Shown here: in pieces, positions 1 through 64,000 of the stretch
How the letters are laid out: each line of letters opens with the position of its first letter
Numbering within the stretch: the stretch's first letter is position 1
Source: Candidatus Melainabacteria bacterium 17Bon1m
GTDB lineage: Bacteria > Cyanobacteriota > Vampirovibrionia > Obscuribacterales > Obscuribacteraceae
Direction of reading: 5' to 3'
Length of the DNA: 64,000 nucleotides
NCBI GenBank assembly: GCA_032128875.1
Contig: JAVLKG010000006.1
Span: 128,001 to 192,000, forward strand
Program-made: the position numbers and the translations under genes
The notes under the pieces: generated by a model
The model's input: only the letters and a program-made list of their open reading frames with translations
What the model was told of the DNA's origin: nothing
Database searches by the model: none

Positions 1-182
1 CCCTGGTTCTAAAAATCAGTAAACTAGAAGCCGCTGCTTGCCGCGTTTTATCTAAACTTTACGGATGGCAAGGTGGCGTGGCAGGGTTGTCTAATTCCGG
101 CTATCATTCTTACCTGATGGATCGTTTGGGCAAAGAACCACACGCGCGCGGCAGCTGCGCGCCTATTCAGCACTGAGGAAAC

Positions 183-3100
183 ATGGCTACCCAAGGAAAA
201 CTCTTGAAAAAAGGCAGCGCTTCAACGAAGTCAAACAAGTCAAACGGCAAGAGCGCCGGCAAAACCACAGGCAAAGCCGCAGTCAAAGAAGCCGGCAAAA
301 TTAGCACTAAGACAGCCAAAACCGCCGCCATTACGATCAAGACGGTCGGGGTCAAGAAGGATACTAAAGGCAAAAACGGCTCCCATGGCAAAGCTGACGC
401 AGCCTATGACGTAGCCAGCGACAGAAATTCGACCGAAAAGAGCGTGAAAGTTAAAAACCTAACTTGCAGTATATACACAGAAGACGCTACATTCACTGTC
501 GACCAATCGAAAGAATTCAGCCCTTTTGGTGAAACACGCAAAGTCGATATGAGCGACAAAATTACCGTTCGTGGTGCCAGACAGCACAACCTCAAAAATA
601 TTGGCATCGATATACCGAAGAACAAGCTCGTCGTAGTCACCGGCGTCAGCGGCTCCGGAAAGTCTTCATTGGCATTCGATACGATTTTTGCTGAAGGACA
701 AAGACGTTATGTCGAGTCATTGTCAGCATACGCGCGCCAATTCCTCGGCCAGTTGGACAAACCTGATGTCGATGCCATCGAAGGTTTATCACCGGCAATT
801 TCTATTGACCAAAAATCGACCAGCCACAACCCGCGCTCGACGGTCGGCACAGTCACAGAAATCTATGACTACATGCGTCTTCTCTACGCACGCACAGGGA
901 TTCCTCACTGTCCGGAATGCGACAGCTTGATCAATCCGCAAACGATCGACCAAATCGTAGATCAAGTCTTGGCTCTTCCTGAAGGCACCAAGATTCAAAT
1001 ACTTGCTCCCATTGTCAGCGGACGAAAGGGCGAGTATCAGTCGCTTTTCGATGACTTGCGCAAAGAGGGTTTTGTGCGTATTCGCATCGATGGCGAAACC
1101 CTTCAATTGGAAGACGAGATCAAGCTCGATAAAAACAAAAAACATAACATCGAACTGGTCATCGACCGTTTGGTTGTTCGCTCGACCATCCAGTCGAGAC
1201 TGGCTGATTCGCTGGCTCTTGCCCTCAAATGGGGTAAATCAATTGCGCTTGTCGATATGGGTGAGAGGCAATTGTTGTTTTCGGAAAAACTGGCTTGTGC
1301 GAATTGCAATGTCAGCTTTCAGGAGATTTCTCCGCGTATCTTTTCCTTCAACAGCCCCTATGGAGCTTGCCCTGACTGCCATGGCCTTGGTTCTACCTTT
1401 GAGGTAAACCCGCGCCTGGTGGTTCCGGATCCTAAAAAGTCTTTGAGTGAAGGCGCTGTATATCCGTGGGCGAAAACTAGCAATCCGTATTACGAGCAAA
1501 TTCTCGAATCCGTTGCAAAACACTTCAAATTCTCTATGAAGGTGCCGTTTTCAGAATTAAGCAAAGCGCATCAAGAAATTATTTTGTACGGTACCGGCGA
1601 AGAGAGAATAAAACTTCGGCACGAATCTTATGATGCCCGCGAAATGTGGGAATACAAAAAACCTTTCGAAGGTATTATCAACAACCTCAAGCGCCGTCAT
1701 GAAGAGTCGCAATCAGACCGCGTTCGCCAGGAAATCGAAAACTACATGACGCAATTGCCCTGCACCAAATGCGATGGTGCTCGCTTGCGCAAGGAAAGTT
1801 TGTCGGTAAAAGTAGGCGGACTTTCGATTGCTACCGTATGCCGTTTGTCTGTTGCCAAAGCGATTCAGTTTTTCACCGACTTACCTGACAAAATGAGCGA
1901 TCGCAATCGAACGATTGCGCATCAGGTTTTGATCGAAATCGGCTCTAGATTGCGTTTTCTCTCAAACGTCGGTCTCGATTACCTGACACTGGAAAGACAA
2001 GCGAATACTCTTTCCGGCGGGGAAGCGCAGCGCATCAGATTGGCGACCCAGATAGGTTCTGGACTGTCCGGGGTTCTCTATGTACTGGACGAACCATCTG
2101 TCGGTCTGCACCAGAGAGACAATAATCGATTGATTACGACCTTGCAGCATTTGCGTGACCTGGGCAACACGCTCCTGGTTGTAGAGCACGATGAAGACAC
2201 AATTAGGCAAGCTGATTGGATCATCGATATTGGTCCGGGTGCTGGTGTCCACGGTGGCTATCTGGTGGCGGAAGGCGGTATGGATGACATCTGCAATGCA
2301 CTGGATTCCAAAACCGGCGCCTATCTTTCTGGTCGCAAGCGCATCGAAGTACCGCGCAAGCGCAGAGCAGGCAACGGCAATCTGATGAAGATTGTCGGCG
2401 CGCGGCAGAACAACCTGAAGGGAGTCAATGTCGATATTCCGCTCGGTAAGTTCGTCGTCGTAACAGGGGTGAGCGGGTCAGGCAAATCGACGCTCGTAAA
2501 TGATTTGATTTACGAATACATGCGTCACTACTTGCATGGAACTGTTGCTAAGCCGGCAGGCATCAACAAAATCGAAGGGCTCGATCCCATCGACAAAGTA
2601 ATCGACATCGACCAGTCACCGATTGGACGCACCCCGCGTTCTAACCCTGCAACTTACACCGGCTTGTTCGATGTAATTCGCGAAGTTTTCTCCATGACCA
2701 ACGAAGCCAAAGCCAGAGGCTATTTGCCTGGACGTTTTTCCTTCAATGTCAAAGGTGGACGCTGCGAAGCTTGCGGCGGCGAAGGCATGAACGAAATCGA
2801 GATGAATTTCTTGCCGTCGGTTTTCGTCAACTGCGAAGTCTGCAAAGGCGCAAGATACAATCGCGAGACACTGGAAGTGAAGTTTAAGTCTCGCTCTATC
2901 GCTGAAGTTCTAGAAATGACTGTTGAGGAAGCGCTCGAATTTTTCTCGAACATTCCAAAGGCAGTCACGAAGTTGACCACAATGATGGATGTCGGGCTCG
3001 ACTATATTAAGCTAGGTCAGCCTGCCACCACTCTTTCTGGTGGCGAAGCCCAGCGCGTAAAACTGGCTGAGCAGCTCTCGAAGCGCTCCACCGGCAGAAC

Positions 3101-3389
3101 ACTCTACATTTTGGATGAGCCGACAACCGGACTCTCATTCGCTGATGTGGACAAACTCTTGCAAGTGCTCAACCGGCTTGTAGACGGCGGCAACACCGTG
3201 CTCATCATCGAACACAACCTTGACGTCATTAAGCAAGCCGATTGGCTGATAGACCTCGGTCCTGAAGGCGGAGAATATGGCGGAACCATTGTCGCTGAAG
3301 GGACACCAGAGGATGTTGCTCAAGTGAAGGGGTCTTATACGGGACAATTCCTGCAACAAGTGCTCAAAGCGGCGAAGGCGATGGCTTGA
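183..3389 (+). CDS. uvrA: Excinuclease ABC subunit A; conserved part starts at 549 ([17 protein letters not shown]), with a possible 122-aa Lys-rich N-terminal extension
   Basis: Two Walker A motifs (GVSGSGKS), two LSGGEAQR signatures, Zn-finger CxxC motifs, canonical UvrA N-terminus. Confidence 0.98.
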
Positions 3390-3511
3390 GGCTTTGCCGA
3401 TTGTTTTGCCCGACACTCTTTGCATTTATAAGCACACCTACAAAAAATTGGCGTAATACCTACTTCTTAACTTCTGCCAAGAATGTTATTCTTGCCAATT
3501 GAGTCGCCTCT

Positions 3512-4096
3512 ATGGACTTTCAGGACAGGCTCGATGGAAAAATCGTGAGCGAAGAAGTCAAACAACCAGGCCCGGCCGATCCGGTTTTTGAGAGCCTGCG
3601 TAAGCGTGGTCATCGCATCACGACGCAGCGCGAGACTATCTTGCAAATTTTCCGCGAGCAGGCTCACGGACATCACCTGTCGGCAGAAGAACTGCATTCG
3701 CTGCTCTTGGAGAAGGGCTCCAATGTGAGTTTGGCGACTGCTTACCGTACGTTAAAACTGTTGTCGTCGCTCGGGCTGCTTCGCGAATTGGATTTCGCAG
3801 AAGGTCACAAGCACTACGAGCTTAAGCAAGATACTCTGCCGCACCAGCATATTATCTGCATAGGTTGCAATGTCACCATTGAATTCGAAGATCACTTTCT
3901 TGAGGAAGCTGGTCAAAAAATCGGTGCCAGACACAATTTCGAAGTCATTGACGCTCAATTCAAGATTTTTGGGCTCTGCCCCACTTGCAAGGAAACACAG
4001 AAGAAGTCCGGACAAATGCCTTCTCGTATGCAGTCCGAGCGTGAGCGGCTTAGGGCTGGAAGACGTCTTAAAGACGGCTCCGGCGACAAAGCGTAA
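3512..4096 (+). CDS. fur: Ferric uptake regulator (cyanobacterial FurA-like)
   Basis: HLSAEEL...SLATAYRTLKLL...ELDFAEGHKHYEL, HQHIICIGC and GLCPTC Zn motifs. Confidence 0.93.
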   Translation: MDFQDRLDGKIVSEEVKQPGPADPVFESLRKRGHRITTQRETILQIFREQAHGHHLSAEELHSLLLEKGSNVSLATAYRTLKLLSSLGLLRELDFAEGHKHYELKQDTLPHQHIICIGCNVTIEFEDHFLEEAGQKIGARHNFEVIDAQFKIFGLCPTCKETQKKSGQMPSRMQSERERLRAGRRLKDGSGDKA

Positions 4097-4123
4097 AATT
4101 TGCAAGAGTTGAAGAGCTGAATT

Positions 4124-4363
4124 ATGGATCTGGAAGGAAAAACTCTCACTTTGTCCGAAGCCAAGCAAGGACAGAAACTTATGGTCGTAAACACCATCGG
4201 CGAAGAGATAACCATGCAGGCGCTGCGCTTCGGCATATCGGAAGGTGCAGAGCTGACGGTCGAGAAGAGTATCAAGGGTGGACCGGTCATTGTCGTTCGC
4301 AATCACCTGGAGATTGCCATTGGACGGGCACTGGCAGAAGCCATAGAAGTCAAATATCTCTAA
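4124..4363 (+). CDS. feoA: FeoA-family ferrous iron transport protein A
   Basis: 79 aa; LRFGISEGAELTV...GGPVIV...IAIGRALAEAIEV pattern; directly after fur. Confidence 0.88.
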   Translation: MDLEGKTLTLSEAKQGQKLMVVNTIGEEITMQALRFGISEGAELTVEKSIKGGPVIVVRNHLEIAIGRALAEAIEVKYL

Positions 4364-4370
4364 GGATGGC

Positions 4371-4700
4371 ATGTGCAAGATGTCCGAGTCCGGAAAAGCT
4401 AAAACCAGCGACATACCGTTTGTTCTCAAAAAGGAGATCGCTTGTCCTCATTGCAACCTCATCATTGAAGTGCCGCCCGGCGGACTTTTGAGTCGCAGTT
4501 GCGCTCGCTGTAACGGGCAGCTGCCGGAGACGGATGTTTGCAGTTCTAGCGGTTCGAGCTGCTTCAGCTGCTTGAAAGCTGTGGGGGCATCCAGCACGCC
4601 TTGCCATGAAGACGGAGCAGAGAACCCCTTGAATAGTGAGGAAAGCTCGTTAAATGTGGTACAGAGAATTTGGAATTACGTCACACGGCGTTCTTCGTAG
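4371..4700 (+). CDS. Small Cys-rich putative metal-binding protein
   Basis: CPHC, CARC, C-x6-CFSC; starts 7 nt after feoA with AGGA upstream. Confidence 0.6.
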   Translation: MCKMSESGKAKTSDIPFVLKKEIACPHCNLIIEVPPGGLLSRSCARCNGQLPETDVCSSSGSSCFSCLKAVGASSTPCHEDGAENPLNSEESSLNVVQRIWNYVTRRSS

Positions 4701-4882
4701 TGATGCTGTGATGCCTGCAAAGCTCCGTTTGGCGCGGTTGTCCTGTAAGATAAGACTTGAAACCCTCTCGTGCGAGGAACGAGATCGCTGAACGCGAGCA
4801 AAGCGGTTAGCCTGTCATAAATTCAGCCCTTTGCGCAACGACCTCGCGCCTGGCGCGAAAAAAAAGGAAGCATAGGCTCTCA

Positions 4883-5950
4883 ATGAGCAAGCCACTCAAT
4901 CCCTGGAAACTCTCTGGATATAAGCCCGGTCAGAACGTGGTCTGCAGGATCATGAATGCTGAGCCGGGTGGATATGCAGTGCTTATTCCTAAGGATAATC
5001 TGCCGGGGTTTCTTCCTACCCAGGAGCGCTTGCGCCTGGGGGACGAAGTTTTAGCCACTTTCGTGTGCGTTCACAATAACCGTATCCTTCTTTCCGCGCG
5101 CTTCTCGACCAGCAATCAGGCAGTTCAAGGCGCCCCCTCGACCCAAACAGTCAAGTGGGAAGAACAACTCGACAGCATCAACCAGGCGCCCGATCCTAAC
5201 CAGCCTCAACAACCTGGACCAGACGCTGACCAGGCTTTCAGCATTTGGGCTTCTCAGCAACCAACCCGTAAGTTCCATTTAAAACGCGCCATTGACCTGA
5301 TTTTGCCGCCGATCCATGTGGACAGCCTCAATCAATTCAAAATCGCCGATTATGACTTGGAATGGTTAATCACCGACCTTGAAGGTGGAATGCGCACAGG
5401 GTGCGTCAAAGCTTCGTCTGAAGACCGCCTCTCGCGCGCTGCGATGCTTCTCTATCGCGGACGCGCCGTCGGCTGCATTTACGGCTGCAAGTCCATGCCC
5501 GATACGTTGCCGACCGAGCAATCTCTTCAAACAATGCTTACCGATTTGTCATTACCAGAGACAAAGGTAATGATTTACGACCTGCCTGAAAATGTCACTC
5601 TGGCAATGTCTGCGCTATTTCTTGGTTATCCTGTGACGCGCTCTGATGATTACGATGCGCGTTCATACATGGACTATATTTGCAGCTGGTTTGAGAGTAA
5701 GGGACAAACAGCTTGCCTGGCAATCTCGTTAAAACAGACAATGGCCACGTGTCTGGTGTTCATCTATAAAGGTCAGTTCTGCGGCGCCTTCTACGTCGAA
5801 GATCAGAAATTTACTCAAGACAAACAGTTCGTCTATGAACTCTTGCGCAATGATCCAAATTCCAGCGTAGAGGCAAGTATCTTGCCCCCTGAGATGACAT
5901 CATCTGCGGTGCGCTTCGGATTTAGTTTGAGCATGGCCCGCAAAGCATAA
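4883..5950 (+). CDS. Hypothetical protein with N-terminal S1/OB-fold-like domain
   Basis: GQNVVCRIMNAEPGGYAVLI...GFLP...LRLGDEVLATFV resembles S1; 355-aa ORF. Confidence 0.7.
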   Translation: MSKPLNPWKLSGYKPGQNVVCRIMNAEPGGYAVLIPKDNLPGFLPTQERLRLGDEVLATFVCVHNNRILLSARFSTSNQAVQGAPSTQTVKWEEQLDSINQAPDPNQPQQPGPDADQAFSIWASQQPTRKFHLKRAIDLILPPIHVDSLNQFKIADYDLEWLITDLEGGMRTGCVKASSEDRLSRAAMLLYRGRAVGCIYGCKSMPDTLPTEQSLQTMLTDLSLPETKVMIYDLPENVTLAMSALFLGYPVTRSDDYDARSYMDYICSWFESKGQTACLAISLKQTMATCLVFIYKGQFCGAFYVEDQKFTQDKQFVYELLRNDPNSSVEASILPPEMTSSAVRFGFSLSMARKA

Positions 5951-6023
5951 TTTTCAAAGCGCTTGTGAAAAGCGCCTGCTTGCCTGCCTGCTTTCTTGCT
6001 TGCGGTTCTTCATTGCTTCATTG

Positions 6024-6060
<37 letters not shown>

Positions 6061-6094
6061 GTCCTGCAACGCTTGCAAAACGTTCATTCCTCCC

Positions 6095-6265
6095 ACAGCG
6101 AAATTCTCGAGTTTTTCGCTGTGCCTTTGTGACCTGAAACTCCCATGTATTGGGATTCTGATTTTGAATTTTACTTTTCAAACTAGAGTACATCGCGTGA
6201 AACATTCACGGGCGCTGTTTTCCCCTATAAACACATACAGCGAAATTCTCGAGAATTTCGCTGTA
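6095..6265. repeat. Pair of 28-30-bp palindromes ACAGCGAAATTC-TCGA-G(A/T)(A/T)TTTCGCTGT
   Basis: Copies at 6095-6122 (imperfect) and 6236-6265 (perfect). Confidence 0.85.
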
Positions 6266-6371
6266 CTTGGTGGAGCTGAAAATTCGCTAGGCGAGTTAGC
6301 TCGCTATTTTGAGCTCAGCTTTAATCACCGGTATTAGCGGGATCAGCTGAAGATGCAGTGTTCAGTTCGAA

Positions 6372-8564
6372 TCAGTCTTGCTGATCGGACTCTTGATCAT
6401 CTGAAGACGGTGCAGCCAGCGTGAGCTGAGTGTACTGCTCCTGATTTGCATCGCTTTCATGCGCGCTTTGTTCTACGTCTTGTCCGTAAGAAGATGATTC
6501 AAACGGCTTTTCGTAGTTGAAAGCGTTGTTTGTGAAAGCGCTTTGGAATGCACTGTCTTCACTTCCGTTGCTGTGTCCATGGGATTCACCATGGTTATCG
6601 GAAGCCTCATGTTGCTCTTCTTCAGGTTTTGCCTTCGGCTTTAGACGATAGATGCCGGTGATCGGGTCGATTTCCGTTGCCGGTTCTTCCTCGACTTCCT
6701 CTACCACTTGTTCTTGATGAACTTCGTTATGTGAGCCGTGCTGGGATTGATCAGATTCTTCGATCAAAGAATCGGAATGCTCCGTAAGCACGGGTCTTTC
6801 GGCATCAGTATCGATAACGAAGATGGTTTCGGTCTCTTCGTGCTCGGTGTCATCGTCATCTGTGCTTGCATCTGAAGATGAGCTTGATTCGCCCATCTCG
6901 TTAAACACGCGCTCTACGGCAGAAATGCTTTCGTCGAGTTCGTGAAAGGCACTGTCGTCTTCGACGAGACTTTCTTCCACAAGAGAAGAAGGCGGAGCGA
7001 AGTTTTCTGTGTGCAGTTCAACAACTTCTTCGCTGTCAACTACCTCTCCTTCAGATTCATCCTCTTCCTCTATGCGGTTGAACGCACCGTGCTTGAGCGC
7101 TTGTTTGCTGTGTTTGTCATCAAGAAGATCATCGGGCACTTGATCGAGAATTTCTTCAGGAACAAATGGCATGGCGTCTTCGAAGCTCTCTTGCGATTCT
7201 TCCACATCGACGGTCGGAACCACACGTCCGCCCATGGCGGTAGCGGCGCGAAGGACAGAGCCACCTCTGTTTTGTGAATTGCGTCTTTGATTTTGACGGC
7301 TGGATTTTGAAGTGTCTTCTTCGGCAGCGCGGAAGGCAATAACTGTCTTATGCGAGCCGTGTCCGATTTCCAGGGTCGGTGTTACACCGATACCATGGCA
7401 GTGCGTGCAATGCACTGTGAAGAGTTCTCGCAAGCTCTGACCTTGTCTTCTGCGAGTCAGCTCAACCAGACCGAGGTCTGACAATTGTCCGATTTGCGGC
7501 TTGGCGCGGTCTTCTTCCAGCGCGCGCTGGAAATTTTCCAACACTTGCTGCTGGTCTTTGCGGCTGTCCATATCGATGAAGTCGACAATTACCATGCCGC
7601 CGATATTGCGCAGCCTGAGCTGTCTTGAAATCTCTTGAGCGGCTTCCAGGTTGGTGCGTCTTACTGTTTCGGCTTGCGTTCTGGACGAAGTAAATCTTCC
7701 AGAGTTGACGTCGATAACGGTCAAAGCTTCTGTCGGCTGGATATTCAAGTGACCGCCGGAAGGCAGTTCGACGCGGTCGGAAAGCGCCGCTTCGATTTCT
7801 CTGTCGACGCCTTTCGAGACAAGCAAGCTGCTGTCGCCGGAGTGAGCCAACACTTTAGTTTGTCTGCTTGCCCAACCTTCCAGGTATTCGGCTGCACGTC
7901 TTTGTCCGTCCGGCGAATCGACGATGATTTCTTGAACATCGTGCGAGTAGGCATCACGGATGACGCGGTAAAGCAAATCTTGGTCGCGATAGATGAGCGC
8001 CGGGCCGATTGCAGCTTCTGCTTCGGATACAACGGTTTGCCATCTGTCCCAGAGCAACTCGAAATCATCGAACAGCTCGTTCTCGTTTTGTCCTTTGGCT
8101 TCGGTTCTGATTATTAGACCGACGCCTGGTGGTTTCATCAAATTGACTGTTGCTTTGAGGCGCGCTCTTTCTCTGGCTTCCGAGATGCGGCGGGAAATTG
8201 AAACCCCACGCTCTTCAGGAACCAATACTAGGAAGCGTCCTGGCAAACTGATCGCTGTCGAGACGCGCGGTCCTTTGTGACCGGTCGGCTCTTTGGTGAT
8301 TTGAACCAGCAATTTTTGCTTCGGCACCAAACGTTCCTTTAAAGGACCTTGTCCAGGAACATCGTTGGCGTGAAGGAAGCCCATTTTGTCTTTGCCAAGA
8401 TTGACGAAGGCAGCATCGATACCGGGCAGGATGTTTTCCACAACCGCCGTGTAAATATCACCCAGGAGCAGTTCGCCACGATTAACGAAGAATTCCACTA
8501 CTCGTTCGTTTTCGAGAATGGCTCCGATATTGTCGTGTTCTGAAATAACTAGTGACCTTTTCAT
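6372..8564 (-). CDS. rne: Ribonuclease E/G with long acidic C-terminal tail
   Basis: GDIY...ILPGIDAAFVNLG S1 region, TEALTVIDVNSG, RLRNIGGMIVVDFIDM, CxxC Zn-link; GAGGAG RBS before ATG at 8564. Confidence 0.95.
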   Translation of the reverse strand: MKRSLVISEHDNIGAILENERVVEFFVNRGELLLGDIYTAVVENILPGIDAAFVNLGKDKMGFLHANDVPGQGPLKERLVPKQKLLVQITKEPTGHKGPRVSTAISLPGRFLVLVPEERGVSISRRISEARERARLKATVNLMKPPGVGLIIRTEAKGQNENELFDDFELLWDRWQTVVSEAEAAIGPALIYRDQDLLYRVIRDAYSHDVQEIIVDSPDGQRRAAEYLEGWASRQTKVLAHSGDSSLLVSKGVDREIEAALSDRVELPSGGHLNIQPTEALTVIDVNSGRFTSSRTQAETVRRTNLEAAQEISRQLRLRNIGGMVIVDFIDMDSRKDQQQVLENFQRALEEDRAKPQIGQLSDLGLVELTRRRQGQSLRELFTVHCTHCHGIGVTPTLEIGHGSHKTVIAFRAAEEDTSKSSRQNQRRNSQNRGGSVLRAATAMGGRVVPTVDVEESQESFEDAMPFVPEEILDQVPDDLLDDKHSKQALKHGAFNRIEEEDESEGEVVDSEEVVELHTENFAPPSSLVEESLVEDDSAFHELDESISAVERVFNEMGESSSSSDASTDDDDTEHEETETIFVIDTDAERPVLTEHSDSLIEESDQSQHGSHNEVHQEQVVEEVEEEPATEIDPITGIYRLKPKAKPEEEQHEASDNHGESHGHSNGSEDSAFQSAFTNNAFNYEKPFESSSYGQDVEQSAHESDANQEQYTQLTLAAPSSDDQESDQQD

Positions 8565-8654
8565 AAGACTCCTCTTTGTCTTGTCTGAAATTTTCGGGGC
8601 GCAGGTGGTGCCAGGCACCGCCTATGGTTTTAAATGTTGGATACCGCCCCGTGT

Positions 8655-11507
8655 TTAAACCTCAAAAAGTGCAGTGTCGCCTTCAGCCCTAAGGCTTTCG
8701 CGAGTAACCCGCCAATTGATGTTGGACGCAAGATGCGCCAAAACATCGCTCGGCTTAACGTGCTGGCTAGGTCCTGTTGCCAGCAAAAGCTCCACATAAG
8801 GCTCCGAATTTTTGGAATTTTCCGAGACTGAGATGGAGATCACTCCCGGACGAATATCTTTCGATTTACCGTCCGCATTGAAGACCGGGAGCGAGTCGGC
8901 GTTTTTAAGCGCCAAAACTCTTTCTTTGAGGAAACTCAAGAGCTTGTCCTTGTCGGTTGGTGCCAGAACCGGTTTCGGTGCAGAACTTGAATTGACATTC
9001 GCTTCGCTTGTCGATGACAAAAGTTGCGAATCTCCATTTTTGTTCGGCACTGATTCAGATTCTTTTGCGCCTTCTTTCAAGGCAATCTCTTGCGATTCCT
9101 CGCAGATACTTTGTGGTAGCGCTCTATAGACGGCGCTTCTGACATATGAATTGAGCGACTTCTTGGTCTTCTCAATCCGTTTTGCACGAGTCACTTGCAC
9201 CTCAGGCGGAAGTTTCTCGTTGAGCAGTCGTTGAAACTCAGACGGCTCCAGGGCATAAACAAGTTCGATTTCTGCAACTTCCCCTTCGCCTTCTTGGAAC
9301 AGCGGAAGCGGGAGTGCCAATTCAATCTTCGGTGATGGGTTGAAACCTTGGGTGTAAGCAACTGCCATCATTGCGCGCCGTGCTGCGCGAGCAAATAAAT
9401 GCTGCAAGTCGAGGTGAGAAATGTATCTCAATTGTCCTGTTTTGTGGAATTCAAAACGCAGGACACAAGCGCTGTCGCTCAATTTCTCTTCCGGCGGCTT
9501 AGTGAAGAAGATCGATGGATGGCTGTCTTCTTGCCCATGGGCAGCCAGCTCTTTGACGAAGGGGTTGCGCTTCATTACTTCCACTTTGGGCGCAGCCAAT
9601 AAGTGTGTGGTTTTTAGCTCGGTGCAAACTCCGCACGCGTGGCAAAGGTTCTCGGTGCATGGAGCTGTCTCTTGAGTAGCGAGCGCTTTTTCCCACTCTT
9701 TCACCAACCACCAGTTGTGCAGACCAATGTGCACTACATCCCAGGGCTGATCGCTGCCGACAACTCTATCTTTGCAGGCCATGTCGATCAGGTTGAGACC
9801 CATCGATTCGGCCACTTCATTCCAGATGTGCGGTTGGAATTTGTCATCCCAGGCATCGAAAGTGCAGCCTTTTTGATATGCCTTGTAAATCATCTCGCCG
9901 ACTTGTCTGTCTCCGCGCGAAATGACCGCTTCCAACAAACTGATTTCAGCATCAGTCAGATTGAGAGTGACATTCTTCATGCGATATTCGCGCATCTTTT
10001 CGCGCAGTACAGCATGCTTGCGTTTGGTTTCTTCCGGTGTGAACTGTCCGAACCACTGGAATGGTGTAAACGGCTTGGGCACGAAGTTTGAAATCGTGCA
10101 GGTAAATTCGATTGCACGTCTGTACTTGGCGCGATCTGTGTTTCTGATCGCATGGCAATGACGTGTTGCTTCGTCCAGAATTTGAATGATGCCTTCGAGG
10201 TCTTCATCGCGCTCGGTCGGCAACCCGCACATAAAGTACAGCTTTATAGACGACCAGCCGGATTGATATGCCGACTCGATTGCATTGAGAATTTGTTCGT
10301 GCGAGAGACCTTTATTGATGACGGCACGCATTCTTTCTGTGCCTGCTTCCGGAGCAAGTGTGATGCCGCTCTTGCGCACCACTTTCAACTCCTCGGCAAT
10401 GTCCAGATTCATTCTATCGGCACGTTGGCTTGGGAATGAAAGAGAGGTGCGGCGCTTCGTATGCTCTTCATTGAGCGCTCTGACCGAATCATGCAGAGAT
10501 GTGTAATCGCTGACGCAAAGCGACAACATCGAGTATTCGTCATTGCCGGAATGATTGAGTGCTTCTTTAGAAAGCCTGAGAAGATCTTCTGTCTTTCTTT
10601 CGCGAACCGGCAAAAACGTATAACCAGGTTGGCAAAAACGGCAGCCACGATCGCAACCACGACGAACTTCCAATACTTCTCTATCGTGAACGAGAGCGAG
10701 ATAAGGAACGAGACCTTGAGTAGGTTGATTGTCATCGGAAAGCGGAACAGTTTGTCGCTTTACTCTTTCAGGAATGCCTTCGATTTTTGGCTGTGGCTGC
10801 GGCGATCCTTCTTTGACTTCATAAAGTGCAGGCACATAAATTCCTGGAACTTCTCTGGCCATCTTCGTCAGCAAGTCCAGTCTCAGTTGCTGCGCATGCT
10901 CTTTGTCGAGCTGTTTGAAATCAAGTCCGTCATTTTCACGCTTGAACTCAGCAATGATTTCCATCACGTGAGGCAGTGAATGTTCGCCATCGCCAATCAG
11001 GAAAAAGTCCATGAAAGACGCGAGTGGCTCTGGATTTACAGCGGACGGGCCGCCGCCGAAAATAAGCGGAAATACTTGCTCTCTTTCTTCTGATCTAATC
11101 GGAATACCGGAGAGATCGAGCAAGTTCAAAACATTGGTATAAGTAAGTTCGTACTGCAGCGAAAAACCGACCAACTCGAAATTGGCGAGCGGCTCACGAG
11201 ATTCCCAGCCGAAGAGCGGAACATGAGCTGCGCGCATCAGCGCTTCCATATCTTCTTGCGGCGCATAGCTGCGGTCGCACATCATGCCTGCTCGGTCATT
11301 GATGATTTGATAGAGAATCTTCAGACCGAAATTGGACATGCCCAATTCGTAGAGGTCCGGGAAGGTAATTGCCAATCGAACCGTGTTGGCATGAAAAGAT
11401 TTTCTGCGGGCGCCCCACTCGTTGCCGAGATACTGCCCCGGTTTGGTTGCTTTTTCCAGCAATTCGTCCAGGCGTGCTGAAATCCGCTCACCGTCGAAGT
11501 TTTTCAC
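8655..11507 (-). CDS. TIGR03960-family radical SAM protein fused to TIGR03936/DUF2344 domain
   Basis: FPDLYELGMSNFG, CDRGCRFC, FVPKPFTPFQW, C-terminal YISHLDL...YTQGFNPSP; usual neighbour of rne. Confidence 0.92.
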   Translation of the reverse strand: MKNFDGERISARLDELLEKATKPGQYLGNEWGARRKSFHANTVRLAITFPDLYELGMSNFGLKILYQIINDRAGMMCDRSYAPQEDMEALMRAAHVPLFGWESREPLANFELVGFSLQYELTYTNVLNLLDLSGIPIRSEEREQVFPLIFGGGPSAVNPEPLASFMDFFLIGDGEHSLPHVMEIIAEFKRENDGLDFKQLDKEHAQQLRLDLLTKMAREVPGIYVPALYEVKEGSPQPQPKIEGIPERVKRQTVPLSDDNQPTQGLVPYLALVHDREVLEVRRGCDRGCRFCQPGYTFLPVRERKTEDLLRLSKEALNHSGNDEYSMLSLCVSDYTSLHDSVRALNEEHTKRRTSLSFPSQRADRMNLDIAEELKVVRKSGITLAPEAGTERMRAVINKGLSHEQILNAIESAYQSGWSSIKLYFMCGLPTERDEDLEGIIQILDEATRHCHAIRNTDRAKYRRAIEFTCTISNFVPKPFTPFQWFGQFTPEETKRKHAVLREKMREYRMKNVTLNLTDAEISLLEAVISRGDRQVGEMIYKAYQKGCTFDAWDDKFQPHIWNEVAESMGLNLIDMACKDRVVGSDQPWDVVHIGLHNWWLVKEWEKALATQETAPCTENLCHACGVCTELKTTHLLAAPKVEVMKRNPFVKELAAHGQEDSHPSIFFTKPPEEKLSDSACVLRFEFHKTGQLRYISHLDLQHLFARAARRAMMAVAYTQGFNPSPKIELALPLPLFQEGEGEVAEIELVYALEPSEFQRLLNEKLPPEVQVTRAKRIEKTKKSLNSYVRSAVYRALPQSICEESQEIALKEGAKESESVPNKNGDSQLLSSTSEANVNSSSAPKPVLAPTDKDKLLSFLKERVLALKNADSLPVFNADGKSKDIRPGVISISVSENSKNSEPYVELLLATGPSQHVKPSDVLAHLASNINWRVTRESLRAEGDTALFEV

Positions 11508-12191
11508 TTCGTTGGCGATTTCACGCGAAAATTCACGCGGCCGAGTTTTACCCGTTACGGCGTTAACTATGATCCTGCTCCAGATTTTCTGAGTCGTGCA
11601 TCAAAAATTCGATTGGACTTGGTCACAAACAAATAGCGCGCAGCCCGAACTTCATACGGGCACAGCTTATAGCGCTGAGGCTCACTTACTTGAGGTTTTC
11701 GTCGCTCGGTCTGACCCAAGATGACGGGCCTTCCAAAACGGTTGTAATCAACCTGCGTTTTGATATGAGTTTCAAAAAAATCTCTTGAGTCGAGCGACCT
11801 CAAGTTACCTAATTATATCTCTTAAGGGTAGTTCTAGAGAACGGTGGCAAAACTTTAATCCGGAAGTGTCCGATAGTGAGCCATTTCGACGATTCTGCCA
11901 AGGGGTAAAACCTGCTACAGCTGCTTTTGAAGCCTTTGCGCGTGGTGGCCGTTTTGAACAAAACTGATGGAATCCGACTGCGCAGGCTGGTTTTCAGGAG
12001 CCAAAATTTACACCGGTTTGCCAAGTCACGCACTGCGAGCGCAACGACACGGTCCGTTACAATCAATAATCGTTTGAAATTCAACGTTCCGATGTTCATG
12101 AATTAAGGAAACAAACTGCCTCAACCGCTTGTCTTCCTGTGATATAGTCGGTTCATAGGCCGTTAGACAAGACCGGAAAGGACGACCGAAC

Positions 12192-12536
12192 GTGATTCTT
12201 GAGGCGTTCGCCGAATATTTGCATGCATCCGACCAGTCGATTCCAGCGACCGAAGTTTTGTCGCGCTGGATAAAAGAACGGCTCGATGCCCCGGTACTAA
12301 CTAACGTTGACCGCGTGGTGCACTGCGAAATTTCTATCGCTAAAGTTACGAATAAAGCCGACTGCAAAGAACCTGCGGCGAAGCTTGCGTTCAAAGGTAA
12401 TTCGAAGTCCGGACGACTGCTTCTGAAAAGCTTATATGAATACTGTCAGAGCTACGAGCAGCAAAAGTGGGCGCGCTACATCCATAACCTCAAAGCCAGC
12501 GACTTTCGTGCAGGCGAATTGAGAGATTCGAACTAG
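12192..12536 (+). CDS. Hypothetical protein
   Basis: 114-aa ORF with GTG start and AAAGGA RBS-like sequence. Confidence 0.6.
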   Translation: MILEAFAEYLHASDQSIPATEVLSRWIKERLDAPVLTNVDRVVHCEISIAKVTNKADCKEPAAKLAFKGNSKSGRLLLKSLYEYCQSYEQQKWARYIHNLKASDFRAGELRDSN

Positions 12537-12572
12537 TTTTCAACATAAACCTCGACCGAAATACCAAAGTGT

Positions 12573-13145
12573 TTATCGTTTTCCGAATGAAGTGACTTTA
12601 CCCTCTGGAACGTAGCGGTCCATGACCACTCGCGTATCTATTTGGTAGTCCCCGTCCGAATCAATGTTCATTCCATCAGGTCCTTGAAAGCCTGGAATGA
12701 AAGTGATTTGCCCATTACGGCGCTGCGAATTTTCGAAATAAAATCGCATGCTTCTTCCATTCAAATCAGAGAATGAACCCTTCGCCTCAATGGCTCCATC
12801 AATTCCATCGTCAAATTCCAACTTGATTTCATTTTCTCCTGATTGCTCACAATTGAAGACAGCATCCGCTTTCCCATCATAATTTCTGTCGATAGAAATT
12901 GTTTCTATCCCGCCGAAAATGTCGTAGTCGATTGTTGCTTGACCATCGGCTTGCCAATCCGAATCACGATCGATCCATATGTGACTTGGAGCGCCTGTCA
13001 GCCAGTTGTAATCGTCGACTTTGTAGTGTGGAACGGCTTTCTGGCTGTCATAAGCGTCATGCAGAAACAGTTCGTCAGAAACGAGTGCTCCGATGATGGC
13101 GGCTTCCTGATTGTTTCTGACGAAATCCAAGTCACTCATGTGCAA
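12573..13145 (-). CDS. Acidic hypothetical protein with DxDxDG-like motifs
   Basis: DRDSDWQADG, DRNYDGKAD, DSDGDYQID; GGAGG upstream of ATG at 13139. Confidence 0.6.
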   Translation of the reverse strand: MHMSDLDFVRNNQEAAIIGALVSDELFLHDAYDSQKAVPHYKVDDYNWLTGAPSHIWIDRDSDWQADGQATIDYDIFGGIETISIDRNYDGKADAVFNCEQSGENEIKLEFDDGIDGAIEAKGSFSDLNGRSMRFYFENSQRRNGQITFIPGFQGPDGMNIDSDGDYQIDTRVVMDRYVPEGKVTSFGKR

Positions 13146-13386
13146 ACCTCCGCTTTGAACTTAGTCAATTCGCTTTCATCACCTTATAAGTTCGGTTGGA
13201 CATTGCCGGGACAAAATTCCCACTTGTCGAAGATGCAAGATTGGGCCTTAAACGTTTGTTGCAGACCGGATTTAGGCAGCAGGCGGAGTTTTGGCGTTTT
13301 CGTCGACGTTTGGAACATAACCGCTCGGATTCTGGTCTAGAATACTGTGCGCGCAGAAAATAGCCGCGAAACCGGGGCATTGCTTT

Positions 13387-13878
13387 ATGGCAGTTACAGA
13401 TTACTCAAAAAACTCGACAGCAAGAAGTGGGTGGAAACACACGACTGCACTCGTATTTGCTCTCAGCTGTTCTATTGTTGCTGCAATGGCTGCTGAAAAT
13501 CTGCGTTTAAAAGATGGCGTTTCCTTTGTGCAAGATACCGACAACGGCTTTCCAATTGTCGGCGACAAAATGGATGATGCCAATTTAGAACAAGCGAAGC
13601 CAACTTTGATTTTTTTTGGTGCGGCCGGCGATCTTAATACGAACCGTCAGGCAAAACGGCTCGTAGATTTGTACAAGAAGATTCAAGACAAAGTCAAAGT
13701 GATTGTCATTGATGTTGATCACCCGGCCAATGCGAATGCGCTCAAACTGATTAAGAGCTACTACAAAGGCTACATTCCGCTGAATGTCGTACTCGATAAA
13801 GATGGAAAACTTTCAACAAGCCATTCGGGAGAGATTGACACTGGCGATCTGAAATCAAAGGTTGACCGCGTTCTTTGA
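13387..13878 (+). CDS. Secreted thioredoxin-fold protein lacking CxxC
   Basis: Signal-like N-terminus; KPTLIFF...VIVIDVD...YIPLNVVLDKDGK TlpA-like pattern; no Cys at the active-site position. Confidence 0.7.
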   Translation: MAVTDYSKNSTARSGWKHTTALVFALSCSIVAAMAAENLRLKDGVSFVQDTDNGFPIVGDKMDDANLEQAKPTLIFFGAAGDLNTNRQAKRLVDLYKKIQDKVKVIVIDVDHPANANALKLIKSYYKGYIPLNVVLDKDGKLSTSHSGEIDTGDLKSKVDRVL

Positions 13879-14697
13879 CGCGAGAAACTTCCTTACTATG
13901 TCCTTCGGCAATGAAATGGAACCAGCGGTTGCCGCGTATTCCTTGTAAGGACCGTGGCAGTCAGAGCCGCCGGTTACGATAAGCGAATTGCGCTCGGCAA
14001 ATCGTATGTACTGACGTACTAAATTGACCGAATGCATTCGGTGGAAAGCTTCCACGCCTGCTAGTCCTTGCTTCTTTAGAGCCAGAATATATTCCAGCAT
14101 CTCAGGTGATTTGCCTGGATGAGCAATGGACGCAAAACCGCCGGCGCCATTAATCGCATCAATTGCTTCTTGTGGCGAAACACTTTCCCTTCGAACATAG
14201 AAGGGCGACTCTTTGCAAACATACTTTTCGTACGCTTCCATAAGGTCTTCCGCCATGCCGCATTCGACCATGCATTGCGTGATATGGGCTTTTCCTATAG
14301 AACCCAAGCCAGCCTTATCGCGGAGCATTTGCATGGTGAGCGGGTGACCGGCCGCCTGCAAGTTTTTCACCATCTTTTCGACATGTTCGTTGCGTGCTCG
14401 CCGCTGTCGAGCTAAAACTTCTTGCAACTTCTGATTGGTTTGATCGATGAAATAGCCCAGTATATGGACGTCTTTGTGTGTGCCGTCCGGCTCTCGCCTG
14501 ATCGTGTTGATCTCCACGCCTGGAATGATTTCAATCCTTCCTTGCGCTGCTTCGATGCCTTCATTGATACCATATGTAGTATCGTGATCTGTTATCGACA
14601 TGTGAGTAAGCTTTATTTTTACAGCATGCTCAACCAGCTCCTTGGGAGACCAAGTGCCGTCTGAGTGGTGAGTATGCAGGTGAAAGTCGGCTTGCAT
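13855..14697 (-). CDS. PHP-domain phosphoesterase (TrpH/YciV-like)
   Basis: DFHLHTHHSDG, ITDHD, GVEI, VHILGY, AHPG, GGSDCHG. Confidence 0.93.
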   Translation of the reverse strand: MQADFHLHTHHSDGTWSPKELVEHAVKIKLTHMSITDHDTTYGINEGIEAAQGRIEIIPGVEINTIRREPDGTHKDVHILGYFIDQTNQKLQEVLARQRRARNEHVEKMVKNLQAAGHPLTMQMLRDKAGLGSIGKAHITQCMVECGMAEDLMEAYEKYVCKESPFYVRRESVSPQEAIDAINGAGGFASIAHPGKSPEMLEYILALKKQGLAGVEAFHRMHSVNLVRQYIRFAERNSLIVTGGSDCHGPYKEYAATAGSISLPKDIVRKFLASKNAVNL

Positions 14698-14721
14698 TAG
14701 CTGATTGAAAGCAGCGAGCGG

Positions 14722-15558
14722 CTAACCAATCGACATAATTTCTTGAGTCGATTTGGCCGAAAGCTGTGCTGATTCCCTATATTGAACGCGTTCTATTGAA
14801 TTTGCTTTGCCTGTCTTTGAATCTATATTTAGCAAAACACCGCAAAGAAGAGCTGGACCTTCTGCGACTTCAAAGCGCGTCGGCAACTGCTTGATCATGC
14901 GTCTGAACACGCCCGCTTTTTCCATGCCAATGACACCATCCGCCGGACCACATGCACCGGCATCAGTAATATAAGCGGTTCCTTCAGGCAGAATCCGTTC
15001 GTCTGCAGTTTGAATATGCGTGTGCGTTCCCAACACAGCTGACACTCGACCATCCAAATAGAAACCCAGCGCGACCTTTTCGGCTGTAGCTTCAGCATGA
15101 ATGTCGACGATGATGACTTTTGTTTCTTTCTGTAATTCGGGCAGATATTTGTCTGCGGCAAGAAAGGGATTTTCGAGCGGTTCCATAAAAACCCGCCCAA
15201 TCAAATTTAGAATGCCGACTTTCTGATCGGCCACCTCGACAATGCAGTATCCCTTGCCTGGTGTACCGGCCGGATAATTCGCAGGGCGAATCACATTCAC
15301 TTGCTTGTCGATGAATTCGAGTAATTCTTTACGATCAAATGTATGATTTCCGCCAGTGAACGCCTGAACCCCAGCTGTGCGCAGCTCTTCGAGGTTTGCC
15401 TCTGTTGTTCCAAATCCATGCGCAGAGTTCTCTGCATTGGCGATAATCAGGTCAGGCTTACTCGTGAGTCCGGCGAGATAGCGTCTGACGACCTGACGAC
15501 CAGGCTTGCCGATGATATCTCCCAGAAAGAGGATTTGCAGATTGTTGTTCAAAGCCAT
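14722..15558 (-). CDS. ymdB: TIGR00282/YmdB metallophosphoesterase
   Basis: LGDIIGKPGR, ANAENSAHG, GGNHTFD, DIHAEATAEK, GTHTHIQTAD. Confidence 0.93.
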   Translation of the reverse strand: MALNNNLQILFLGDIIGKPGRQVVRRYLAGLTSKPDLIIANAENSAHGFGTTEANLEELRTAGVQAFTGGNHTFDRKELLEFIDKQVNVIRPANYPAGTPGKGYCIVEVADQKVGILNLIGRVFMEPLENPFLAADKYLPELQKETKVIIVDIHAEATAEKVALGFYLDGRVSAVLGTHTHIQTADERILPEGTAYITDAGACGPADGVIGMEKAGVFRRMIKQLPTRFEVAEGPALLCGVLLNIDSKTGKANSIERVQYRESAQLSAKSTQEIMSIG

Positions 15559-15656
15559 GACCGTTGCGAAACCTTTTCTTAAGTGAATCTGTTCAAAAAT
15601 ATAGAAACGTTGTACGTCTCCGGACGTCTTTTATACAATACCTTCGAGATCATTAT

Positions 15657-16643
15657 ATGCCGCAGCGCCCGACAACACACAAAGATTTGCACAGAGCCGC
15701 CATGGGCTTGGCTTTTGCACTTGTATATCTTCTCGAGATGCAGGGCGCAGGCGCTGAAACCCCGGCGCAGGCTGCATCGCCAGGCGTTGCTCCCAAGTCG
15801 TCTCAATCAAAGCTTGTAAAGAAAGAACCTGCTAAGGCTGCTCCGATCGCGGTATCAGCTGCCAAGTCCGAGTCGGCAAAAGCAGTGTCTATACCAATCA
15901 AGCCAATTGTCTCTCCGTCAGCCAAGCTTCCTGTGCCGGAGATTAATGCTCCGCATAGCAAGTCTGGAAAACTACGCGAGATACCACAATCAACATTGAA
16001 TGGCGAGCAAGCTGCTCCTGTGAAGGCTGATATGAAGCCTAATATGAAGTCGGATGCTCAACAAATTTCAAATCCAAACGTTAAGCAGACCGGAAAGCCT
16101 GATACTAAGCCAGTTGCGAACTCAGATGTGAAAGCTGAGAAAAAGCCAGCTTCAACGTCTGAGAAGAAAACAGCATCTGTGAAGCCAAAGAAAACGGTCT
16201 CTACTCCGCGATTGAATAATGGCTTGGTTCCTCCGCCTCCTCCTGTTATGCCTATAGGTATGGACGCTTTAGGCATGTACGGTGCACCGGTTGACTATCT
16301 TTCTTTGAAAGAACTTGAAGGAAGGAAGAAAGAATTGACCGCCCGCTTCAATGAGTTGAATTCGATTGTCGGTGACGGCGAAAGGCAAATCAAAGAGCGA
16401 AAGGATAAAGCTGAATTGTTTGAGTCTCTCTATCAGGAAGGCGTGGTCAGCCGCAGGGAATTGGAAGCAGCAAAGAGAGAAGCCGGCGAAATTGACCGCG
16501 ACCTTAAATTCAAGCTCGACGAATTCGAATCAGTGAAGATCTCCATGAAGGCTGTAAACAACAGGCTCGCCATGCTGAAGAAACAAGAAGAGAAGATGAA
16601 TTCAAGCAAAAAGAACTCTAAGGCCGTTGCGAAGAAGAAGTAA
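15657..16643 (+). CDS. Exported hypothetical protein with Pro/Lys linker and C-terminal coiled coil
   Basis: Hydrophobic N-terminal segment; LYQEGVVSRRELEAA resembles membrane-fusion-protein hairpin tip; start uncertain (ORF open from 15564). Confidence 0.65.
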   Translation: MPQRPTTHKDLHRAAMGLAFALVYLLEMQGAGAETPAQAASPGVAPKSSQSKLVKKEPAKAAPIAVSAAKSESAKAVSIPIKPIVSPSAKLPVPEINAPHSKSGKLREIPQSTLNGEQAAPVKADMKPNMKSDAQQISNPNVKQTGKPDTKPVANSDVKAEKKPASTSEKKTASVKPKKTVSTPRLNNGLVPPPPPVMPIGMDALGMYGAPVDYLSLKELEGRKKELTARFNELNSIVGDGERQIKERKDKAELFESLYQEGVVSRRELEAAKREAGEIDRDLKFKLDEFESVKISMKAVNNRLAMLKKQEEKMNSSKKNSKAVAKKK

Positions 16644-17265
16644 GCAACATTCGTGCACCAGATTTGGTGCCTAGTTGAAAACCGTTCTCTACCTGTATCT
16701 AGAGCGGCTGAATTCAGATCATTCAGATCATATTGTTTGGTAAAGTTCGACGCCCGCCAGTTGCGCCACCCCGCTTTTTCAATTTTGAGGCAGAAAGATT
16801 AGAAGTTGGCGCATGGTTCCAAAAAAAGGCTGCCAAAGTGGCTGGAATCTTGACCTGTTCTTGCTTTTCAGATGCCAAAGCCGAAGTCCCTTGCTGGGCT
16901 GGAGATTCGATGAACGGCAGTTAGACTTTGGTTGTTAAGAGGAGCTGTTCAAGGCTGTTTAGACCACTTTCTTTATTGGCGATAATTTCAAGAGCCGCTT
17001 CAGATGAGACGGGAGTCATATTCGGTGTTTTGATTAAACGTGGAAACGGAGACTATGAAACCGTTCTCAGGTTGCAAAGGGTAAACAGGAATGGATCGTT
17101 AAAAGCGGCTCACTGTGCCGTTTTTGTCGATACTATTGTGAGCACGGAAACGTTGCTGGCGCAGACAAGCCGCATTAACACTGGGTTTCGCTACCGCGGG
17201 ACCAGATATCGGCTGCGCAGGGACAAGGTAACGCTTTCAAACTTACAAACACTAGGAGTGACTAA

Positions 17266-17790
17266 ATGTATTTCAATCGTACAATCAGAAATTTCCAATC
17301 GATGAATAAACCGGTAAACCGTTATTTCGAAAACCGCCACCTTCATACTTTTGGTTCTGAGCTGACCAACTGGAACTGGCAGCAGCACGTAAACTACAGC
17401 GCACCCGAAACCGATGTTCTCGAACTCGACGAACAATACCTCCTCGAAATCGCTCTGCCGGGCGTAACCCTCGATGATGTAGAACTGAAAATTGAAGATA
17501 ACTTGCTCACTATGATCGCGAAGCGCACTCCTTCGTTGTTCGAAGAAAGAGCACAGTACCTGCAAAAAGAGCTTCCTTGCTTCTTGATTCGTGAATTCTA
17601 CTTCGAACAAGAAATCCTCCACGATCAAATTGAAGCTCGCTTGGATCGCGGCATCCTCTTCATCAGCATTCCGAAGATGGAAGTCGCCACCCGCATTCCT
17701 GTTTCCGTAGGAACCATGGACATGCACCTTCCTGGTTTGAAGACCAGAAAAGAAACCGTACGCAGCGGCAAAGAAGTCACCATCAAGTAA
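17266..17790 (+). CDS. Hsp20/alpha-crystallin small heat-shock protein
   Basis: PETDVLE...LPGV...IEARLDRGILFISIPK; AGGAG RBS. Confidence 0.92.
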   Translation: MYFNRTIRNFQSMNKPVNRYFENRHLHTFGSELTNWNWQQHVNYSAPETDVLELDEQYLLEIALPGVTLDDVELKIEDNLLTMIAKRTPSLFEERAQYLQKELPCFLIREFYFEQEILHDQIEARLDRGILFISIPKMEVATRIPVSVGTMDMHLPGLKTRKETVRSGKEVTIK

Positions 17791-17834
17791 CTTCAGCTGA
17801 CGGTTCTCCTACTTTCAGGTAAGAGAGAAGAATT

Positions 17835-17862
17835 AGAGAGGGGAGCGATCCCCTCTCTTTTT
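17835..17862 (+). terminator. Rho-independent terminator of hsp20
   Basis: AGAGAGGGGA-GCGA-TCCCCTCTCT followed by T run. Confidence 0.85.
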
Positions 17863-17897
17863 GCATGCTTGTCTGATTATGCGAGGGGCTGTAACAG

Positions 17898-17922
17898 AAA
17901 GAGGCGCATCGCGCGCCTCTTT
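17898..17922 (-). terminator. Terminator hairpin downstream of the WG-repeat gene
   Basis: AAAGAGGCGC-N5-GCGCCTCTTT. Confidence 0.65.
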
Positions 17923-17949
17923 GAAGTTCCTAACCTATCAGTTCGATGA

Positions 17950-19023
17950 TTAGTCGACTTGTACAGCTGCTAATTCTTCTTTGAATTCGGTGGCAGCTTG
18001 GTACTTGGGTTCGATTACCAATTTTCCTTTTTGATCTATATAACCCCACTTGCCGTCTTTGATTCTTACAGCGGCAAGTTTTTCGGTGAATGAATGAGCA
18101 TTCGGGAATTTAGGCTCAATCACCATTTTCCCTTTCGGATCAACATAACCATAGCCATCTTTCGTTCGCACCAGTGCAAGACCGCCATTGAATTTTTCGG
18201 CCGCGAGATATTTTGCAGGGATGATGAATTTGCCTGATTTATCTACAAATCCCCATTGACCCTTAGTCTCGATTACTGAGAGTCCATCAGCAAATAGCGA
18301 TGGTGCTTCGAGCTTTTCTCTATACACAATCACTCCAGCTTTATCGATCAGGCCGAATCGATTGTCCAGAGTCGTAACTTCGGCAATGCAATCTTTGTCG
18401 TGCGGACTGGCTTCTGCAAATTTCTCTTTGATGATTACTTTGCCATTTTCGTCTACATAACCCCAGCCGGCGTCTGTCTTGAACGCGCCCAATCCACAAG
18501 AGAATTTGCCGACGTCTTTGTATCCTTCGGCGATTTTCTTATTCTCTTTGGTTATATACGACCAGGTATTTCCTTCTTTGACACCTGCAAAACCTTCGCT
18601 AAATTCGTTTGCGCCGTCATAGTCGAGAGGAATCACCAACTTGCCGGTTTTGTCGATATATCCCCATTTCCCATTTGTGCTTACGGCGGCCATGCCATCA
18701 GAAAATGGAGTGACGACATCGTATTTCGGTTCGATAACTACTTTGCCTGTTTTGTCTATATAGCCCCAGCGCCTGTCTTGGACCACTGCGGCAAGACCTT
18801 CAGAGAAAGGTTTGACGGCTTCGTATTTCGGCTCAATTACGACCTTGCCGGCGGCATCGACGAATCCCCACTTGTTGTGCGGATCGAAAGGTTCTTTTTC
18901 AGTTAGAACCTTCGGAGGGGTTGTGCAAGCTACGAATGCCAGCGAACAAAAAGTAAGCAGCACAGATTTCGATAAGCGGTTCACTTTGCGCACTCCACGA
19001 GACAAACAGGCAAACCAAAACAA
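17950..19023 (-). CDS. WG-repeat putative lipoprotein (start probably GTG at 18984)
   Basis: Repeated WGYIDKTGKVVIEPKY...FSEGLAAV units; LAFVAC lipobox-like. Confidence 0.92.
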   Translation of the reverse strand: MFWFACLSRGVRKVNRLSKSVLLTFCSLAFVACTTPPKVLTEKEPFDPHNKWGFVDAAGKVVIEPKYEAVKPFSEGLAAVVQDRRWGYIDKTGKVVIEPKYDVVTPFSDGMAAVSTNGKWGYIDKTGKLVIPLDYDGANEFSEGFAGVKEGNTWSYITKENKKIAEGYKDVGKFSCGLGAFKTDAGWGYVDENGKVIIKEKFAEASPHDKDCIAEVTTLDNRFGLIDKAGVIVYREKLEAPSLFADGLSVIETKGQWGFVDKSGKFIIPAKYLAAEKFNGGLALVRTKDGYGYVDPKGKMVIEPKFPNAHSFTEKLAAVRIKDGKWGYIDQKGKLVIEPKYQAATEFKEELAAVQVD

Positions 19024-19289
19024 TCAGCTGGGCTGATTAAGATGCAGGTCGCAATCGATTTTTGGTAAAGAGTAAGAGACACCTAACTCCATCTTCTAAT
19101 ATACCCCTACTATCGCCTAGGGTTAAGGGGATTTGGAGCAAGAAATGGTGCCTTTTTTGCGGTTCGGTTCGAAAAGCCTCAACTGGCGAGCTTTACCAGC
19201 TTCAAAATTCCGTTGCGATTGCACTTCGGGATGTTCTTTATTAGCCGCTCGGGCGGACAGTAATTACTGATAATTCTGTCGCCACAAGA

Positions 19290-20861
19290 CTACTTTGTTT
19301 GGGAAGCTGATAGTTTTGAGTGACGGAATCCATAAAGCCAATAAAGCAACGCACCAATTCCCATCCAAACAACAAACCGCACCCAAGTGTTTATGGGTAG
19401 GCTGAGCATGAGCACGAAACACGAGATAATCCCCGCCCACGGAACGATTGGAACTAGAGGGCACTTGAAAGGTCTGACATGATCCGGATCTGTTTTGCGC
19501 AGGATGAGCACTCCTCCGCAAACGATGATGAAAGCTGCCAAAGTCCCAATATTCGTAAGCTCTGCGGCGAATCCGATGTCGATGAAGAGTGCTGCAAATC
19601 CCACCAGAATTCCCGTCAGGATGGTTGGTACAAACGGTGTTTTGTATTTTGGGTGCAGGTTGGAAAACATCTTCGGAAGTAAACCATCGCGCGACATAGC
19701 CATGAAGATACGTGGTTGGCCAAGTTGGAAAACTAGTAGTACGGATGTCATTCCTGCCAGCGCGCCGATAGAAACGAAGATATGTGCCCAGGGTTGCTTA
19801 GTTGCAGCAATTGCGGTGGCAACAGGTGCTGCATCGTTTGCATATGTCTGATATGGCAGAATGCCTGTTAAAACGAGAGAAACCGCTGCATATAGCACCG
19901 TGCATATCGCCAAACTGCCAAGCATGCCAATCGGCATATCTCTTTGAGGATTTTTGGTTTCTTCTGCTGTTGAACTTACTGCATCAAAGCCGATGAAGCT
20001 GAAGAAAACGATTGCCGCACCGCCCATGATACCGGCGAATCCGGTAGGCGCAAAAGGCTGCCAATTTTCCGGATGGACATAAGCCATTCCAAAGAGGACG
20101 AAGAAGATGACAACGCCTGTCTTGATGATGACCGCGACTGTATTCACCCACGAACTTTCTTGCACTCCGACGACAAGAACGTAAGTGATTAAAAGAACGA
20201 TGAGGAATGCCGGCACGTTCATCGCCAATGCTATGCCGCCAACAGTGGGCAGATCCATTGAGCTGTACATGTTAGCGATATTTGGATCGCTCTTTAGCGC
20301 TTCCAGCCGAACCATCGCAGTATGTGGGTCGCATGCCAGCCACAATGGCATTTTGTATCCCGTTATGCCCGTTAAAACGTTTTGGAAATAGTCCGACCAA
20401 CTGACCGCTACTGCGATGTTGCCGACCGCATATTCCAATATCAAGTCCCAGCCGATGATCCAGGCAACGAGCTCTCCCAGGGCAGCATAAGCGAATGTAT
20501 ATGCAGAACCGGAAACAGGAATCATCGCTGCCAACTCTGCGTAGCACATAGCCGCAAATCCACAAGCCAGCGCCGCGATTAGAAAGGAAATCACAATCGC
20601 AGGGCCGGCGCCGTCACGACCAAGGCTCGAGTGAAGCAGGAAATTTATAATCGGCGTAGACATGATGTCCTGGTGAACAGTCGCCTGTCCTGCCGCAGCT
20701 GTTCCGGTCAAGGCAAATATTCCGGAGCCGATTGTCGCGCCGACACCGAAGGCGATCAGGTCGAGCGCAGTGAGAGACTTCTTCAACTGATGGGCAGAAG
20801 ACTCGGCTTCTGAAATCAATTGACCCGGAGGTTTCGTGCGCAAAAGCTGAGCCAAAGACAA
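19290..20861 (-). CDS. APC-family amino acid permease
   Basis: GATIGSGIF, GPAIVISF, YAELAAMIPVSGSAY, EETKNPQRD; many TM helices. Confidence 0.95.
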   Translation of the reverse strand: MSLAQLLRTKPPGQLISEAESSAHQLKKSLTALDLIAFGVGATIGSGIFALTGTAAAGQATVHQDIMSTPIINFLLHSSLGRDGAGPAIVISFLIAALACGFAAMCYAELAAMIPVSGSAYTFAYAALGELVAWIIGWDLILEYAVGNIAVAVSWSDYFQNVLTGITGYKMPLWLACDPHTAMVRLEALKSDPNIANMYSSMDLPTVGGIALAMNVPAFLIVLLITYVLVVGVQESSWVNTVAVIIKTGVVIFFVLFGMAYVHPENWQPFAPTGFAGIMGGAAIVFFSFIGFDAVSSTAEETKNPQRDMPIGMLGSLAICTVLYAAVSLVLTGILPYQTYANDAAPVATAIAATKQPWAHIFVSIGALAGMTSVLLVFQLGQPRIFMAMSRDGLLPKMFSNLHPKYKTPFVPTILTGILVGFAALFIDIGFAAELTNIGTLAAFIIVCGGVLILRKTDPDHVRPFKCPLVPIVPWAGIISCFVLMLSLPINTWVRFVVWMGIGALLYWLYGFRHSKLSASQTK

Positions 20862-20931
20862 TGCTCAATCCCCTTACTTGCCGTGTTTCAAAAAGCAGTA
20901 GTTCTTTTAGAACCAATTGTGCTTCCAGAAT

Positions 20932-23900
20932 CTACTTAAGGGTCAATGTTACGGTCTTGGTTTCTGTGTTTCCAGCTTGATCGGTCACTTCGATGACAAA
21001 TTTGTGCTCGCCTGACTTTACATCGGTGATTTCGGCGCTCAGCCTGGCGGTTTGCGAATCCGCAGCTTCTTGCGTGCCGTCTGCGCCTATGCGCATCATC
21101 GCGAAAGGTGAGCCGTCGTCCATTTTGTATGTTGCGTTGGTGATTAGAGAGAGCTTGTCTTCAGCAGTGAGAATAAGCTGATAAACACCTTTCTCCTTGC
21201 TCTCAACTTTCACATCCGAAATTTGAGGTGGAGTGTTGTCGATTGTGATTGTGCCCCAGCGCTCGTTTTCCATGTAGCCACGCGGATTAGACAAACGATC
21301 ATCGAGTTTAACGCGCAGGACGTAATTGCCGTCCTTCTGTTTTGTAGTATCCCAATTGTAGGTAAACTGCTCGGTTGCAGACTCTGAATCACTTTGCGTG
21401 GCAGATTTTATGGCACTAAGAGCTTTAGCGAGAGTCGCCTCAGGACTCTCTTTAGCGTTTGCTTTGGTCTTCGTTTTATCCTTACTCGCATCTTTAGATT
21501 GCGCAGAGTCTTTTGTAGCATCTTTGGCCGAATCTTTATTAGCTTCTTTGTTCTGCGAATCTTTTGTCTGCGGATCCTTGCCTTGTGGTTCTTTCGCCTG
21601 TGGCTCTTTGTTCTGACCTTCTTTACCTTGAGCGTCTTTGTCAGGCGTTTCTTTTCCTTGCGGATCTTTCGCTTGCGGGCCTTTTACCGGCGGTGCTTTA
21701 GCTTGCGGCTCACGTTCTTCGCTCAGCTTGCTGCTTTGATTTGAGCTTGAATTCGACTTTGACTTTGAGCTCGACTTTGTTTTCTCTGAAGATTTGTCTT
21801 CGCCGTCACCAACCGGCTTATCATCTGACTTTCCATCTGACTCATTAGCGTCATCTGCCTTGTCTTTGCTCTTTTCCTGATCCTTATCCTTATCTCGGAT
21901 TTCGCCTTTGACTTCGCTCCTATCTTTGGAATCATTGGAAATCTTCGGATCTTTGGAATCTTTTTGATCTTTGGAATCCTTTGGATTTTTTGAATCCTTC
22001 GAGTCTTTGCTCGAATCCTTCTTCGATCTCAAGTCGGCGGCGAGCGTCTTCCAGGTTTTTCCGTCGTCGCTAGATAGTTCTAGCGAGAGCAACATATTAT
22101 CGTGATCGGGATCGTTACCGGTGATGGAGACATCTTGCTTGCCTGAGAGGTGCGCGCCTGCATTGACCGAGATACTGCTCATATAAGGTTGAGCATTTGT
22201 AGGTAAATAAGTCACGTCTACACGGCGAACAGTGTTGGGCTCGTAGCCTTTGCGTATGGTGACCGCTTTTCCATCGAGCGGCTTCCACTTCAGTCTGTAC
22301 TGCAGATACCTGCCTCGCGGAGACTTAATAGTGAAACCTTCGTTTGTCGATTCTGCTGCACTCCAGCTAGACCAGCTAGCATCGGGCTGACTGCTATTGC
22401 CGGTGCGAGTATCGACCGCAAGTCGGCTCAAAAGTTGCGGGTCCAGAGAGCTCAGACCACCGTAAGCAAGTAGTTTTGACCAGTTGGCTGGACGCTGCGC
22501 ATCGCGAATTTGCGAGTTATATGTTGCCTTCGCAGATGGTGCCAGGTCGAATTTTAGAACTCTTGGGAAATTGCTGGTTGCAGCAAACAAATGTCCGCGT
22601 CCATCCAGCGCCAGGGCTGAAACAGCTTCTTCTTGCGTATGTGCGACAGGCAAGAAATATGCGCGACCAGTAATCTCTTCTTGTTTTGCTTGCGTGATAT
22701 CGCCTTCCGCGTCTCCCGCAAAAACCGTGTCGCTGGCAGGGTCGTAGATGACTGAGTAAAATCCTTCACTCGTCGCCAGAGTTTCTGTTTCTCCGGAAGG
22801 TTTGACCTTGTAGAAATGACCGCTGCCTGACGTAGTTATATAGAGATTGCCTTTTGAATCTTTGACCGCGCCTGTGACTATGTGGTCGTTTGTTTGATAC
22901 TCAGCCCGCGCGTTGCCTGTACTGTCGATGCTGTAGACAGCGCCTTTCTCGGCCGTGCCTACATAGACGCGTTTGTCACTCTTTGAGAACCACAGCGAAG
23001 TAATGTGTGCTTGTCCTGAATCGAAAATGACGGAAGCTGATTTCTTAACCGCGTCGTAGAACCATACTTTGCCATCGGCAGCTACCCCTGCATAAACATT
23101 GTCACGGTCGTCTACGCACAAAGTTGTGACGGTATCACCACCGGTTTTGAATAAAACGTCGTGTTTGCTTCCGTTCGGCTTTATTGAAAGAACGCGGTCT
23201 CCGGGCGCGGCGGCCGCAAATACCGAGCCTTTGCTATCTACTGCAATTGCCGGGCAGAACGAGCAATCAAGGCTTGCCACGGACTCTGGTCCTGATGCTC
23301 CTTCTTTCCATGAATATATTCTGTTGTGTGCACTGAAGTAAACAGTACCATTGGTGCAGGCGGCGGACCAGATTTGCATCTCAGGTGCAACTGTACAACG
23401 TGCGGCTTCGTGGAAACCAGGCGAGAGTCGACCGCGACTATCTATAGAAACTTCTTCTGCTTTTCCGTTGCGGAAATCTTCTTCTGTGGCTTGCCTCCAA
23501 GCCAGAGCGGAGCGCATGTGTGGATATTGTTTGGCTGCTGAAAAACTTGTGGCGCTGCTGGATGAGTCACGTTTTTCAGAAGATGAAGAGCTGGAGGAAG
23601 AACCCGAAATGGCGCTGGCAATAGATGATGCAAGCGAGCTTGCACTTGATGAAGAGCTTGATGATGAGCTGCTGTCAGACTTGCGCGACTGTCCGGCATC
23701 CAAAACTTTTCGTGCTTGGTCGGTCATATAAATGCCGTCTTGCGACGAGTGAGAATTGGTTGGATTGACTGTGTAAAACGGCGAATGCGCCATCGCTTTT
23801 TCTTTGCGCTCGACCGTCAAAGCCAAAAGGTGCATACCATCGAGAAGCCAGGGTTCAGAGGCCTTTGCCCTTACTTCACCTTTGACGATTTGAGGACCTT

Positions 23901-25938
23901 TTGTATAACGATCCGAGAAAAACAGCTTCAGCCAGTTTGCCGGTGGCGAGACAATACGCCTACCGTCAAGAAATAGAGATTGCTCCGGCAAAGCCAGAAC
24001 CGCTTCAAGAACATTGCCCTGCCCTTGTTCTCGAATTCTGTTCGCTACTTGGTTTAGGTTTTCCGGCTGAGGATCGACGACTCCCATGCGTTTTCTCAAT
24101 TGGTCAATTTGATCGCCAGGTCCTACACCGAGCAGCAAGTTGCCATCCGGAATGTCACGAGGAACTTTAAGCGCCAGTTCGCGCGTAACGCGTGGTTTGT
24201 TGTACGGACGCAGTACGGCAGTTACCTTTACTGTTTCGCCTGGTTCTACCTTTTGTTTGTCGAGTGAGATTCGCTCCAATCTAGCTGTGTCGTGTCCATC
24301 GTCCAAAACAATGTTGAGATTTACGCCCTTGATTTGTGCCTTCTCGAAGTCGTTGTTTACGATTCTTGTCAGCACGCTCAGAAAAGAAACCCCTGTAGAA
24401 TCGCCGCCTCCCTTCATTTTGAAGCTTGAGTCGACCGGTCCATGCACGGCGAAATTTCCGGCGAATTTGTCGTGACGTTCAATGACTCCGACTTTGTCGG
24501 TAGTGACCTTACTGTCCACCGTCACTACGTACGGAGAGGTCGATTGGTGTGTTGTATCAATTGCCGACATAGCCGTGCTGGCAAGCAATTCAGGGGTCAG
24601 ATCCGCGTGATTGATAACGTTGAGATGGAAGGTCTTTTTGACACCGCGTGTTCTGTCAGTGACTGTGTAAGTGGCCGGAATCATTTTTGATTGACGTCCC
24701 AGCTCGCCGCCGATGGCCCATGGTCTGTCGTTCGTAACGCTGCCTACAATTTTGACGGGCGATGCCACTTTAAAGGAGACTGCCAAGTTGGGTAAAACCT
24801 GGTGAATATAGGCGGTTGCCATTGGAAAGTCGACGGGACCTGCTTGCATAAAAGGATGACCAAAGGCCAGGACGTTGCCACCAAATGTGGTGGTCGCAGT
24901 GCCTGTCGCCGACGCTGAAAAATCACCTGTGACAAGGAGTACACTCACCGCTCCACCGGGTTTTATAGTGTCGCTGGAAGTGCCCTTATCGCCCGAAGAG
25001 TTTTTATCGCCAGAACCCACTTTGTCTCCAGAAAGGACCTTACCGCCGGCTGACCTTTTCTCAATAGAAGAATCTGAACTCTCGTCGCTGTCTAAGGTTT
25101 CATCAATCGCCCCGGCAGTGCCAGCTGAAACGGACATGCCGAAATTCTTGAAGTGCTCTCCGAGATATTCCTGAGCGCCGCTGGAGAATCCGGAGAGAGA
25201 AATTGGTGCGATAAGCGGAATCATTCGAGTGCCGCCACCGGAAGTAGTGGTTATGCCGCCGTTCAATCCCGCTGCAGTGTCAACTGATGTGCCGCTTGTT
25301 CCTTTGAAAATTCCGCTTTCGGCGCCCATTGAAGGAAGGGATCGATAGCCAATGTGTCCGCGACCGGAAGATCCGTCATCAACCCTTTTATCTGGAGTCA
25401 GCGCGTCCAGCATATCTGTGATTGGAGTCAGACCGACGATGGGCTCTCGTGAAAAATCAAAACCATACGAAACGGCTCCTACAAGTTTTCCGTTGATATA
25501 AACTGGACTTCCGGACATACCACGGATGACGGTGTTCTTGCCCATTAATGGTCCGGAAAGGCGCACCATGACTGCGTCACGACCGCTCAAGACTTTCTTC
25601 ACCACACCAATGACTGTCACGTCAAATCGTTCGATTTTGTTGCCTTGAAATACAGTCAAACCGTATCCCTGCATCCCTGGCTTCAATTCTGAAAGCGGCA
25701 TATACTGTCCAGCTTTCAGCCACTTACTTATGTATTCTGTTTCTCTTGGATCAAGAAAACTATCATCGCGCAATATCGCAGGAGCTGCGGAGGGCTCTGT
25801 CTGCACTAGTTTGACTGGCTCTTCTTGCGCGAAGACCGAAAGGTACAAAGACTGTGAGTAAACGAGCGAAACTAGAAATGCTGTTACGCGCTTCGATTTA
25901 GCTGCAAATCCAAACAAGTTTCTCTCCGTGGTACGCAT
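20932..25938 (-). CDS. Giant secreted SpoIVB/S55 peptidase fused to beta-propeller-like repeats, a charged linker and an Ig/FN3-like tail
   Basis: LKPGMQGYGLTVFQG, GMSGSPVYINGKLVGAVSYG, LAFGHPF; D-x-x-G-x-Y/F blade repeats; DNTPPQI...DQAGN. Confidence 0.85.
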   Translation of the reverse strand: MRTTERNLFGFAAKSKRVTAFLVSLVYSQSLYLSVFAQEEPVKLVQTEPSAAPAILRDDSFLDPRETEYISKWLKAGQYMPLSELKPGMQGYGLTVFQGNKIERFDVTVIGVVKKVLSGRDAVMVRLSGPLMGKNTVIRGMSGSPVYINGKLVGAVSYGFDFSREPIVGLTPITDMLDALTPDKRVDDGSSGRGHIGYRSLPSMGAESGIFKGTSGTSVDTAAGLNGGITTTSGGGTRMIPLIAPISLSGFSSGAQEYLGEHFKNFGMSVSAGTAGAIDETLDSDESSDSSIEKRSAGGKVLSGDKVGSGDKNSSGDKGTSSDTIKPGGAVSVLLVTGDFSASATGTATTTFGGNVLAFGHPFMQAGPVDFPMATAYIHQVLPNLAVSFKVASPVKIVGSVTNDRPWAIGGELGRQSKMIPATYTVTDRTRGVKKTFHLNVINHADLTPELLASTAMSAIDTTHQSTSPYVVTVDSKVTTDKVGVIERHDKFAGNFAVHGPVDSSFKMKGGGDSTGVSFLSVLTRIVNNDFEKAQIKGVNLNIVLDDGHDTARLERISLDKQKVEPGETVKVTAVLRPYNKPRVTRELALKVPRDIPDGNLLLGVGPGDQIDQLRKRMGVVDPQPENLNQVANRIREQGQGNVLEAVLALPEQSLFLDGRRIVSPPANWLKLFFSDRYTKGPQIVKGEVRAKASEPWLLDGMHLLALTVERKEKAMAHSPFYTVNPTNSHSSQDGIYMTDQARKVLDAGQSRKSDSSSSSSSSSSASSLASSIASAISGSSSSSSSSEKRDSSSSATSFSAAKQYPHMRSALAWRQATEEDFRNGKAEEVSIDSRGRLSPGFHEAARCTVAPEMQIWSAACTNGTVYFSAHNRIYSWKEGASGPESVASLDCSFCPAIAVDSKGSVFAAAAPGDRVLSIKPNGSKHDVLFKTGGDTVTTLCVDDRDNVYAGVAADGKVWFYDAVKKSASVIFDSGQAHITSLWFSKSDKRVYVGTAEKGAVYSIDSTGNARAEYQTNDHIVTGAVKDSKGNLYITTSGSGHFYKVKPSGETETLATSEGFYSVIYDPASDTVFAGDAEGDITQAKQEEITGRAYFLPVAHTQEEAVSALALDGRGHLFAATSNFPRVLKFDLAPSAKATYNSQIRDAQRPANWSKLLAYGGLSSLDPQLLSRLAVDTRTGNSSQPDASWSSWSAAESTNEGFTIKSPRGRYLQYRLKWKPLDGKAVTIRKGYEPNTVRRVDVTYLPTNAQPYMSSISVNAGAHLSGKQDVSITGNDPDHDNMLLSLELSSDDGKTWKTLAADLRSKKDSSKDSKDSKNPKDSKDQKDSKDPKISNDSKDRSEVKGEIRDKDKDQEKSKDKADDANESDGKSDDKPVGDGEDKSSEKTKSSSKSKSNSSSNQSSKLSEEREPQAKAPPVKGPQAKDPQGKETPDKDAQGKEGQNKEPQAKEPQGKDPQTKDSQNKEANKDSAKDATKDSAQSKDASKDKTKTKANAKESPEATLAKALSAIKSATQSDSESATEQFTYNWDTTKQKDGNYVLRVKLDDRLSNPRGYMENERWGTITIDNTPPQISDVKVESKEKGVYQLILTAEDKLSLITNATYKMDDGSPFAMMRIGADGTQEAADSQTARLSAEITDVKSGEHKFVIEVTDQAGNTETKTVTLTLK

Positions 25939-26244
25939 GATGCCCCTTCATGAGAGGCGCGCGTTACGAACTCGGTAACTCAAACGACTTGAGACTCAAT
26001 CTAGATTCTAGGGCTTTTTTCAAGTTCTTGCTAACATTCGTTCCCCTTAGCTCTTGCTCCTAGACGGCAAATTGGGGCTAACAAGGCAAACTGCAAGAAA
26101 AATCCTGATTTGCACTGCAAGCCGGATGATAAACCAAGCTGATAAAATTCAACGATTGGCTTTAGAGCAGAAGGCATCTGACCTGCATACTCTAGATCTG
26201 AGTACAACGGAGATTTAGGCACTAGGAGTGGAGGCACAAATATA

Positions 26245-27114
26245 ATGCTCAAGGCGGGTTCGATCGCCATTGGACTGGCGTCCCTGGCTCTTATGCCTGT
26301 TGTCGCTCTGGCGCAAGGGTCTCCTGTCCCGGGACAGAACAATAGCTACATGTCGCCGCAGGGCTCATATGGCAGTCCATCGAGTCCATCAAGTTCTGCC
26401 GGTTATGGACAAGCTCCTGTTCCTGGCGCTGCGCCCAATCAGTATCTTATTAATTCCGGAGCCTCTGGTTCGCCCAGTGCCTCCTCTGCGAAAGCAGGAA
26501 AGGGTGCCTATTCCAAACTGCCGCTCAATGTCGACGATGCCAAAGTGAGAATTGCCGAACTGCGCAATTTATTGGCGGTGAGCAGTGCCAAAGAGGTTCA
26601 AGATTCAGTATTTCAATTGTGCGAGTGGCTGTCTGACATGGCTGACGCGCACTGGAAGCTGAGTTTGGCACTGGGCAAGAATGATTCTATGAAAGCTGCG
26701 GCGGCACAAGAAAAGCAGTCCGCAGTAAAGTTTTCTTCGTTGAAACACGAGGCGGGGCTTCTCAAAGCAGAGATTTTCATCAAACAAAATCGTTTGCCTG
26801 AGGCACTCGGACCGCTCGTGGACATTGTTGTTGCCGAGCCCAAGTCTGTTATCGGTCAGGCAGCTTACGAGAAATTGAAAGAGATAGGATTTGCTGAAGA
26901 GGCGACTGGCGCTGGTTATCAGCCTGCGGAGCGCAGGGCGGAAAAGTCCACAGCTGCTGTGCCCGCGGCTCCTGCATTGAAACCAGTCGGCTACGAACTC
27001 AAGTCGGTAATTCCGGCTATGAAGAGCGTGCCTTCATTCAAGCCCGTAGCGCCTCTCAAGACTGTGGGTGCCGACCCTGTGAAGCGCACGGCGCAAGTTA
27101 CAAAAACGCGATAA
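26245..27114 (+). CDS. Secreted hypothetical protein with TPR-like helical segment
   Basis: Signal peptide (ALA-Q); GGAGG RBS. Confidence 0.7.
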   Translation: MLKAGSIAIGLASLALMPVVALAQGSPVPGQNNSYMSPQGSYGSPSSPSSSAGYGQAPVPGAAPNQYLINSGASGSPSASSAKAGKGAYSKLPLNVDDAKVRIAELRNLLAVSSAKEVQDSVFQLCEWLSDMADAHWKLSLALGKNDSMKAAAAQEKQSAVKFSSLKHEAGLLKAEIFIKQNRLPEALGPLVDIVVAEPKSVIGQAAYEKLKEIGFAEEATGAGYQPAERRAEKSTAAVPAAPALKPVGYELKSVIPAMKSVPSFKPVAPLKTVGADPVKRTAQVTKTR

Positions 27115-27232
27115 AAAACTTTTGTGCTTCTGAGCGTATTAGTATAGAATCTGCTTTATAAATCGTATTTAAGAATTGCTGTCCAATTCGGGTACGAGTA
27201 TCGAGTGTGGATCTTCCGTAAGGAGGCAATAG

Positions 27233-27952
27233 ATGTCGACCGGTGTTTTTTCATGTAAGAGCCTGACTGTTTCCCTGTTTGCTTTGGGGGCGGTGGCCTT
27301 GGTCAATCTTGCTGCCACACCGCAAGCCGGTGCTGCTGAACCTTTCAAGTTGGGCGCTGAGCAAAAACAGTACAACAGCGACTCCAGTTATCCCGCCTAT
27401 CCTCAGTATCCGACGCCTCAAGCAATGCCGGCTCCGCGTCCGATGAACGCCGGCGTTCAAGAGAATGCGGCTCCGCGCCGCCCGCCAATGAATGCGGGCA
27501 TTCAGCAGAATGCTGCACCTCCGCGCCGTCCACCAATGCAGCTGCAGGCTCAGACAAGGGTGGTTTTGCCCGCTAGTTTCCTGGGTTCGTGGAATGTCAG
27601 CGGTCAGCGCACCAAGGTTGAGGCTTTGCCAGAGTTTCAAGCCGGGGCTGAAGCCGTTTTCTCGCCAAGTACCAGCAACGTCTGGAATATTGGCGGCGAT
27701 CCGAATTCTGGATACAGCATGAGCAATGACCAGGGTGTATCGACTCAATTGGTTGTTGATAAGGTCGAAGGCAATACTGCATTCATCAGATACCAGCATC
27801 CTGTTAAGAACACCGTTGCCGGTGAGGCAATCGTGATGAGCCTTGTGCCTGGTGGTGCTCAATTTAATGGTTTAGAGCGCATAACAATATCAAAACAAGG
27901 GGAGCAGCGCGCTAAAGTTACATATCAATTGGTAGGGCGTCGCGGACGATGA
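27233..27952 (+). CDS. Secreted hypothetical protein with short internal repeat PMNAG(V/I)Q(E/Q)NAAP
   Basis: Signal peptide; AGGAGG RBS. Confidence 0.7.
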   Translation: MSTGVFSCKSLTVSLFALGAVALVNLAATPQAGAAEPFKLGAEQKQYNSDSSYPAYPQYPTPQAMPAPRPMNAGVQENAAPRRPPMNAGIQQNAAPPRRPPMQLQAQTRVVLPASFLGSWNVSGQRTKVEALPEFQAGAEAVFSPSTSNVWNIGGDPNSGYSMSNDQGVSTQLVVDKVEGNTAFIRYQHPVKNTVAGEAIVMSLVPGGAQFNGLERITISKQGEQRAKVTYQLVGRRGR

Positions 27953-28001
27953 TTAGGTGACCCCAGACCAATAACAATGTGGTCTGTGAAAGGTTGCTAT
28001 C

Positions 28002-28814
28002 ATGTGGAATCCCCGTCAAATCAGTACTCTTGGGCTATGCCTGGTTACCGCGGTATGGGCTTTTAGCTCTCCCTGCGCGGGTCAAGAAGGCGTTGAACTG
28101 AAGCCGCCCATTGATAGAAACGCTGCGAGTCCTGATGTGCCGGCGCATGTCCAGAGTTCGGACAAGCTGCAGGAGCCTTTCCCTGCGCACACAGACACAG
28201 ATGGTGCGCATTCGACTGAAGGTCGTCCCCTGTTGCGTGGAGCTGCCGAAGCTGCTTCGGTTAACGGTCATGCACGCTTGCTAGCAACCACGCCATTGAC
28301 GCATCACCGCGATCGCTCAGTGCATTTCATCGAGTTGAACATCAAAAATATCAGCGACCAGGTTGTTGTCATTGATGCAAACCAGGCGGAAGTCAGGCTG
28401 AATGGGCAAGTCTTTAAGCCATGCGATGCAAAAGAACTGGAACATGATGCGCAGTCGACTCTGTCACTGGGCGGAAAGCTCGCTGTAGCCGGTGTTACAG
28501 CTGCATCTCTTGGATTGGCTGGTGACATTTTCTATGAATTCATCACGCCTGGTCAAAACAGAAAGCGCGATCTGGGCGTTGCTCTGGGGCGTGACGGCAC
28601 TCGCCATGAAGTGGAAGTTGAGAATTTCGGCAAGCGGGTTCTCATGCCTGGTGATGAAACCCAAGGATGGCTGGGCTTCGATGCAGATACGTTGCCGCAA
28701 GTCGAATCTATTCGTGTACCAATTTCCTACATGCCACCGTCCTTGCCATCGGCTGTGCTGACGGTTTCTGTTGATAAACCCGCGCGCAAGATATTGCCGT
28801 CGCAGGGCAACTGA
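28002..28814 (+). CDS. Secreted hypothetical protein
   Basis: Signal-like N-terminus; co-oriented with neighbours. Confidence 0.65.
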   Translation: MWNPRQISTLGLCLVTAVWAFSSPCAGQEGVELKPPIDRNAASPDVPAHVQSSDKLQEPFPAHTDTDGAHSTEGRPLLRGAAEAASVNGHARLLATTPLTHHRDRSVHFIELNIKNISDQVVVIDANQAEVRLNGQVFKPCDAKELEHDAQSTLSLGGKLAVAGVTAASLGLAGDIFYEFITPGQNRKRDLGVALGRDGTRHEVEVENFGKRVLMPGDETQGWLGFDADTLPQVESIRVPISYMPPSLPSAVLTVSVDKPARKILPSQGN

Positions 28815-28932
28815 CGGTCTTCTGCGAATTTTCGCAACCAATCACTAAGTGAAACTTGAGAATAAGGCTTAATCCAAGCTAACTGCGCTAGAATCACTAG
28901 CGTTTTCACAGTAATTAGGAGTTGCCAAGCGA

Positions 28933-29550
28933 ATGCTTACATTTAGTGGCCGCGATAATGGTCTCGGAAAAGTAGTACTGTCAGTGGTGGCAGCAATGCT
29001 TTGCCTGATGACCAGCATCTGTTTTACAAGCTCAGCAAACGCAATTGAACCTAAGTCTGCCGCTGGCAAGAAGGGAAAAATGACAGAACCAGTAGTTGTG
29101 ATGGAAACCACAAAGGGAACCATCAAAATCCAATTGTTCACAAACGAAGTCCCAACAACCGCAAATAACTTCCAAAACCTGGTATCCAAAGGTTTCTACA
29201 ACGGACTCACCTTCCACAGATACGAGCCTGGATTCGTAATTCAAGGCGGCGACCCCAAAGGTGATGGCACCGGCGGTTACATCGATCCAGCTACCAAGCA
29301 AGAGCACCGCATTCCTTTGGAAGTGAAGCCGAGCTTGAAGCACGACCAAGCTGGCGTTGTGGCGATGGCCAGAGCCAATGACCCCAATTCCGCAAGCTGC
29401 CAGTTCTACATCACGCTCGCACCAGCTTCTTTCCTCGACATGAACTACGCTGTATTCGGCAAAGTCATCGACGGATTGCAGGTCGTCAGCCAATTGCGCA
29501 AGGGCGACAAGATGACCAAAGTGAGCATGCTCGAAACCGCTAACAAGTAA
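28933..29550 (+). CDS. Cyclophilin-type peptidyl-prolyl isomerase with signal-like N-terminus
   Basis: [10 protein letters not shown]...[32 protein letters not shown]. Confidence 0.95.
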
Positions 29551-29585
29551 GCGTTCGAACATCACACAGTAAGAGCAATAAATAG

Positions 29586-29613
29586 AAGGGAGACGAATTT
29601 CGTCTCCCTTTTT
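29586..29613 (+). terminator. Rho-independent terminator
   Basis: AAGGGAGACGAA/TTCGTCTCCCTT then T run. Confidence 0.85.
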
Positions 29614-29827
29614 CTTCATCTCATTCTCATTCCTATTCATCTTCCTATTCATCATCATCTTGTTCTTGTTCTTTTTCTTTGCAAGAAATCCAATCGCCCA
29701 AGTTTTTTCACACAATAAAATGAAGATGTTCCCGCCGCTCAACAATTTTGAAAGTGTTGAGCCGTAAAAGAGTGGACTGATGATTTGCCGTAGGCTGTTG
29801 CTTAAGTCAAGGAGGACTTAACTAGCT

Positions 29828-30250
29828 ATGCGCAAACAAATAGTATTGATGGCGATTCTGGCGATGCAGGTTGTGCCTGCGTATGCAAAAGATGGAGTAA
29901 CTCCGTCACCACAAGATGTAGCTGAAGACCACATCAAGCAGACAGCTCTTATTCCATTCAAGCTGGCGTCCTTCGCAAGCGGCGTAGTAATCGGCACCCC
30001 GATTGCGATTGCGCGCTGTGAAGCGAAGAGAATGGATATGTATGCGACGAGTTTTGCAAAAGAATTCGAGCGCAACGACTACTGGGTAACTCCAACGATG
30101 GCAGCATCGATTCCTGGACAGACTTTGCGCGTTGCAGGAACTATTGGAGAAGGCGTTCTGAACGGCGTAGGCAATGCATTAACCGGCAGCGTGAAAGAAC
30201 CCTTCTCGGAAGATGTCTACAGCTTGAAGAAGCTGGAAACATTGGACTAA
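29828..30250 (+). CDS. Secreted hypothetical protein
   Basis: Signal peptide (AYA-K); AGGAGG RBS. Confidence 0.7.
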   Translation: MRKQIVLMAILAMQVVPAYAKDGVTPSPQDVAEDHIKQTALIPFKLASFASGVVIGTPIAIARCEAKRMDMYATSFAKEFERNDYWVTPTMAASIPGQTLRVAGTIGEGVLNGVGNALTGSVKEPFSEDVYSLKKLETLD

Positions 30251-30367
30251 CTTTTAGCCCCTCAACTCACAATTTACTCCGAGGGCAAACTGGAAAGGGC
30301 GATGCAAACTTGCATCGCCCTCCAGAGCTTAATTTGTCTAGTTTCATGCGCCGCTGTCTGGAACGCA

Positions 30368-31237
30368 CTAAATCTTGATGTACTTACCAGATGTCCAAGC
30401 TGATCCGCCGGCGCCCACAAGAACGCCCAGACCAAGCATGACTCCAAATGTTTGCCACATTCCGTACTCGATATTTCTCGGCAGAAAAGGAGCAAGGCTG
30501 ACCAGCTGGTCGGTCAGGTAAGGGTCGAGATATATATGTACTCCCACCAAAACAAGAATTGCGACCGCTGCAGAACCGGCTCCGTAGGCGGCTCCTTGCA
30601 GGACGAACGGACCCTTAATATAAAACGGGCTTACACCCATCAGACTGAGAATTTCAATTTCTCTCTGCCGTGACTCGATGAGCAAGTGAATCGTGTTGCC
30701 GATCACAGTAAGAGTTGCTGCTGAAAGAGCTGCTGTGATGGCGAATCCAGCGATTTCAATGAAGTGCCGGAACTCGTTGATCTTGCGTGCGACATTCAAT
30801 GGATAGCGAATGTTTTCTACTGCGGATAGCAGTTTTACTTTGGCGGCAACGGCTTCGACGGCCTCGGGGTTGCTGGCGCGGATGTGCAAAGTATTCGGCA
30901 GGGGATTAGCCAGGGAAGCGACTTTGAAGGTTGACTTCATCTCGTCCCAGGCGACGTCCTTGGTGACGATTTCGACTAATTGAACCTCGGGGATTTGACT
31001 GATTTCACGAGCGACTCGCTTGGGCTGGTAGCCGTCTTTCAAGTACGCGGAAACTTCAAGCTGCGAACCGAAGGCCGCCACGACGTTTTTCATCGTCATT
31101 GTCACTTGAAGAATGCCACCAAATATGGTGAGCGCGATTGCGAGAATGCTGACCACTAACCAATTCGACCAGCCCGATCTTTTGATACCAAGACCGGTCT
31201 CGATGATTACTCGGAAAAATGTTCTCAAATGCCTCAT
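30368..31237 (-). CDS. ftsX: Cell division permease FtsX
   Basis: NPLP loop, NTIHLLIESRQREIEILSLMG, 4 TM; overlaps ftsE stop by 4 nt. Confidence 0.93.
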   Translation of the reverse strand: MRHLRTFFRVIIETGLGIKRSGWSNWLVVSILAIALTIFGGILQVTMTMKNVVAAFGSQLEVSAYLKDGYQPKRVAREISQIPEVQLVEIVTKDVAWDEMKSTFKVASLANPLPNTLHIRASNPEAVEAVAAKVKLLSAVENIRYPLNVARKINEFRHFIEIAGFAITAALSAATLTVIGNTIHLLIESRQREIEILSLMGVSPFYIKGPFVLQGAAYGAGSAAVAILVLVGVHIYLDPYLTDQLVSLAPFLPRNIEYGMWQTFGVMLGLGVLVGAGGSAWTSGKYIKI

Positions 31238-31929
31238 ACGTTCAGATTTGGCTCCAATTCGTAGACGCCGCTATCGACGTCGGACACAATTTCTCCACCT
31301 TTGAGATAGATAACGCGCCTGCGCAGCGTGTTAACGATGTTTGTATCGTGGGTGGAAATGAACACGGTCGTACCGCGCTCAGCAATTCTTTCGAGCAGTT
31401 GCACGATTTCTAAAGACGTTGCAGGGTCAAGGTTACCGGTTGGTTCGTCTGCAAGAAGAACGGGCGGTCCGTTGACGATGGCGCGCGCGATACCGACACG
31501 TTGTTGCTCACCGCCGGAGAGTTCATCCGGATAAGCGTCCGCTTTGTGCTCAAGACTGACGACGGAAAGCGCGCTCTGCACGCGTTTTGCTACTTCTTTC
31601 TCTTCTACTCCAAGGGCACGCAAAATGTAGGCGACATTGTTGAACACTGTTTGCCGCGGCAAAAGTTTATAGTCCTGAAAAATTGTGCCCAGGCGGCGGC
31701 GTAACAGCGGCACCTGGCGCTTATGCAAGCGGTTGAGATTAACTCCGCCGACAAAAACGCTGCCGGATGTGGGAGTTTCTTCGCGGTATAGAAGACGCAT
31801 CAGCGTAGACTTGCCGGCGCCTGACGGTCCAACGAGGAAGGCAAATTCGCCCAAAGCAATGTGTAAGTTCACATTGACGAGCGCTGGTCTTCCGCCGTAG
31901 TCCTTGGTGACGTTCTGTAGGCGAATCAC
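31234..31929 (-). CDS. ftsE: Cell division ATP-binding protein FtsE
   Basis: GPSGAGKST, FQDYKLL, LSGGEQQRVGIARAIVN, ADEPTGNLDP. Confidence 0.96.
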   Translation of the reverse strand: MIRLQNVTKDYGGRPALVNVNLHIALGEFAFLVGPSGAGKSTLMRLLYREETPTSGSVFVGGVNLNRLHKRQVPLLRRRLGTIFQDYKLLPRQTVFNNVAYILRALGVEEKEVAKRVQSALSVVSLEHKADAYPDELSGGEQQRVGIARAIVNGPPVLLADEPTGNLDPATSLEIVQLLERIAERGTTVFISTHDTNIVNTLRRRVIYLKGGEIVSDVDSGVYELEPNLNV

Positions 31930-32164
31930 TGTTTAGGGTCTCTCTTTTAGAGCGGTGCTACTGGCTCTAAGCGTTGAATCAATCAATTTTGAATCTTGTG
32001 TTCGAATGGAGAACATCGATCGCATGCTTATTTGATATCTGTTCGCTACTCTTCCGATTCTCTGGCGAAAAAGCCGGATTCAAGTGCCGGGCAATGATAA
32101 CACAGTAGTCAGAAGGAAACTTTTGAAGACTCCAATCTTCAGTATTAATCTCTTAAGGCGCGTT

Positions 32165-32854
32165 TCATGCGCCCTTTTCGCTTTGTGCCGGACGAACCTG
32201 TGATTCGAAAAAGCACATTGAGCACAAACCCTGAGAGCCGTACAGCATGGGGGTTGGCTGCTTACATGTCTGGCATTGAGTGGAAACGTTCGCTTCCATC
32301 CATTTGCGCGCCCTTAGTTCCTTTTCATATAAAGCAACTATGCGGTCATGAACTTTTTCATGGTCCCCGTCAGCGGCCGTTAAGCGGGTCTTAAGAGCCT
32401 TTATGTCGGCTTCCTCTTCTGGCGTGAGCATTATCGAAGCCAACTCCTCAGGACCAGGCGTGTTGGCCAGGCGTTGTTGGTTTGTCGCTTCCACCGCTTT
32501 CCGGTTTTCGACTATCTCTTCTTTTTTGTAGAAGTGCTTCATGTCAAAACGAATGCCGCGGATTTCTACGCCCAGTCCGTTACCAGCAATACGCATCTTC
32601 TTGACTAGCTGCGAGCGCATCAAACTCAATTCTTGCCCAACAGCAGCTTCGCTAACGGAGATGACTATATTGCCTTCATGATCGATGAAAAGAGGGCGTG
32701 ATTTCATAGCAAAAGGTTCGCCCACAATTGTCGGCCAAAGGCCAAGCAAAGTGTGCTCTTTTAAGCGCCTGTCCAGATTCAAGGAAGAGACAAGCTGATT
32801 TAGCACTTTGTTGACGCTGGACATAGTGCGTCTTTTGCCGAATCCGTCAGACAT
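32165..32854 (-). CDS. dciA: DUF721/DciA helicase-loader family protein with C-terminal Zn ribbon
   Basis: WPTIVGEPFAMKSRP...QELSLMRSQLVKK; CQTC...CSMC. Confidence 0.8.
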   Translation of the reverse strand: MSDGFGKRRTMSSVNKVLNQLVSSLNLDRRLKEHTLLGLWPTIVGEPFAMKSRPLFIDHEGNIVISVSEAAVGQELSLMRSQLVKKMRIAGNGLGVEIRGIRFDMKHFYKKEEIVENRKAVEATNQQRLANTPGPEELASIMLTPEEEADIKALKTRLTAADGDHEKVHDRIVALYEKELRARKWMEANVSTQCQTCKQPTPMLYGSQGLCSMCFFESQVRPAQSEKGA

Positions 32855-33046
32855 TCTTCAAGCCTCCGACTAGTCACTCATTATAAGTAGGGTTTTCAAA
32901 GTCCGGCTTCCAATCAACGATGAACAAAATCAAAGAAACAGGCAAAAACCCCATAAGTTCGCCCGTGCGATATAATCAGCCCGATGAGCGGCTTTTCGCC
33001 GAAATTTCGATTGTCATCACATACTTTTTAAATAGGAATTGAGTCA

Positions 33047-33394
33047 GTGTCAGGCATTAACACCATCCAAGAATTGCAAAAGCGCTTCAAACCAGAGGCC
33101 GCCCGCAACGTATCAGCCACTTACCTCTTCGCTGTACGCGGTCAAGACGGCTCGATGGTGCTGACGAAAATTAACGATGGTGAAGTCTCTTTCGAAGACG
33201 TCAGCAATGAAGCCAACCCCAATGGAAAAGCCGATTGCGTCATCTCAGTCAATTCCGACGACTTGAAACAAATCCTCGAAGGCAATATGTCGGCAATGAC
33301 CGCAGCACTTTCCGGAGTGCTTGCAATCGAAGGAGAACTGGGACTGGCCATGCAACTGGTACCGATATTCTTCGACGGACAAGCCTTGATGTAG
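33047..33394 (+). CDS. SCP2 sterol/lipid-binding domain protein
   Basis: FKPEAA...ADCVISVNSDDL...AMTAALSGVLAIEGELGLAMQL. Confidence 0.88.
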   Translation: MSGINTIQELQKRFKPEAARNVSATYLFAVRGQDGSMVLTKINDGEVSFEDVSNEANPNGKADCVISVNSDDLKQILEGNMSAMTAALSGVLAIEGELGLAMQLVPIFFDGQALM

Positions 33395-33404
33395 TCGAAA
33401 CAGC

Positions 33405-34007
33405 TCACCGCAAGTAAAATTCTGAAAGCCACTGTGGAACATTCTTAAGGGCGTCCTTCAGTTGCTCCTTTTCAATGGATTTATTTGGCATACAGCGGGA
33501 AATTTCCTTCTGAGTAACTTTGTTTTTGCCAATGTGCCACAGTGCTACAAGAGAAAGTCCAGCTCCGCCCTTCTTGACCAGACGAATTTTTCTTTTGCTT
33601 GTCGATTGGAAGACGATTTTGATATTGCCGTACTTAAAAGAGCTTGATGAGCCGTCAATCCATAAAGCGAGCGTTTCTGTATTCCCGGCTGTCTCGATTA
33701 ATTTCAATTGCTGCGCAACTTCATCGCCGTGAGTGGCAATCTTTTTGCCATATGCTTTTGCTTTTATTCTGGCGACCTCTAACGGTGTAGGAAGAGGTGT
33801 ACTCTCATCTCCGCGCATAAATACTCCAGAAGCAAGTCGAACTATTTCGCCTTTTTCAACCAGTCTCTTAAGGGCACAATCTACTGCTTTGCGCGTACCA
33901 AATCGCAATACATCTTTAGTGGTAAACATTTGACCCCTATTGAGGCTATATACGAATCGGCGCAGAAACGTAGAGGCTGACATGGAAATCACCTTCTCAC
34001 TGGGCAT
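33405..34007 (-). CDS. DUF6088 / AbiEi-like winged-HTH protein (orphan)
   Basis: GQMFTTKDVLRFGTRKAVDCALKRLVEKGEIVRLASGVF, later DGSSSSFKYGNIKIVF. Confidence 0.8.
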   Translation of the reverse strand: MPSEKVISMSASTFLRRFVYSLNRGQMFTTKDVLRFGTRKAVDCALKRLVEKGEIVRLASGVFMRGDESTPLPTPLEVARIKAKAYGKKIATHGDEVAQQLKLIETAGNTETLALWIDGSSSSFKYGNIKIVFQSTSKRKIRLVKKGGAGLSLVALWHIGKNKVTQKEISRCMPNKSIEKEQLKDALKNVPQWLSEFYLR

Positions 34008-34134
34008 TTTTTGAAGTTTGGTCGAATACTTTTAAAGACGCAGTAACGGTCAAAAAAGTTCAGAAATTTTGATTGAAAATTCGGTACGACAAAAGGAGCT
34101 GTTTCACCTCTCTGATTTTCATCCCCACCAAGTG

Positions 34135-34524
34135 GAGGGATTTTCTGGAGTTTTTCCCTCATATGAAAAAGCTCGAACTCTTATAATTGGCGCTTTTGCG
34201 GGAATTCGTAAGTCTTTGAATTTACAACTGGTTGTAGAGTTCTGAACTGCTCTTGAATTTGGGCTTCACACCTTAAGGGATTTTCACAGGTTTTTCCCTC
34301 AATCTTCGGTGTCTTTCACTTTTGCACGGTGGGCACGGAAAGATTTAGCAAGTTGAGGGATTTTCTCGAGTTTTTCTCTCATCATGTGATCGATGGAATG
34401 CCCCATCGTTGCGCATTTTTCCTTTCTCACTTTAGATGACCTAGATCTTGCTCGTATGCGAAGTGCCATGAATTCACAAAATGCCAATTTGAGTTTGAGG
34501 GATTTTCCTGAGAAAATCCCTCAA
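34135..34524. repeat. Four 26-bp palindromic repeats GAGGGATTTTC-N4-G(T/A)4TCCCTC
   Basis: Copies at 34135, 34275, 34355, 34497; the last has perfect 13-bp arms around a 4-nt centre (34495-34524). Confidence 0.9.
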
Positions 34525-34545
34525 CAGGTAGAACACCAAATGCAC

Positions 34546-35430
34546 TCAGCTATTTTTTGAAATTTTGTCCCTTAGGGCGTCTAGCATCACATCTGGTGGC
34601 ACAGGTTTTTCCGTCCAGAATTCGAAAGCCAGGGCGGCCTGGCGCGCTAGCATCTCTTTGCCATCGATGCTTACCACTCCATGTTTAGCCGCTGCCTCGA
34701 TCATTGGAGTCGGTAATTCGTTTTTCGAATAGACCATATCGAAGAAAAATGCACGCTCTGAGGCACGTTTGAACATCACATCAACCCAGTCGGGCAGCGC
34801 ATTTGATGCCTGACCCAGTGGTGTGCAATTGACTATCAGCTGAGGCACATCATGTTCTTCTTGCACAAAGTCTTCACTCCTGTGCATGTTGAAGGTTTCG
34901 CCGGCCAAGAGTTTGTCGCCCAAGTAGAAGTCGCAAAGCGAGTGCTTCTCAGGGTTTCTGACTAAGAGTTGAATGTCTTGAAATTCAAGATCGACAAGTG
35001 CTGCAACTGCCGCTCTAGCCGCACCACCAGCGCCTAAGATGAGCGCTCTCTGCTTGTTTCTATTGCCAAAGTTTTCTTCGAGTGTTTTTCTAAATGCAGG
35101 CAAATCGGTGTTATGCCCGATCAACTTTCCGTCCGGATAGATTTTTACCGTGTTGACAGCGCGCGTGCGCACTGCGTCCTCGGTCTTTCCAACGCAGCGC
35201 GCAAAGATAGACCGCTTGTGCGGGATAGTTACATTGAAGCCTGCGTAACCTTCGCGATGCATTGAAGCGAGCTTCGCATCGAGCTCCTCTTCAACTACAT
35301 CGATGAGACGGTAATCACCATCTCGCCCGATATGTTTCATCGCAGCCAGATGCATCGCTGGTGAAAGCGAGTGAGAGACCGGATGGCCAATCAGTCCTAG
35401 GAGAAGAAATACCTGCAGCTCCGGAGACAT
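34546..35430 (-). CDS. aroE: Shikimate dehydrogenase
   Basis: GHPVSHSLSPAMH, GFNVTIPHK, AVNT, HNTD, GAGGAARA, NCTPLG. Confidence 0.95.
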   Translation of the reverse strand: MSPELQVFLLLGLIGHPVSHSLSPAMHLAAMKHIGRDGDYRLIDVVEEELDAKLASMHREGYAGFNVTIPHKRSIFARCVGKTEDAVRTRAVNTVKIYPDGKLIGHNTDLPAFRKTLEENFGNRNKQRALILGAGGAARAAVAALVDLEFQDIQLLVRNPEKHSLCDFYLGDKLLAGETFNMHRSEDFVQEEHDVPQLIVNCTPLGQASNALPDWVDVMFKRASERAFFFDMVYSKNELPTPMIEAAAKHGVVSIDGKEMLARQAALAFEFWTEKPVPPDVMLDALRDKISKNS

Positions 35431-35433
35431 TCT

Positions 35434-35859
35434 CTAGTAAGAGCCTGCTTGCTGCGTCGCTACGCGCATCCGCTTGATGCCTGATTCGGCAGCGGCTTGC
35501 ATGATGGCGACAATATCCTTCTGTTTGGATTCGGCATCTGCGTTGACTGTGCACGCGACGTCTTTCTTGCCCAGCTTCTTCAGCTGTTCTTCTATCTTCT
35601 CTTTGATCACTGCAGGCTCATTGCTGGGCACGAAGCGACCATTGATGGCAATCTGACCCGTTTCATCCACGTCTATGAAGATGCCTTTGCTCTCGTCGTC
35701 TTTCTTGGCGTTCTGAGTTTCTGGCGGCTTGATCTTAAGCTCCGACTTATCGATAAGTGGAGCGATAAGGATCATGATTACGAGCAACACGAGGAATACG
35801 TCGGTCAACGGTGTTACGTTGATCTCTTCGAAATTCGATCCGGCTTCGCCCATCGACAT
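35434..35859 (-). CDS. exbD: ExbD/TolR biopolymer transport protein
   Basis: EINVTPLTDVFLVLLVIMIL. Confidence 0.93.
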   Translation of the reverse strand: MSMGEAGSNFEEINVTPLTDVFLVLLVIMILIAPLIDKSELKIKPPETQNAKKDDESKGIFIDVDETGQIAINGRFVPSNEPAVIKEKIEEQLKKLGKKDVACTVNADAESKQKDIVAIMQAAAESGIKRMRVATQQAGSY

Positions 35860-35896
35860 AGTGCATTACCCCTTTAGAGTTGAAGGTCCAAAAGGA

Positions 35897-36547
35897 TTAG
35901 CGAGCTTGGGCTTGGTTGTTGGCTTCTTCTGTAGCTACGAAGCTCAAGAAGAGGAGCTTCAGCAGAGAGAAGTCATCGTTGAATCGCTTCACTGTGTTGG
36001 TGTAAGTGTTGTTGAAAACAACTGCACCGATAGCGACAATCAGACCGTAACCTGTTGCGATCAGCGCTTTGGCAACGCCGACGACTACGACAGGAGTACC
36101 GCCACCTGCGGCGCCAAGTTGGTCAAGCGTAAAGATAACGCCGACTACGGTTCCGAACAGTCCCAAGAAGGGGCATGTGGCGCCGATGGTTCCGAGGATC
36201 GCTAGGTGTTTTTCCAATTTTCGTGTGACAAGACTGACAGTGATATCGAAAGCCTTGGAGAAGTCTTCCTTTTGCTCCGCCATAAGACGGACGCCTTCTT
36301 CGGCAACTTCACCAACTACACCGCCCAGACGGCTGCATGTAGCTTGTGCTTTCTGCAACTGACCGCTTTCCAGTTCGCGTTGCAGTTGATGGATGAACGA
36401 GGTCACATCGCGACGGTTCTTTTGGTAGTAAAGATACCGCTCAACTGTAACCGCAACTGTCAAGACCGAGCAGACCGTAATCGGAATGGATGCGAACCAG
36501 TCGTGGATCATGAAATCCAGGAAGTACGTAAAAAATTTGCTTTCCAT
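35897..36547 (-). CDS. exbB: MotA/TolQ/ExbB proton channel
   Basis: LGTIGATCPFLGLFGTVVGVI, ALIATGYGLIVAI. Confidence 0.93.
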   Translation of the reverse strand: MESKFFTYFLDFMIHDWFASIPITVCSVLTVAVTVERYLYYQKNRRDVTSFIHQLQRELESGQLQKAQATCSRLGGVVGEVAEEGVRLMAEQKEDFSKAFDITVSLVTRKLEKHLAILGTIGATCPFLGLFGTVVGVIFTLDQLGAAGGGTPVVVVGVAKALIATGYGLIVAIGAVVFNNTYTNTVKRFNDDFSLLKLLFLSFVATEEANNQAQAR

Positions 36548-36586
36548 TTCCTCTCCAATTAGATGCGATTGGCTTTGATGAATATA

Positions 36587-38227
36587 TCAGAACTGGCGGA
36601 AGGTGCCACGTCCACCACCTGAAAATACGTTGTAGTCGAACGTAAATTGAATATCAACATCGTCCGGCGCTCCTGCAGGCAGTGGTCTGAAAGGCGCAGC
36701 ATTCTCAACGGCTTTAAGTGCCGCCTGGTCAGCGATTGCTACTCCCGAACCATGGTCCAATCTGAGGTGAGACAACTCTCCTCCCCTGTGTACCTTGAAA
36801 ACAACTACGACGCGTTTTGATTCGTTACCTTTCGGTGGGAACCAAGCACGTTTGATACGTCTTTGTAGGTCTGCCATATATGGTCCGAAGTCCACATCGG
36901 CTTGTGCTGCTACAGAAGGTCTGCCGCCCGGGTTGTTGTTGGCGTCAGGGTTGCCTTTCTGGCCTTCTCCCCCGCCTCCGCCGGCTGGTCTGGGCACCGA
37001 GGGTGCCACCGCGATGGCTGGTCCGCCGCCGCCACCGCCGCCGCCACCACCGGATCTAGCCCGGGTTGGAGCAGGCGCTGCCGAAGGTCCGGAGCCGCCG
37101 CCACGAGTAGGTGATCCGCCACCACCGGCAATTGGAACTGGAGTCGTTACGCCGGAGCCGCCGCCCGATCCTGATGCAGATACAGGGGCAATTCCGGGAC
37201 TCGGTGCCGATGAAGATCCAGAGCCGGAGCCGACTCTAGGAGATGCGGAGAAGGTTGGAGAACCGCTCTTGCCAAAACTCATAGGCGCCGGTGAAGGCGA
37301 GGGATTTGGCGACGGTGCAGCCGATGGATGTGCAAATGGATTGGGCAATGCCATCGGACGTGCCATAGGAGCAGGCGACGGTGAAGGTGATGGCGAAGGC
37401 GTCGGAGATGGACGCGGTGATGGCGACGGAGACGGACTTGGTGATGGCACCGGCCGTGGTGACGGTGTCGGTCTGGGACTTGGGCTCGGCGTCGGTGTAG
37501 GAGTCGGTCTTGGTGCCGGTGTCGGTGTCGGCGGATGGGGCGTCGGATGCGCTTGCGGGGTAGGACGCGGTGCCGGAGAAGGTTGGCTTGGTGCCTTAGG
37601 AGCAGGTGAAGGAGCTCTTACTTCTTGCTTGGGATCGTGTTTTCCGGAATTTTCGGAAGCCTTTTGTGCACGACGTTTTGAAACGATTTTCTTTTGAGTA
37701 GGCGGCTGGTTTTGAACAAACTCGATGTCCGTCACCTGTGTTCTAGGGGGCGGTGGAATCAAGAAGAAGAATGCAAGAATGAAACACGCAACAATAAAAG
37801 AGAAGTGGAATATGTACGATCCGCTGGTTGCTTCCGGCAATTCGATTACGTATTCCGGATATATCTGTTTGCGCTGAATGACACGCGCTCTGTCGTATGC
37901 ATCTCTTGCTGTATATGCGAAGTATGCAAGAAACAGCCCCATTATGACCATGGATGCCGGCGATCCGAAGTGTCCTTGTGAGAGCGAAGCAACTAACTCA
38001 CGGTTCGGCTTCATATGAAAGGATTGCCCGAATGAAACCAGTCCGCGCAGGAACGGGTCCATAAACAGCATCAACAAGAAACATATGAAGTTGATGGCGG
38101 TCACCGCCAAGAACAACATTCCTTTTCTTGTCTCACCGTTGTAAAGCTGACCAAGTCCCGGAATCACCGAGAGTATGACCGCCATGTTGGGGTCACGCTG
38201 ATTATTTTGTCTTGCTGAGCTTGTCAT
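36587..38227 (-). CDS. TonB/TolA-family energy transducer with extra N-terminal membrane domain
   Basis: [15 protein letters not shown]2/DUF5683-like start, Pro-rich and Gly-rich linker, C-terminal [13 protein letters not shown]...[18 protein letters not shown]. Confidence 0.88.
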
Positions 38228-38874
38228 TCCGTGCTTTGCCTGGTGGTTTAGGGCTTGAAGTCTAAAGATGCTTTCTGAGGTAAAACGTTCCTCAAATCTC
38301 GCGGCTTTCCAAGCAGTTTCGCCAAACTAGTAAGGTTTTGGTGATGCCCTGATGCTTCTCTCAAAGCTTCATTTGATTGGGCATTCGGGGTTTCTAACAA
38401 CTGGTTAAGTATAACACAGCGGTCCACCCAGCCTTTATTTCGGCGGTTCTTGGCCTCGGTCCAGCTTAGCCGTGAGCAGTAAGCTCTAATTTCTTTCCAC
38501 GATCGCGGTCTGAGGAATCCAATTCAACCGTATAAGTCGAAATCGATAATCTCTCACCCTCAGTTTGGCAGAGTTTTTACCTAGTTGCTGGCCTGTTTTT
38601 GCGGAACTGATCAAAGTGAATTTACTGGTTCAAGATCAGGGTAAACCCTGATCGATACGAACGACATTGGTAAGTCTCAACAAGGAATATCCGAACCATA
38701 TGCACGACAGGGTTTTGCCCCGTACGTCATAAACGACAGAGTAATTGCCGATTGTTTCAATGGCGTGTTACACACTGATAAAAGAAGACACTCGGCTGAG
38801 CGAGGCTAAAGCTCTGCTCAATCAGTTTTGATAGTCGGTTTTGACAGTCTTAGCTTCCGGGCGCGAAGTCCGAA

Positions 38875-39978
38875 TTACATCGTAGGCATCGCCAGTTCTT
38901 CTGCTAACTCGATTTTGAGCTCGTCGCCGGGTCTAACATCAACACGCTTACCTTTTTTGGAAAGCAGGACAGCAAGACCGATTGCAGCACCGATACCGGC
39001 TCCGATAACAGCACCGCCGCCAGCACCGATCGAGGATGAGCTCGAGGCGTTACCGGCAATAAGACCGATACCCAAGCCAACGCCGACCGGAATCGAAACG
39101 GCACCAACATCGATGGCAATGTCCTTGAGACCGCGCTTCGCATGGACAACACCACCGCGTGCTACCAGGTTGGCAACAATCGGGATCTGCTTATTATCAG
39201 GCGTTGTCACTGTATCGAACTTGAGCGCAACGTGACCGGAACGATTGAGAGCGCGTGGCAAAGTGATTCTGGCAATACGACCTTTGATGATCGAGCCGGC
39301 CGGAACAGCAACTTGTCCGTCGATGCTCAAATCTTCTGCCGTACGAGCAGCGAATTCGTCACCTTCTTGGCTGGTATCAGAATCAACAGCGGTGTCCATG
39401 ATGATTGGAATTTTTGTGTCTTTAGGCACGACTCGAACGAAGCCTTGCAAAACTTGCTTCTTCGTTTCTTTAGTCGTAGTGGTTGCGGCAGTAGCTTCCT
39501 TTTTCACTTCAGGATCAATCAAAGAATCAATCGGTTGGCTGGCTGAACCAGCAGTGGTGGTTGATTCGCTCGATGATGTCGCATCTGAAGCGGTGCTTTC
39601 GCTCGATGTTGCAGATGTTTCGGTCGCTTCTGCAGCAGGAGTCTTCGGAGCTTCTTCGACAATTTTGTCTTCGGTAGGTGTTTCTTCTTTTAACAATCCA
39701 CCGACTTCACCCGCAGGCTCTGATTTAGCGCCGGCAGTGTCTTCAGCCGGTGCAGCGGAAGATTCTGGGCTGTAAATCTTGAAGTTGAGCCCATCGGCAG
39801 CAAATGCTGCAGGGTGCGCAGAAAAGACGATAAGCGCGCTCATTATCACCGGCAATGCGCGATTGATCTTAAGCAAATCCGTTCTCCTTGAGTAACTTGA
39901 GACGTCTCTGTCTGTCTCTTCTGGTGGCTCGATTGGCGTGACCGTGGCAGTTGCGGCGTTTGCGCTCCTGATTTCCAT
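38875..39978 (-). CDS. Exported hypothetical protein with TrbI/VirB10-like beta domain and glycine zipper
   Basis: IPIIMDTAVDSDTSQEGDEF...VAVPAGSIIKGRI; GAVIGAGIGAAIG. Confidence 0.75.
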   Translation of the reverse strand: MEIRSANAATATVTPIEPPEETDRDVSSYSRRTDLLKINRALPVIMSALIVFSAHPAAFAADGLNFKIYSPESSAAPAEDTAGAKSEPAGEVGGLLKEETPTEDKIVEEAPKTPAAEATETSATSSESTASDATSSSESTTTAGSASQPIDSLIDPEVKKEATAATTTTKETKKQVLQGFVRVVPKDTKIPIIMDTAVDSDTSQEGDEFAARTAEDLSIDGQVAVPAGSIIKGRIARITLPRALNRSGHVALKFDTVTTPDNKQIPIVANLVARGGVVHAKRGLKDIAIDVGAVSIPVGVGLGIGLIAGNASSSSSIGAGGGAVIGAGIGAAIGLAVLLSKKGKRVDVRPGDELKIELAEELAMPTM

Positions 39979-40138
39979 TAGTCAAGCGGACCGGCTCGAC
40001 AGTCTACCATGCCTTCAGCAGGTTACAAATTAGTGGATTTTGATCCTGTTTATTGACGGTATTAACACTTATTTTTGGGTTCAATTAAACTAGGAGCAGA
40101 GCTTCCCAAAATTATTGTTCTTTTAGAGGACGAATTAA

Positions 40139-41764
40139 GTGATTGAATGCCCGATTTGCCATGTGATGAATGACGATGGCGCTCACTTTTGTGCAGAATG
40201 CGGGCAACGTTTTTCACCGGCGGGGCCTCCTCAACCTCCCGCCCTGGGGTCTGTTCAGCCTGGTTTTGCCCAGCCGCCTGGACCTCCTCTAAACCCAGGT
40301 TTTACTACGCCACAACCTCCCAATCCCGCCGATACTCAGTGGAATCAAATGCCTAACTCTTACAATTCTCCGGACCAACCAAATCAGCCCAACCAGGCAA
40401 ACCAGGGCGGTCAGCCGGAACAACCGAAGAAGCGCTTACACTCTCCAATTTTGGGAGGCGGCTATGAAGACGAGCCGGAACCCGAACCGGAAGTCAAGCG
40501 CGGCAGACCAGCTATGCGCGGTGGTGGACAAGAATCGGGCGGCAAGCCGAAACATTTGAGATCACCGCTTTTGGGCGGCGATGATGTTGATGATGACGAT
40601 TTTGATGAACCTCGCCGCGCCCCCAGTGCCAGAGGCGGCAAGCCGGCTACGAAAGGCGGATTGAGATCGCCATTGTTAGGCGGTGCCGATGACGATGAAG
40701 ATGATTATGACGAACCGCAGTCTAGAGGCGGATTTCCACACCGTTCGCGCGATATTCATGACGAAGGACCTCATGATAGAGGTTCGGCAAAAGGCTTACG
40801 GTCGCCACTTTTGGGCGGCGGCAGCGGTGATGAAGACGACAGCGCGTTCTCCAGTCTAAGGCGCACCACAAAGCCCAGCGGCAGTTTCCCTAATGACAGA
40901 CGATCGAAGCCTGATGTTTGGGACCCAGGTTCTGAAGGCGGTTCTGGCAAGAGACCACGCCTGCGCTCCAATCTTCTCGGCGGTGGAGCCGCTGATGATT
41001 ACGACGATTACGAAGAAGAGGAAGAAGAGATTGCCGATCCAAAGGCTCTTAGATCGCCTTTGTTGCGTGCAGTTACATCACAACACGATCAGGTTCCTGC
41101 GGCAAAAGCGCAACCGCATCAACAGCCTCCTGTCCAACAGCAACCGGCTCCGCAGCCGTATCAGCAGGCTTCGCCGCAGTATCAACAAGCTCCTGAGCCC
41201 GGATACGGGCAGCCGCAGGATCCCAATTCACCTTTGTTCCGTCAGCCTCTGACGCCGCCACAACCGGCAAGCAACTATGCTGACCCGCAGCAGATGATGC
41301 AGCAACAGATGCAGCAAATGCAGCAGTCACAGCAAAGTTATGCTCCAACGCCTCCGGCTCCTCCCACTCAACCGGCTCTCCAGCAGGCATCTTCTCCATT
41401 TGCACGCAACAATGAGCCAGAACCGATGTCCGGCTCCTCTCGTCTTTCTACCTCTAATATGCCGACTACGGTCAAGCCCTCGAAGCCTGCTCGTTTTCAA
41501 CCGGACGAATCTGATGCGCCAATGCGTCCATCATTCGATAAATTTGCCTCCGATGCGCCCGAGCATGGCGGCAGTGGCGGTGGTTCGGTCTCACCAGCTA
41601 TCGCAGGATTGTGCGTACTCGGCATCATCCTTAAAGGATGGTATTTCTTCAGTTACCCGACGATGTGGAACCAAGCTCCGTTCGTCGCAGATCAGTTTGC
41701 TGAAATACTTGTCATGGTGGCGGTGATTATAGTTGTCATGGGTGTTTCCAAGGGGCGCAGTTGA
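40139..41764 (+). CDS. Zinc-ribbon, disordered repeat-containing membrane protein
   Basis: CPIC...CAEC, six LRSPLLGG-type repeats, P/Q-rich region, two C-terminal TM segments; GAGG RBS. Confidence 0.8.
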   Translation: MIECPICHVMNDDGAHFCAECGQRFSPAGPPQPPALGSVQPGFAQPPGPPLNPGFTTPQPPNPADTQWNQMPNSYNSPDQPNQPNQANQGGQPEQPKKRLHSPILGGGYEDEPEPEPEVKRGRPAMRGGGQESGGKPKHLRSPLLGGDDVDDDDFDEPRRAPSARGGKPATKGGLRSPLLGGADDDEDDYDEPQSRGGFPHRSRDIHDEGPHDRGSAKGLRSPLLGGGSGDEDDSAFSSLRRTTKPSGSFPNDRRSKPDVWDPGSEGGSGKRPRLRSNLLGGGAADDYDDYEEEEEEIADPKALRSPLLRAVTSQHDQVPAAKAQPHQQPPVQQQPAPQPYQQASPQYQQAPEPGYGQPQDPNSPLFRQPLTPPQPASNYADPQQMMQQQMQQMQQSQQSYAPTPPAPPTQPALQQASSPFARNNEPEPMSGSSRLSTSNMPTTVKPSKPARFQPDESDAPMRPSFDKFASDAPEHGGSGGGSVSPAIAGLCVLGIILKGWYFFSYPTMWNQAPFVADQFAEILVMVAVIIVVMGVSKGRS

Positions 41765-41970
41765 AGCTTGCAAGCCAGCACCTGAGCCAATCCCCGACTT
41801 CACACATTGACAAAAGGTAACTTTCAAAGGGGTTGCATCATGCTATATTGGCGACTGCATTAGACGAGTGTTCTAATCAGGATTTCATGTCCGGAACATG
41901 TTTTTCTCTGCCCTCGTCTTTCCCGACTTATGTGGGTTGCTGTCCAGAATTACTGGGAAGGTTGGTCTAA

Positions 41971-43425
41971 ATGCTCGCCTCTAGGTCTCGCGATTGGCAC
42001 AGGAGTGCAACCACTCCTCTGACCGTAGCGTTGACGATTTCGCTTTGCGCGCAGGCACTTGTTGTTGGTCCTGCGGAAGCTCTGTCGTTCATTTCGGCAA
42101 AGAAATCTCAATTGCAGACACCGATGGAAGCAAAATTGGATGATGAATCCGGTCCGTCTGCTGATACCGTATCTGGTGATGCAGCCGAGGCTCCCGCTGC
42201 AGTGACTGCAGCTTCTAGTGAAAAACCAAGTTCTAACGAAAAGCCAAGCTCTAGCGAAAAGTCGAAATCGAAGAAAGACACCAAGCACGTAAAAGAAACT
42301 GCAAAGGCTACACCTAAGAAGGATGAGCCCGTAAGCTTGGCTCCGGTCAGCCTTAGTGATGACAAAGCTTCTGATTCGGCCTCTGAGTCCAATTCACAAA
42401 CAGCTTCAGAATCCACTGAACCAGCAGCAGCGACAAATGGTGAGAAGGGTGACGCGCAGTACATGAAGCTTCACGCAGAGACTATGGGTATTGCTCCTAA
42501 GGGACCTCTCGATGGAGAAGGACCGGGCACTCCCACGACACTCCCGACTAAATCACTTAAGTCTGAAATTGCTCCCGGAAAAGGACGTCTTGTTGATCAG
42601 GCCGGTTCTGTCAATCTTCTGCCGACAGCCTTGATGAACACCGACGCCGAAGAAGATCAAAAGACAATTACCGATCTGGACTGCGAACGCGCTCAGATTT
42701 CCGATCTCTGGGAAGCGACGTTGACACGGTCGCAAGATATTCAATTTGTTGTTCAAAAGCTATTGCCTTCCAGTGACAAGAGTCACACCACAACGGCTTT
42801 GATGCGCATGATTTCTTCGACGCTCTGCAGTGGTGTCAGCGCTGCTGCGATGATGTCGCCGAGCCCAATGACATATGGTGCGACTCAAGCAGGCTCTCAG
42901 ATGATCATGAACGTCATGGGCGCCTTTGATGCTAAAGCTGCCAGAAAAGCCCAGATCGATCAGGGGCAGGCAATCACTCTCTATCAAATGGTAAGAAGTA
43001 CTGCCGACAAAGTCACAGAGACCTATAGAGACTATAAGAAGTTCGTACGCCGTCTCGACCGTGCGCAGACCATCACATCTGATTTGCAAAACATGATCAG
43101 GGATGCTCGCGCTGGGCAAGATGCCGCAAAACAAATCGAGATGGAATACACACTTGCGAAGTCAAAAGGTGACATCGAAGAAGCTGTCTATGACGCACGG
43201 CGCTACCGCCAAAGCTTGATCGACCTCGCCGGTGCCGAAGCTGTTAACAAACTCGATCAATCTTTGCAAGATCAAATGCTCGCGGAAAAAGAGCTGGAGA
43301 AGAAATCTCAAATAGCTGAAAAGCCAGTTGCCGCGCCAACCAAAGAAAGTAAGAAAACTATGGATGCTTTGATCAAGTTGAACAACATGGTTCAACCGCA
43401 ACAGCAAAATAATGCAAATATGTAG
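41971..43425 (+). CDS. Secreted coiled-coil hypothetical protein
   Basis: Signal-like N-terminus, 484-aa ORF. Confidence 0.75.
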   Translation: MLASRSRDWHRSATTPLTVALTISLCAQALVVGPAEALSFISAKKSQLQTPMEAKLDDESGPSADTVSGDAAEAPAAVTAASSEKPSSNEKPSSSEKSKSKKDTKHVKETAKATPKKDEPVSLAPVSLSDDKASDSASESNSQTASESTEPAAATNGEKGDAQYMKLHAETMGIAPKGPLDGEGPGTPTTLPTKSLKSEIAPGKGRLVDQAGSVNLLPTALMNTDAEEDQKTITDLDCERAQISDLWEATLTRSQDIQFVVQKLLPSSDKSHTTTALMRMISSTLCSGVSAAAMMSPSPMTYGATQAGSQMIMNVMGAFDAKAARKAQIDQGQAITLYQMVRSTADKVTETYRDYKKFVRRLDRAQTITSDLQNMIRDARAGQDAAKQIEMEYTLAKSKGDIEEAVYDARRYRQSLIDLAGAEAVNKLDQSLQDQMLAEKELEKKSQIAEKPVAAPTKESKKTMDALIKLNNMVQPQQQNNANM

Positions 43426-43502
43426 TTCGTATTTGATGCGGATGGCATACTTGAACTAGTTTTTAACCAAAACTGCTACCCGCAAAAATAAAGGACTTCG
43501 AA

Positions 43503-44522
43503 GTGCGTATCAATCAAAGATGGTTTGTATGGATCATCCTCATACTTTGTATTGCCGCTATTCCAGCGGGTTTAATTGACCAGAAGAGGTCAGCCGCAGC
43601 TGATGACACAGATTCAGATGACCACGATTTCTTTGTCAACTCAATGCTCAAAAAAGATCGCATCAAAGTGATCAGGCTTGAGGGCATGATTGTCGACAAA
43701 ACTGATTCCTCAATTCTGCCTTCTAAAACCGGCTCGGCAAGCGCTTGTACGCGAGCACTACGCAAAGCTGCAAAAGATAAACATATAAAAGGTATTTTGA
43801 TCAGGATGAATACTCCTGGCGGAACAGTTGCAACCTCTCAGGAAATCACCGACGCCGTAAATGCTGTAAAAGCGGAGGGAAAGCCGGTCTACGTATCAAT
43901 GGCTGATCTGTCTGCTTCGGGTGGATATTACGTTGCAGCAGCCTCAGACAAGATCTATGCCTTGCCTGGATCGATTACAGGCTCCATCGGCGTAATAATG
44001 CATCTAATGAACTTTAAGACGCTTGGCGAGAAAGTAGGCATCGCTGACGTAGTCATCAAGTCCGGTCCGTTCAAAGACATTGCTTCTCCATATCGCGCCA
44101 TGACAGATGAAGAACGCAGCATCTTACAAGCAATGATCGCGGATTCATACGATCAGTTTGTGACCTCTGTTGCGAAAGGTCGAAAAATGAAAGTCGAAGA
44201 CGTGAAGAAGCTTGCCGACGGTCGCATCTATACAGGCAGACAAGCGAAGAAAAATGGTCTAATCGATGAGCTTGGCGGCTACGATGAAGCCCTTGATGCT
44301 CTGCAGGCAGTTTGCATGAAGGAAAACAACCTCATCGATAAATTGCCTGTCGAAGACAAAGCGGATTCCAGCTTCTTACGAAATCTTCTCGAGTCAACAA
44401 ACGGCACAAATCTGTTTTCTCAAAATCACTACCGGATCAGCTCGGGATTAGGCGCAGAAGAAATAGTGACCGACTATTTTATGAACAAGCTTTACAAGCA
44501 GCCTTTATGGATGCTGCAGTAG
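43503..44522 (+). CDS. sppA: Signal peptide peptidase SppA (36-kDa type, S49)
   Basis: RMNTPGG, SASGGYYVA, TGSIGV, ADGRIYTGRQA...GLIDELG. Confidence 0.95.
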   Translation: MRINQRWFVWIILILCIAAIPAGLIDQKRSAAADDTDSDDHDFFVNSMLKKDRIKVIRLEGMIVDKTDSSILPSKTGSASACTRALRKAAKDKHIKGILIRMNTPGGTVATSQEITDAVNAVKAEGKPVYVSMADLSASGGYYVAAASDKIYALPGSITGSIGVIMHLMNFKTLGEKVGIADVVIKSGPFKDIASPYRAMTDEERSILQAMIADSYDQFVTSVAKGRKMKVEDVKKLADGRIYTGRQAKKNGLIDELGGYDEALDALQAVCMKENNLIDKLPVEDKADSSFLRNLLESTNGTNLFSQNHYRISSGLGAEEIVTDYFMNKLYKQPLWMLQ

Positions 44523-44544
44523 CAGATGTCTGGGCTATATCAAA

Positions 44545-45159
44545 ATGACTGAAAGCGCAAACGAACTTGAACTGAACAAAGCACCCGGCGAGACTGTCGG
44601 TATTCATCATTGGGCGGATGTTTTCTACGGGGTGCTAGTGGCGCCTGGGCAGACAATGAGGGTGCTTTCTGATGCATCTCAGTACAAGCCGACCGATACG
44701 GCTGTTCTCTTTTCGTTGGCGACTGTATTGACCAGCTCATGGATAGCATCATTTGGCGCGTCGGGCGGAGATGCAGGAGTGGCGGCTCAGGTTGGAATTT
44801 CCATTTGCACTTTGTTGGGAGTGCTTTGGTGGGTAGGTTTTTCACTTTTGCTCTTTGTACTTTCTCGGTTGTGCCGTTCGTCGAAGCATAATCTTGCATC
44901 GGCGCTCATCGCCACCGGCTGGGCGTTTGTGCCTGTTTATTTCATCAATCCGGCCAAATGTCTGTTATCTGTTCCGGTTTTGGGCTCAGTTGTAATCGTT
45001 GGGCTCGTTGTCTGGATGTGCGCGCTTCAATGGTTCGCTTTCATGTCCATGCTCGATTTCAATCACAAGCGAATGTTCGCGCTTGGCTTTGCATTGCCTC
45101 TTCTCTATAAGCTGACTTTGCTCATCGGATTGCTTTTCCTGCTCGGGATTGTCTTTTAA
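44545..45159 (+). CDS. Yip1-family membrane protein
   Basis: FYGVLVAPGQT start followed by about 5 TM segments; typical neighbour of sppA. Confidence 0.75.
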   Translation: MTESANELELNKAPGETVGIHHWADVFYGVLVAPGQTMRVLSDASQYKPTDTAVLFSLATVLTSSWIASFGASGGDAGVAAQVGISICTLLGVLWWVGFSLLLFVLSRLCRSSKHNLASALIATGWAFVPVYFINPAKCLLSVPVLGSVVIVGLVVWMCALQWFAFMSMLDFNHKRMFALGFALPLLYKLTLLIGLLFLLGIVF

Positions 45160-46101
45160 GTGCCGAAGCCCGTCATAGCCATCGTCGGACCGACAGCTTC
45201 CGGCAAAACAGCCTTGAGCTTGAGGTTGGCCGAAAGGTTGCCTGTCGAGATAGTTGCTTGCGATTCTCGAACTATATATAGGCGAATGGACATAGGCACG
45301 GCAAAACCATCAGTCGAAGAACAGGCGAAGGTCAAACATCATCTTCTCGATGTTGCCGATGTAGACCAGAATTACACGGTAGCGAACTATAAGGATGATG
45401 CCGCTCGGGCGATTGAAGACATTCATGCGCGAGGAAAAATTCCAATTGTTTGTGGTGGAACCGGCTTTTATGCTCGTGCCTTGCTTGAAGGACTCTCCAT
45501 CCCGGAAGTGCCACCCAATCAGGCTTTGCGGGATGAGCTCAATGAATTTGCAGATAAAAATGGCAACGAGCAGCTTTTTGCTCGGCTGGCAGAACTCGAT
45601 CCTGTGAGTGCGGAACGTTTGAACGCGAACGATCGCTATAGAGTCGTGCGCGCGCTTGAAGTTTCAATCACACTGGGAAAACCCTTTTCGCAGGCGGCAA
45701 CACTAAGACCGGCGCCTTATCCCACTATATGGATTGGGCTTGGCGTGCAGAATCGACAATATATAAAGGATTTGATTGAGACTCGTCTTGATGAGCAAAT
45801 CAGTGCAGGATTGATTGATGAAGTGAAAGATTTGCTCAGTGATTACGGACCTACAAGGGCACTTCTCAATGCTGTTCCGTATAAAGAAGTAATTGCATAT
45901 TTAGATGGGAATTGCTCTCTTGAGCAAGCGCGTCTCGATGCTCAAAAGCACAACTATCAGCTCGCCAGACGGCAGATCATGTGGTTTCGTGCAAACGAAA
46001 ACACGACATGGTTTATGGTCGATGTAGAAGAGCGTGAAAGTATTTTTTCGCAAGTGCAGGATCTGATTTATCGAAAAATCACTGATGTGCAAAACATTTG
46101 A
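45160..46101 (+). CDS. miaA: tRNA dimethylallyltransferase
   Basis: GPTASGKT, DSRTIYRRMDIGTAKP, GGTGFY, ARRQIMWF. Confidence 0.96.
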   Translation: MPKPVIAIVGPTASGKTALSLRLAERLPVEIVACDSRTIYRRMDIGTAKPSVEEQAKVKHHLLDVADVDQNYTVANYKDDAARAIEDIHARGKIPIVCGGTGFYARALLEGLSIPEVPPNQALRDELNEFADKNGNEQLFARLAELDPVSAERLNANDRYRVVRALEVSITLGKPFSQAATLRPAPYPTIWIGLGVQNRQYIKDLIETRLDEQISAGLIDEVKDLLSDYGPTRALLNAVPYKEVIAYLDGNCSLEQARLDAQKHNYQLARRQIMWFRANENTTWFMVDVEERESIFSQVQDLIYRKITDVQNI

Positions 46102-46436
46102 ACACAATAATTTTGCAAAATTGCAGTTTGAATTCTGTTCGAATTGAAAAAATCGCACCCATCACCCTTGCGTGGTAGGGCTCGTAAAGCCTTTATCAGT
46201 AAGCGTTTGCGGAGTTGGTTGTGCTGAAGCTCTGACTTATCTTCACTCGTAATTGAGAATGAGCATTTCAATTTCTTCCGCATGTGATGCTCATTTTCCT
46301 GATCTTCGATCTAGACGCCAAGAGATTTAGAGTTATACTGGTAAAAGTTTTTACACCCCAGATCAAGCTCAGTTAGAAGTTTTCGATCAATTCAATTGAG
46401 TTTGTAGAGATAGCAAATACAAGGCGGCACTCTGGG

Positions 46437-46775
46437 ATGAAGCGATCGACAACTGATGAATACAGAGAAGTGGCATTGCCCTGGAGCGACGGCACACTCT
46501 CAGCAAGACTTTGGAAGGCACGCGGACGCGTTGTTGTAGGTGTCCCGGAGCTGGGTTTGCACTGCTATGGTGCTACAGAGCCGGAAGCCGTCTTTCGACT
46601 TTTCACTTCGTTGCTCAAGTATTATCGCCAGCTAAGAGCATTCAAGGCGCGGCTTGGGGACAAAGGACTTGAGCATCTCGATTTACTCAAAGGCTGGGTG
46701 GAGTCCATCGAGGATCGCATGAAGGCTCCTTCGATTGACAATAAAGTCGTTGCGCTTTCCCGGTCACGTCGATAG
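46437..46775 (+). CDS. Hypothetical protein with HicB-like N-terminal motif
   Basis: VVGVPELGLHCYGATEPEAVFRL resembles HicB (VPDLPGC..G.T.EEA..L). Confidence 0.6.
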   Translation: MKRSTTDEYREVALPWSDGTLSARLWKARGRVVVGVPELGLHCYGATEPEAVFRLFTSLLKYYRQLRAFKARLGDKGLEHLDLLKGWVESIEDRMKAPSIDNKVVALSRSRR

Positions 46776-47031
46776 TTCAAAAGATCCGTTCTCTGGAAGT
46801 CGCCGGCTTCCTACAAGTCAAAAGTCATAGCAACTGCAGTATCTGCAGTTGTTTTTGTTCTTGAAGAGTTATTCAAATCGAAGATTCCAAATTGAAATTC
46901 CAAGCGAAAGTCCAAACCAAATTTCTAATTAGAAGACCACACTGCGAGTCCGTACCGAAAATCCGTATCGATTGAACTTTTTGAGTGTCGATTACGTATT
47001 TATCGATAGAGAGCTTTTTCGAGTGATACTC

Positions 47032-47436
47032 ATGTCCAAAAACTTCCTTATTTTGGGGACGGCAATATTGTTGTCTGGCTGGAGTTTGCCCGCTCGGGGC
47101 GACGAGCTTAGAGGGACTAATAAAGAGAGCGATTCGGGGGCGACTTGTGTCTCTTCCGGTTCCTCATCGGTGTCTTTGCCGAATAGCGAACTGCCAGTGA
47201 AATACATAGGTAATTCGCAGAGCCACAAGTTTCACAGACCGTCCTGTCCTTTTGCTCGGATAATGGCCCCCAGCAAGAGGATGCAGTTTTATTTCAGGCG
47301 CCAGGCCGTTGGATATGGGCAAAAGCCCTGCCGTTATTGCCTTCCTGCTCTCTGGAAAGTAGTAAGAGCGCGCCTGCTTACGCCGCTTGATAGCGAAAAG
47401 GCCAAAGCCGCGCAGCCGGTTACCGCTCCCCCTTAA
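47032..47436 (+). CDS. Secreted Ada-type Zn-binding domain protein
   Basis: YIGNSQSHKFHRPSC...GQKPCRYC after a signal peptide; ORF open from 46972. Confidence 0.82.
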   Translation: MSKNFLILGTAILLSGWSLPARGDELRGTNKESDSGATCVSSGSSSVSLPNSELPVKYIGNSQSHKFHRPSCPFARIMAPSKRMQFYFRRQAVGYGQKPCRYCLPALWKVVRARLLTPLDSEKAKAAQPVTAPP

Positions 47437-47614
47437 ATCTGCCGTCTCTTGAATTCAGCGGAGTCTGGAAACGCAACGCATATATAGGAAAAGTCCTATG
47501 CTCGACCCTACTTTATCTTGCTATTCTAGGTATGAGTCATCATTTGGAGCTGGCGCTCAAATAGTGGTATAACGACTCGAGAAGGCACCTTCCATCGGAA
47601 TTGCGACTTAAAAA

Positions 47615-50239
47615 ATGAGCTTTGACAGTCTCCAACAAAACTTCGCTCACGCTACTGGTTTTATCTACGATCGAACAATCAGTCCCCGCAAGATGCTGGG
47701 ACAGTGCTTCATCGTATCCAAGAGCCGTGCAGTAACGACAGCCAATAACCTCTACAATTACTCGGAAGCTCCGTGGGCGCTGGAAATTTACTTTCCGCAC
47801 CCGGATGTCACCATCGGCATTAAGTCGATCGCTATCCACAACGACTTCGACCGCCGTGAAGCTCGTAACTATTATCTGCAACAAACCGGCTCACCACTCG
47901 ATGTGCCGCCGGTTCTTCTGAACGACCTGGCAACCATTGTCATGGACAGCCAGTTGTCCGAGCTGCAAGCCGACAAAGTGGCTGAGATCAACCGTGCTCT
48001 TTCTATCCCATTCTCTAATCAAGGCGTGGAAGCGTCTGGAAACGTACGCGGGACGGAGCTTTTCTCTGTTATCAATTCGGTGTTGGAGTCGCGCCGTGAA
48101 GGACTCTTGACTTTGTATGATAAGCGCAACATCCCTATGGCTCGTCTGCAGCTGGGACAAGGCACGATTCTCAAATGTCACTATCGGGCAATGATTGGCG
48201 AAATGGCCTTCGCCGAACTGGTTTATAGAAAACCGGCGGAGGGTTATTCTTTCCAGCCCATGGCTTCTTTCAACTGGGGCGGTGTGCGTGACATAACAGT
48301 CCCGACCGATCAGTTAATTCAAGAAGCTGTTCGTCGGGCTAATGAAGTACCTCAAATCGTCAACTATTTGAGCTCCACTGGTATGGAAGCGAGATTCCAG
48401 CGCAGCGTCGGCGAAATGAATCCCGAGAATTGCTCGGAGAACATACGTTGGTTTGTCGAACTGCTCTGGCAAGCGCTTGATGGCTACATCACTGTAGACA
48501 GATTGCCTGAGCGCCTCGGCGTTGATACTTACACGATTCTCCAGGCGTTGCGTGAGCTGGTGAACAAGGGCTATGTTGCGCTGCTCAACCGCGCTTCGCC
48601 CTTCCCGTGCAATGGTCAGCTTGGTACTCCCCTCGTTTCGCACACTGACTTCGATATCAATCCAGGCGATTCGGTCACAGCGTTCTATCTAGATCCATTA
48701 TCGGGTGCTGCAACCTGGCAGCAAGGCACATTCTTCGGTGTTTCCAGCGTCCTGCAGCCGAAAAACTTGCTGCACACGATCCCGATTTTGCCCGGTGCTG
48801 CCGGCGCGTTGATCTTGAAAAACTACAAGCTTGTAGGGGTTCATGGCGGCGCCATTGCACCAAAGCCCGGTCAGGAGTCGCAGCGTCTTTTCCAGATGAT
48901 GTGGATTGGAGCGTTGCTCGACATGAGTGCTCGCAAACTCAGAACAGCACAAGAAGGCGCGGAAGAAGAGACAGACGGCATCGCCGGTTTGCGATCCAAG
49001 TTGGAAAGCGAAAGCACTGCGGCAGCCGCTGAAAAGGCCGCATTGCAATGTCCGAATTGCATGTCCTTTAATTCCAAGCCCGGCCCGTGCATCACTTGCG
49101 GGACCGAAATCGAGGCTCCTCCGGAAGAAGTCGTCCCGGAAAACAAAGTTGAGATGGTCGTCTACAAGGCGAAGAAGCTCAAAGAAAAATACAACGTCAC
49201 CAACAAGCAACTGGCGATTGCCGGCGCGGTCGTTGCTCTGCCTCTGGTAATGATGATGATGTGCAGTTCTCCGCAGCCTCCAACTCCCGGAGTTAAGGAC
49301 GGAGGAGCTGGAACAGCAACCGATACTGCAGCACCGACAGTGCACCAGAATTCCGACAAGGCAATGCAAAATGCAGTTGAATATGCGGGATTCAAGGCCA
49401 CTCCTCCACCCGGTTATTGGTTTGAAGACACAAGCCCACTTACAGGAGAGCAAAAGTCTTTCGGGCTGTACTCAGAGCGCGCCAATCAGAAAATCATCTT
49501 CCTTATTTACGATGATCTTTCCGGCGGCGAGAACAATCTGAAGAACTTCTTCCAGAAGCCGCCTTTCGTCACCGTGCCTCCGGGCGGCGGCGAGGCAAAA
49601 GAGATTGACAGTCAACGTGTGCCGTTTGGAGAAGAGGGTCAATTCTTCACTTATCACGCACTGAAATACGGCTTCATGGAAAATGAAATGACAGCCCTGG
49701 TCGGTTCTATTCCGCCGGTCGATCCTAAGAAATCCATTCTTATGGTTGGGCAGTCCTTGAAAGAAAAAGAACCGTACAACTACAGATCGGCTACTTGGCT
49801 GGTTGACCAGATGGGTTCTGACCGCACAAAACGCGGCAATCAGGCGATGATGTCGAAGACTGATGAAAAAGGCGGTACCACCACCGATGGTACTAGTACG
49901 GATTCTGAAGTCGCAACACCGGAGCAAATGACTGAGTTTCTCACCAAAACAGGAGAGAAAATCAAAGGTAATTTGACTCTGCCTAATGAAGTTGCCGATG
50001 AGCTGAAGAAGAAAAAGTCCAAGAAGTTGAAAGTCAGAGTTGTTGTCGCCGTTGATGCGGAAGGCAAGCTAACGAAGATAGAAATTTCTGAGCCATCGGA
50101 ATTGGAATCAGTCACAAACGCTGTCGTGAAGGCGATCAATAATTCGACGCCGATTGAGAACATACCTAAGACTAAGGACGGCAAGCTCTCGCTGAAGATC
50201 AGTCTCGATATGGACAAGATTACCGTCGAGCAACTTTAG
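47615..50239 (+). CDS. Multidomain membrane protein: split trypsin-like pseudoprotease, DUF4388-like insert, Zn ribbon, TM, periplasmic domain, TonB/TolA C-terminal-like domain
   Basis: Motifs detailed in findings. Confidence 0.75.
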   Translation: MSFDSLQQNFAHATGFIYDRTISPRKMLGQCFIVSKSRAVTTANNLYNYSEAPWALEIYFPHPDVTIGIKSIAIHNDFDRREARNYYLQQTGSPLDVPPVLLNDLATIVMDSQLSELQADKVAEINRALSIPFSNQGVEASGNVRGTELFSVINSVLESRREGLLTLYDKRNIPMARLQLGQGTILKCHYRAMIGEMAFAELVYRKPAEGYSFQPMASFNWGGVRDITVPTDQLIQEAVRRANEVPQIVNYLSSTGMEARFQRSVGEMNPENCSENIRWFVELLWQALDGYITVDRLPERLGVDTYTILQALRELVNKGYVALLNRASPFPCNGQLGTPLVSHTDFDINPGDSVTAFYLDPLSGAATWQQGTFFGVSSVLQPKNLLHTIPILPGAAGALILKNYKLVGVHGGAIAPKPGQESQRLFQMMWIGALLDMSARKLRTAQEGAEEETDGIAGLRSKLESESTAAAAEKAALQCPNCMSFNSKPGPCITCGTEIEAPPEEVVPENKVEMVVYKAKKLKEKYNVTNKQLAIAGAVVALPLVMMMMCSSPQPPTPGVKDGGAGTATDTAAPTVHQNSDKAMQNAVEYAGFKATPPPGYWFEDTSPLTGEQKSFGLYSERANQKIIFLIYDDLSGGENNLKNFFQKPPFVTVPPGGGEAKEIDSQRVPFGEEGQFFTYHALKYGFMENEMTALVGSIPPVDPKKSILMVGQSLKEKEPYNYRSATWLVDQMGSDRTKRGNQAMMSKTDEKGGTTTDGTSTDSEVATPEQMTEFLTKTGEKIKGNLTLPNEVADELKKKKSKKLKVRVVVAVDAEGKLTKIEISEPSELESVTNAVVKAINNSTPIENIPKTKDGKLSLKISLDMDKITVEQL

Positions 50240-50423
50240 GCTTCGGCACTGGCTTGATTGCATGTTATTGCACGAAAGTGCAAAGTTCTGGCATGTTCAG
50301 ATCACAGGCATGTTCAGATCTCTTTCGTAATTGAAATCAGAAGTATTGTATTTTTAAATGCGCTGATATGCGCGCAAACTCAATACCTGCGCGCATATAC
50401 AAGTTTTTTAACAGCGGAAGAAT

Positions 50424-50996
50424 TTAGTGTTTCTTCTTCGGCTTTTTGTCTTTGGTAGAACTAGCCTTTTTCTTCATCTCTTCGGCGCCGTAGTTATCTT
50501 CGGTCTTGATGCCATATTCGATGATTTTTGATTTGACGAAATCAAAGTCTTTCACCAGATCTTGAGTTTCGCGAGCCTTTGGCTCGAATTTGACTTTCAG
50601 GGGCACGAGGCGCTTGTAAGTCATATAAGCCAATCTCCACTCGCCTTGCGCGCGATAGATCTGGCTCAAATAACCCATTGCAGTAACTGACTGACCACTT
50701 TCAGGTCCGTATTTCGTATCTGCTTCTTTCAACGCTTTGCTGTAGCAGTCAATTGCGTTGGTGTAGTCGTTATTCTTCTTGTAGTCGTTGCCCATGACGA
50801 TCAAGCCCATGTAATTTTGCTTGGTTTCGCCTAGCCCTCCGCAAGCACCCAGTGCGAGCGACAGCGCGACAACTAGAGCAAACGCGAGCGGTCTGCGCGT
50901 TTTGATCTTTTGCAATCCACCCCAAGAGCCGCTTGTTGCGTGCTTTGTTTTTGACAGAGATTCTTGATCCATCCGGTTTCTCAGATCTGTTGGCAT
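50424..50996 (-). CDS. TPR-containing putative lipoprotein
   Basis: LGAC lipobox; MGNDYKKNNDYTNAIDCYSKAL TPR pattern. Confidence 0.75.
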   Translation of the reverse strand: MPTDLRNRMDQESLSKTKHATSGSWGGLQKIKTRRPLAFALVVALSLALGACGGLGETKQNYMGLIVMGNDYKKNNDYTNAIDCYSKALKEADTKYGPESGQSVTAMGYLSQIYRAQGEWRLAYMTYKRLVPLKVKFEPKARETQDLVKDFDFVKSKIIEYGIKTEDNYGAEEMKKKASSTKDKKPKKKH

Positions 50997-51085
50997 ATCC
51001 GCACAGGTTCCCTTCGCTAACGAAAAACTAGAGCAAGCTTATCAAGAGCAATACTCAATCTCCTCCGCGATTATAGCAGCGGCAA

Positions 51086-52429
51086 TCACGAACCAATTTT
51101 ATGGATCTGAGCATTTGTAAAGTAGTGAGCGAGAATCTCTCGGTAGTTTTTACCGAGCAGAGCCATGCCTTGAGCACCAGTTTGTTGGAGCCCTACACCG
51201 TGCCCCCAGCCCAACCCACGCACCGTTACGGCGCTTAGCAAACCAAGGCGATCGTGCTCATGTTCGAAGAAAATCTTTGCACTCTTGAGGCGTACCAGTT
51301 TTATCTCAGGGTTTCTAAATGTGCTTCTGATGACCAATTCCTTTTTTACCCGCCACTGACCATGCGATGTATGAATCGAAAGTTCGGTAGCCACCCCAGA
51401 GATGCCTCGTCCGGTCACTTCAAACTTTTGAATATGACCAAATTTCCCATCCTCAGGTGGTATCACAAATGGTGCCGTTTCCTGCTCTTTTGCCAGCATG
51501 GATAATTCATGGTGCATGTGTGCTTCCAGCGACTGCGCAGGCATGTGCACAGACCATTTGTAGTGCGGCGACCAACTGTCGAAAGTGGCGTGCTTTTGGC
51601 CATTCCAGCTGTCTTTTAAGCGCTTTTCAATTTCTTGAGCTGATACCTTGGGCTCAAACATTGGCGCATTTAGTTTTTCCGGCACGGCTTTCAAATATGG
51701 AATCGGTGCCGGCGGGAAAATGTTGGTCTTTGGATCGGAAAAACAGTCTTCGTAATTTGATGTATAACCACCGGCGTTCGAACTGAACAACGCCAAAATA
51801 GCCCGGGTGCCGTACTTCAGGATTTCGCTTGATGTCGCCTCAATCGCTTGAGTATGTTTTGCCGAACCGACTGCTTTATGACCGGCGAAATATTGGCAGC
51901 ACAAATACGAATCACAAACGTCCGCATTGTCTTTGTCATGGCTGATGCGCGGGTTGATGGCATACGTGCGAGCGGCAACTGCTTGAGCTTTGAGCGCTTC
52001 AATGTGATAGCTGGCAGGAATTTCGCTTTCCAAAACTCCCTTCAAATAAAGTTCAATATCAAGCACGAGGACTAGCCGGAGATGCCCGTTTTGAGGCGTG
52101 ATGTCTAGCTCGTAGCCGCGATACTCTGGGTGCTCCTGACCTTTTGCACGCGCGCGTTTGATTGAGTTTATAAAAGCAGAATGACCACTTTTGGTCATGT
52201 CGACAGCAACCCTGGAAGCTGTGAAATGCCCGCCACTTCCCGTAATTAAGACATCCAGGTCTTCGCCTTTCGGAGTAACTTTGAGTTGTTGTGCACCATT
52301 GAGAGTGAGCGTTTTTACGCGCTTTTCACTTTCGACTTGTACAGAAAGCCCCAAAGGTGAGGAAACGACAACCTGCTTATGCTCAAGGCTGGAAAGGTCT
52401 GTCGTGGTAAGGGCGACCCGTAACTTCAT
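51086..52429 (-). CDS. SpoIID/LytB-domain peptidoglycan lytic transglycosylase
   Basis: YLKGVLESEI...EALKAQAVAARTY, GLGWGHGVGLQQTGA...YREILAHYF. Confidence 0.93.
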   Translation of the reverse strand: MKLRVALTTTDLSSLEHKQVVVSSPLGLSVQVESEKRVKTLTLNGAQQLKVTPKGEDLDVLITGSGGHFTASRVAVDMTKSGHSAFINSIKRARAKGQEHPEYRGYELDITPQNGHLRLVLVLDIELYLKGVLESEIPASYHIEALKAQAVAARTYAINPRISHDKDNADVCDSYLCCQYFAGHKAVGSAKHTQAIEATSSEILKYGTRAILALFSSNAGGYTSNYEDCFSDPKTNIFPPAPIPYLKAVPEKLNAPMFEPKVSAQEIEKRLKDSWNGQKHATFDSWSPHYKWSVHMPAQSLEAHMHHELSMLAKEQETAPFVIPPEDGKFGHIQKFEVTGRGISGVATELSIHTSHGQWRVKKELVIRSTFRNPEIKLVRLKSAKIFFEHEHDRLGLLSAVTVRGLGWGHGVGLQQTGAQGMALLGKNYREILAHYFTNAQIHKIGS

Positions 52430-52495
52430 GAAAAAATAGAGCGCTTCCTATCGATATGTGGAGATCGCGCTTTGCTCGGTTGTATCTTTGAAAAG

Positions 52496-52581
52496 TGGCG
52501 GAGCAGGAGGGACTCGAACCCCCAACCCCTTTCGAGGCAGCCGCTTTCAAGGCGGTGTCTTCATCCAGCCAGGTCTGCTCC
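52496..52581 (-). tRNA. tRNA-Ser(UGA) with atypical D-arm
   Basis: GGAGCAG/CTGCTCC acceptor, G73-CCA, anticodon loop CTTGAAA, long variable arm, GGGGG-TTCGAGT-CCCTC T-arm. Confidence 0.85.
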
Positions 52582-52807
52582 ATAGCCAAGAACACTATTT
52601 TACTTTCTTCCGCCCGGAGTTCAATCACTGAAGCTCCAACATGTCGATAGATGCACGAATGAATAAGAATGTTTCGTATGTTTTCGATCAAACAGAAAGT
52701 TTTCAATAGCTAGGATGCTCAACAGTTCTGGCTATGAACCCTTGCCATTTGACTGAACTCGGACACTAAATACCACCTGTTGGAAACAATCGGATAAAGT
52801 TACATAG

Positions 52808-53647
52808 ATGGCAAAGTCTGGAAATATTGAACGGCTGGACACGATCGTCGTTGAGAGGGGACTCTTTGCGACGAAAGAATCCGCACGCACTGCAATCATG
52901 GAAGGCTTGGTACTTGTTGATGGACAACCGGTAACCAAGCCAGGTCACTCTGTGAAATCTCAGTCCAAGGTGGAGCTTTCACCGTCTTACCAGCCCCCTA
53001 AGTTCGTCAGCAGGGGTGGGTTGAAGTTGGAAAAGGCACTCGATGAGTTTCATATCGATCTTTCAAATAGAGTGTGTCTCGACATCGGCGCTTCTACCGG
53101 TGGTTTTACCGACTGCATGTTGAAGCGTGGCGCCAGTTATGTCTATGCTGTTGATGTCGGCTATGGGCAACTGGACTGGACTCTGAGGCAGAATGAGCGA
53201 GTCAAAGTGATGGAACGCGTCAATGCGCGCAATTTGACTCCAGCTATGTTGTATTCAGAAAGCGAAACAGCTGCGCGAGTTGATTTCGCGAGCATGGATG
53301 TTTCTTTCATATCAGCATTTAAAGTTTTGCCGTCGGTGCTGCAGTCGATGGACGAGAAGAAATCTGAGTTCGTCATTCTGGTCAAGCCGCAATTCGAAGC
53401 TGGGCGGCAGTTTGTAGGGCACGGAGGCGTTGTGCGTGACCCGGCTGTTCACCTTGATGTTTTGAATATGGCGAAAGAAAAGTCTACGGAATTAGGATTG
53501 CATGCTCAATCTGTTAGTTACTCTCCAATAAAAGGTCCAAAAGGAAACATCGAATTCTTGCTCCATCTTTCGCGTGAAAAAACGGCTGCAGATGCGGATC
53601 TTGCAGCCGTTGTTCAAAGAGCGCACTCCGAACTTACTGTTTTGTAA
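52808..53647 (+). CDS. tlyA: TlyA-family rRNA 2'-O-methyltransferase
   Basis: S4 domain RLD..., FVSRGGLKLEKAL, LDIGASTGGFTD, LVKPQFEAG, GPKGNIEFL. Confidence 0.96.
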   Translation: MAKSGNIERLDTIVVERGLFATKESARTAIMEGLVLVDGQPVTKPGHSVKSQSKVELSPSYQPPKFVSRGGLKLEKALDEFHIDLSNRVCLDIGASTGGFTDCMLKRGASYVYAVDVGYGQLDWTLRQNERVKVMERVNARNLTPAMLYSESETAARVDFASMDVSFISAFKVLPSVLQSMDEKKSEFVILVKPQFEAGRQFVGHGGVVRDPAVHLDVLNMAKEKSTELGLHAQSVSYSPIKGPKGNIEFLLHLSREKTAADADLAAVVQRAHSELTVL

Positions 53648-53685
53648 GGGTGCCGGGTGTGCCTCCCCTCCAGAACGAGAGTGAG

Positions 53686-54339
53686 CTACTGTTTTGTCAC
53701 ATCACGTTTGGCGGTGGCAGAAATCGTGACAATGACTGTATCTGCTAGCTTTTGGAAAACCACTTCCGGTCGCTTGATTTGGTGATCTTTGAACGGAACG
53801 TTGAATGTGCTCTTGATCTGAATCAGATCGCAGTCTTCAAACTTGCTTTTGGTGGTTTCGCAGTTCTTGTAGAAGGTCAGATCGACAGGCACTGTCTTTT
53901 TCACAGTGACTCCGTGCAGTGCGAAGTCTCCGGTCGCCTTGATAGTGACCTTTTGCTTGTCTTTCAAAACACCCGTCACGCCTGGCTGCGACTTGACTGT
54001 AAAGGTCGCTTTGGGAAATTTTTTGGTCTCCAGAAAATTGTCGCGCATGTGCTCGTTGCGCAGCGGGATTCCAGTGTCAATCGATGCGAGGTCAACGTCG
54101 AATGTCGCGGTGAATGGCTTGGAAAGATCCATTGATTCGTCGACGCTGATTTTGCCTTTTACTGCGCTTGTTTTGCCAACGATAAGCTCAATAGGAGCGT
54201 CGGACGTAAAGCTAATGGAGTCGCGCTTTTTCTCATCGTCGACAACAAAATTCAATTGCTTTGCATTGACTGATGTCGAAGCTACGCTCAGTGCGATTCC
54301 TGTCGCTGCGATGGCAGCGAAAAATACCTTGTTTTGCAT
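53686..54339 (-). CDS. YceI-family periplasmic polyisoprenoid-binding protein
   Basis: Signal peptide; VDLASIDTGIPLRNEHMR..FLETKKFPKATF, GDFALHGVTVK. Confidence 0.92.
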   Translation of the reverse strand: MQNKVFFAAIAATGIALSVASTSVNAKQLNFVVDDEKKRDSISFTSDAPIELIVGKTSAVKGKISVDESMDLSKPFTATFDVDLASIDTGIPLRNEHMRDNFLETKKFPKATFTVKSQPGVTGVLKDKQKVTIKATGDFALHGVTVKKTVPVDLTFYKNCETTKSKFEDCDLIQIKSTFNVPFKDHQIKRPEVVFQKLADTVIVTISATAKRDVTKQ

Positions 54340-54342
54340 GAT

Positions 54343-55149
54343 TTATTTACCCACTTTTCTGTCGCCCACAAACAAATTGATTTCATGGAATTGTTCGATC
54401 AATTCAATCAAGTCAGTCACTGCTGACTGGGGATTGCGCTCAGGATTCAGTTCTACACAGCGTTTTGCTAGTTGTCCATACGAGCTGACATCCGCTTCGG
54501 AAAGAAGAACCTGTGCATTGTCATCAAGTTCTACGATTCGTACACGGTGAGAAAACGGATCGCGATACATTGCAACGTGCGATTTTTCCGGCGCAAATTT
54601 TTTGCGGCTGCCTTTTCCCTCGTCAAGAAGGTCGACAATCTTTTGAATTGGATACTTATAAGTTTTTACTGCCAGAGTTGGATTCAAGACTGGACCAAGC
54701 GATACAAACGCTTCCGGATCGCTAAGCGGAGTCCTTTCAGTGACACTAACTGTAGTATCAACTTCAAGAAGCTCCATTTCCAGCCATTCGTAGTCGGCAA
54801 GCTCTGCAAGGTATGGACGCTTTTCTAGAAGGTCTGCGCAGTGCTCTCTTATGAATTGTGGAAACCGTCTTGCTGAGCTGTTTAAATGAAAGTGATCGGG
54901 TGGAAAAACGCTTACATATTTCTTGACCAGCTTTTCCCAACTGTTGCCCAGGAGCTCGGCGCAATATGGATAAATTGATGTCAGAACATCCTCATGTCCA
55001 TAGCCAATCAAGCGAGCGTAAAGCCGCGCACCATCAGCATCAAATTGATCTGATTCCAAAAGACAGCTAAGTGACTGAGCACTTTCGATCGGTTGTCTTT
55101 GCATCCAAACGGAGGTCAGTGTCTTTTCAATTTCATGCAGAGAGGACAC
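54343..55149 (-). CDS. DUF2063/HvfC/BufC-type MNIO partner protein
   Basis: LYARLI...LTSIYP...FPQFI...PYLAELADYEWLE; overlaps the DUF692 gene by 17 nt. Confidence 0.88.
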   Translation of the reverse strand: MSSLHEIEKTLTSVWMQRQPIESAQSLSCLLESDQFDADGARLYARLIGYGHEDVLTSIYPYCAELLGNSWEKLVKKYVSVFPPDHFHLNSSARRFPQFIREHCADLLEKRPYLAELADYEWLEMELLEVDTTVSVTERTPLSDPEAFVSLGPVLNPTLAVKTYKYPIQKIVDLLDEGKGSRKKFAPEKSHVAMYRDPFSHRVRIVELDDNAQVLLSEADVSSYGQLAKRCVELNPERNPQSAVTDLIELIEQFHEINLFVGDRKVGK

Positions 55150-56098
55150 GAGCGTGTTTTACCTCCGCCAAATCTCTATGACCTGCAGGTGCCGCTTTTC
55201 TATCAAAGTGTTTTGGAGCTGAAGCTGCTTTTGGAGGCATTCCTGATCTCCGCACTTGAGCTGCGGCGTCACTGATTGCGCGGATTCGGTCCACTTCCAT
55301 AAGTATTTCCTCGAATTCGGGGAAATTTTGATCGCGCTCCAGCATTACGCCTTTTGCTTCCACTCTTTCCAGTACGTATTGGAGTAGTTCGAACACCGGT
55401 TCAACAACAGCAGAACCGTGCGTATCAATTACATATTCGCTGCCCTGCTTGTGACCGGCAACGTGAATCTGAACGGTTCTTTCCAGCGGGATTTGATCTA
55501 AATATTGATATGGATCAAAGCCGTGATTGAGGCTGTTTACATAAACATTGTTGACGTCTAAAAGCAGCCCGCAATCTGCTTTTTCAGCGACTTCTGCAAG
55601 AAATTGCGAGTCATTCATCTCGCAACCGGGGACGTTCATGTAATAGGAAATGTTTTCGAGAAGAAACGGTCTGCCGATCGTTTCCTGCACTCGCTTTACC
55701 TTCTCAGCGATCAATTTGATCGCTTCTTTAGAGCGGGGCAGCGGCAACAAGTCGTGCATGTAAATGCCGTCGCAGCTCGTGAAGCAGAGATGATCGCTGA
55801 ACCAAGGTGCATCAATGAGGTCGAGCAATTTTTTCAGTTTGCTCAAATACTCACTGTTGAGGTCATCTGTGCTTCCGATAGATAGATTGATACCATGCGT
55901 GACTAGAGGGAACTTGTTACGCGCCGACTCGAGTCGTTCGCGGCAAGCCCCCCCTAGTCCCATATAGTTTTCTGGCACCAACTCTAGCCAGTCGATCCGG
56001 CTTTTGCTCTCCAGTGTTTGTGTTGCTAACTCTCTGCGCAAACCCAACCCAATACCAAGATTGGGAAGACGTTTTTTCGTGTCGAGAAAGTCAGGCAT
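55133..56098 (-). CDS. DUF692 multinuclear non-heme iron-dependent oxidase (MNIO; HvfB/BufB/MbnB family)
   Basis: GIGLGLR, WLELVPENY, HGINLSIG, WFSDHLCF, LLPLP, LLENISYY, LLLDVNNVYVN, QIHVAGH, IDTHG, LERD. Confidence 0.96.
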   Translation of the reverse strand: MPDFLDTKKRLPNLGIGLGLRRELATQTLESKSRIDWLELVPENYMGLGGACRERLESARNKFPLVTHGINLSIGSTDDLNSEYLSKLKKLLDLIDAPWFSDHLCFTSCDGIYMHDLLPLPRSKEAIKLIAEKVKRVQETIGRPFLLENISYYMNVPGCEMNDSQFLAEVAEKADCGLLLDVNNVYVNSLNHGFDPYQYLDQIPLERTVQIHVAGHKQGSEYVIDTHGSAVVEPVFELLQYVLERVEAKGVMLERDQNFPEFEEILMEVDRIRAISDAAAQVRRSGMPPKAASAPKHFDRKAAPAGHRDLAEVKHARVLSA

Positions 56099-56146
56099 AA
56101 CATCTCAGGCGAACTAAAGCTGAATCCGACTGGCAAAAAGCTGATG

Positions 56147-56181
56147 AAAAAATAGCGCCACACCAATAGTGAGCGCTATTT
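56147..56181 (-). terminator. Hairpin with U-tract between precursor gene and MNIO gene
   Basis: AAATAGCGC-TCAC-N7-GTG-GCGCTATTT-TTT on - strand, 1 nt after the precursor stop. Confidence 0.7.
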
Positions 56182-56182
56182 C

Positions 56183-56488
56183 TTACTTGGATTCTTTGCT
56201 TTTGCAGGCGCTTTCTTTGCCTTTGCAAGAGCTTTCTTTGCCTTTGCAGGATCCTTCTTTTCCTTTGCAGGATCCTTCTTTGCCTTTTTCTTTGCTCTTG
56301 CATGAGCTTTCTTTGCCCTTGCAGGAAGCTTCAGAGCCTTTTGCTTTCTTGGTGCTCTTTTCGGTCTTCTTTTCTACCTTTGTTGTTTCTTTGGTTTCGG
56401 TAGTTGTTTCATCAGCAGCGCGTGCGGCGCCGTTGAGGGTAAGTCCGAGTACTGCCAAGAGAGCAGCGGCCAATTGTGTTTTTTGCAT
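56183..56488 (-). CDS. Putative RiPP precursor 1: signal peptide plus six E-x-(S/A)-C-K-(G/S)-K repeats
   Basis: AARA-A signal peptidase site; EASCKGK, ESSCKSK, EGSCKGK x2, ESSCKGK, ESACKSK; GGAGG RBS; upstream of DUF692. Confidence 0.88.
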   Translation of the reverse strand: MQKTQLAAALLAVLGLTLNGAARAADETTTETKETTKVEKKTEKSTKKAKGSEASCKGKESSCKSKEKGKEGSCKGKEGSCKGKESSCKGKESACKSKESK

Positions 56489-56583
56489 GTTGTCCTCCCT
56501 GAACGTTTAGACAATGAACCCCAAGGGAGACAATCTCCCTATTCCTGGGCACATGTGGGTCATCCTAGGTCACTGTGATTAAC

Positions 56584-56608
56584 AAAAAGCCATTTGTATG
56601 TAATGGCT
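56584..56608 (-). terminator. Weak terminator-like hairpin between the two precursor genes
   Basis: AGCCATT-N7-AATGGCT-TTTT on - strand. Confidence 0.5.
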
Positions 56609-56674
56609 GTGTAAAATCGCAAACCCACTGAATACTACGGCTTAGCGGGTTTTAAGATTCTTCACAAAAGTGAG

Positions 56675-57040
56675 CTATTTCTTTTCGACCTTGGTCTCTT
56701 TCTTTACTTCGGTTTTGGAATGAGCTTCAGATGCTGCTTTTGCACCTTTCTCATCGGTTCCGCAAGAGCCTTTGCCGCATGCTGATTCTTTTCCAGCCTT
56801 CTTGGTGGTCTTTTCAGTAGCTTTTACAGTGGTTTTTGGAGCTTTCCCGTCTTCCTTGGTCGTGGTTTTTTCTTTGACTTTGGTAGTTACGGAATCCTTT
56901 TTATCGGACACTGTAGTGGTTTTGTCGGTAGTAGTCGCGCTCTTTGTTACTTCCTTATCCGCTGCCATTGCGGCGTTGGCGGTAACAAGACTGACTACCG
57001 CGGCAATGAGAGCCGCGTCGAATCTAGATTTTGCTTCCAT
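56675..57040 (-). CDS. Putative RiPP precursor 2: signal peptide, Lys/Thr-rich, KESACGKGSCG core
   Basis: AMA-A signal site; shares KESAC and KETxKVEKK-like segments with precursor 1; ORF open from 57100. Confidence 0.8.
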   Translation of the reverse strand: MEAKSRFDAALIAAVVSLVTANAAMAADKEVTKSATTTDKTTTVSDKKDSVTTKVKEKTTTKEDGKAPKTTVKATEKTTKKAGKESACGKGSCGTDEKGAKAASEAHSKTEVKKETKVEKK

Positions 57041-57235
57041 TTTTTTTGAACATCCTTCAAATGAGGGGTGTAATCTCGAACAAGAAATATTTACCAACAA
57101 GCTTGGGTTGAGTTCAACGGCATATTATTGACCGTTAAGAAATTCGCGCAAATTCGTTTGCTCAAGTCGCGGAATACATATATATAGGTACGAAACCACC
57201 GCGGTTGTCATTGGGGGGCTGGGAGAGAAGAGCTG

Positions 57236-57919
57236 ATGGCTGGAAATACTAAGTCTGCGCAACTGAATGTTTTGTATCTGCATGGATTTGGGTCATCGCC
57301 TACTTCGCAAAAAGCGATTCGCTTCAAATCGATGCTTGAAGATAATGGCGCGCAAGTTGAAATTCCAGATTTGAATTTTCCATCGTTTAGAGAGATGACT
57401 CTCGCTACTCAACTTGATCTTCTCGATAGCAAAATAGATCAACTGTCATCTGGTATTCCGCTTGTTCTCTTTGGATCAAGCATGGGCGGTTTGCTCGCAT
57501 CACTTCTTGCTGTGAAAAAGAAACCGATCGCAGCGCTTGTTCTTCTTGCTCCGGGATTTGGAATTGCAAGACGCTGGAAAGAGTTTGTCACAGCAGAAGA
57601 ATACGAAAAGTGGCAGAAGACCGGAGAGCATCACTTCTATCATCACGCGCATGACGCGCACATGCCTTTAGGATACGAATTCGCAAGAGTGATGGAGAGC
57701 ATGCAGACAGAAGATCTTTCTATTGAAGTTCCGTGTCTTGTCTTTCACGGAATGCACGATAAGACTGTGCCGGTAGAAGAGAGTAAAAAGTTTGCGAGTA
57801 TCAACAAGACAGTCGATCTCAGAATTCTTGATGACGATCATCAACTGCTGAACTCTGTAGAACACATGTTGGTCGAGTCAAAGCTGTTTTTGCAGTCCCA
57901 TCAACTCGTGCGAGCATGA
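57236..57919 (+). CDS. YqiA/YcfP-family alpha/beta hydrolase
   Basis: YLHGFGSSP, GSSMGG, FHGMHDKTVP, DDHQL. Confidence 0.92.
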   Translation: MAGNTKSAQLNVLYLHGFGSSPTSQKAIRFKSMLEDNGAQVEIPDLNFPSFREMTLATQLDLLDSKIDQLSSGIPLVLFGSSMGGLLASLLAVKKKPIAALVLLAPGFGIARRWKEFVTAEEYEKWQKTGEHHFYHHAHDAHMPLGYEFARVMESMQTEDLSIEVPCLVFHGMHDKTVPVEESKKFASINKTVDLRILDDDHQLLNSVEHMLVESKLFLQSHQLVRA

Positions 57920-57942
57920 ATATTATCGGCAGGTAATAAGAA

Positions 57943-57969
57943 AGAGGCACCGGTAAAACCGATGCCTCT
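57943..57969 (-). terminator. Terminator hairpin between esterase and histone-like gene
   Basis: AGAGGCATCGGT-TTT-ACCGGTGCCTCT-TTCTT on - strand. Confidence 0.7.
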
Positions 57970-58001
57970 CAATGGATTAGGTCTTATTTCCTTTCGGAAG
58001 C

Positions 58002-58547
58002 TTAGCCCATACCGCCTTCAGCTGCCGGAGCGGCTACTTTCTTTTTGGCGGTTGCTTTTTTCTTCTTTGCTGGTGCCTTTTTAGCGCCGGCTTTCTTTGC
58101 TGGGGCCTTTTTGGCTGCAGCTTTCTTGGCGGGTGCTTTCTTTGCTGCTGCTTTTTTCTTAGGAGCGGCTTTTTTGGCTGCAGCTTTTTTAGGAGCTGCT
58201 TTCTTTGCTGCTGCTTTCTTCTTAGGAGCGGCTTTCTTAGCTGCTTTCTTCGGAGCTGCTTTCTTAGCGGCTTTCTTAGGAGCAGCTTTCTTAGCAGTGG
58301 TCTTCTTAGCTGCAGCTTTCTTAGGAGCAGCCTTCTTCGCTGCTGCCTTCTTAGGAGCTGCTTTCTTAGCAGTAGTCTTCTTAGCTGCTTTCTTAGGAGC
58401 TGCTTTCTTAGCGGTTGCTTTCTTAGCGGTTCTCTTCTTAGCGGCTTTCTTCGGCTTAGCGGTTTCAGCGCCGGCTTCGTCGGCCATAGCTGCAGCTGGA
58501 TTTACTTTCTTAGCTGCTGCTTTTCTCTTCTTAGGTTTAGCTGCCAT
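58002..58547 (-). CDS. Histone H1-like Lys/Ala/Pro-rich nucleoid protein
   Basis: Many AKKAAPKK repeats; GGAGGAG RBS. Confidence 0.88.
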   Translation of the reverse strand: MAAKPKKRKAAAKKVNPAAAMADEAGAETAKPKKAAKKRTAKKATAKKAAPKKAAKKTTAKKAAPKKAAAKKAAPKKAAAKKTTAKKAAPKKAAKKAAPKKAAKKAAPKKKAAAKKAAPKKAAAKKAAPKKKAAAKKAPAKKAAAKKAPAKKAGAKKAPAKKKKATAKKKVAAPAAEGGMG

Positions 58548-59393
58548 TATTTCTCCTCCCGAGAATTTGTTTGGCGGTTAGGAAGTTGCTTTGCACTGGA
58601 CTAGTAATAGTTTGTGCTTAGAACCGTGTCACTGTCTCTAATTGAGTCGGACCCTTGCCACCATTGATACTAAGAGTACGAATTCATTTCAATTTGCACT
58701 CTATCAATCACACCACACGTTTAATACATTACTTTCTCTTGGCCGAAATTGCAATATATGGATCACCTCGCGCAAGCGATCGAGTTGCTCGAATTCGATC
58801 ATCGATCAGTGATCGCATTTCATTGAAACCCGCATGATAACTCGCTTCTATTTAGGCACCACTGCTGATGGCCCCTCGTTTGGGGGACGAAAAAAAAATT
58901 TTTCGAGTTTGAAACATTTTTTTCGAGGTTTTGGATCTGTTGGTCGCAAAAGTTTCAATTTCGACCTTGATCGAAGCGCAATTTTCTTTTGTTCACTGCT
59001 GGTTTTGCAGTGTGTGAAAACCCGCATGATAAGCGTGTTGGCGAAGAGTGTAAAACAATCGCGCACTGCGTTTTTTTGTTTCCAAATTGTTCTTTTGATC
59101 GGACCAAAAAGTGGCGTATCAGGATTTTCACAACTTTGAAAAATTTTGGTCGTGTATTTAACATGCATATACACTTTCTGAAAAATCGAACAGAAATCAC
59201 TCGAAGAAAAAGGCTGTTTGGACTTTTGCTCCAATCTAAATTTTGAGGTTCGAAATATACGCGCCTGTTTGCATTTGCGAACGCAGGACAATTGCAAATG
59301 GAATTTCCCATTTTCGCTGACGTCAGAATGCGCGTGCGGAAAATTTCCCGCAAAGCTATGTGTAGCTTCCGAAAGAGAATTGCGTGACTAAAA

Positions 59394-60377
59394 TTAGAGT
59401 CTTCCGACGAATCCAAAGGCAGATCGGAAACCTTCAGTCTGCAACTGAGGTAAATCAGTAAAATCGATCACATCATGATCGATCAAGCGTTCGTATTCAC
59501 CAGGAAGCGTACAGGGCGCGGGATTCCGGCCTGGGTTGTCCGTACAAATCGCAATCGCAACTCCATATTCTTTACACCGCTCAAACACAACTTTCAATTC
59601 GCTCAGATCCTTGATTGAACCGGTCTGTAAGTAGCTTGTCGGACAAACTTCCAGAGTGATCTGACGTTTTGCAACTTCCTTCAACAGATCAGGACGCGAA
59701 ATTGGAATGTGAATGCCATGACCAATCCTATCGAGGACTGAAAAGTAATCTGGGTGGACATTCTCGGCGCTTGTCTCGCCGAGGTGGCAGGTTGTTTTAA
59801 GACCAAACGATCTGGCCTTGCGAAGGAGGTTTACCCAAACCTCATATTTTTCCGGATCGATTTCCGGACCGGCGAGATCAATTCCAACCACAGGACCCAG
59901 ATTCTCTTTTGCAACATTGAGAATCGCTTCATTGAGATGTTGCGGAAGTCGTCTATCGAGACAGAGGATCTGCTTCACGGTAATGGGATACTCAGCCGGT
60001 CTTACGTTGGCAGAGATGATTTCTATAATCTCCTGCATCAACTCAATTCTGCGTTCGGGAGGTTGAGTGTGATCGGTTCGAAAGTAAGGATTGTATCGAA
60101 GTTCGAGATATTGAAGATTTTCGAAAGTGTATGCGCCTCTGCAAAGTCGTTTGCAGAAATACGGAAGGTGCTTTGCACTCTGTAATTCTTCAACCAGTGT
60201 GTGGATTTTGACAAACTCTTCTAATGTTTTGCACTGGCGCGTAAACCAAGTGTAGAAGCCGTCATAGTCAGGAAAGTAACTCAATACTGCATGATCATGC
60301 AATTGCAGGAATTTGTAGATGATTCTCGGGTGAAGTGCGCCGCCGAGATGTCGATGAAGATCAGCGTATAAAGCCAT
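59394..60377 (-). CDS. add: Adenosine deaminase family protein
   Basis: DLHRHLGG, YLELRY, GIDLAGPE, HLGE, RIGHG, EVCPTS, TDNP. Confidence 0.9.
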   Translation of the reverse strand: MALYADLHRHLGGALHPRIIYKFLQLHDHAVLSYFPDYDGFYTWFTRQCKTLEEFVKIHTLVEELQSAKHLPYFCKRLCRGAYTFENLQYLELRYNPYFRTDHTQPPERRIELMQEIIEIISANVRPAEYPITVKQILCLDRRLPQHLNEAILNVAKENLGPVVGIDLAGPEIDPEKYEVWVNLLRKARSFGLKTTCHLGETSAENVHPDYFSVLDRIGHGIHIPISRPDLLKEVAKRQITLEVCPTSYLQTGSIKDLSELKVVFERCKEYGVAIAICTDNPGRNPAPCTLPGEYERLIDHDVIDFTDLPQLQTEGFRSAFGFVGRL

Positions 60378-60571
60378 TAGGTTTGAAACTCACTAGGAAG
60401 GGGCTGCCGTATTTTGCAAATGCATTGGATTCTACAGAACTTATACCTCGCATTCGCAGTCACTCATTTTTGTAGGGAATAACAAACAGTGTAAGAACGG
60501 CCGGCGAGGTGCCGATTTCACTTGCACTGTACTATATATATGGAATGTCGTATAAAAGGTCCTGACATAAC

Positions 60572-61282
60572 ATGAAAAGCATGGCCCAGTTACCGTTTGC
60601 CAGTTTTATGCGGCGCGCACTCCCGTTGACAATGCTATCGACGGCGCTCGTAACTCTTTCTTTTTTCCAGACGACCATGCCGGCTTTTGCAAGTGACCCT
60701 GTTGTTTGTTTGAACACGACCAAAGGGCCGATTTACATCCGTGTATTCGTAGGTATGGTTCCGAATACCGGCGGCGCTTTTCTTGATCTGGTGCAGCGAG
60801 GATTTTATAGCGGTTCTGCTTTTCACCGTGTGGAAAGTTGGTGTATTCAAGGCGGCGGTCCGAATGGTAATCCCAATGGCGTCTTCGTACACCCTGAATC
60901 AGGACAGGTGCGCAGATTGCGGCTCGAAATCAATCGCAACTTATCGCATAGCGGCCCTGGTGTAGTTGCAATGGCGCGCACGCAAGATCGAAATTCTGCA
61001 AGCTGCCAATTCTACATAACAAAACAGCAGACACGTTTCCTGGATGGCAATTACGCGATTTTCGGCGGCGTTGTTCAAGGTATGAATACTGTTTTTTCAA
61101 TTCGCCCAGGCGATGGAATTTTGAGTGCGGAAATTGTTTCGGATGGCTCAGCCCCACCGCCTCAGCAACAACAAGTCGAAGAAACTCCTCCGCCGACTCC
61201 TCAACCTCGTGGAAGAAGAGGAACCGGCGGTTCGCAAACACCTGCGATACAGCAAGGAAAACCGCAAGACAGCGGATTCTAG
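60572..61282 (+). CDS. Second secreted cyclophilin-type PPIase
   Basis: [39 protein letters not shown]. Confidence 0.93.
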   Translation: MKSMAQLPFASFMRRALPLTMLSTALVTLSFFQTTMPAFASDPVVCLNTTKGPIYIRVFVGMVPNTGGAFLDLVQRGFYSGSAFHRVESWCIQGGGPNGNPNGVFVHPESGQVRRLRLEINRNLSHSGPGVVAMARTQDRNSASCQFYITKQQTRFLDGNYAIFGGVVQGMNTVFSIRPGDGILSAEIVSDGSAPPPQQQQVEETPPPTPQPRGRRGTGGSQTPAIQQGKPQDSGF

Positions 61283-61517
61283 CGCAGGCTGTTGATGATT
61301 TTAATGCCACTGTATATGGTGGCGAAAACTAAACTCTTGTTCACTCGAATACTCGTATAAAAGCCACTAGTCAAGTGGTGAAAAATAGCTTGCCAAGCGT
61401 TTTGGATATTTGATTCGGGTGCATAAAACAAACAGCGAATTGCGTTTGATGTTTATACCAATGTTTGTGGGCGGTATTCACCGCACACAGCAGACCTTCG
61501 TTGCTTAGGAGGCTTCC

Positions 61518-62792
61518 ATGTCGACCCGTTTAACACGGGCACTTCTTTCGTGCCTTTTTGTACAGACATTCGTTGCATCTTCAGTGCCAGTAATGGCTAT
61601 GGAGCCGACGTCTATGAATCTGGGACCCGGAAACAATTTGTCGATCACAATCGACGGCCCAATCACTAATGATGATGTTGCCGGTCCGACAGAAAAGGTG
61701 AAGACGCCGACATTTGCAGTCGACGCTCCGCAAGGTTGGGATCAAGTTGCTCCCGTATCTAAAGTAGCTCCTCTCTCGAGCGCTGCTCCCAAGCATGCAC
61801 CAATGCCAGGACCGACCCTGAGAGTCAGTCATCCTACTGTTCAAAAGAAAGTAGAAGGACCGTCGTCACCTAGAATTCTCGCAATGGCAACTCTGCCTTG
61901 CGATACTGCAGAATCCGGTGACACTCAAATCATTGTCGTTGATAATGATCTTGAAAATGAAAAAGAGATTCTCAAAGAAGAATCCTATTGCAATGAAATC
62001 GTTGACGAGAATGGAAACTCTAGAATCTCGGCCGGTTCACGTTTTCGAGTTGCCGTTCTTTCGACTTTGAATAGCCACACTGCCAAAGTAAATGATCCGG
62101 TTGAAGCTCGTCTGAAAAACGACCTGGTCATACACGGAAAACTAATTGCCAAAGCAGGCAGCATTGTTCACGGAAAAGTAAGCACAGCTGCACCAGCCCG
62201 TAGAATGCTCACAGCCGAACTCTCAAGCAAGAGATGGATGAGAGCCAACGGAGCGCTAGGGCTCAATTTCTACGAAATCGTAACTGATAGTGGAGAACAC
62301 CTTCCACTTTCAGCTGCACCTGCTCGTCAGGCACGCATCGTGAAAAACGTCAACGAAGGAAGAGTACTCGGCGTAAATCACAACGGCGAAGTTGTATCTC
62401 CACTTTCAACTCAGTTGAAACACCAGGCCGCTCACCTGGCTATCCGCGGAGCCGCATCGGCAACCGGTGTCTTCAGTTTCGGCGCAGTACCACTGGCTTA
62501 CGGGGTAGTCGGCGCAATCAACCCATCGTTTGCATTCTTGCATCCAGTTGGCAAAAACGTTCGTCACAGAAGATTGAAAGGGTTTGGCATGGGAGTAATC
62601 TCAGGTTTGCCCGGCGGATTTTTGATTGCTGATTCGATCATCAAAGGTGTTGAAGCAGTTGTAAAACCTGGCGATGAATTCCTCGCCGAGTTCAAACAAG
62701 ACTTCACCGGCGAGCCCGAAACCGACGCCAGCATTCTGTCTTCGGGTCAAGGCAAAGTTCATGGACAAGTTTTGAAGACGGACGGTAAATAA
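61518..62792 (+). CDS. Exported hypothetical protein with TrbI/VirB10-like beta domain
   Basis: Signal peptide; VLSTLNSHTAKVNDPVEARL...LIAKAGSIVHGKV; AGGAGG RBS. Confidence 0.75.
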   Translation: MSTRLTRALLSCLFVQTFVASSVPVMAMEPTSMNLGPGNNLSITIDGPITNDDVAGPTEKVKTPTFAVDAPQGWDQVAPVSKVAPLSSAAPKHAPMPGPTLRVSHPTVQKKVEGPSSPRILAMATLPCDTAESGDTQIIVVDNDLENEKEILKEESYCNEIVDENGNSRISAGSRFRVAVLSTLNSHTAKVNDPVEARLKNDLVIHGKLIAKAGSIVHGKVSTAAPARRMLTAELSSKRWMRANGALGLNFYEIVTDSGEHLPLSAAPARQARIVKNVNEGRVLGVNHNGEVVSPLSTQLKHQAAHLAIRGAASATGVFSFGAVPLAYGVVGAINPSFAFLHPVGKNVRHRRLKGFGMGVISGLPGGFLIADSIIKGVEAVVKPGDEFLAEFKQDFTGEPETDASILSSGQGKVHGQVLKTDGK

Positions 62793-62893
62793 ACCGTTCA
62801 AACGCAACGCAGATCTAAGAGGGTGCCCCTGATCAGGTGCCCTCTTCGATTTTTTAGTCGTATTTACTCAAATTGAACTTTGCGAATTGTTGT

Positions 62894-64000
62894 TTAGCGA
62901 GCGTTTGCCAACCGCATCGACATAATCAAGTTTGGATTGCCCGCTTTGTCGGTCAACTTTCCATTCTTCATCAAGTCCCTTTCCTCAAGCCAGGACTCGA
63001 ATTCCGGCGCCGGTCTCAAATTCATCAGCGCTCTGAGAGATGCTGCGTCATGAAAACTGGTTGACTGATACGAGAGCATCACATCGTCACCCATCGGCAC
63101 ACCCATAAAATAATTCACGCCGGCAAGTATAAGCAGCATGGAAAGATTTTCTAGATCGTTTTGATCTGCATTCATGTGATTCGTGTAGCAAGCATCGATT
63201 CCCATAGGAACCCCCAAAAGCTTGCCCATGAAGTGGTCTTCAAGCCCAGCCCGTATCATTTGCCTGCCGTCTTTCAAATATTCAGGTCCGATAAAGCCAA
63301 CCACATCGTTGACGAGAAATGGATTGAATTGTCTTGCCAGTGCATAACAACGTGCTTCAAGCGTAACTTGATCCGCACCCTCGTGCGTATGCGAAGAAAG
63401 TTCGGAGCCTTGTCCTGTTTCAAAATACATGTACTGTCCACCGGCTACCCGAGCCAATTTTGAGCCGAGTGCCGTGCCTTCTTTCAACATGTCGTTGTCG
63501 ATGCCGAATGCCTTATTGCCTTTTTCGCAACCAGCAATGCTCTGAAAAATTAGTCCGGCAGGCGCACCTCTTTCAATCGCTTTTAACTGCGTTGTAAGGT
63601 GACTGAGGATGCAGTTTTGAGTCGGAAGGGATAATTCCTCGATCAAAGAATTTGTCGCCTCCAGGAGCCGAGCAACTGTGTCTGGTGTGTCATACGCAGG
63701 ATTTATTCCTATGACCGCGTCACCAACACCGTATGACAAACCTTCGTAAATCGATGCCAAAATTCCATCGAGCGAATCAGATGGATGATTAGGTTGTAAT
63801 CGAATCGCCAGTCGGCCTTTCAACCCGAGAGTCGTTTTGGCTCTTGCAATAACTCGCAGCTTCGATGCCGCCAAAACCAGGTCCATACTGGACATCAACT
63901 TGGTTACAGCGGCCGCCATCTCGCCCGTCAAGGCATTGCCGATTTTTCTCTCACTAAGAGTTTCCTCGTCTTCACTAAGCAAAAATTCCCTTAGCTCGCC
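62894..64000 (-). CDS. eutB: Ethanolamine ammonia-lyase large subunit (5' end outside window)
   Basis: RLQPNHP, GDAVIGINP, YFETGQGSELS, VVGFIGPEYL, RAGLEDHFMGKLLGVPMG, CYTNH, YQSTSFHD. Confidence 0.96.
   Translation of the reverse strand, partial: GELREFLLSEDEETLSERKIGNALTGEMAAAVTKLMSSMDLVLAASKLRVIARAKTTLGLKGRLAIRLQPNHPSDSLDGILASIYEGLSYGVGDAVIGINPAYDTPDTVARLLEATNSLIEELSLPTQNCILSHLTTQLKAIERGAPAGLIFQSIAGCEKGNKAFGIDNDMLKEGTALGSKLARVAGGQYMYFETGQGSELSSHTHEGADQVTLEARCYALARQFNPFLVNDVVGFIGPEYLKDGRQMIRAGLEDHFMGKLLGVPMGIDACYTNHMNADQNDLENLSMLLILAGVNYFMGVPMGDDVMLSYQSTSFHDAASLRALMNLRPAPEFESWLEERDLMKNGKLTDKAGNPNLIMSMRLANAR

Follow-up and report, generated by a model that had tools for sequence, protein, structure and literature searches.

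Organization of the locus

There are five open reading frames in the same orientation on the minus strand of the window, the whole 64-kb stretch of DNA that we analysed, and all were found at the coordinates given by the initial annotation. The first two are predicted to encode small proteins, precursor 2 (Pre2; 56675-57040, 121 aa) and precursor 1 (Pre1; 56183-56488, 101 aa). These are followed by genes for a MNIO (DUF692) maturase (55133-56098, 321 aa, PF05114), a DUF2063-type partner that is PME type 1-like (54343-55149, 268 aa, PF09836), and a divergent YceI-family protein predicted to be periplasmic (53686-54339, 217 aa, PF04264). The order precursor 2, precursor 1, DUF692, DUF2063-type, YceI claimed earlier agrees with these coordinates, and so does the tight spacing of the last three genes: the MNIO and DUF2063 genes share 17 nt (55133-55149) and the gap between the DUF2063 and YceI genes is 3 nt. 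When searched with the Pfam models PF05114, PF09836 and PF04264, as the initial annotation had proposed, each gene product exceeded the cut-off of its respective family.

The YceI gene is the final gene of the operon and beyond it lies a convergent tlyA-like methyltransferase gene. Neighboring genes are housekeeping genes, and no copper, metal-resistance or sigma/anti-sigma genes were found within the 64-kb window. The DNA belongs to a Candidatus Obscuribacterales (Melainabacteria) metagenome-assembled genome (MAG), which bears out the claim of a lineage other than those studied. The host is an uncultured, non-photosynthetic relative of cyanobacteria.

The maturase and its partner resemble HvfBC and BufBC

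The MNIO matched PF05114 (MbnB_TglH_ChrH) at E 7e-102 with 340.6 bits (cut-off 25) over model positions 1-261 of 263; a search of the window's genome with this model gave two matches. Against the NCBIfam BufB model (NF050167) it scored 312.8 bits, which meets the cut-off of 310 marginally, by 2.8 bits, and against the HvfB model (NF003818) it scored 305 bits, below the cut-off of 360. All 27 orthologues scanned matched both models, the best HvfB match having an E of 1.4e-96. Judged by these scores, the enzyme lies between the HvfB and BufB models.

Alignment of the 27 orthologues showed that the motifs THG, SDH, LEN, DVNN, HVAGH, DTH and ERD are invariant and identical in MbnB and in the structure 3BWW, a PDB entry that matches the MNIO at E 9.8e-61. 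Invariant residues include H68, D102-H103, E148, D181, N184, H212, D225, H227, E254 and D256, a His/Asp/Glu/Asn set that we take to be the iron ligands. An Arg pair (R21, R22) is also invariant among orthologues. The catalytic Asp is followed by Gln257, giving an ERDQ motif, and Gln is found here in 60 of 61 orthologues; the corresponding residue is Phe in 3BWW and Asp in a paralogue with a different precursor. The window holds a natural enzyme with a third residue type at a published selectivity site. No Gln-bearing enzyme of this kind is known to have been assayed.

MNIO-PME1 pairs are described as placing 5-thiooxazoles on DUF2282, Lys-Cys (EGKCG) and Cys-Lys precursors (PMC13097082). In captophorin MNIOs a conserved pair of Arg residues meets position 1 of the substrate motif, a Glu, and the context accepted around Cys depends on the residue that follows the catalytic Asp, this residue being Phe in Lys-Cys enzymes and Asp in Cys-Lys enzymes (PMC13097082). 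FonBC left substrates unprocessed when Cys was followed by a charged residue, as in NACKG (PMC13097082), so a C-K context would need a differently tuned enzyme.

The partner scored 31.7 bits against PF09836 (DUF2063; cut-off 27.2) and 72.2 bits against NCBIfam HvfC over residues 35-260, below the cut-off of 142. Its AlphaFold2 model (pLDDT 84.5) has a predicted two-domain fold like that of NGO1945 (3DEE), which was the best Foldseek match in the PDB (E 7e-7, TM 0.70 on the target) and was followed by TglI chains. PqqD/RRE folds appeared among the Foldseek matches at E 0.34-0.8 only and, because these values are above 0.1, were not counted as matches. Pfam scores, NCBIfam scores and the fold match of the partner agree on a DUF692 plus DUF2063 pair of the HvfBC/BufBC kind, as the initial annotation had it.

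Two putative secreted precursors with distinct cysteine motifs

The Pre1 gene is preceded by a ribosome-binding site, GGAGGA, and is predicted to encode a Sec-type signal (…NGAARA/ADET, the slash marking the cleavage site), a Lys/Glu/Thr-rich linker and then six GKE[GS]SCK heptads that hold all 6 Cys. The context of every Cys is E-[GSA]-S/A-C-K, in which Glu occupies position -3 and Lys position +1. At the DNA level the heptads correspond to an array of a 21-nt (7-codon) tandem repeat on the minus strand (56192..56331), for which Tandem Repeats Finder reported 4.6 copies with 89% matches at 56192-56287, running on to 56331. AlphaFold2 gave pLDDT <50 over most of the core, which is predicted to be disordered.

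Pre2 was taken to start at the ATG at 57040; translation could also begin at an ATG in the same frame, 12 nt upstream, or at a TTG at 57100. The protein consists of a Sec-type signal (…ANAAMA/ADKE), a Thr/Lys-rich linker and one conserved unit, SACGKGSCGTDEKGAKAA, that carries its only 2 Cys, both in SACGKGSCG. The signals of Pre1, Pre2 and YceI were read from the sequence by the -3/-1 rule, and each N-terminus has a basic n-region, a hydrophobic stretch and an AxA-type site (ARA/AD, AMA/AD and VNA/KQ, respectively).

Both genes are single copy in the genome. Pfam gave no match to either protein at E<=0.01, and among NCBIfam matches up to E<=10 none exceeded the cut-off of its family; the sole NCBIfam match at E<=0.001 was to CopL_fam, with 20.2 bits against a cut-off of 40, and lay on low-complexity sequence. 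The EGKCG motif of Buf_EGKCG/oxazolin precursors is present in neither. Relatives of Pre1 in the protein database formed 87 protein clusters and those of Pre2 amounted to 6 proteins. Among Pre1 relatives the number of Cys ranges from 2 to 8 and the motif itself stays fixed. GKE[GS]SCK heptads were not found in the supplementary data of two published MNIO surveys, in line with the proposal that the system has a core motif of its own. Multiple Cys-Lys pairs in a Sec-signal peptide encoded before a MNIO define the Cys-Lys captophorin group, and in Pre1 6 of 6 Cys precede Lys.

The proposal of two substrates is strengthened by the existence of a second conserved precursor type: an alignment of 16 Pre2 homologues showed one invariant CG[KE]GSCGTDEKGA unit, with C88, G89, G91, C93, G94, D96, G99, A100, A102 and A103 invariant. 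The Pre2 gene is always upstream of the Pre1 gene and on the same strand in loci that have it, and in three single proteins (P0076, P0082 and L115) the CGKGSCG unit is fused to CK repeats. The invariant motif, fixed place and fusions argue that Pre2 belongs to the pathway.

It is possible, though we hold it to be the less probable course, that Pre1 alone is modified and that the C-x4-C of Pre2 forms a disulfide, its CGxGSCGTDEKGAxAA unit being a recognition or structural element split off from the N-terminal part of fused precursors. C38/C43 of HvfA, an N-terminal C-x4-C pair, form a disulfide, are unmodified and affect the completeness of processing (PMC11252979), so Pre2, with like spacing, may be no substrate. 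In the fused homologues P0076, P0082 and L115 the CGKGSCG unit is likewise N-terminal to the CK repeats, and Pre2 conservation reaches 10 residues beyond the second Cys (GTDEKGAKAA), resembling a protein-contact surface more than a bare metal site. By contrast, the C-G-x-G-x-C-G spacing equals that of a modified EGKCGEGKCG unit exactly, Glu stands at -3 of the first Pre2 Cys, and the unit is doubled in two homologues (L029 and L037). Gly after both Cys is also the dyad that FonB prefers, and Dataset S2 includes EGSCG repeats among its types of precursor repeat (PMC13097082). We favor the reading in which Pre2, too, is a substrate.

The precursor and maturase genes are linked across the order

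The heptad motif was seen only in Obscuribacterales-type MAGs, at 80 loci. A MNIO gene lies within 4.5 kb in 61 of these, directly downstream and on the same strand in 60 of the 61, and the partner gene comes next after the MNIO wherever the contig continues. Looking from the enzyme, we found a Pre1-like ORF ahead of the MNIO in 20 of 20 loci from relatives, and 23 of 24 same-family genomes have the enzyme. The association of precursor and MNIO is far beyond chance.

These data bear on whether the small Lys-rich ORFs are substrates at all. They could be low-complexity secreted or surface proteins beside a MNIO that acts elsewhere, given that both are of low complexity and lack a curated family match, and that 19 of the 80 loci have a Pre1-like gene with no MNIO in the locus DNA examined. 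We regard this as very improbable, since all Cys are in repeats whose number varies while the motif is fixed, 60 of 61 loci have a Pre1-like ORF ahead of the MNIO, the Arg pair and Gln site of the enzyme vary together with the motif, and the operon has no other candidate substrate gene. Taking the ORFs as precursors, the locus brings together all captophorin-class gene types (MNIO, PME1 and a Cys-rich precursor; PMC13097082), in an arrangement kept in 60 of 61 loci.

Predicted hairpins flank the Pre1 gene

A terminator-like hairpin with a T-run lies downstream of the Pre2 gene (56588..56608, minus strand), recognized by a consensus scan and by folding; the region 56590-56680 folds at -22.2 kcal/mol (z -2.65). 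This pattern match suggests that Pre2 may be transcribable on its own. Between the Pre1 stop codon and the MNIO gene, folding predicted a GC-rich hairpin ending in U6 (56147..56184, minus strand; -27 kcal/mol, z -2.3) that recurs, altered in loop and stem, in 7 of 7 loci from the genus. In other clades a crude criterion picked out unrelated hairpins with a T-run, in 22 of 59 intergenic regions. The hairpin may be a leaky terminator giving a high precursor-to-enzyme ratio.

RNA libraries from three studies yielded short contigs covering Pre1, and those of one study also a contig covering Pre2. Three such contigs span Pre1, the hairpin and the start of the MNIO gene, and in one RNA-labelled run the entire region is inside a 24.7-kb contig. 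These contigs hint weakly at transcription of the cluster; they are no proof of it, as RNA libraries can contain DNA.

YceI takes the place of DoxX and accompanies Pre2

DoxX genes are frequent, although not universal, in bufferin/oxazolin gene clusters. There is none beside the cluster described here, and five DoxX matches occur elsewhere in the genome. As had been noted, the accessory gene is a different one, YceI. The operon YceI (signal …STSVNA/KQ) scored 76.9 bits against PF04264 (cut-off 23.7) and is divergent by comparison with a canonical YceI elsewhere in the genome, which scored 185.6 bits; the YceI proteins linked to the cluster constitute a subfamily that is well conserved. YceI was found in 18 of 61 MNIO-linked loci. 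In loci that lack it the operon runs up to the convergent tlyA-like gene; of 8 minus-strand ORFs scanned downstream, 7 were FtsJ+S4.

The Pre2 type was found in 16 of 16 testable loci with YceI versus 0 of 43 without it, and this strict co-occurrence is a testable lead to the role of the fourth gene in such operons. A bolder and rather doubtful proposal is that the CGxGSCGTDEKGAxAA peptide and the divergent periplasmic YceI are a dedicated pair, gained and lost together, with YceI as the peptide's receptor, carrier or redox partner. A single Gln-site MNIO would then serve both C-K heptads and C-G units, yielding a two-peptide periplasmic metal-handling module, and YceI might couple the peptide to the pool of isoprenoid quinones, by analogy with what is suspected of DoxX elsewhere.

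Proposed function and relation to known systems

The marks of the captophorin class are a 5-thiooxazole on Cys (-4 Da, ~305 nm) and copper binding (PMC13097082). We consider it likely that the locus is a captophorin/bufferin-class RiPP operon in which the MNIO and its partner make thiooxazoles from Cys of exported, metal-buffering peptides. From the observed gene content, order, coupling, conservation, motifs, and family and fold assignments we infer the chemistry, metal, export, attenuation and any role of YceI as follows. In the cytoplasm, the iron-dependent MNIO would form a complex with the DUF2063/RRE partner, the latter holding the precursor. The enzyme would oxidize the Cys of Pre1, at six E-G/S-S-C-K sites, to 5-thiooxazoles, each Cys losing 4 Da, and probably also the two Cys of Pre2 (CGKGSCG). 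After Sec export and cleavage by signal peptidase I, the mature peptides would be disordered Lys/Glu-rich metal buffers in the periplasm, likely binding one Cu(I) per pair of heterocycles, or about 3 for Pre1 and 1 for Pre2. The hairpin and U-run 3' of Pre1 would let precursor transcripts exceed enzyme transcripts. YceI, a presumed periplasmic lipocalin-like protein, would occupy the place of DoxX in described clusters and be tied to the Pre2 type.

The enzyme class could be right and the product or function another, such as a different Cys-derived modification, another metal or oxidative stress. The lack of copper genes in the 64-kb window fits such a reading, as does a specificity-site Gln that fits neither characterized group (PMC13097082), and MNIO clusters have been tied to other metals and MNIO chemistry is diverse (PMC12452194). 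We think it unlikely: model scores place the enzyme in the HvfB/BufB group, whose members described as tested in PMC13097082 all make 5-thiooxazoles, and the partner is PME type 1-like, the type that accompanies Sec-signal precursors of the bufferin kind (PMC12452194).

We compared this putative copper-binding system with those described. HvfABC of Haemophilus influenzae and FonABC of Fontimonas thermophila make oxazolin and fontiphorin, "Lys-Cys" EGKCG captophorins (PMC11252979; PMC13097082). They share with the locus a precursor that combines a Sec signal with short, repeated Cys motifs (Glu at -3, Gly at -2), a MNIO with a DUF2063/RRE partner, the order precursor-MNIO-partner and the conserved Arg pair, and the Pre2 spacing C-G-x-G-x-C-G is that of one EGKCGEGKCG unit. 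They differ in that Pre1 has EGSCK in 7-residue repeats rather than EGKCG in 5- or 17-residue units, with Ser for Lys before Cys and Lys for Gly after it; the cluster has Gln for Phe after the catalytic Asp and YceI for DoxX, falls below the HvfB (360) and HvfC (142) cut-offs, and is from Obscuribacterales whereas the others are from Pseudomonadota.

Bufferin 2, BufA2B2C2 of Caulobacter vibrioides, belongs to Buf_6/12Cys and the "Cys-Lys" group (PMC12452194; PMC13097082). Likenesses are Cys followed by Lys, the Sec signal, a MNIO above the BufB cut-off and, by analogy, the thiooxazoles and copper binding expected of the cluster's product. However, Cys-Lys enzymes are described with Asp after the catalytic Asp (PMC13097082) where Gln is found here, Buf1 and Buf2 have related structural models (PMC12452194) in contrast to the predicted disordered heptads of Pre1, and no NCBIfam precursor model matches Pre1 or Pre2. 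MbnABC shares the MNIO fold, metal-site motifs and a Cys-derived copper-binding heterocycle. It is distant (PDB search E 2e-14 to 4e-7; the window's MNIO scored 68 bits versus the MbnB cut-off of 325), its partner is of another kind, its precursor lacks a Sec signal and its chemistry is oxazolone-thioamide.

The initial annotation described a related system with its own motif, two substrates and another accessory gene. This stands at the genomic level, while the rank of novelty was overstated: a survey has already listed unclassified small Cys peptides with Sec signals by the hundreds, encoded ahead of MNIO genes (PMC12452194), and the locus is thus a variant within a known class and no new system. 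It has peptide motifs of its own and an unusual helper gene. The cluster carries the class into Vampirovibrionia, the sister group of cyanobacteria that does not photosynthesize, where it is chromosomally fixed beside tlyA across the order. Captophorins/bufferins are thought to be among the most widespread RiPP classes, and to our knowledge their biochemistry so far all comes from Pseudomonadota. The combination of a Gln enzyme, a hybrid motif (Glu-Gly as in EGKCG, Ser before and Lys after Cys) and a Cys-Gly Pre2 offers a test of how MNIOs choose cysteines.

A like arrangement is found in a paralogous cluster of the same genus (G011:C6, L115) that also has the order precursor, MNIO, DUF2063, YceI, with a YceI 46% identical to that of the window. 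Its MNIO is about 50% identical to the window's and has ERDD instead of ERDQ; a paralogue of this type was not found in the window's genome by the PF05114 search. L115, like P0076 and P0082, has a fused precursor with the CGKGSCG unit and C-K sites, encoded by one gene, not two.

A conserved five-gene MNIO operon

Five open reading frames lie head-to-tail on the minus strand of the window and encode, from upstream to downstream, precursor 2 (pre2; 56675-57040, 121 aa), precursor 1 (pre1; 56183-56488, 101 aa), an MNIO enzyme (55133-56098, 321 aa), a DUF2063 partner protein (54343-55149, 268 aa), and a YceI protein (53686-54339, 217 aa). The partner gene shares 17 nt with the MNIO gene and is separated from the YceI gene by 3 nt. 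The operon is flanked downstream by a convergent gene for a tlyA-like methyltransferase and upstream by a divergent gene for an alpha/beta hydrolase, which gives it the limits that the initial annotation had drawn. The families named there for the last three proteins were confirmed by a Pfam search, in which MNIO (340.6 bits), DUF2063 (31.7 bits), and YceI (76.9 bits) all scored above their cut-offs. No metal-related genes were found within the 64-kb window. The operon is real and well conserved. Its best interpretation is a thiooxazole peptide system of the captophorin/bufferin class, whose substrates are specific to the lineage, whose enzyme has a distinctive selectivity residue, and whose YceI gene is tied to the second precursor type. 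Elsewhere in the window, the minus strand encodes a 181-aa protein (58002-58547) made up almost entirely of AKKAA-type repeats that matches the chlamydial histone H1-like HC2 family below threshold (28.7 bits, cut-off 40).

The enzyme and its partner

Using NCBIfam models, we found that the MNIO matches BufB at 312.8 bits (cut-off 310) and HvfB at 305 bits (cut-off 360), with far lower scores for ApyH, MbnB, and ChrH. Each of the 27 scanned orthologues matched HvfB as well as BufB, at about 1e-95. The partner matched HvfC at 72 bits (cut-off 142); scores of the enzyme pair thus either marginally reached the family cut-offs or fell below them. The nearest solved structure to the MNIO is 3BWW from Histophilus somni (E 9.8e-61), and the His/Asp/Glu/Asn motifs common to the MNIO, 3BWW, and MbnB are invariant among orthologues. 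No PDB entry matched the partner by sequence at E<=0.1. Its predicted model (pLDDT 84.5) has its best fold matches in the DUF2063 protein NGO1945 (3DEE) and TglI, and isolated RRE folds (PqqD and a lasso-peptide B1 protein) appeared only above E 0.1, which is too weak to interpret.

The accessible text of PMC13097082 gives the name captophorins to the products of MNIO-PME1 clusters. It describes 5-thiooxazoles in three systems, with oxazolin revised to the same chemistry, and distinguishes three precursor groups, DUF2282, Lys-Cys (EGKCG), and Cys-Lys. In the enzymes described there, a pair of Arg residues close to the N-terminus meets the motif Glu, and the position that follows the catalytic Asp is occupied by Phe in enzymes of the Lys-Cys group and by Asp in those of the Cys-Lys group. 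Of 61 MNIOs of the present lineage, 59 have the Arg pair. Gln follows the Asp in 60 of the 61, and the aligned residue of 3BWW is Phe; this column was equated with FonB-Phe250 through alignment to 3BWW rather than to FonB itself. At the same site, the other Vampirovibrionia MNIOs compared here have either Phe, with no precursor found by our filter, or Ser, with an HKCG/EGKCG precursor, and a paralogue with a mixed precursor has Asp. A complex prediction for the MNIO, the partner, and mature pre2 reached at best 0.29, under the mark of 0.32, and speaks neither for nor against binding.

Other MNIO genes were seen in these genomes. The second MNIO of the window's own genome (PF05114, 98 bits) lies outside the window, at locus L002 (G000:C11:38743-42378), beside two ORFs, one of 339 aa that ends in AVDCGMG and a partial one that ends in GGCGMG. 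The literature that we found on MNIOs in this lineage is PMC13056109, which deals with another MNIO, from a MAG of the same genus. Its accessible part describes a 'mel' cluster from a Candidatus Melainabacteria MAG with MelH and with MelA1, which has a C-terminal CPACGMG motif; L002 resembles this cluster in having CGMG endings beside an MNIO. In small-genome Vampirovibrionia from other families of the class (G035, G040), MNIO loci L113 and L114 have HKCG/EGKCG-repeat precursors of the classical Lys-Cys type. Loci L116 and L117 have other C-K peptides with LEWD-type enzymes. Three same-genus genomes contain MNIO-like matches with 46-47% identity (G002:C197:12059-12931, G007:C37:801190-802014, and G003:C18:11826-12650) inside open frames of 816-827 aa, which may encode fused MNIO proteins.

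Precursor motifs

pre1 comprises a signal read from its sequence (…NGAARA/ADET), a Lys/Glu/Thr linker, and six copies of GKE[GS]SCK, a heptad beneath which the DNA forms a 21-nt tandem array. Each Cys is preceded by Glu at -3 and followed by Lys at +1. The core is predicted to be disordered, with an AlphaFold2 pLDDT below 50 and no fold to compare. In the ESM Atlas, the best feature score for pre1 was 0.86, under the meaningful level, with no structure entry. pre2 comprises a signal, also read from sequence (…ANAAMA/ADKE), a long Thr/Lys linker, and SACGKGSCGTDEKGAKAA, which holds its sole two Cys. Among 16 aligned pre2 homologues CG[KE]GSCGTD[EK]KGAxAA is nearly invariant and the remainder diverges freely. 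Neither precursor matches any curated family, and the window's genome has one copy of each.

The pre1 motif is a hybrid when compared with EGKCG: Glu-Gly is shared, whereas Ser replaces Lys and Lys replaces Gly. Besides the lack of metal-related genes in the window, the marginal or sub-threshold family scores of the enzyme pair, and the absence of curated-family matches for the precursors, two published observations count against the captophorin/bufferin-class reading. FonBC, the single enzyme tried on a comparable C-K substrate, left it unprocessed (PMC13097082, accessible text), and HvfA shows that a C-x4-C pair may form a disulfide instead of being modified (PMC11252979, accessible text).

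We searched the text of two supplementary files of PMC13097082 (5.16 million characters) and found no occurrence of CKGKEGSC, CKGKESSC, or CGKGSCG. CGEGSCG occurred 29 times, with one precursor labelled EGSCG x6. SCKGK occurred 331 times in these files, and the four passages inspected showed either unrelated proteins or short cases with two copies. Lineages represented only by MAGs may be absent from that data set by design, since it lists WP_ accessions. The searchable supplements of PMC12452194 contain no SCKGK, KEGSC, GKGSCG, Obscuribacter, or PF04264; Table S2 of that paper, which covers unclassified small ORFs, is incomplete in this form and may contain such entries. YceI and the present lineage are unmentioned in its main text, and a full-text search found no paper pairing YceI with DUF692 or YceI with DUF2063.

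Distribution of the cluster

A protein database search returned 87 relatives of pre1. The named ones are all hypothetical proteins, nearly all from Candidatus Obscuribacterales/Obscuribacter or 'Cyanobacteria bacterium' MAGs, and one relative is from a soil metagenome. Scanning one genome per GTDB species for [SA]CKGK[ED][GS]SC yielded 108 stretches and at least 80 confirmed loci. The window's genome spans 7.55 Mb over 35 contigs, with 93% completeness. Among the loci listed, 68 of 80 records name Melainabacteria, Obscuribacter*, or Cyanobacteria. The other 12 name another taxon or none, for example two 'Flavobacterium psychrophilum' and two 'Proteobacteria bacterium' MAGs. Nine of these 12 loci hold an MNIO, and in the MNIO tree all nine fall among the remaining loci; we take the 12 records as mislabelled bins. 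The four MAGs just named carry Obscuribacterales-type loci (L062, L086, L065, and L097) and are probably mislabelled or mixed bins; L086, L065, and L097 hold MNIOs that nest among Obscuribacterales enzymes.

Within the same family, 23 of 24 genomes have the enzyme, as do two of three from the order's second family; in the other families of the class, three of 13 have one. In relatives' loci, a pre1-like ORF preceded the MNIO and a DUF2063 gene followed it in all 20 cases. An MNIO is present at 61 of the 80 listed loci; at 60 it lies immediately downstream in the same orientation, and at L100 it is divergent. The remaining 19 have a pre1-like gene and no MNIO in the DNA examined, one being cut right after pre1. 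Loci with pre1-like heptad genes and no MNIO within about 4.5 kb (L038-L045, L047-L049, L051, L057, L059, L060, L062, and L092) look like extra, unlinked precursor copies because most share a genome with an MNIO-linked locus. Operons without YceI end at the same convergent tlyA-like gene, and FtsJ plus S4 domains were detected in seven of eight scanned minus-strand ORFs downstream of such operons. The shared end indicates that the locus is old and chromosomal in the order.

YceI accompanies precursor 2

The pre2 family is small, with six relatives in the protein database. Among the loci listed, YceI is present at 18 of 61 MNIO-linked loci. An upstream same-strand pre2-type ORF occurs at 16 of these 18, the remaining two being cut upstream, and at none of the 43 without YceI. 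YceI state changes at least six times on the MNIO tree, four changes being forced by well supported branches, and pre2 tracks YceI in all four independent contrasts (p = 0.125; four pairs cannot reach significance). Translated pre2 matches (tblastn) at L013 and L017 overlap the pre1 ORF and were rejected as low-complexity cross-matches.

The link between pre2-type precursors and YceI recurs in a paralogous cluster of a same-genus genome (L115, G011:C6:2800-7700). Here a fused precursor, a single protein with a CGKGSCG unit and C-K sites, is followed by an MNIO with ERDD, DUF2063, and a YceI protein 46% identical to that of the window. Such a paralogue was not found in the window's genome. The CGKGSCG and C-K fusion is also present in two database proteins.

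The cluster YceI proteins constitute a subfamily, divergent and well conserved, in which an additional loop carries a Cys pair. The window's genome encodes a second, canonical YceI away from the cluster (L108, G000:C3:207947-208453; 185.6 bits), and five DoxX genes, none near any MNIO.

Expression signals

A GC-rich hairpin with a terminal U6 (-27 kcal/mol) follows the pre1 stop codon. It is kept in all seven same-genus loci with changes in stem and loop, and in other clades an unrelated hairpin and T-run takes its place (22 of 59 by a crude rule). We read this hairpin as a leaky terminator, one that a consensus terminator scan misses owing to a bulge. A second terminator-like site follows pre2. 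A consensus promoter scan gave one site, within the partner gene, fewer than in shuffled sequences (mean 3.7), and we claim no promoter.

In RNA libraries from three studies (X17-X19), short contigs 95-100% alike cover pre1, and in one study a contig also covers pre2. Three contigs cross the hairpin into the start of the MNIO gene. These contigs are a weak hint of transcription because they show neither level nor strand and such libraries can contain DNA. Run X2 was set aside as expression evidence; it holds the entire 3.6 kb inside a 24.7-kb contig that may be DNA or source sample. Across 53600-57200, the X17-X19 contigs lie only on the precursor genes and on the opening ~150 nt of the MNIO gene, and one contig from the repeat region has a depth of 270.
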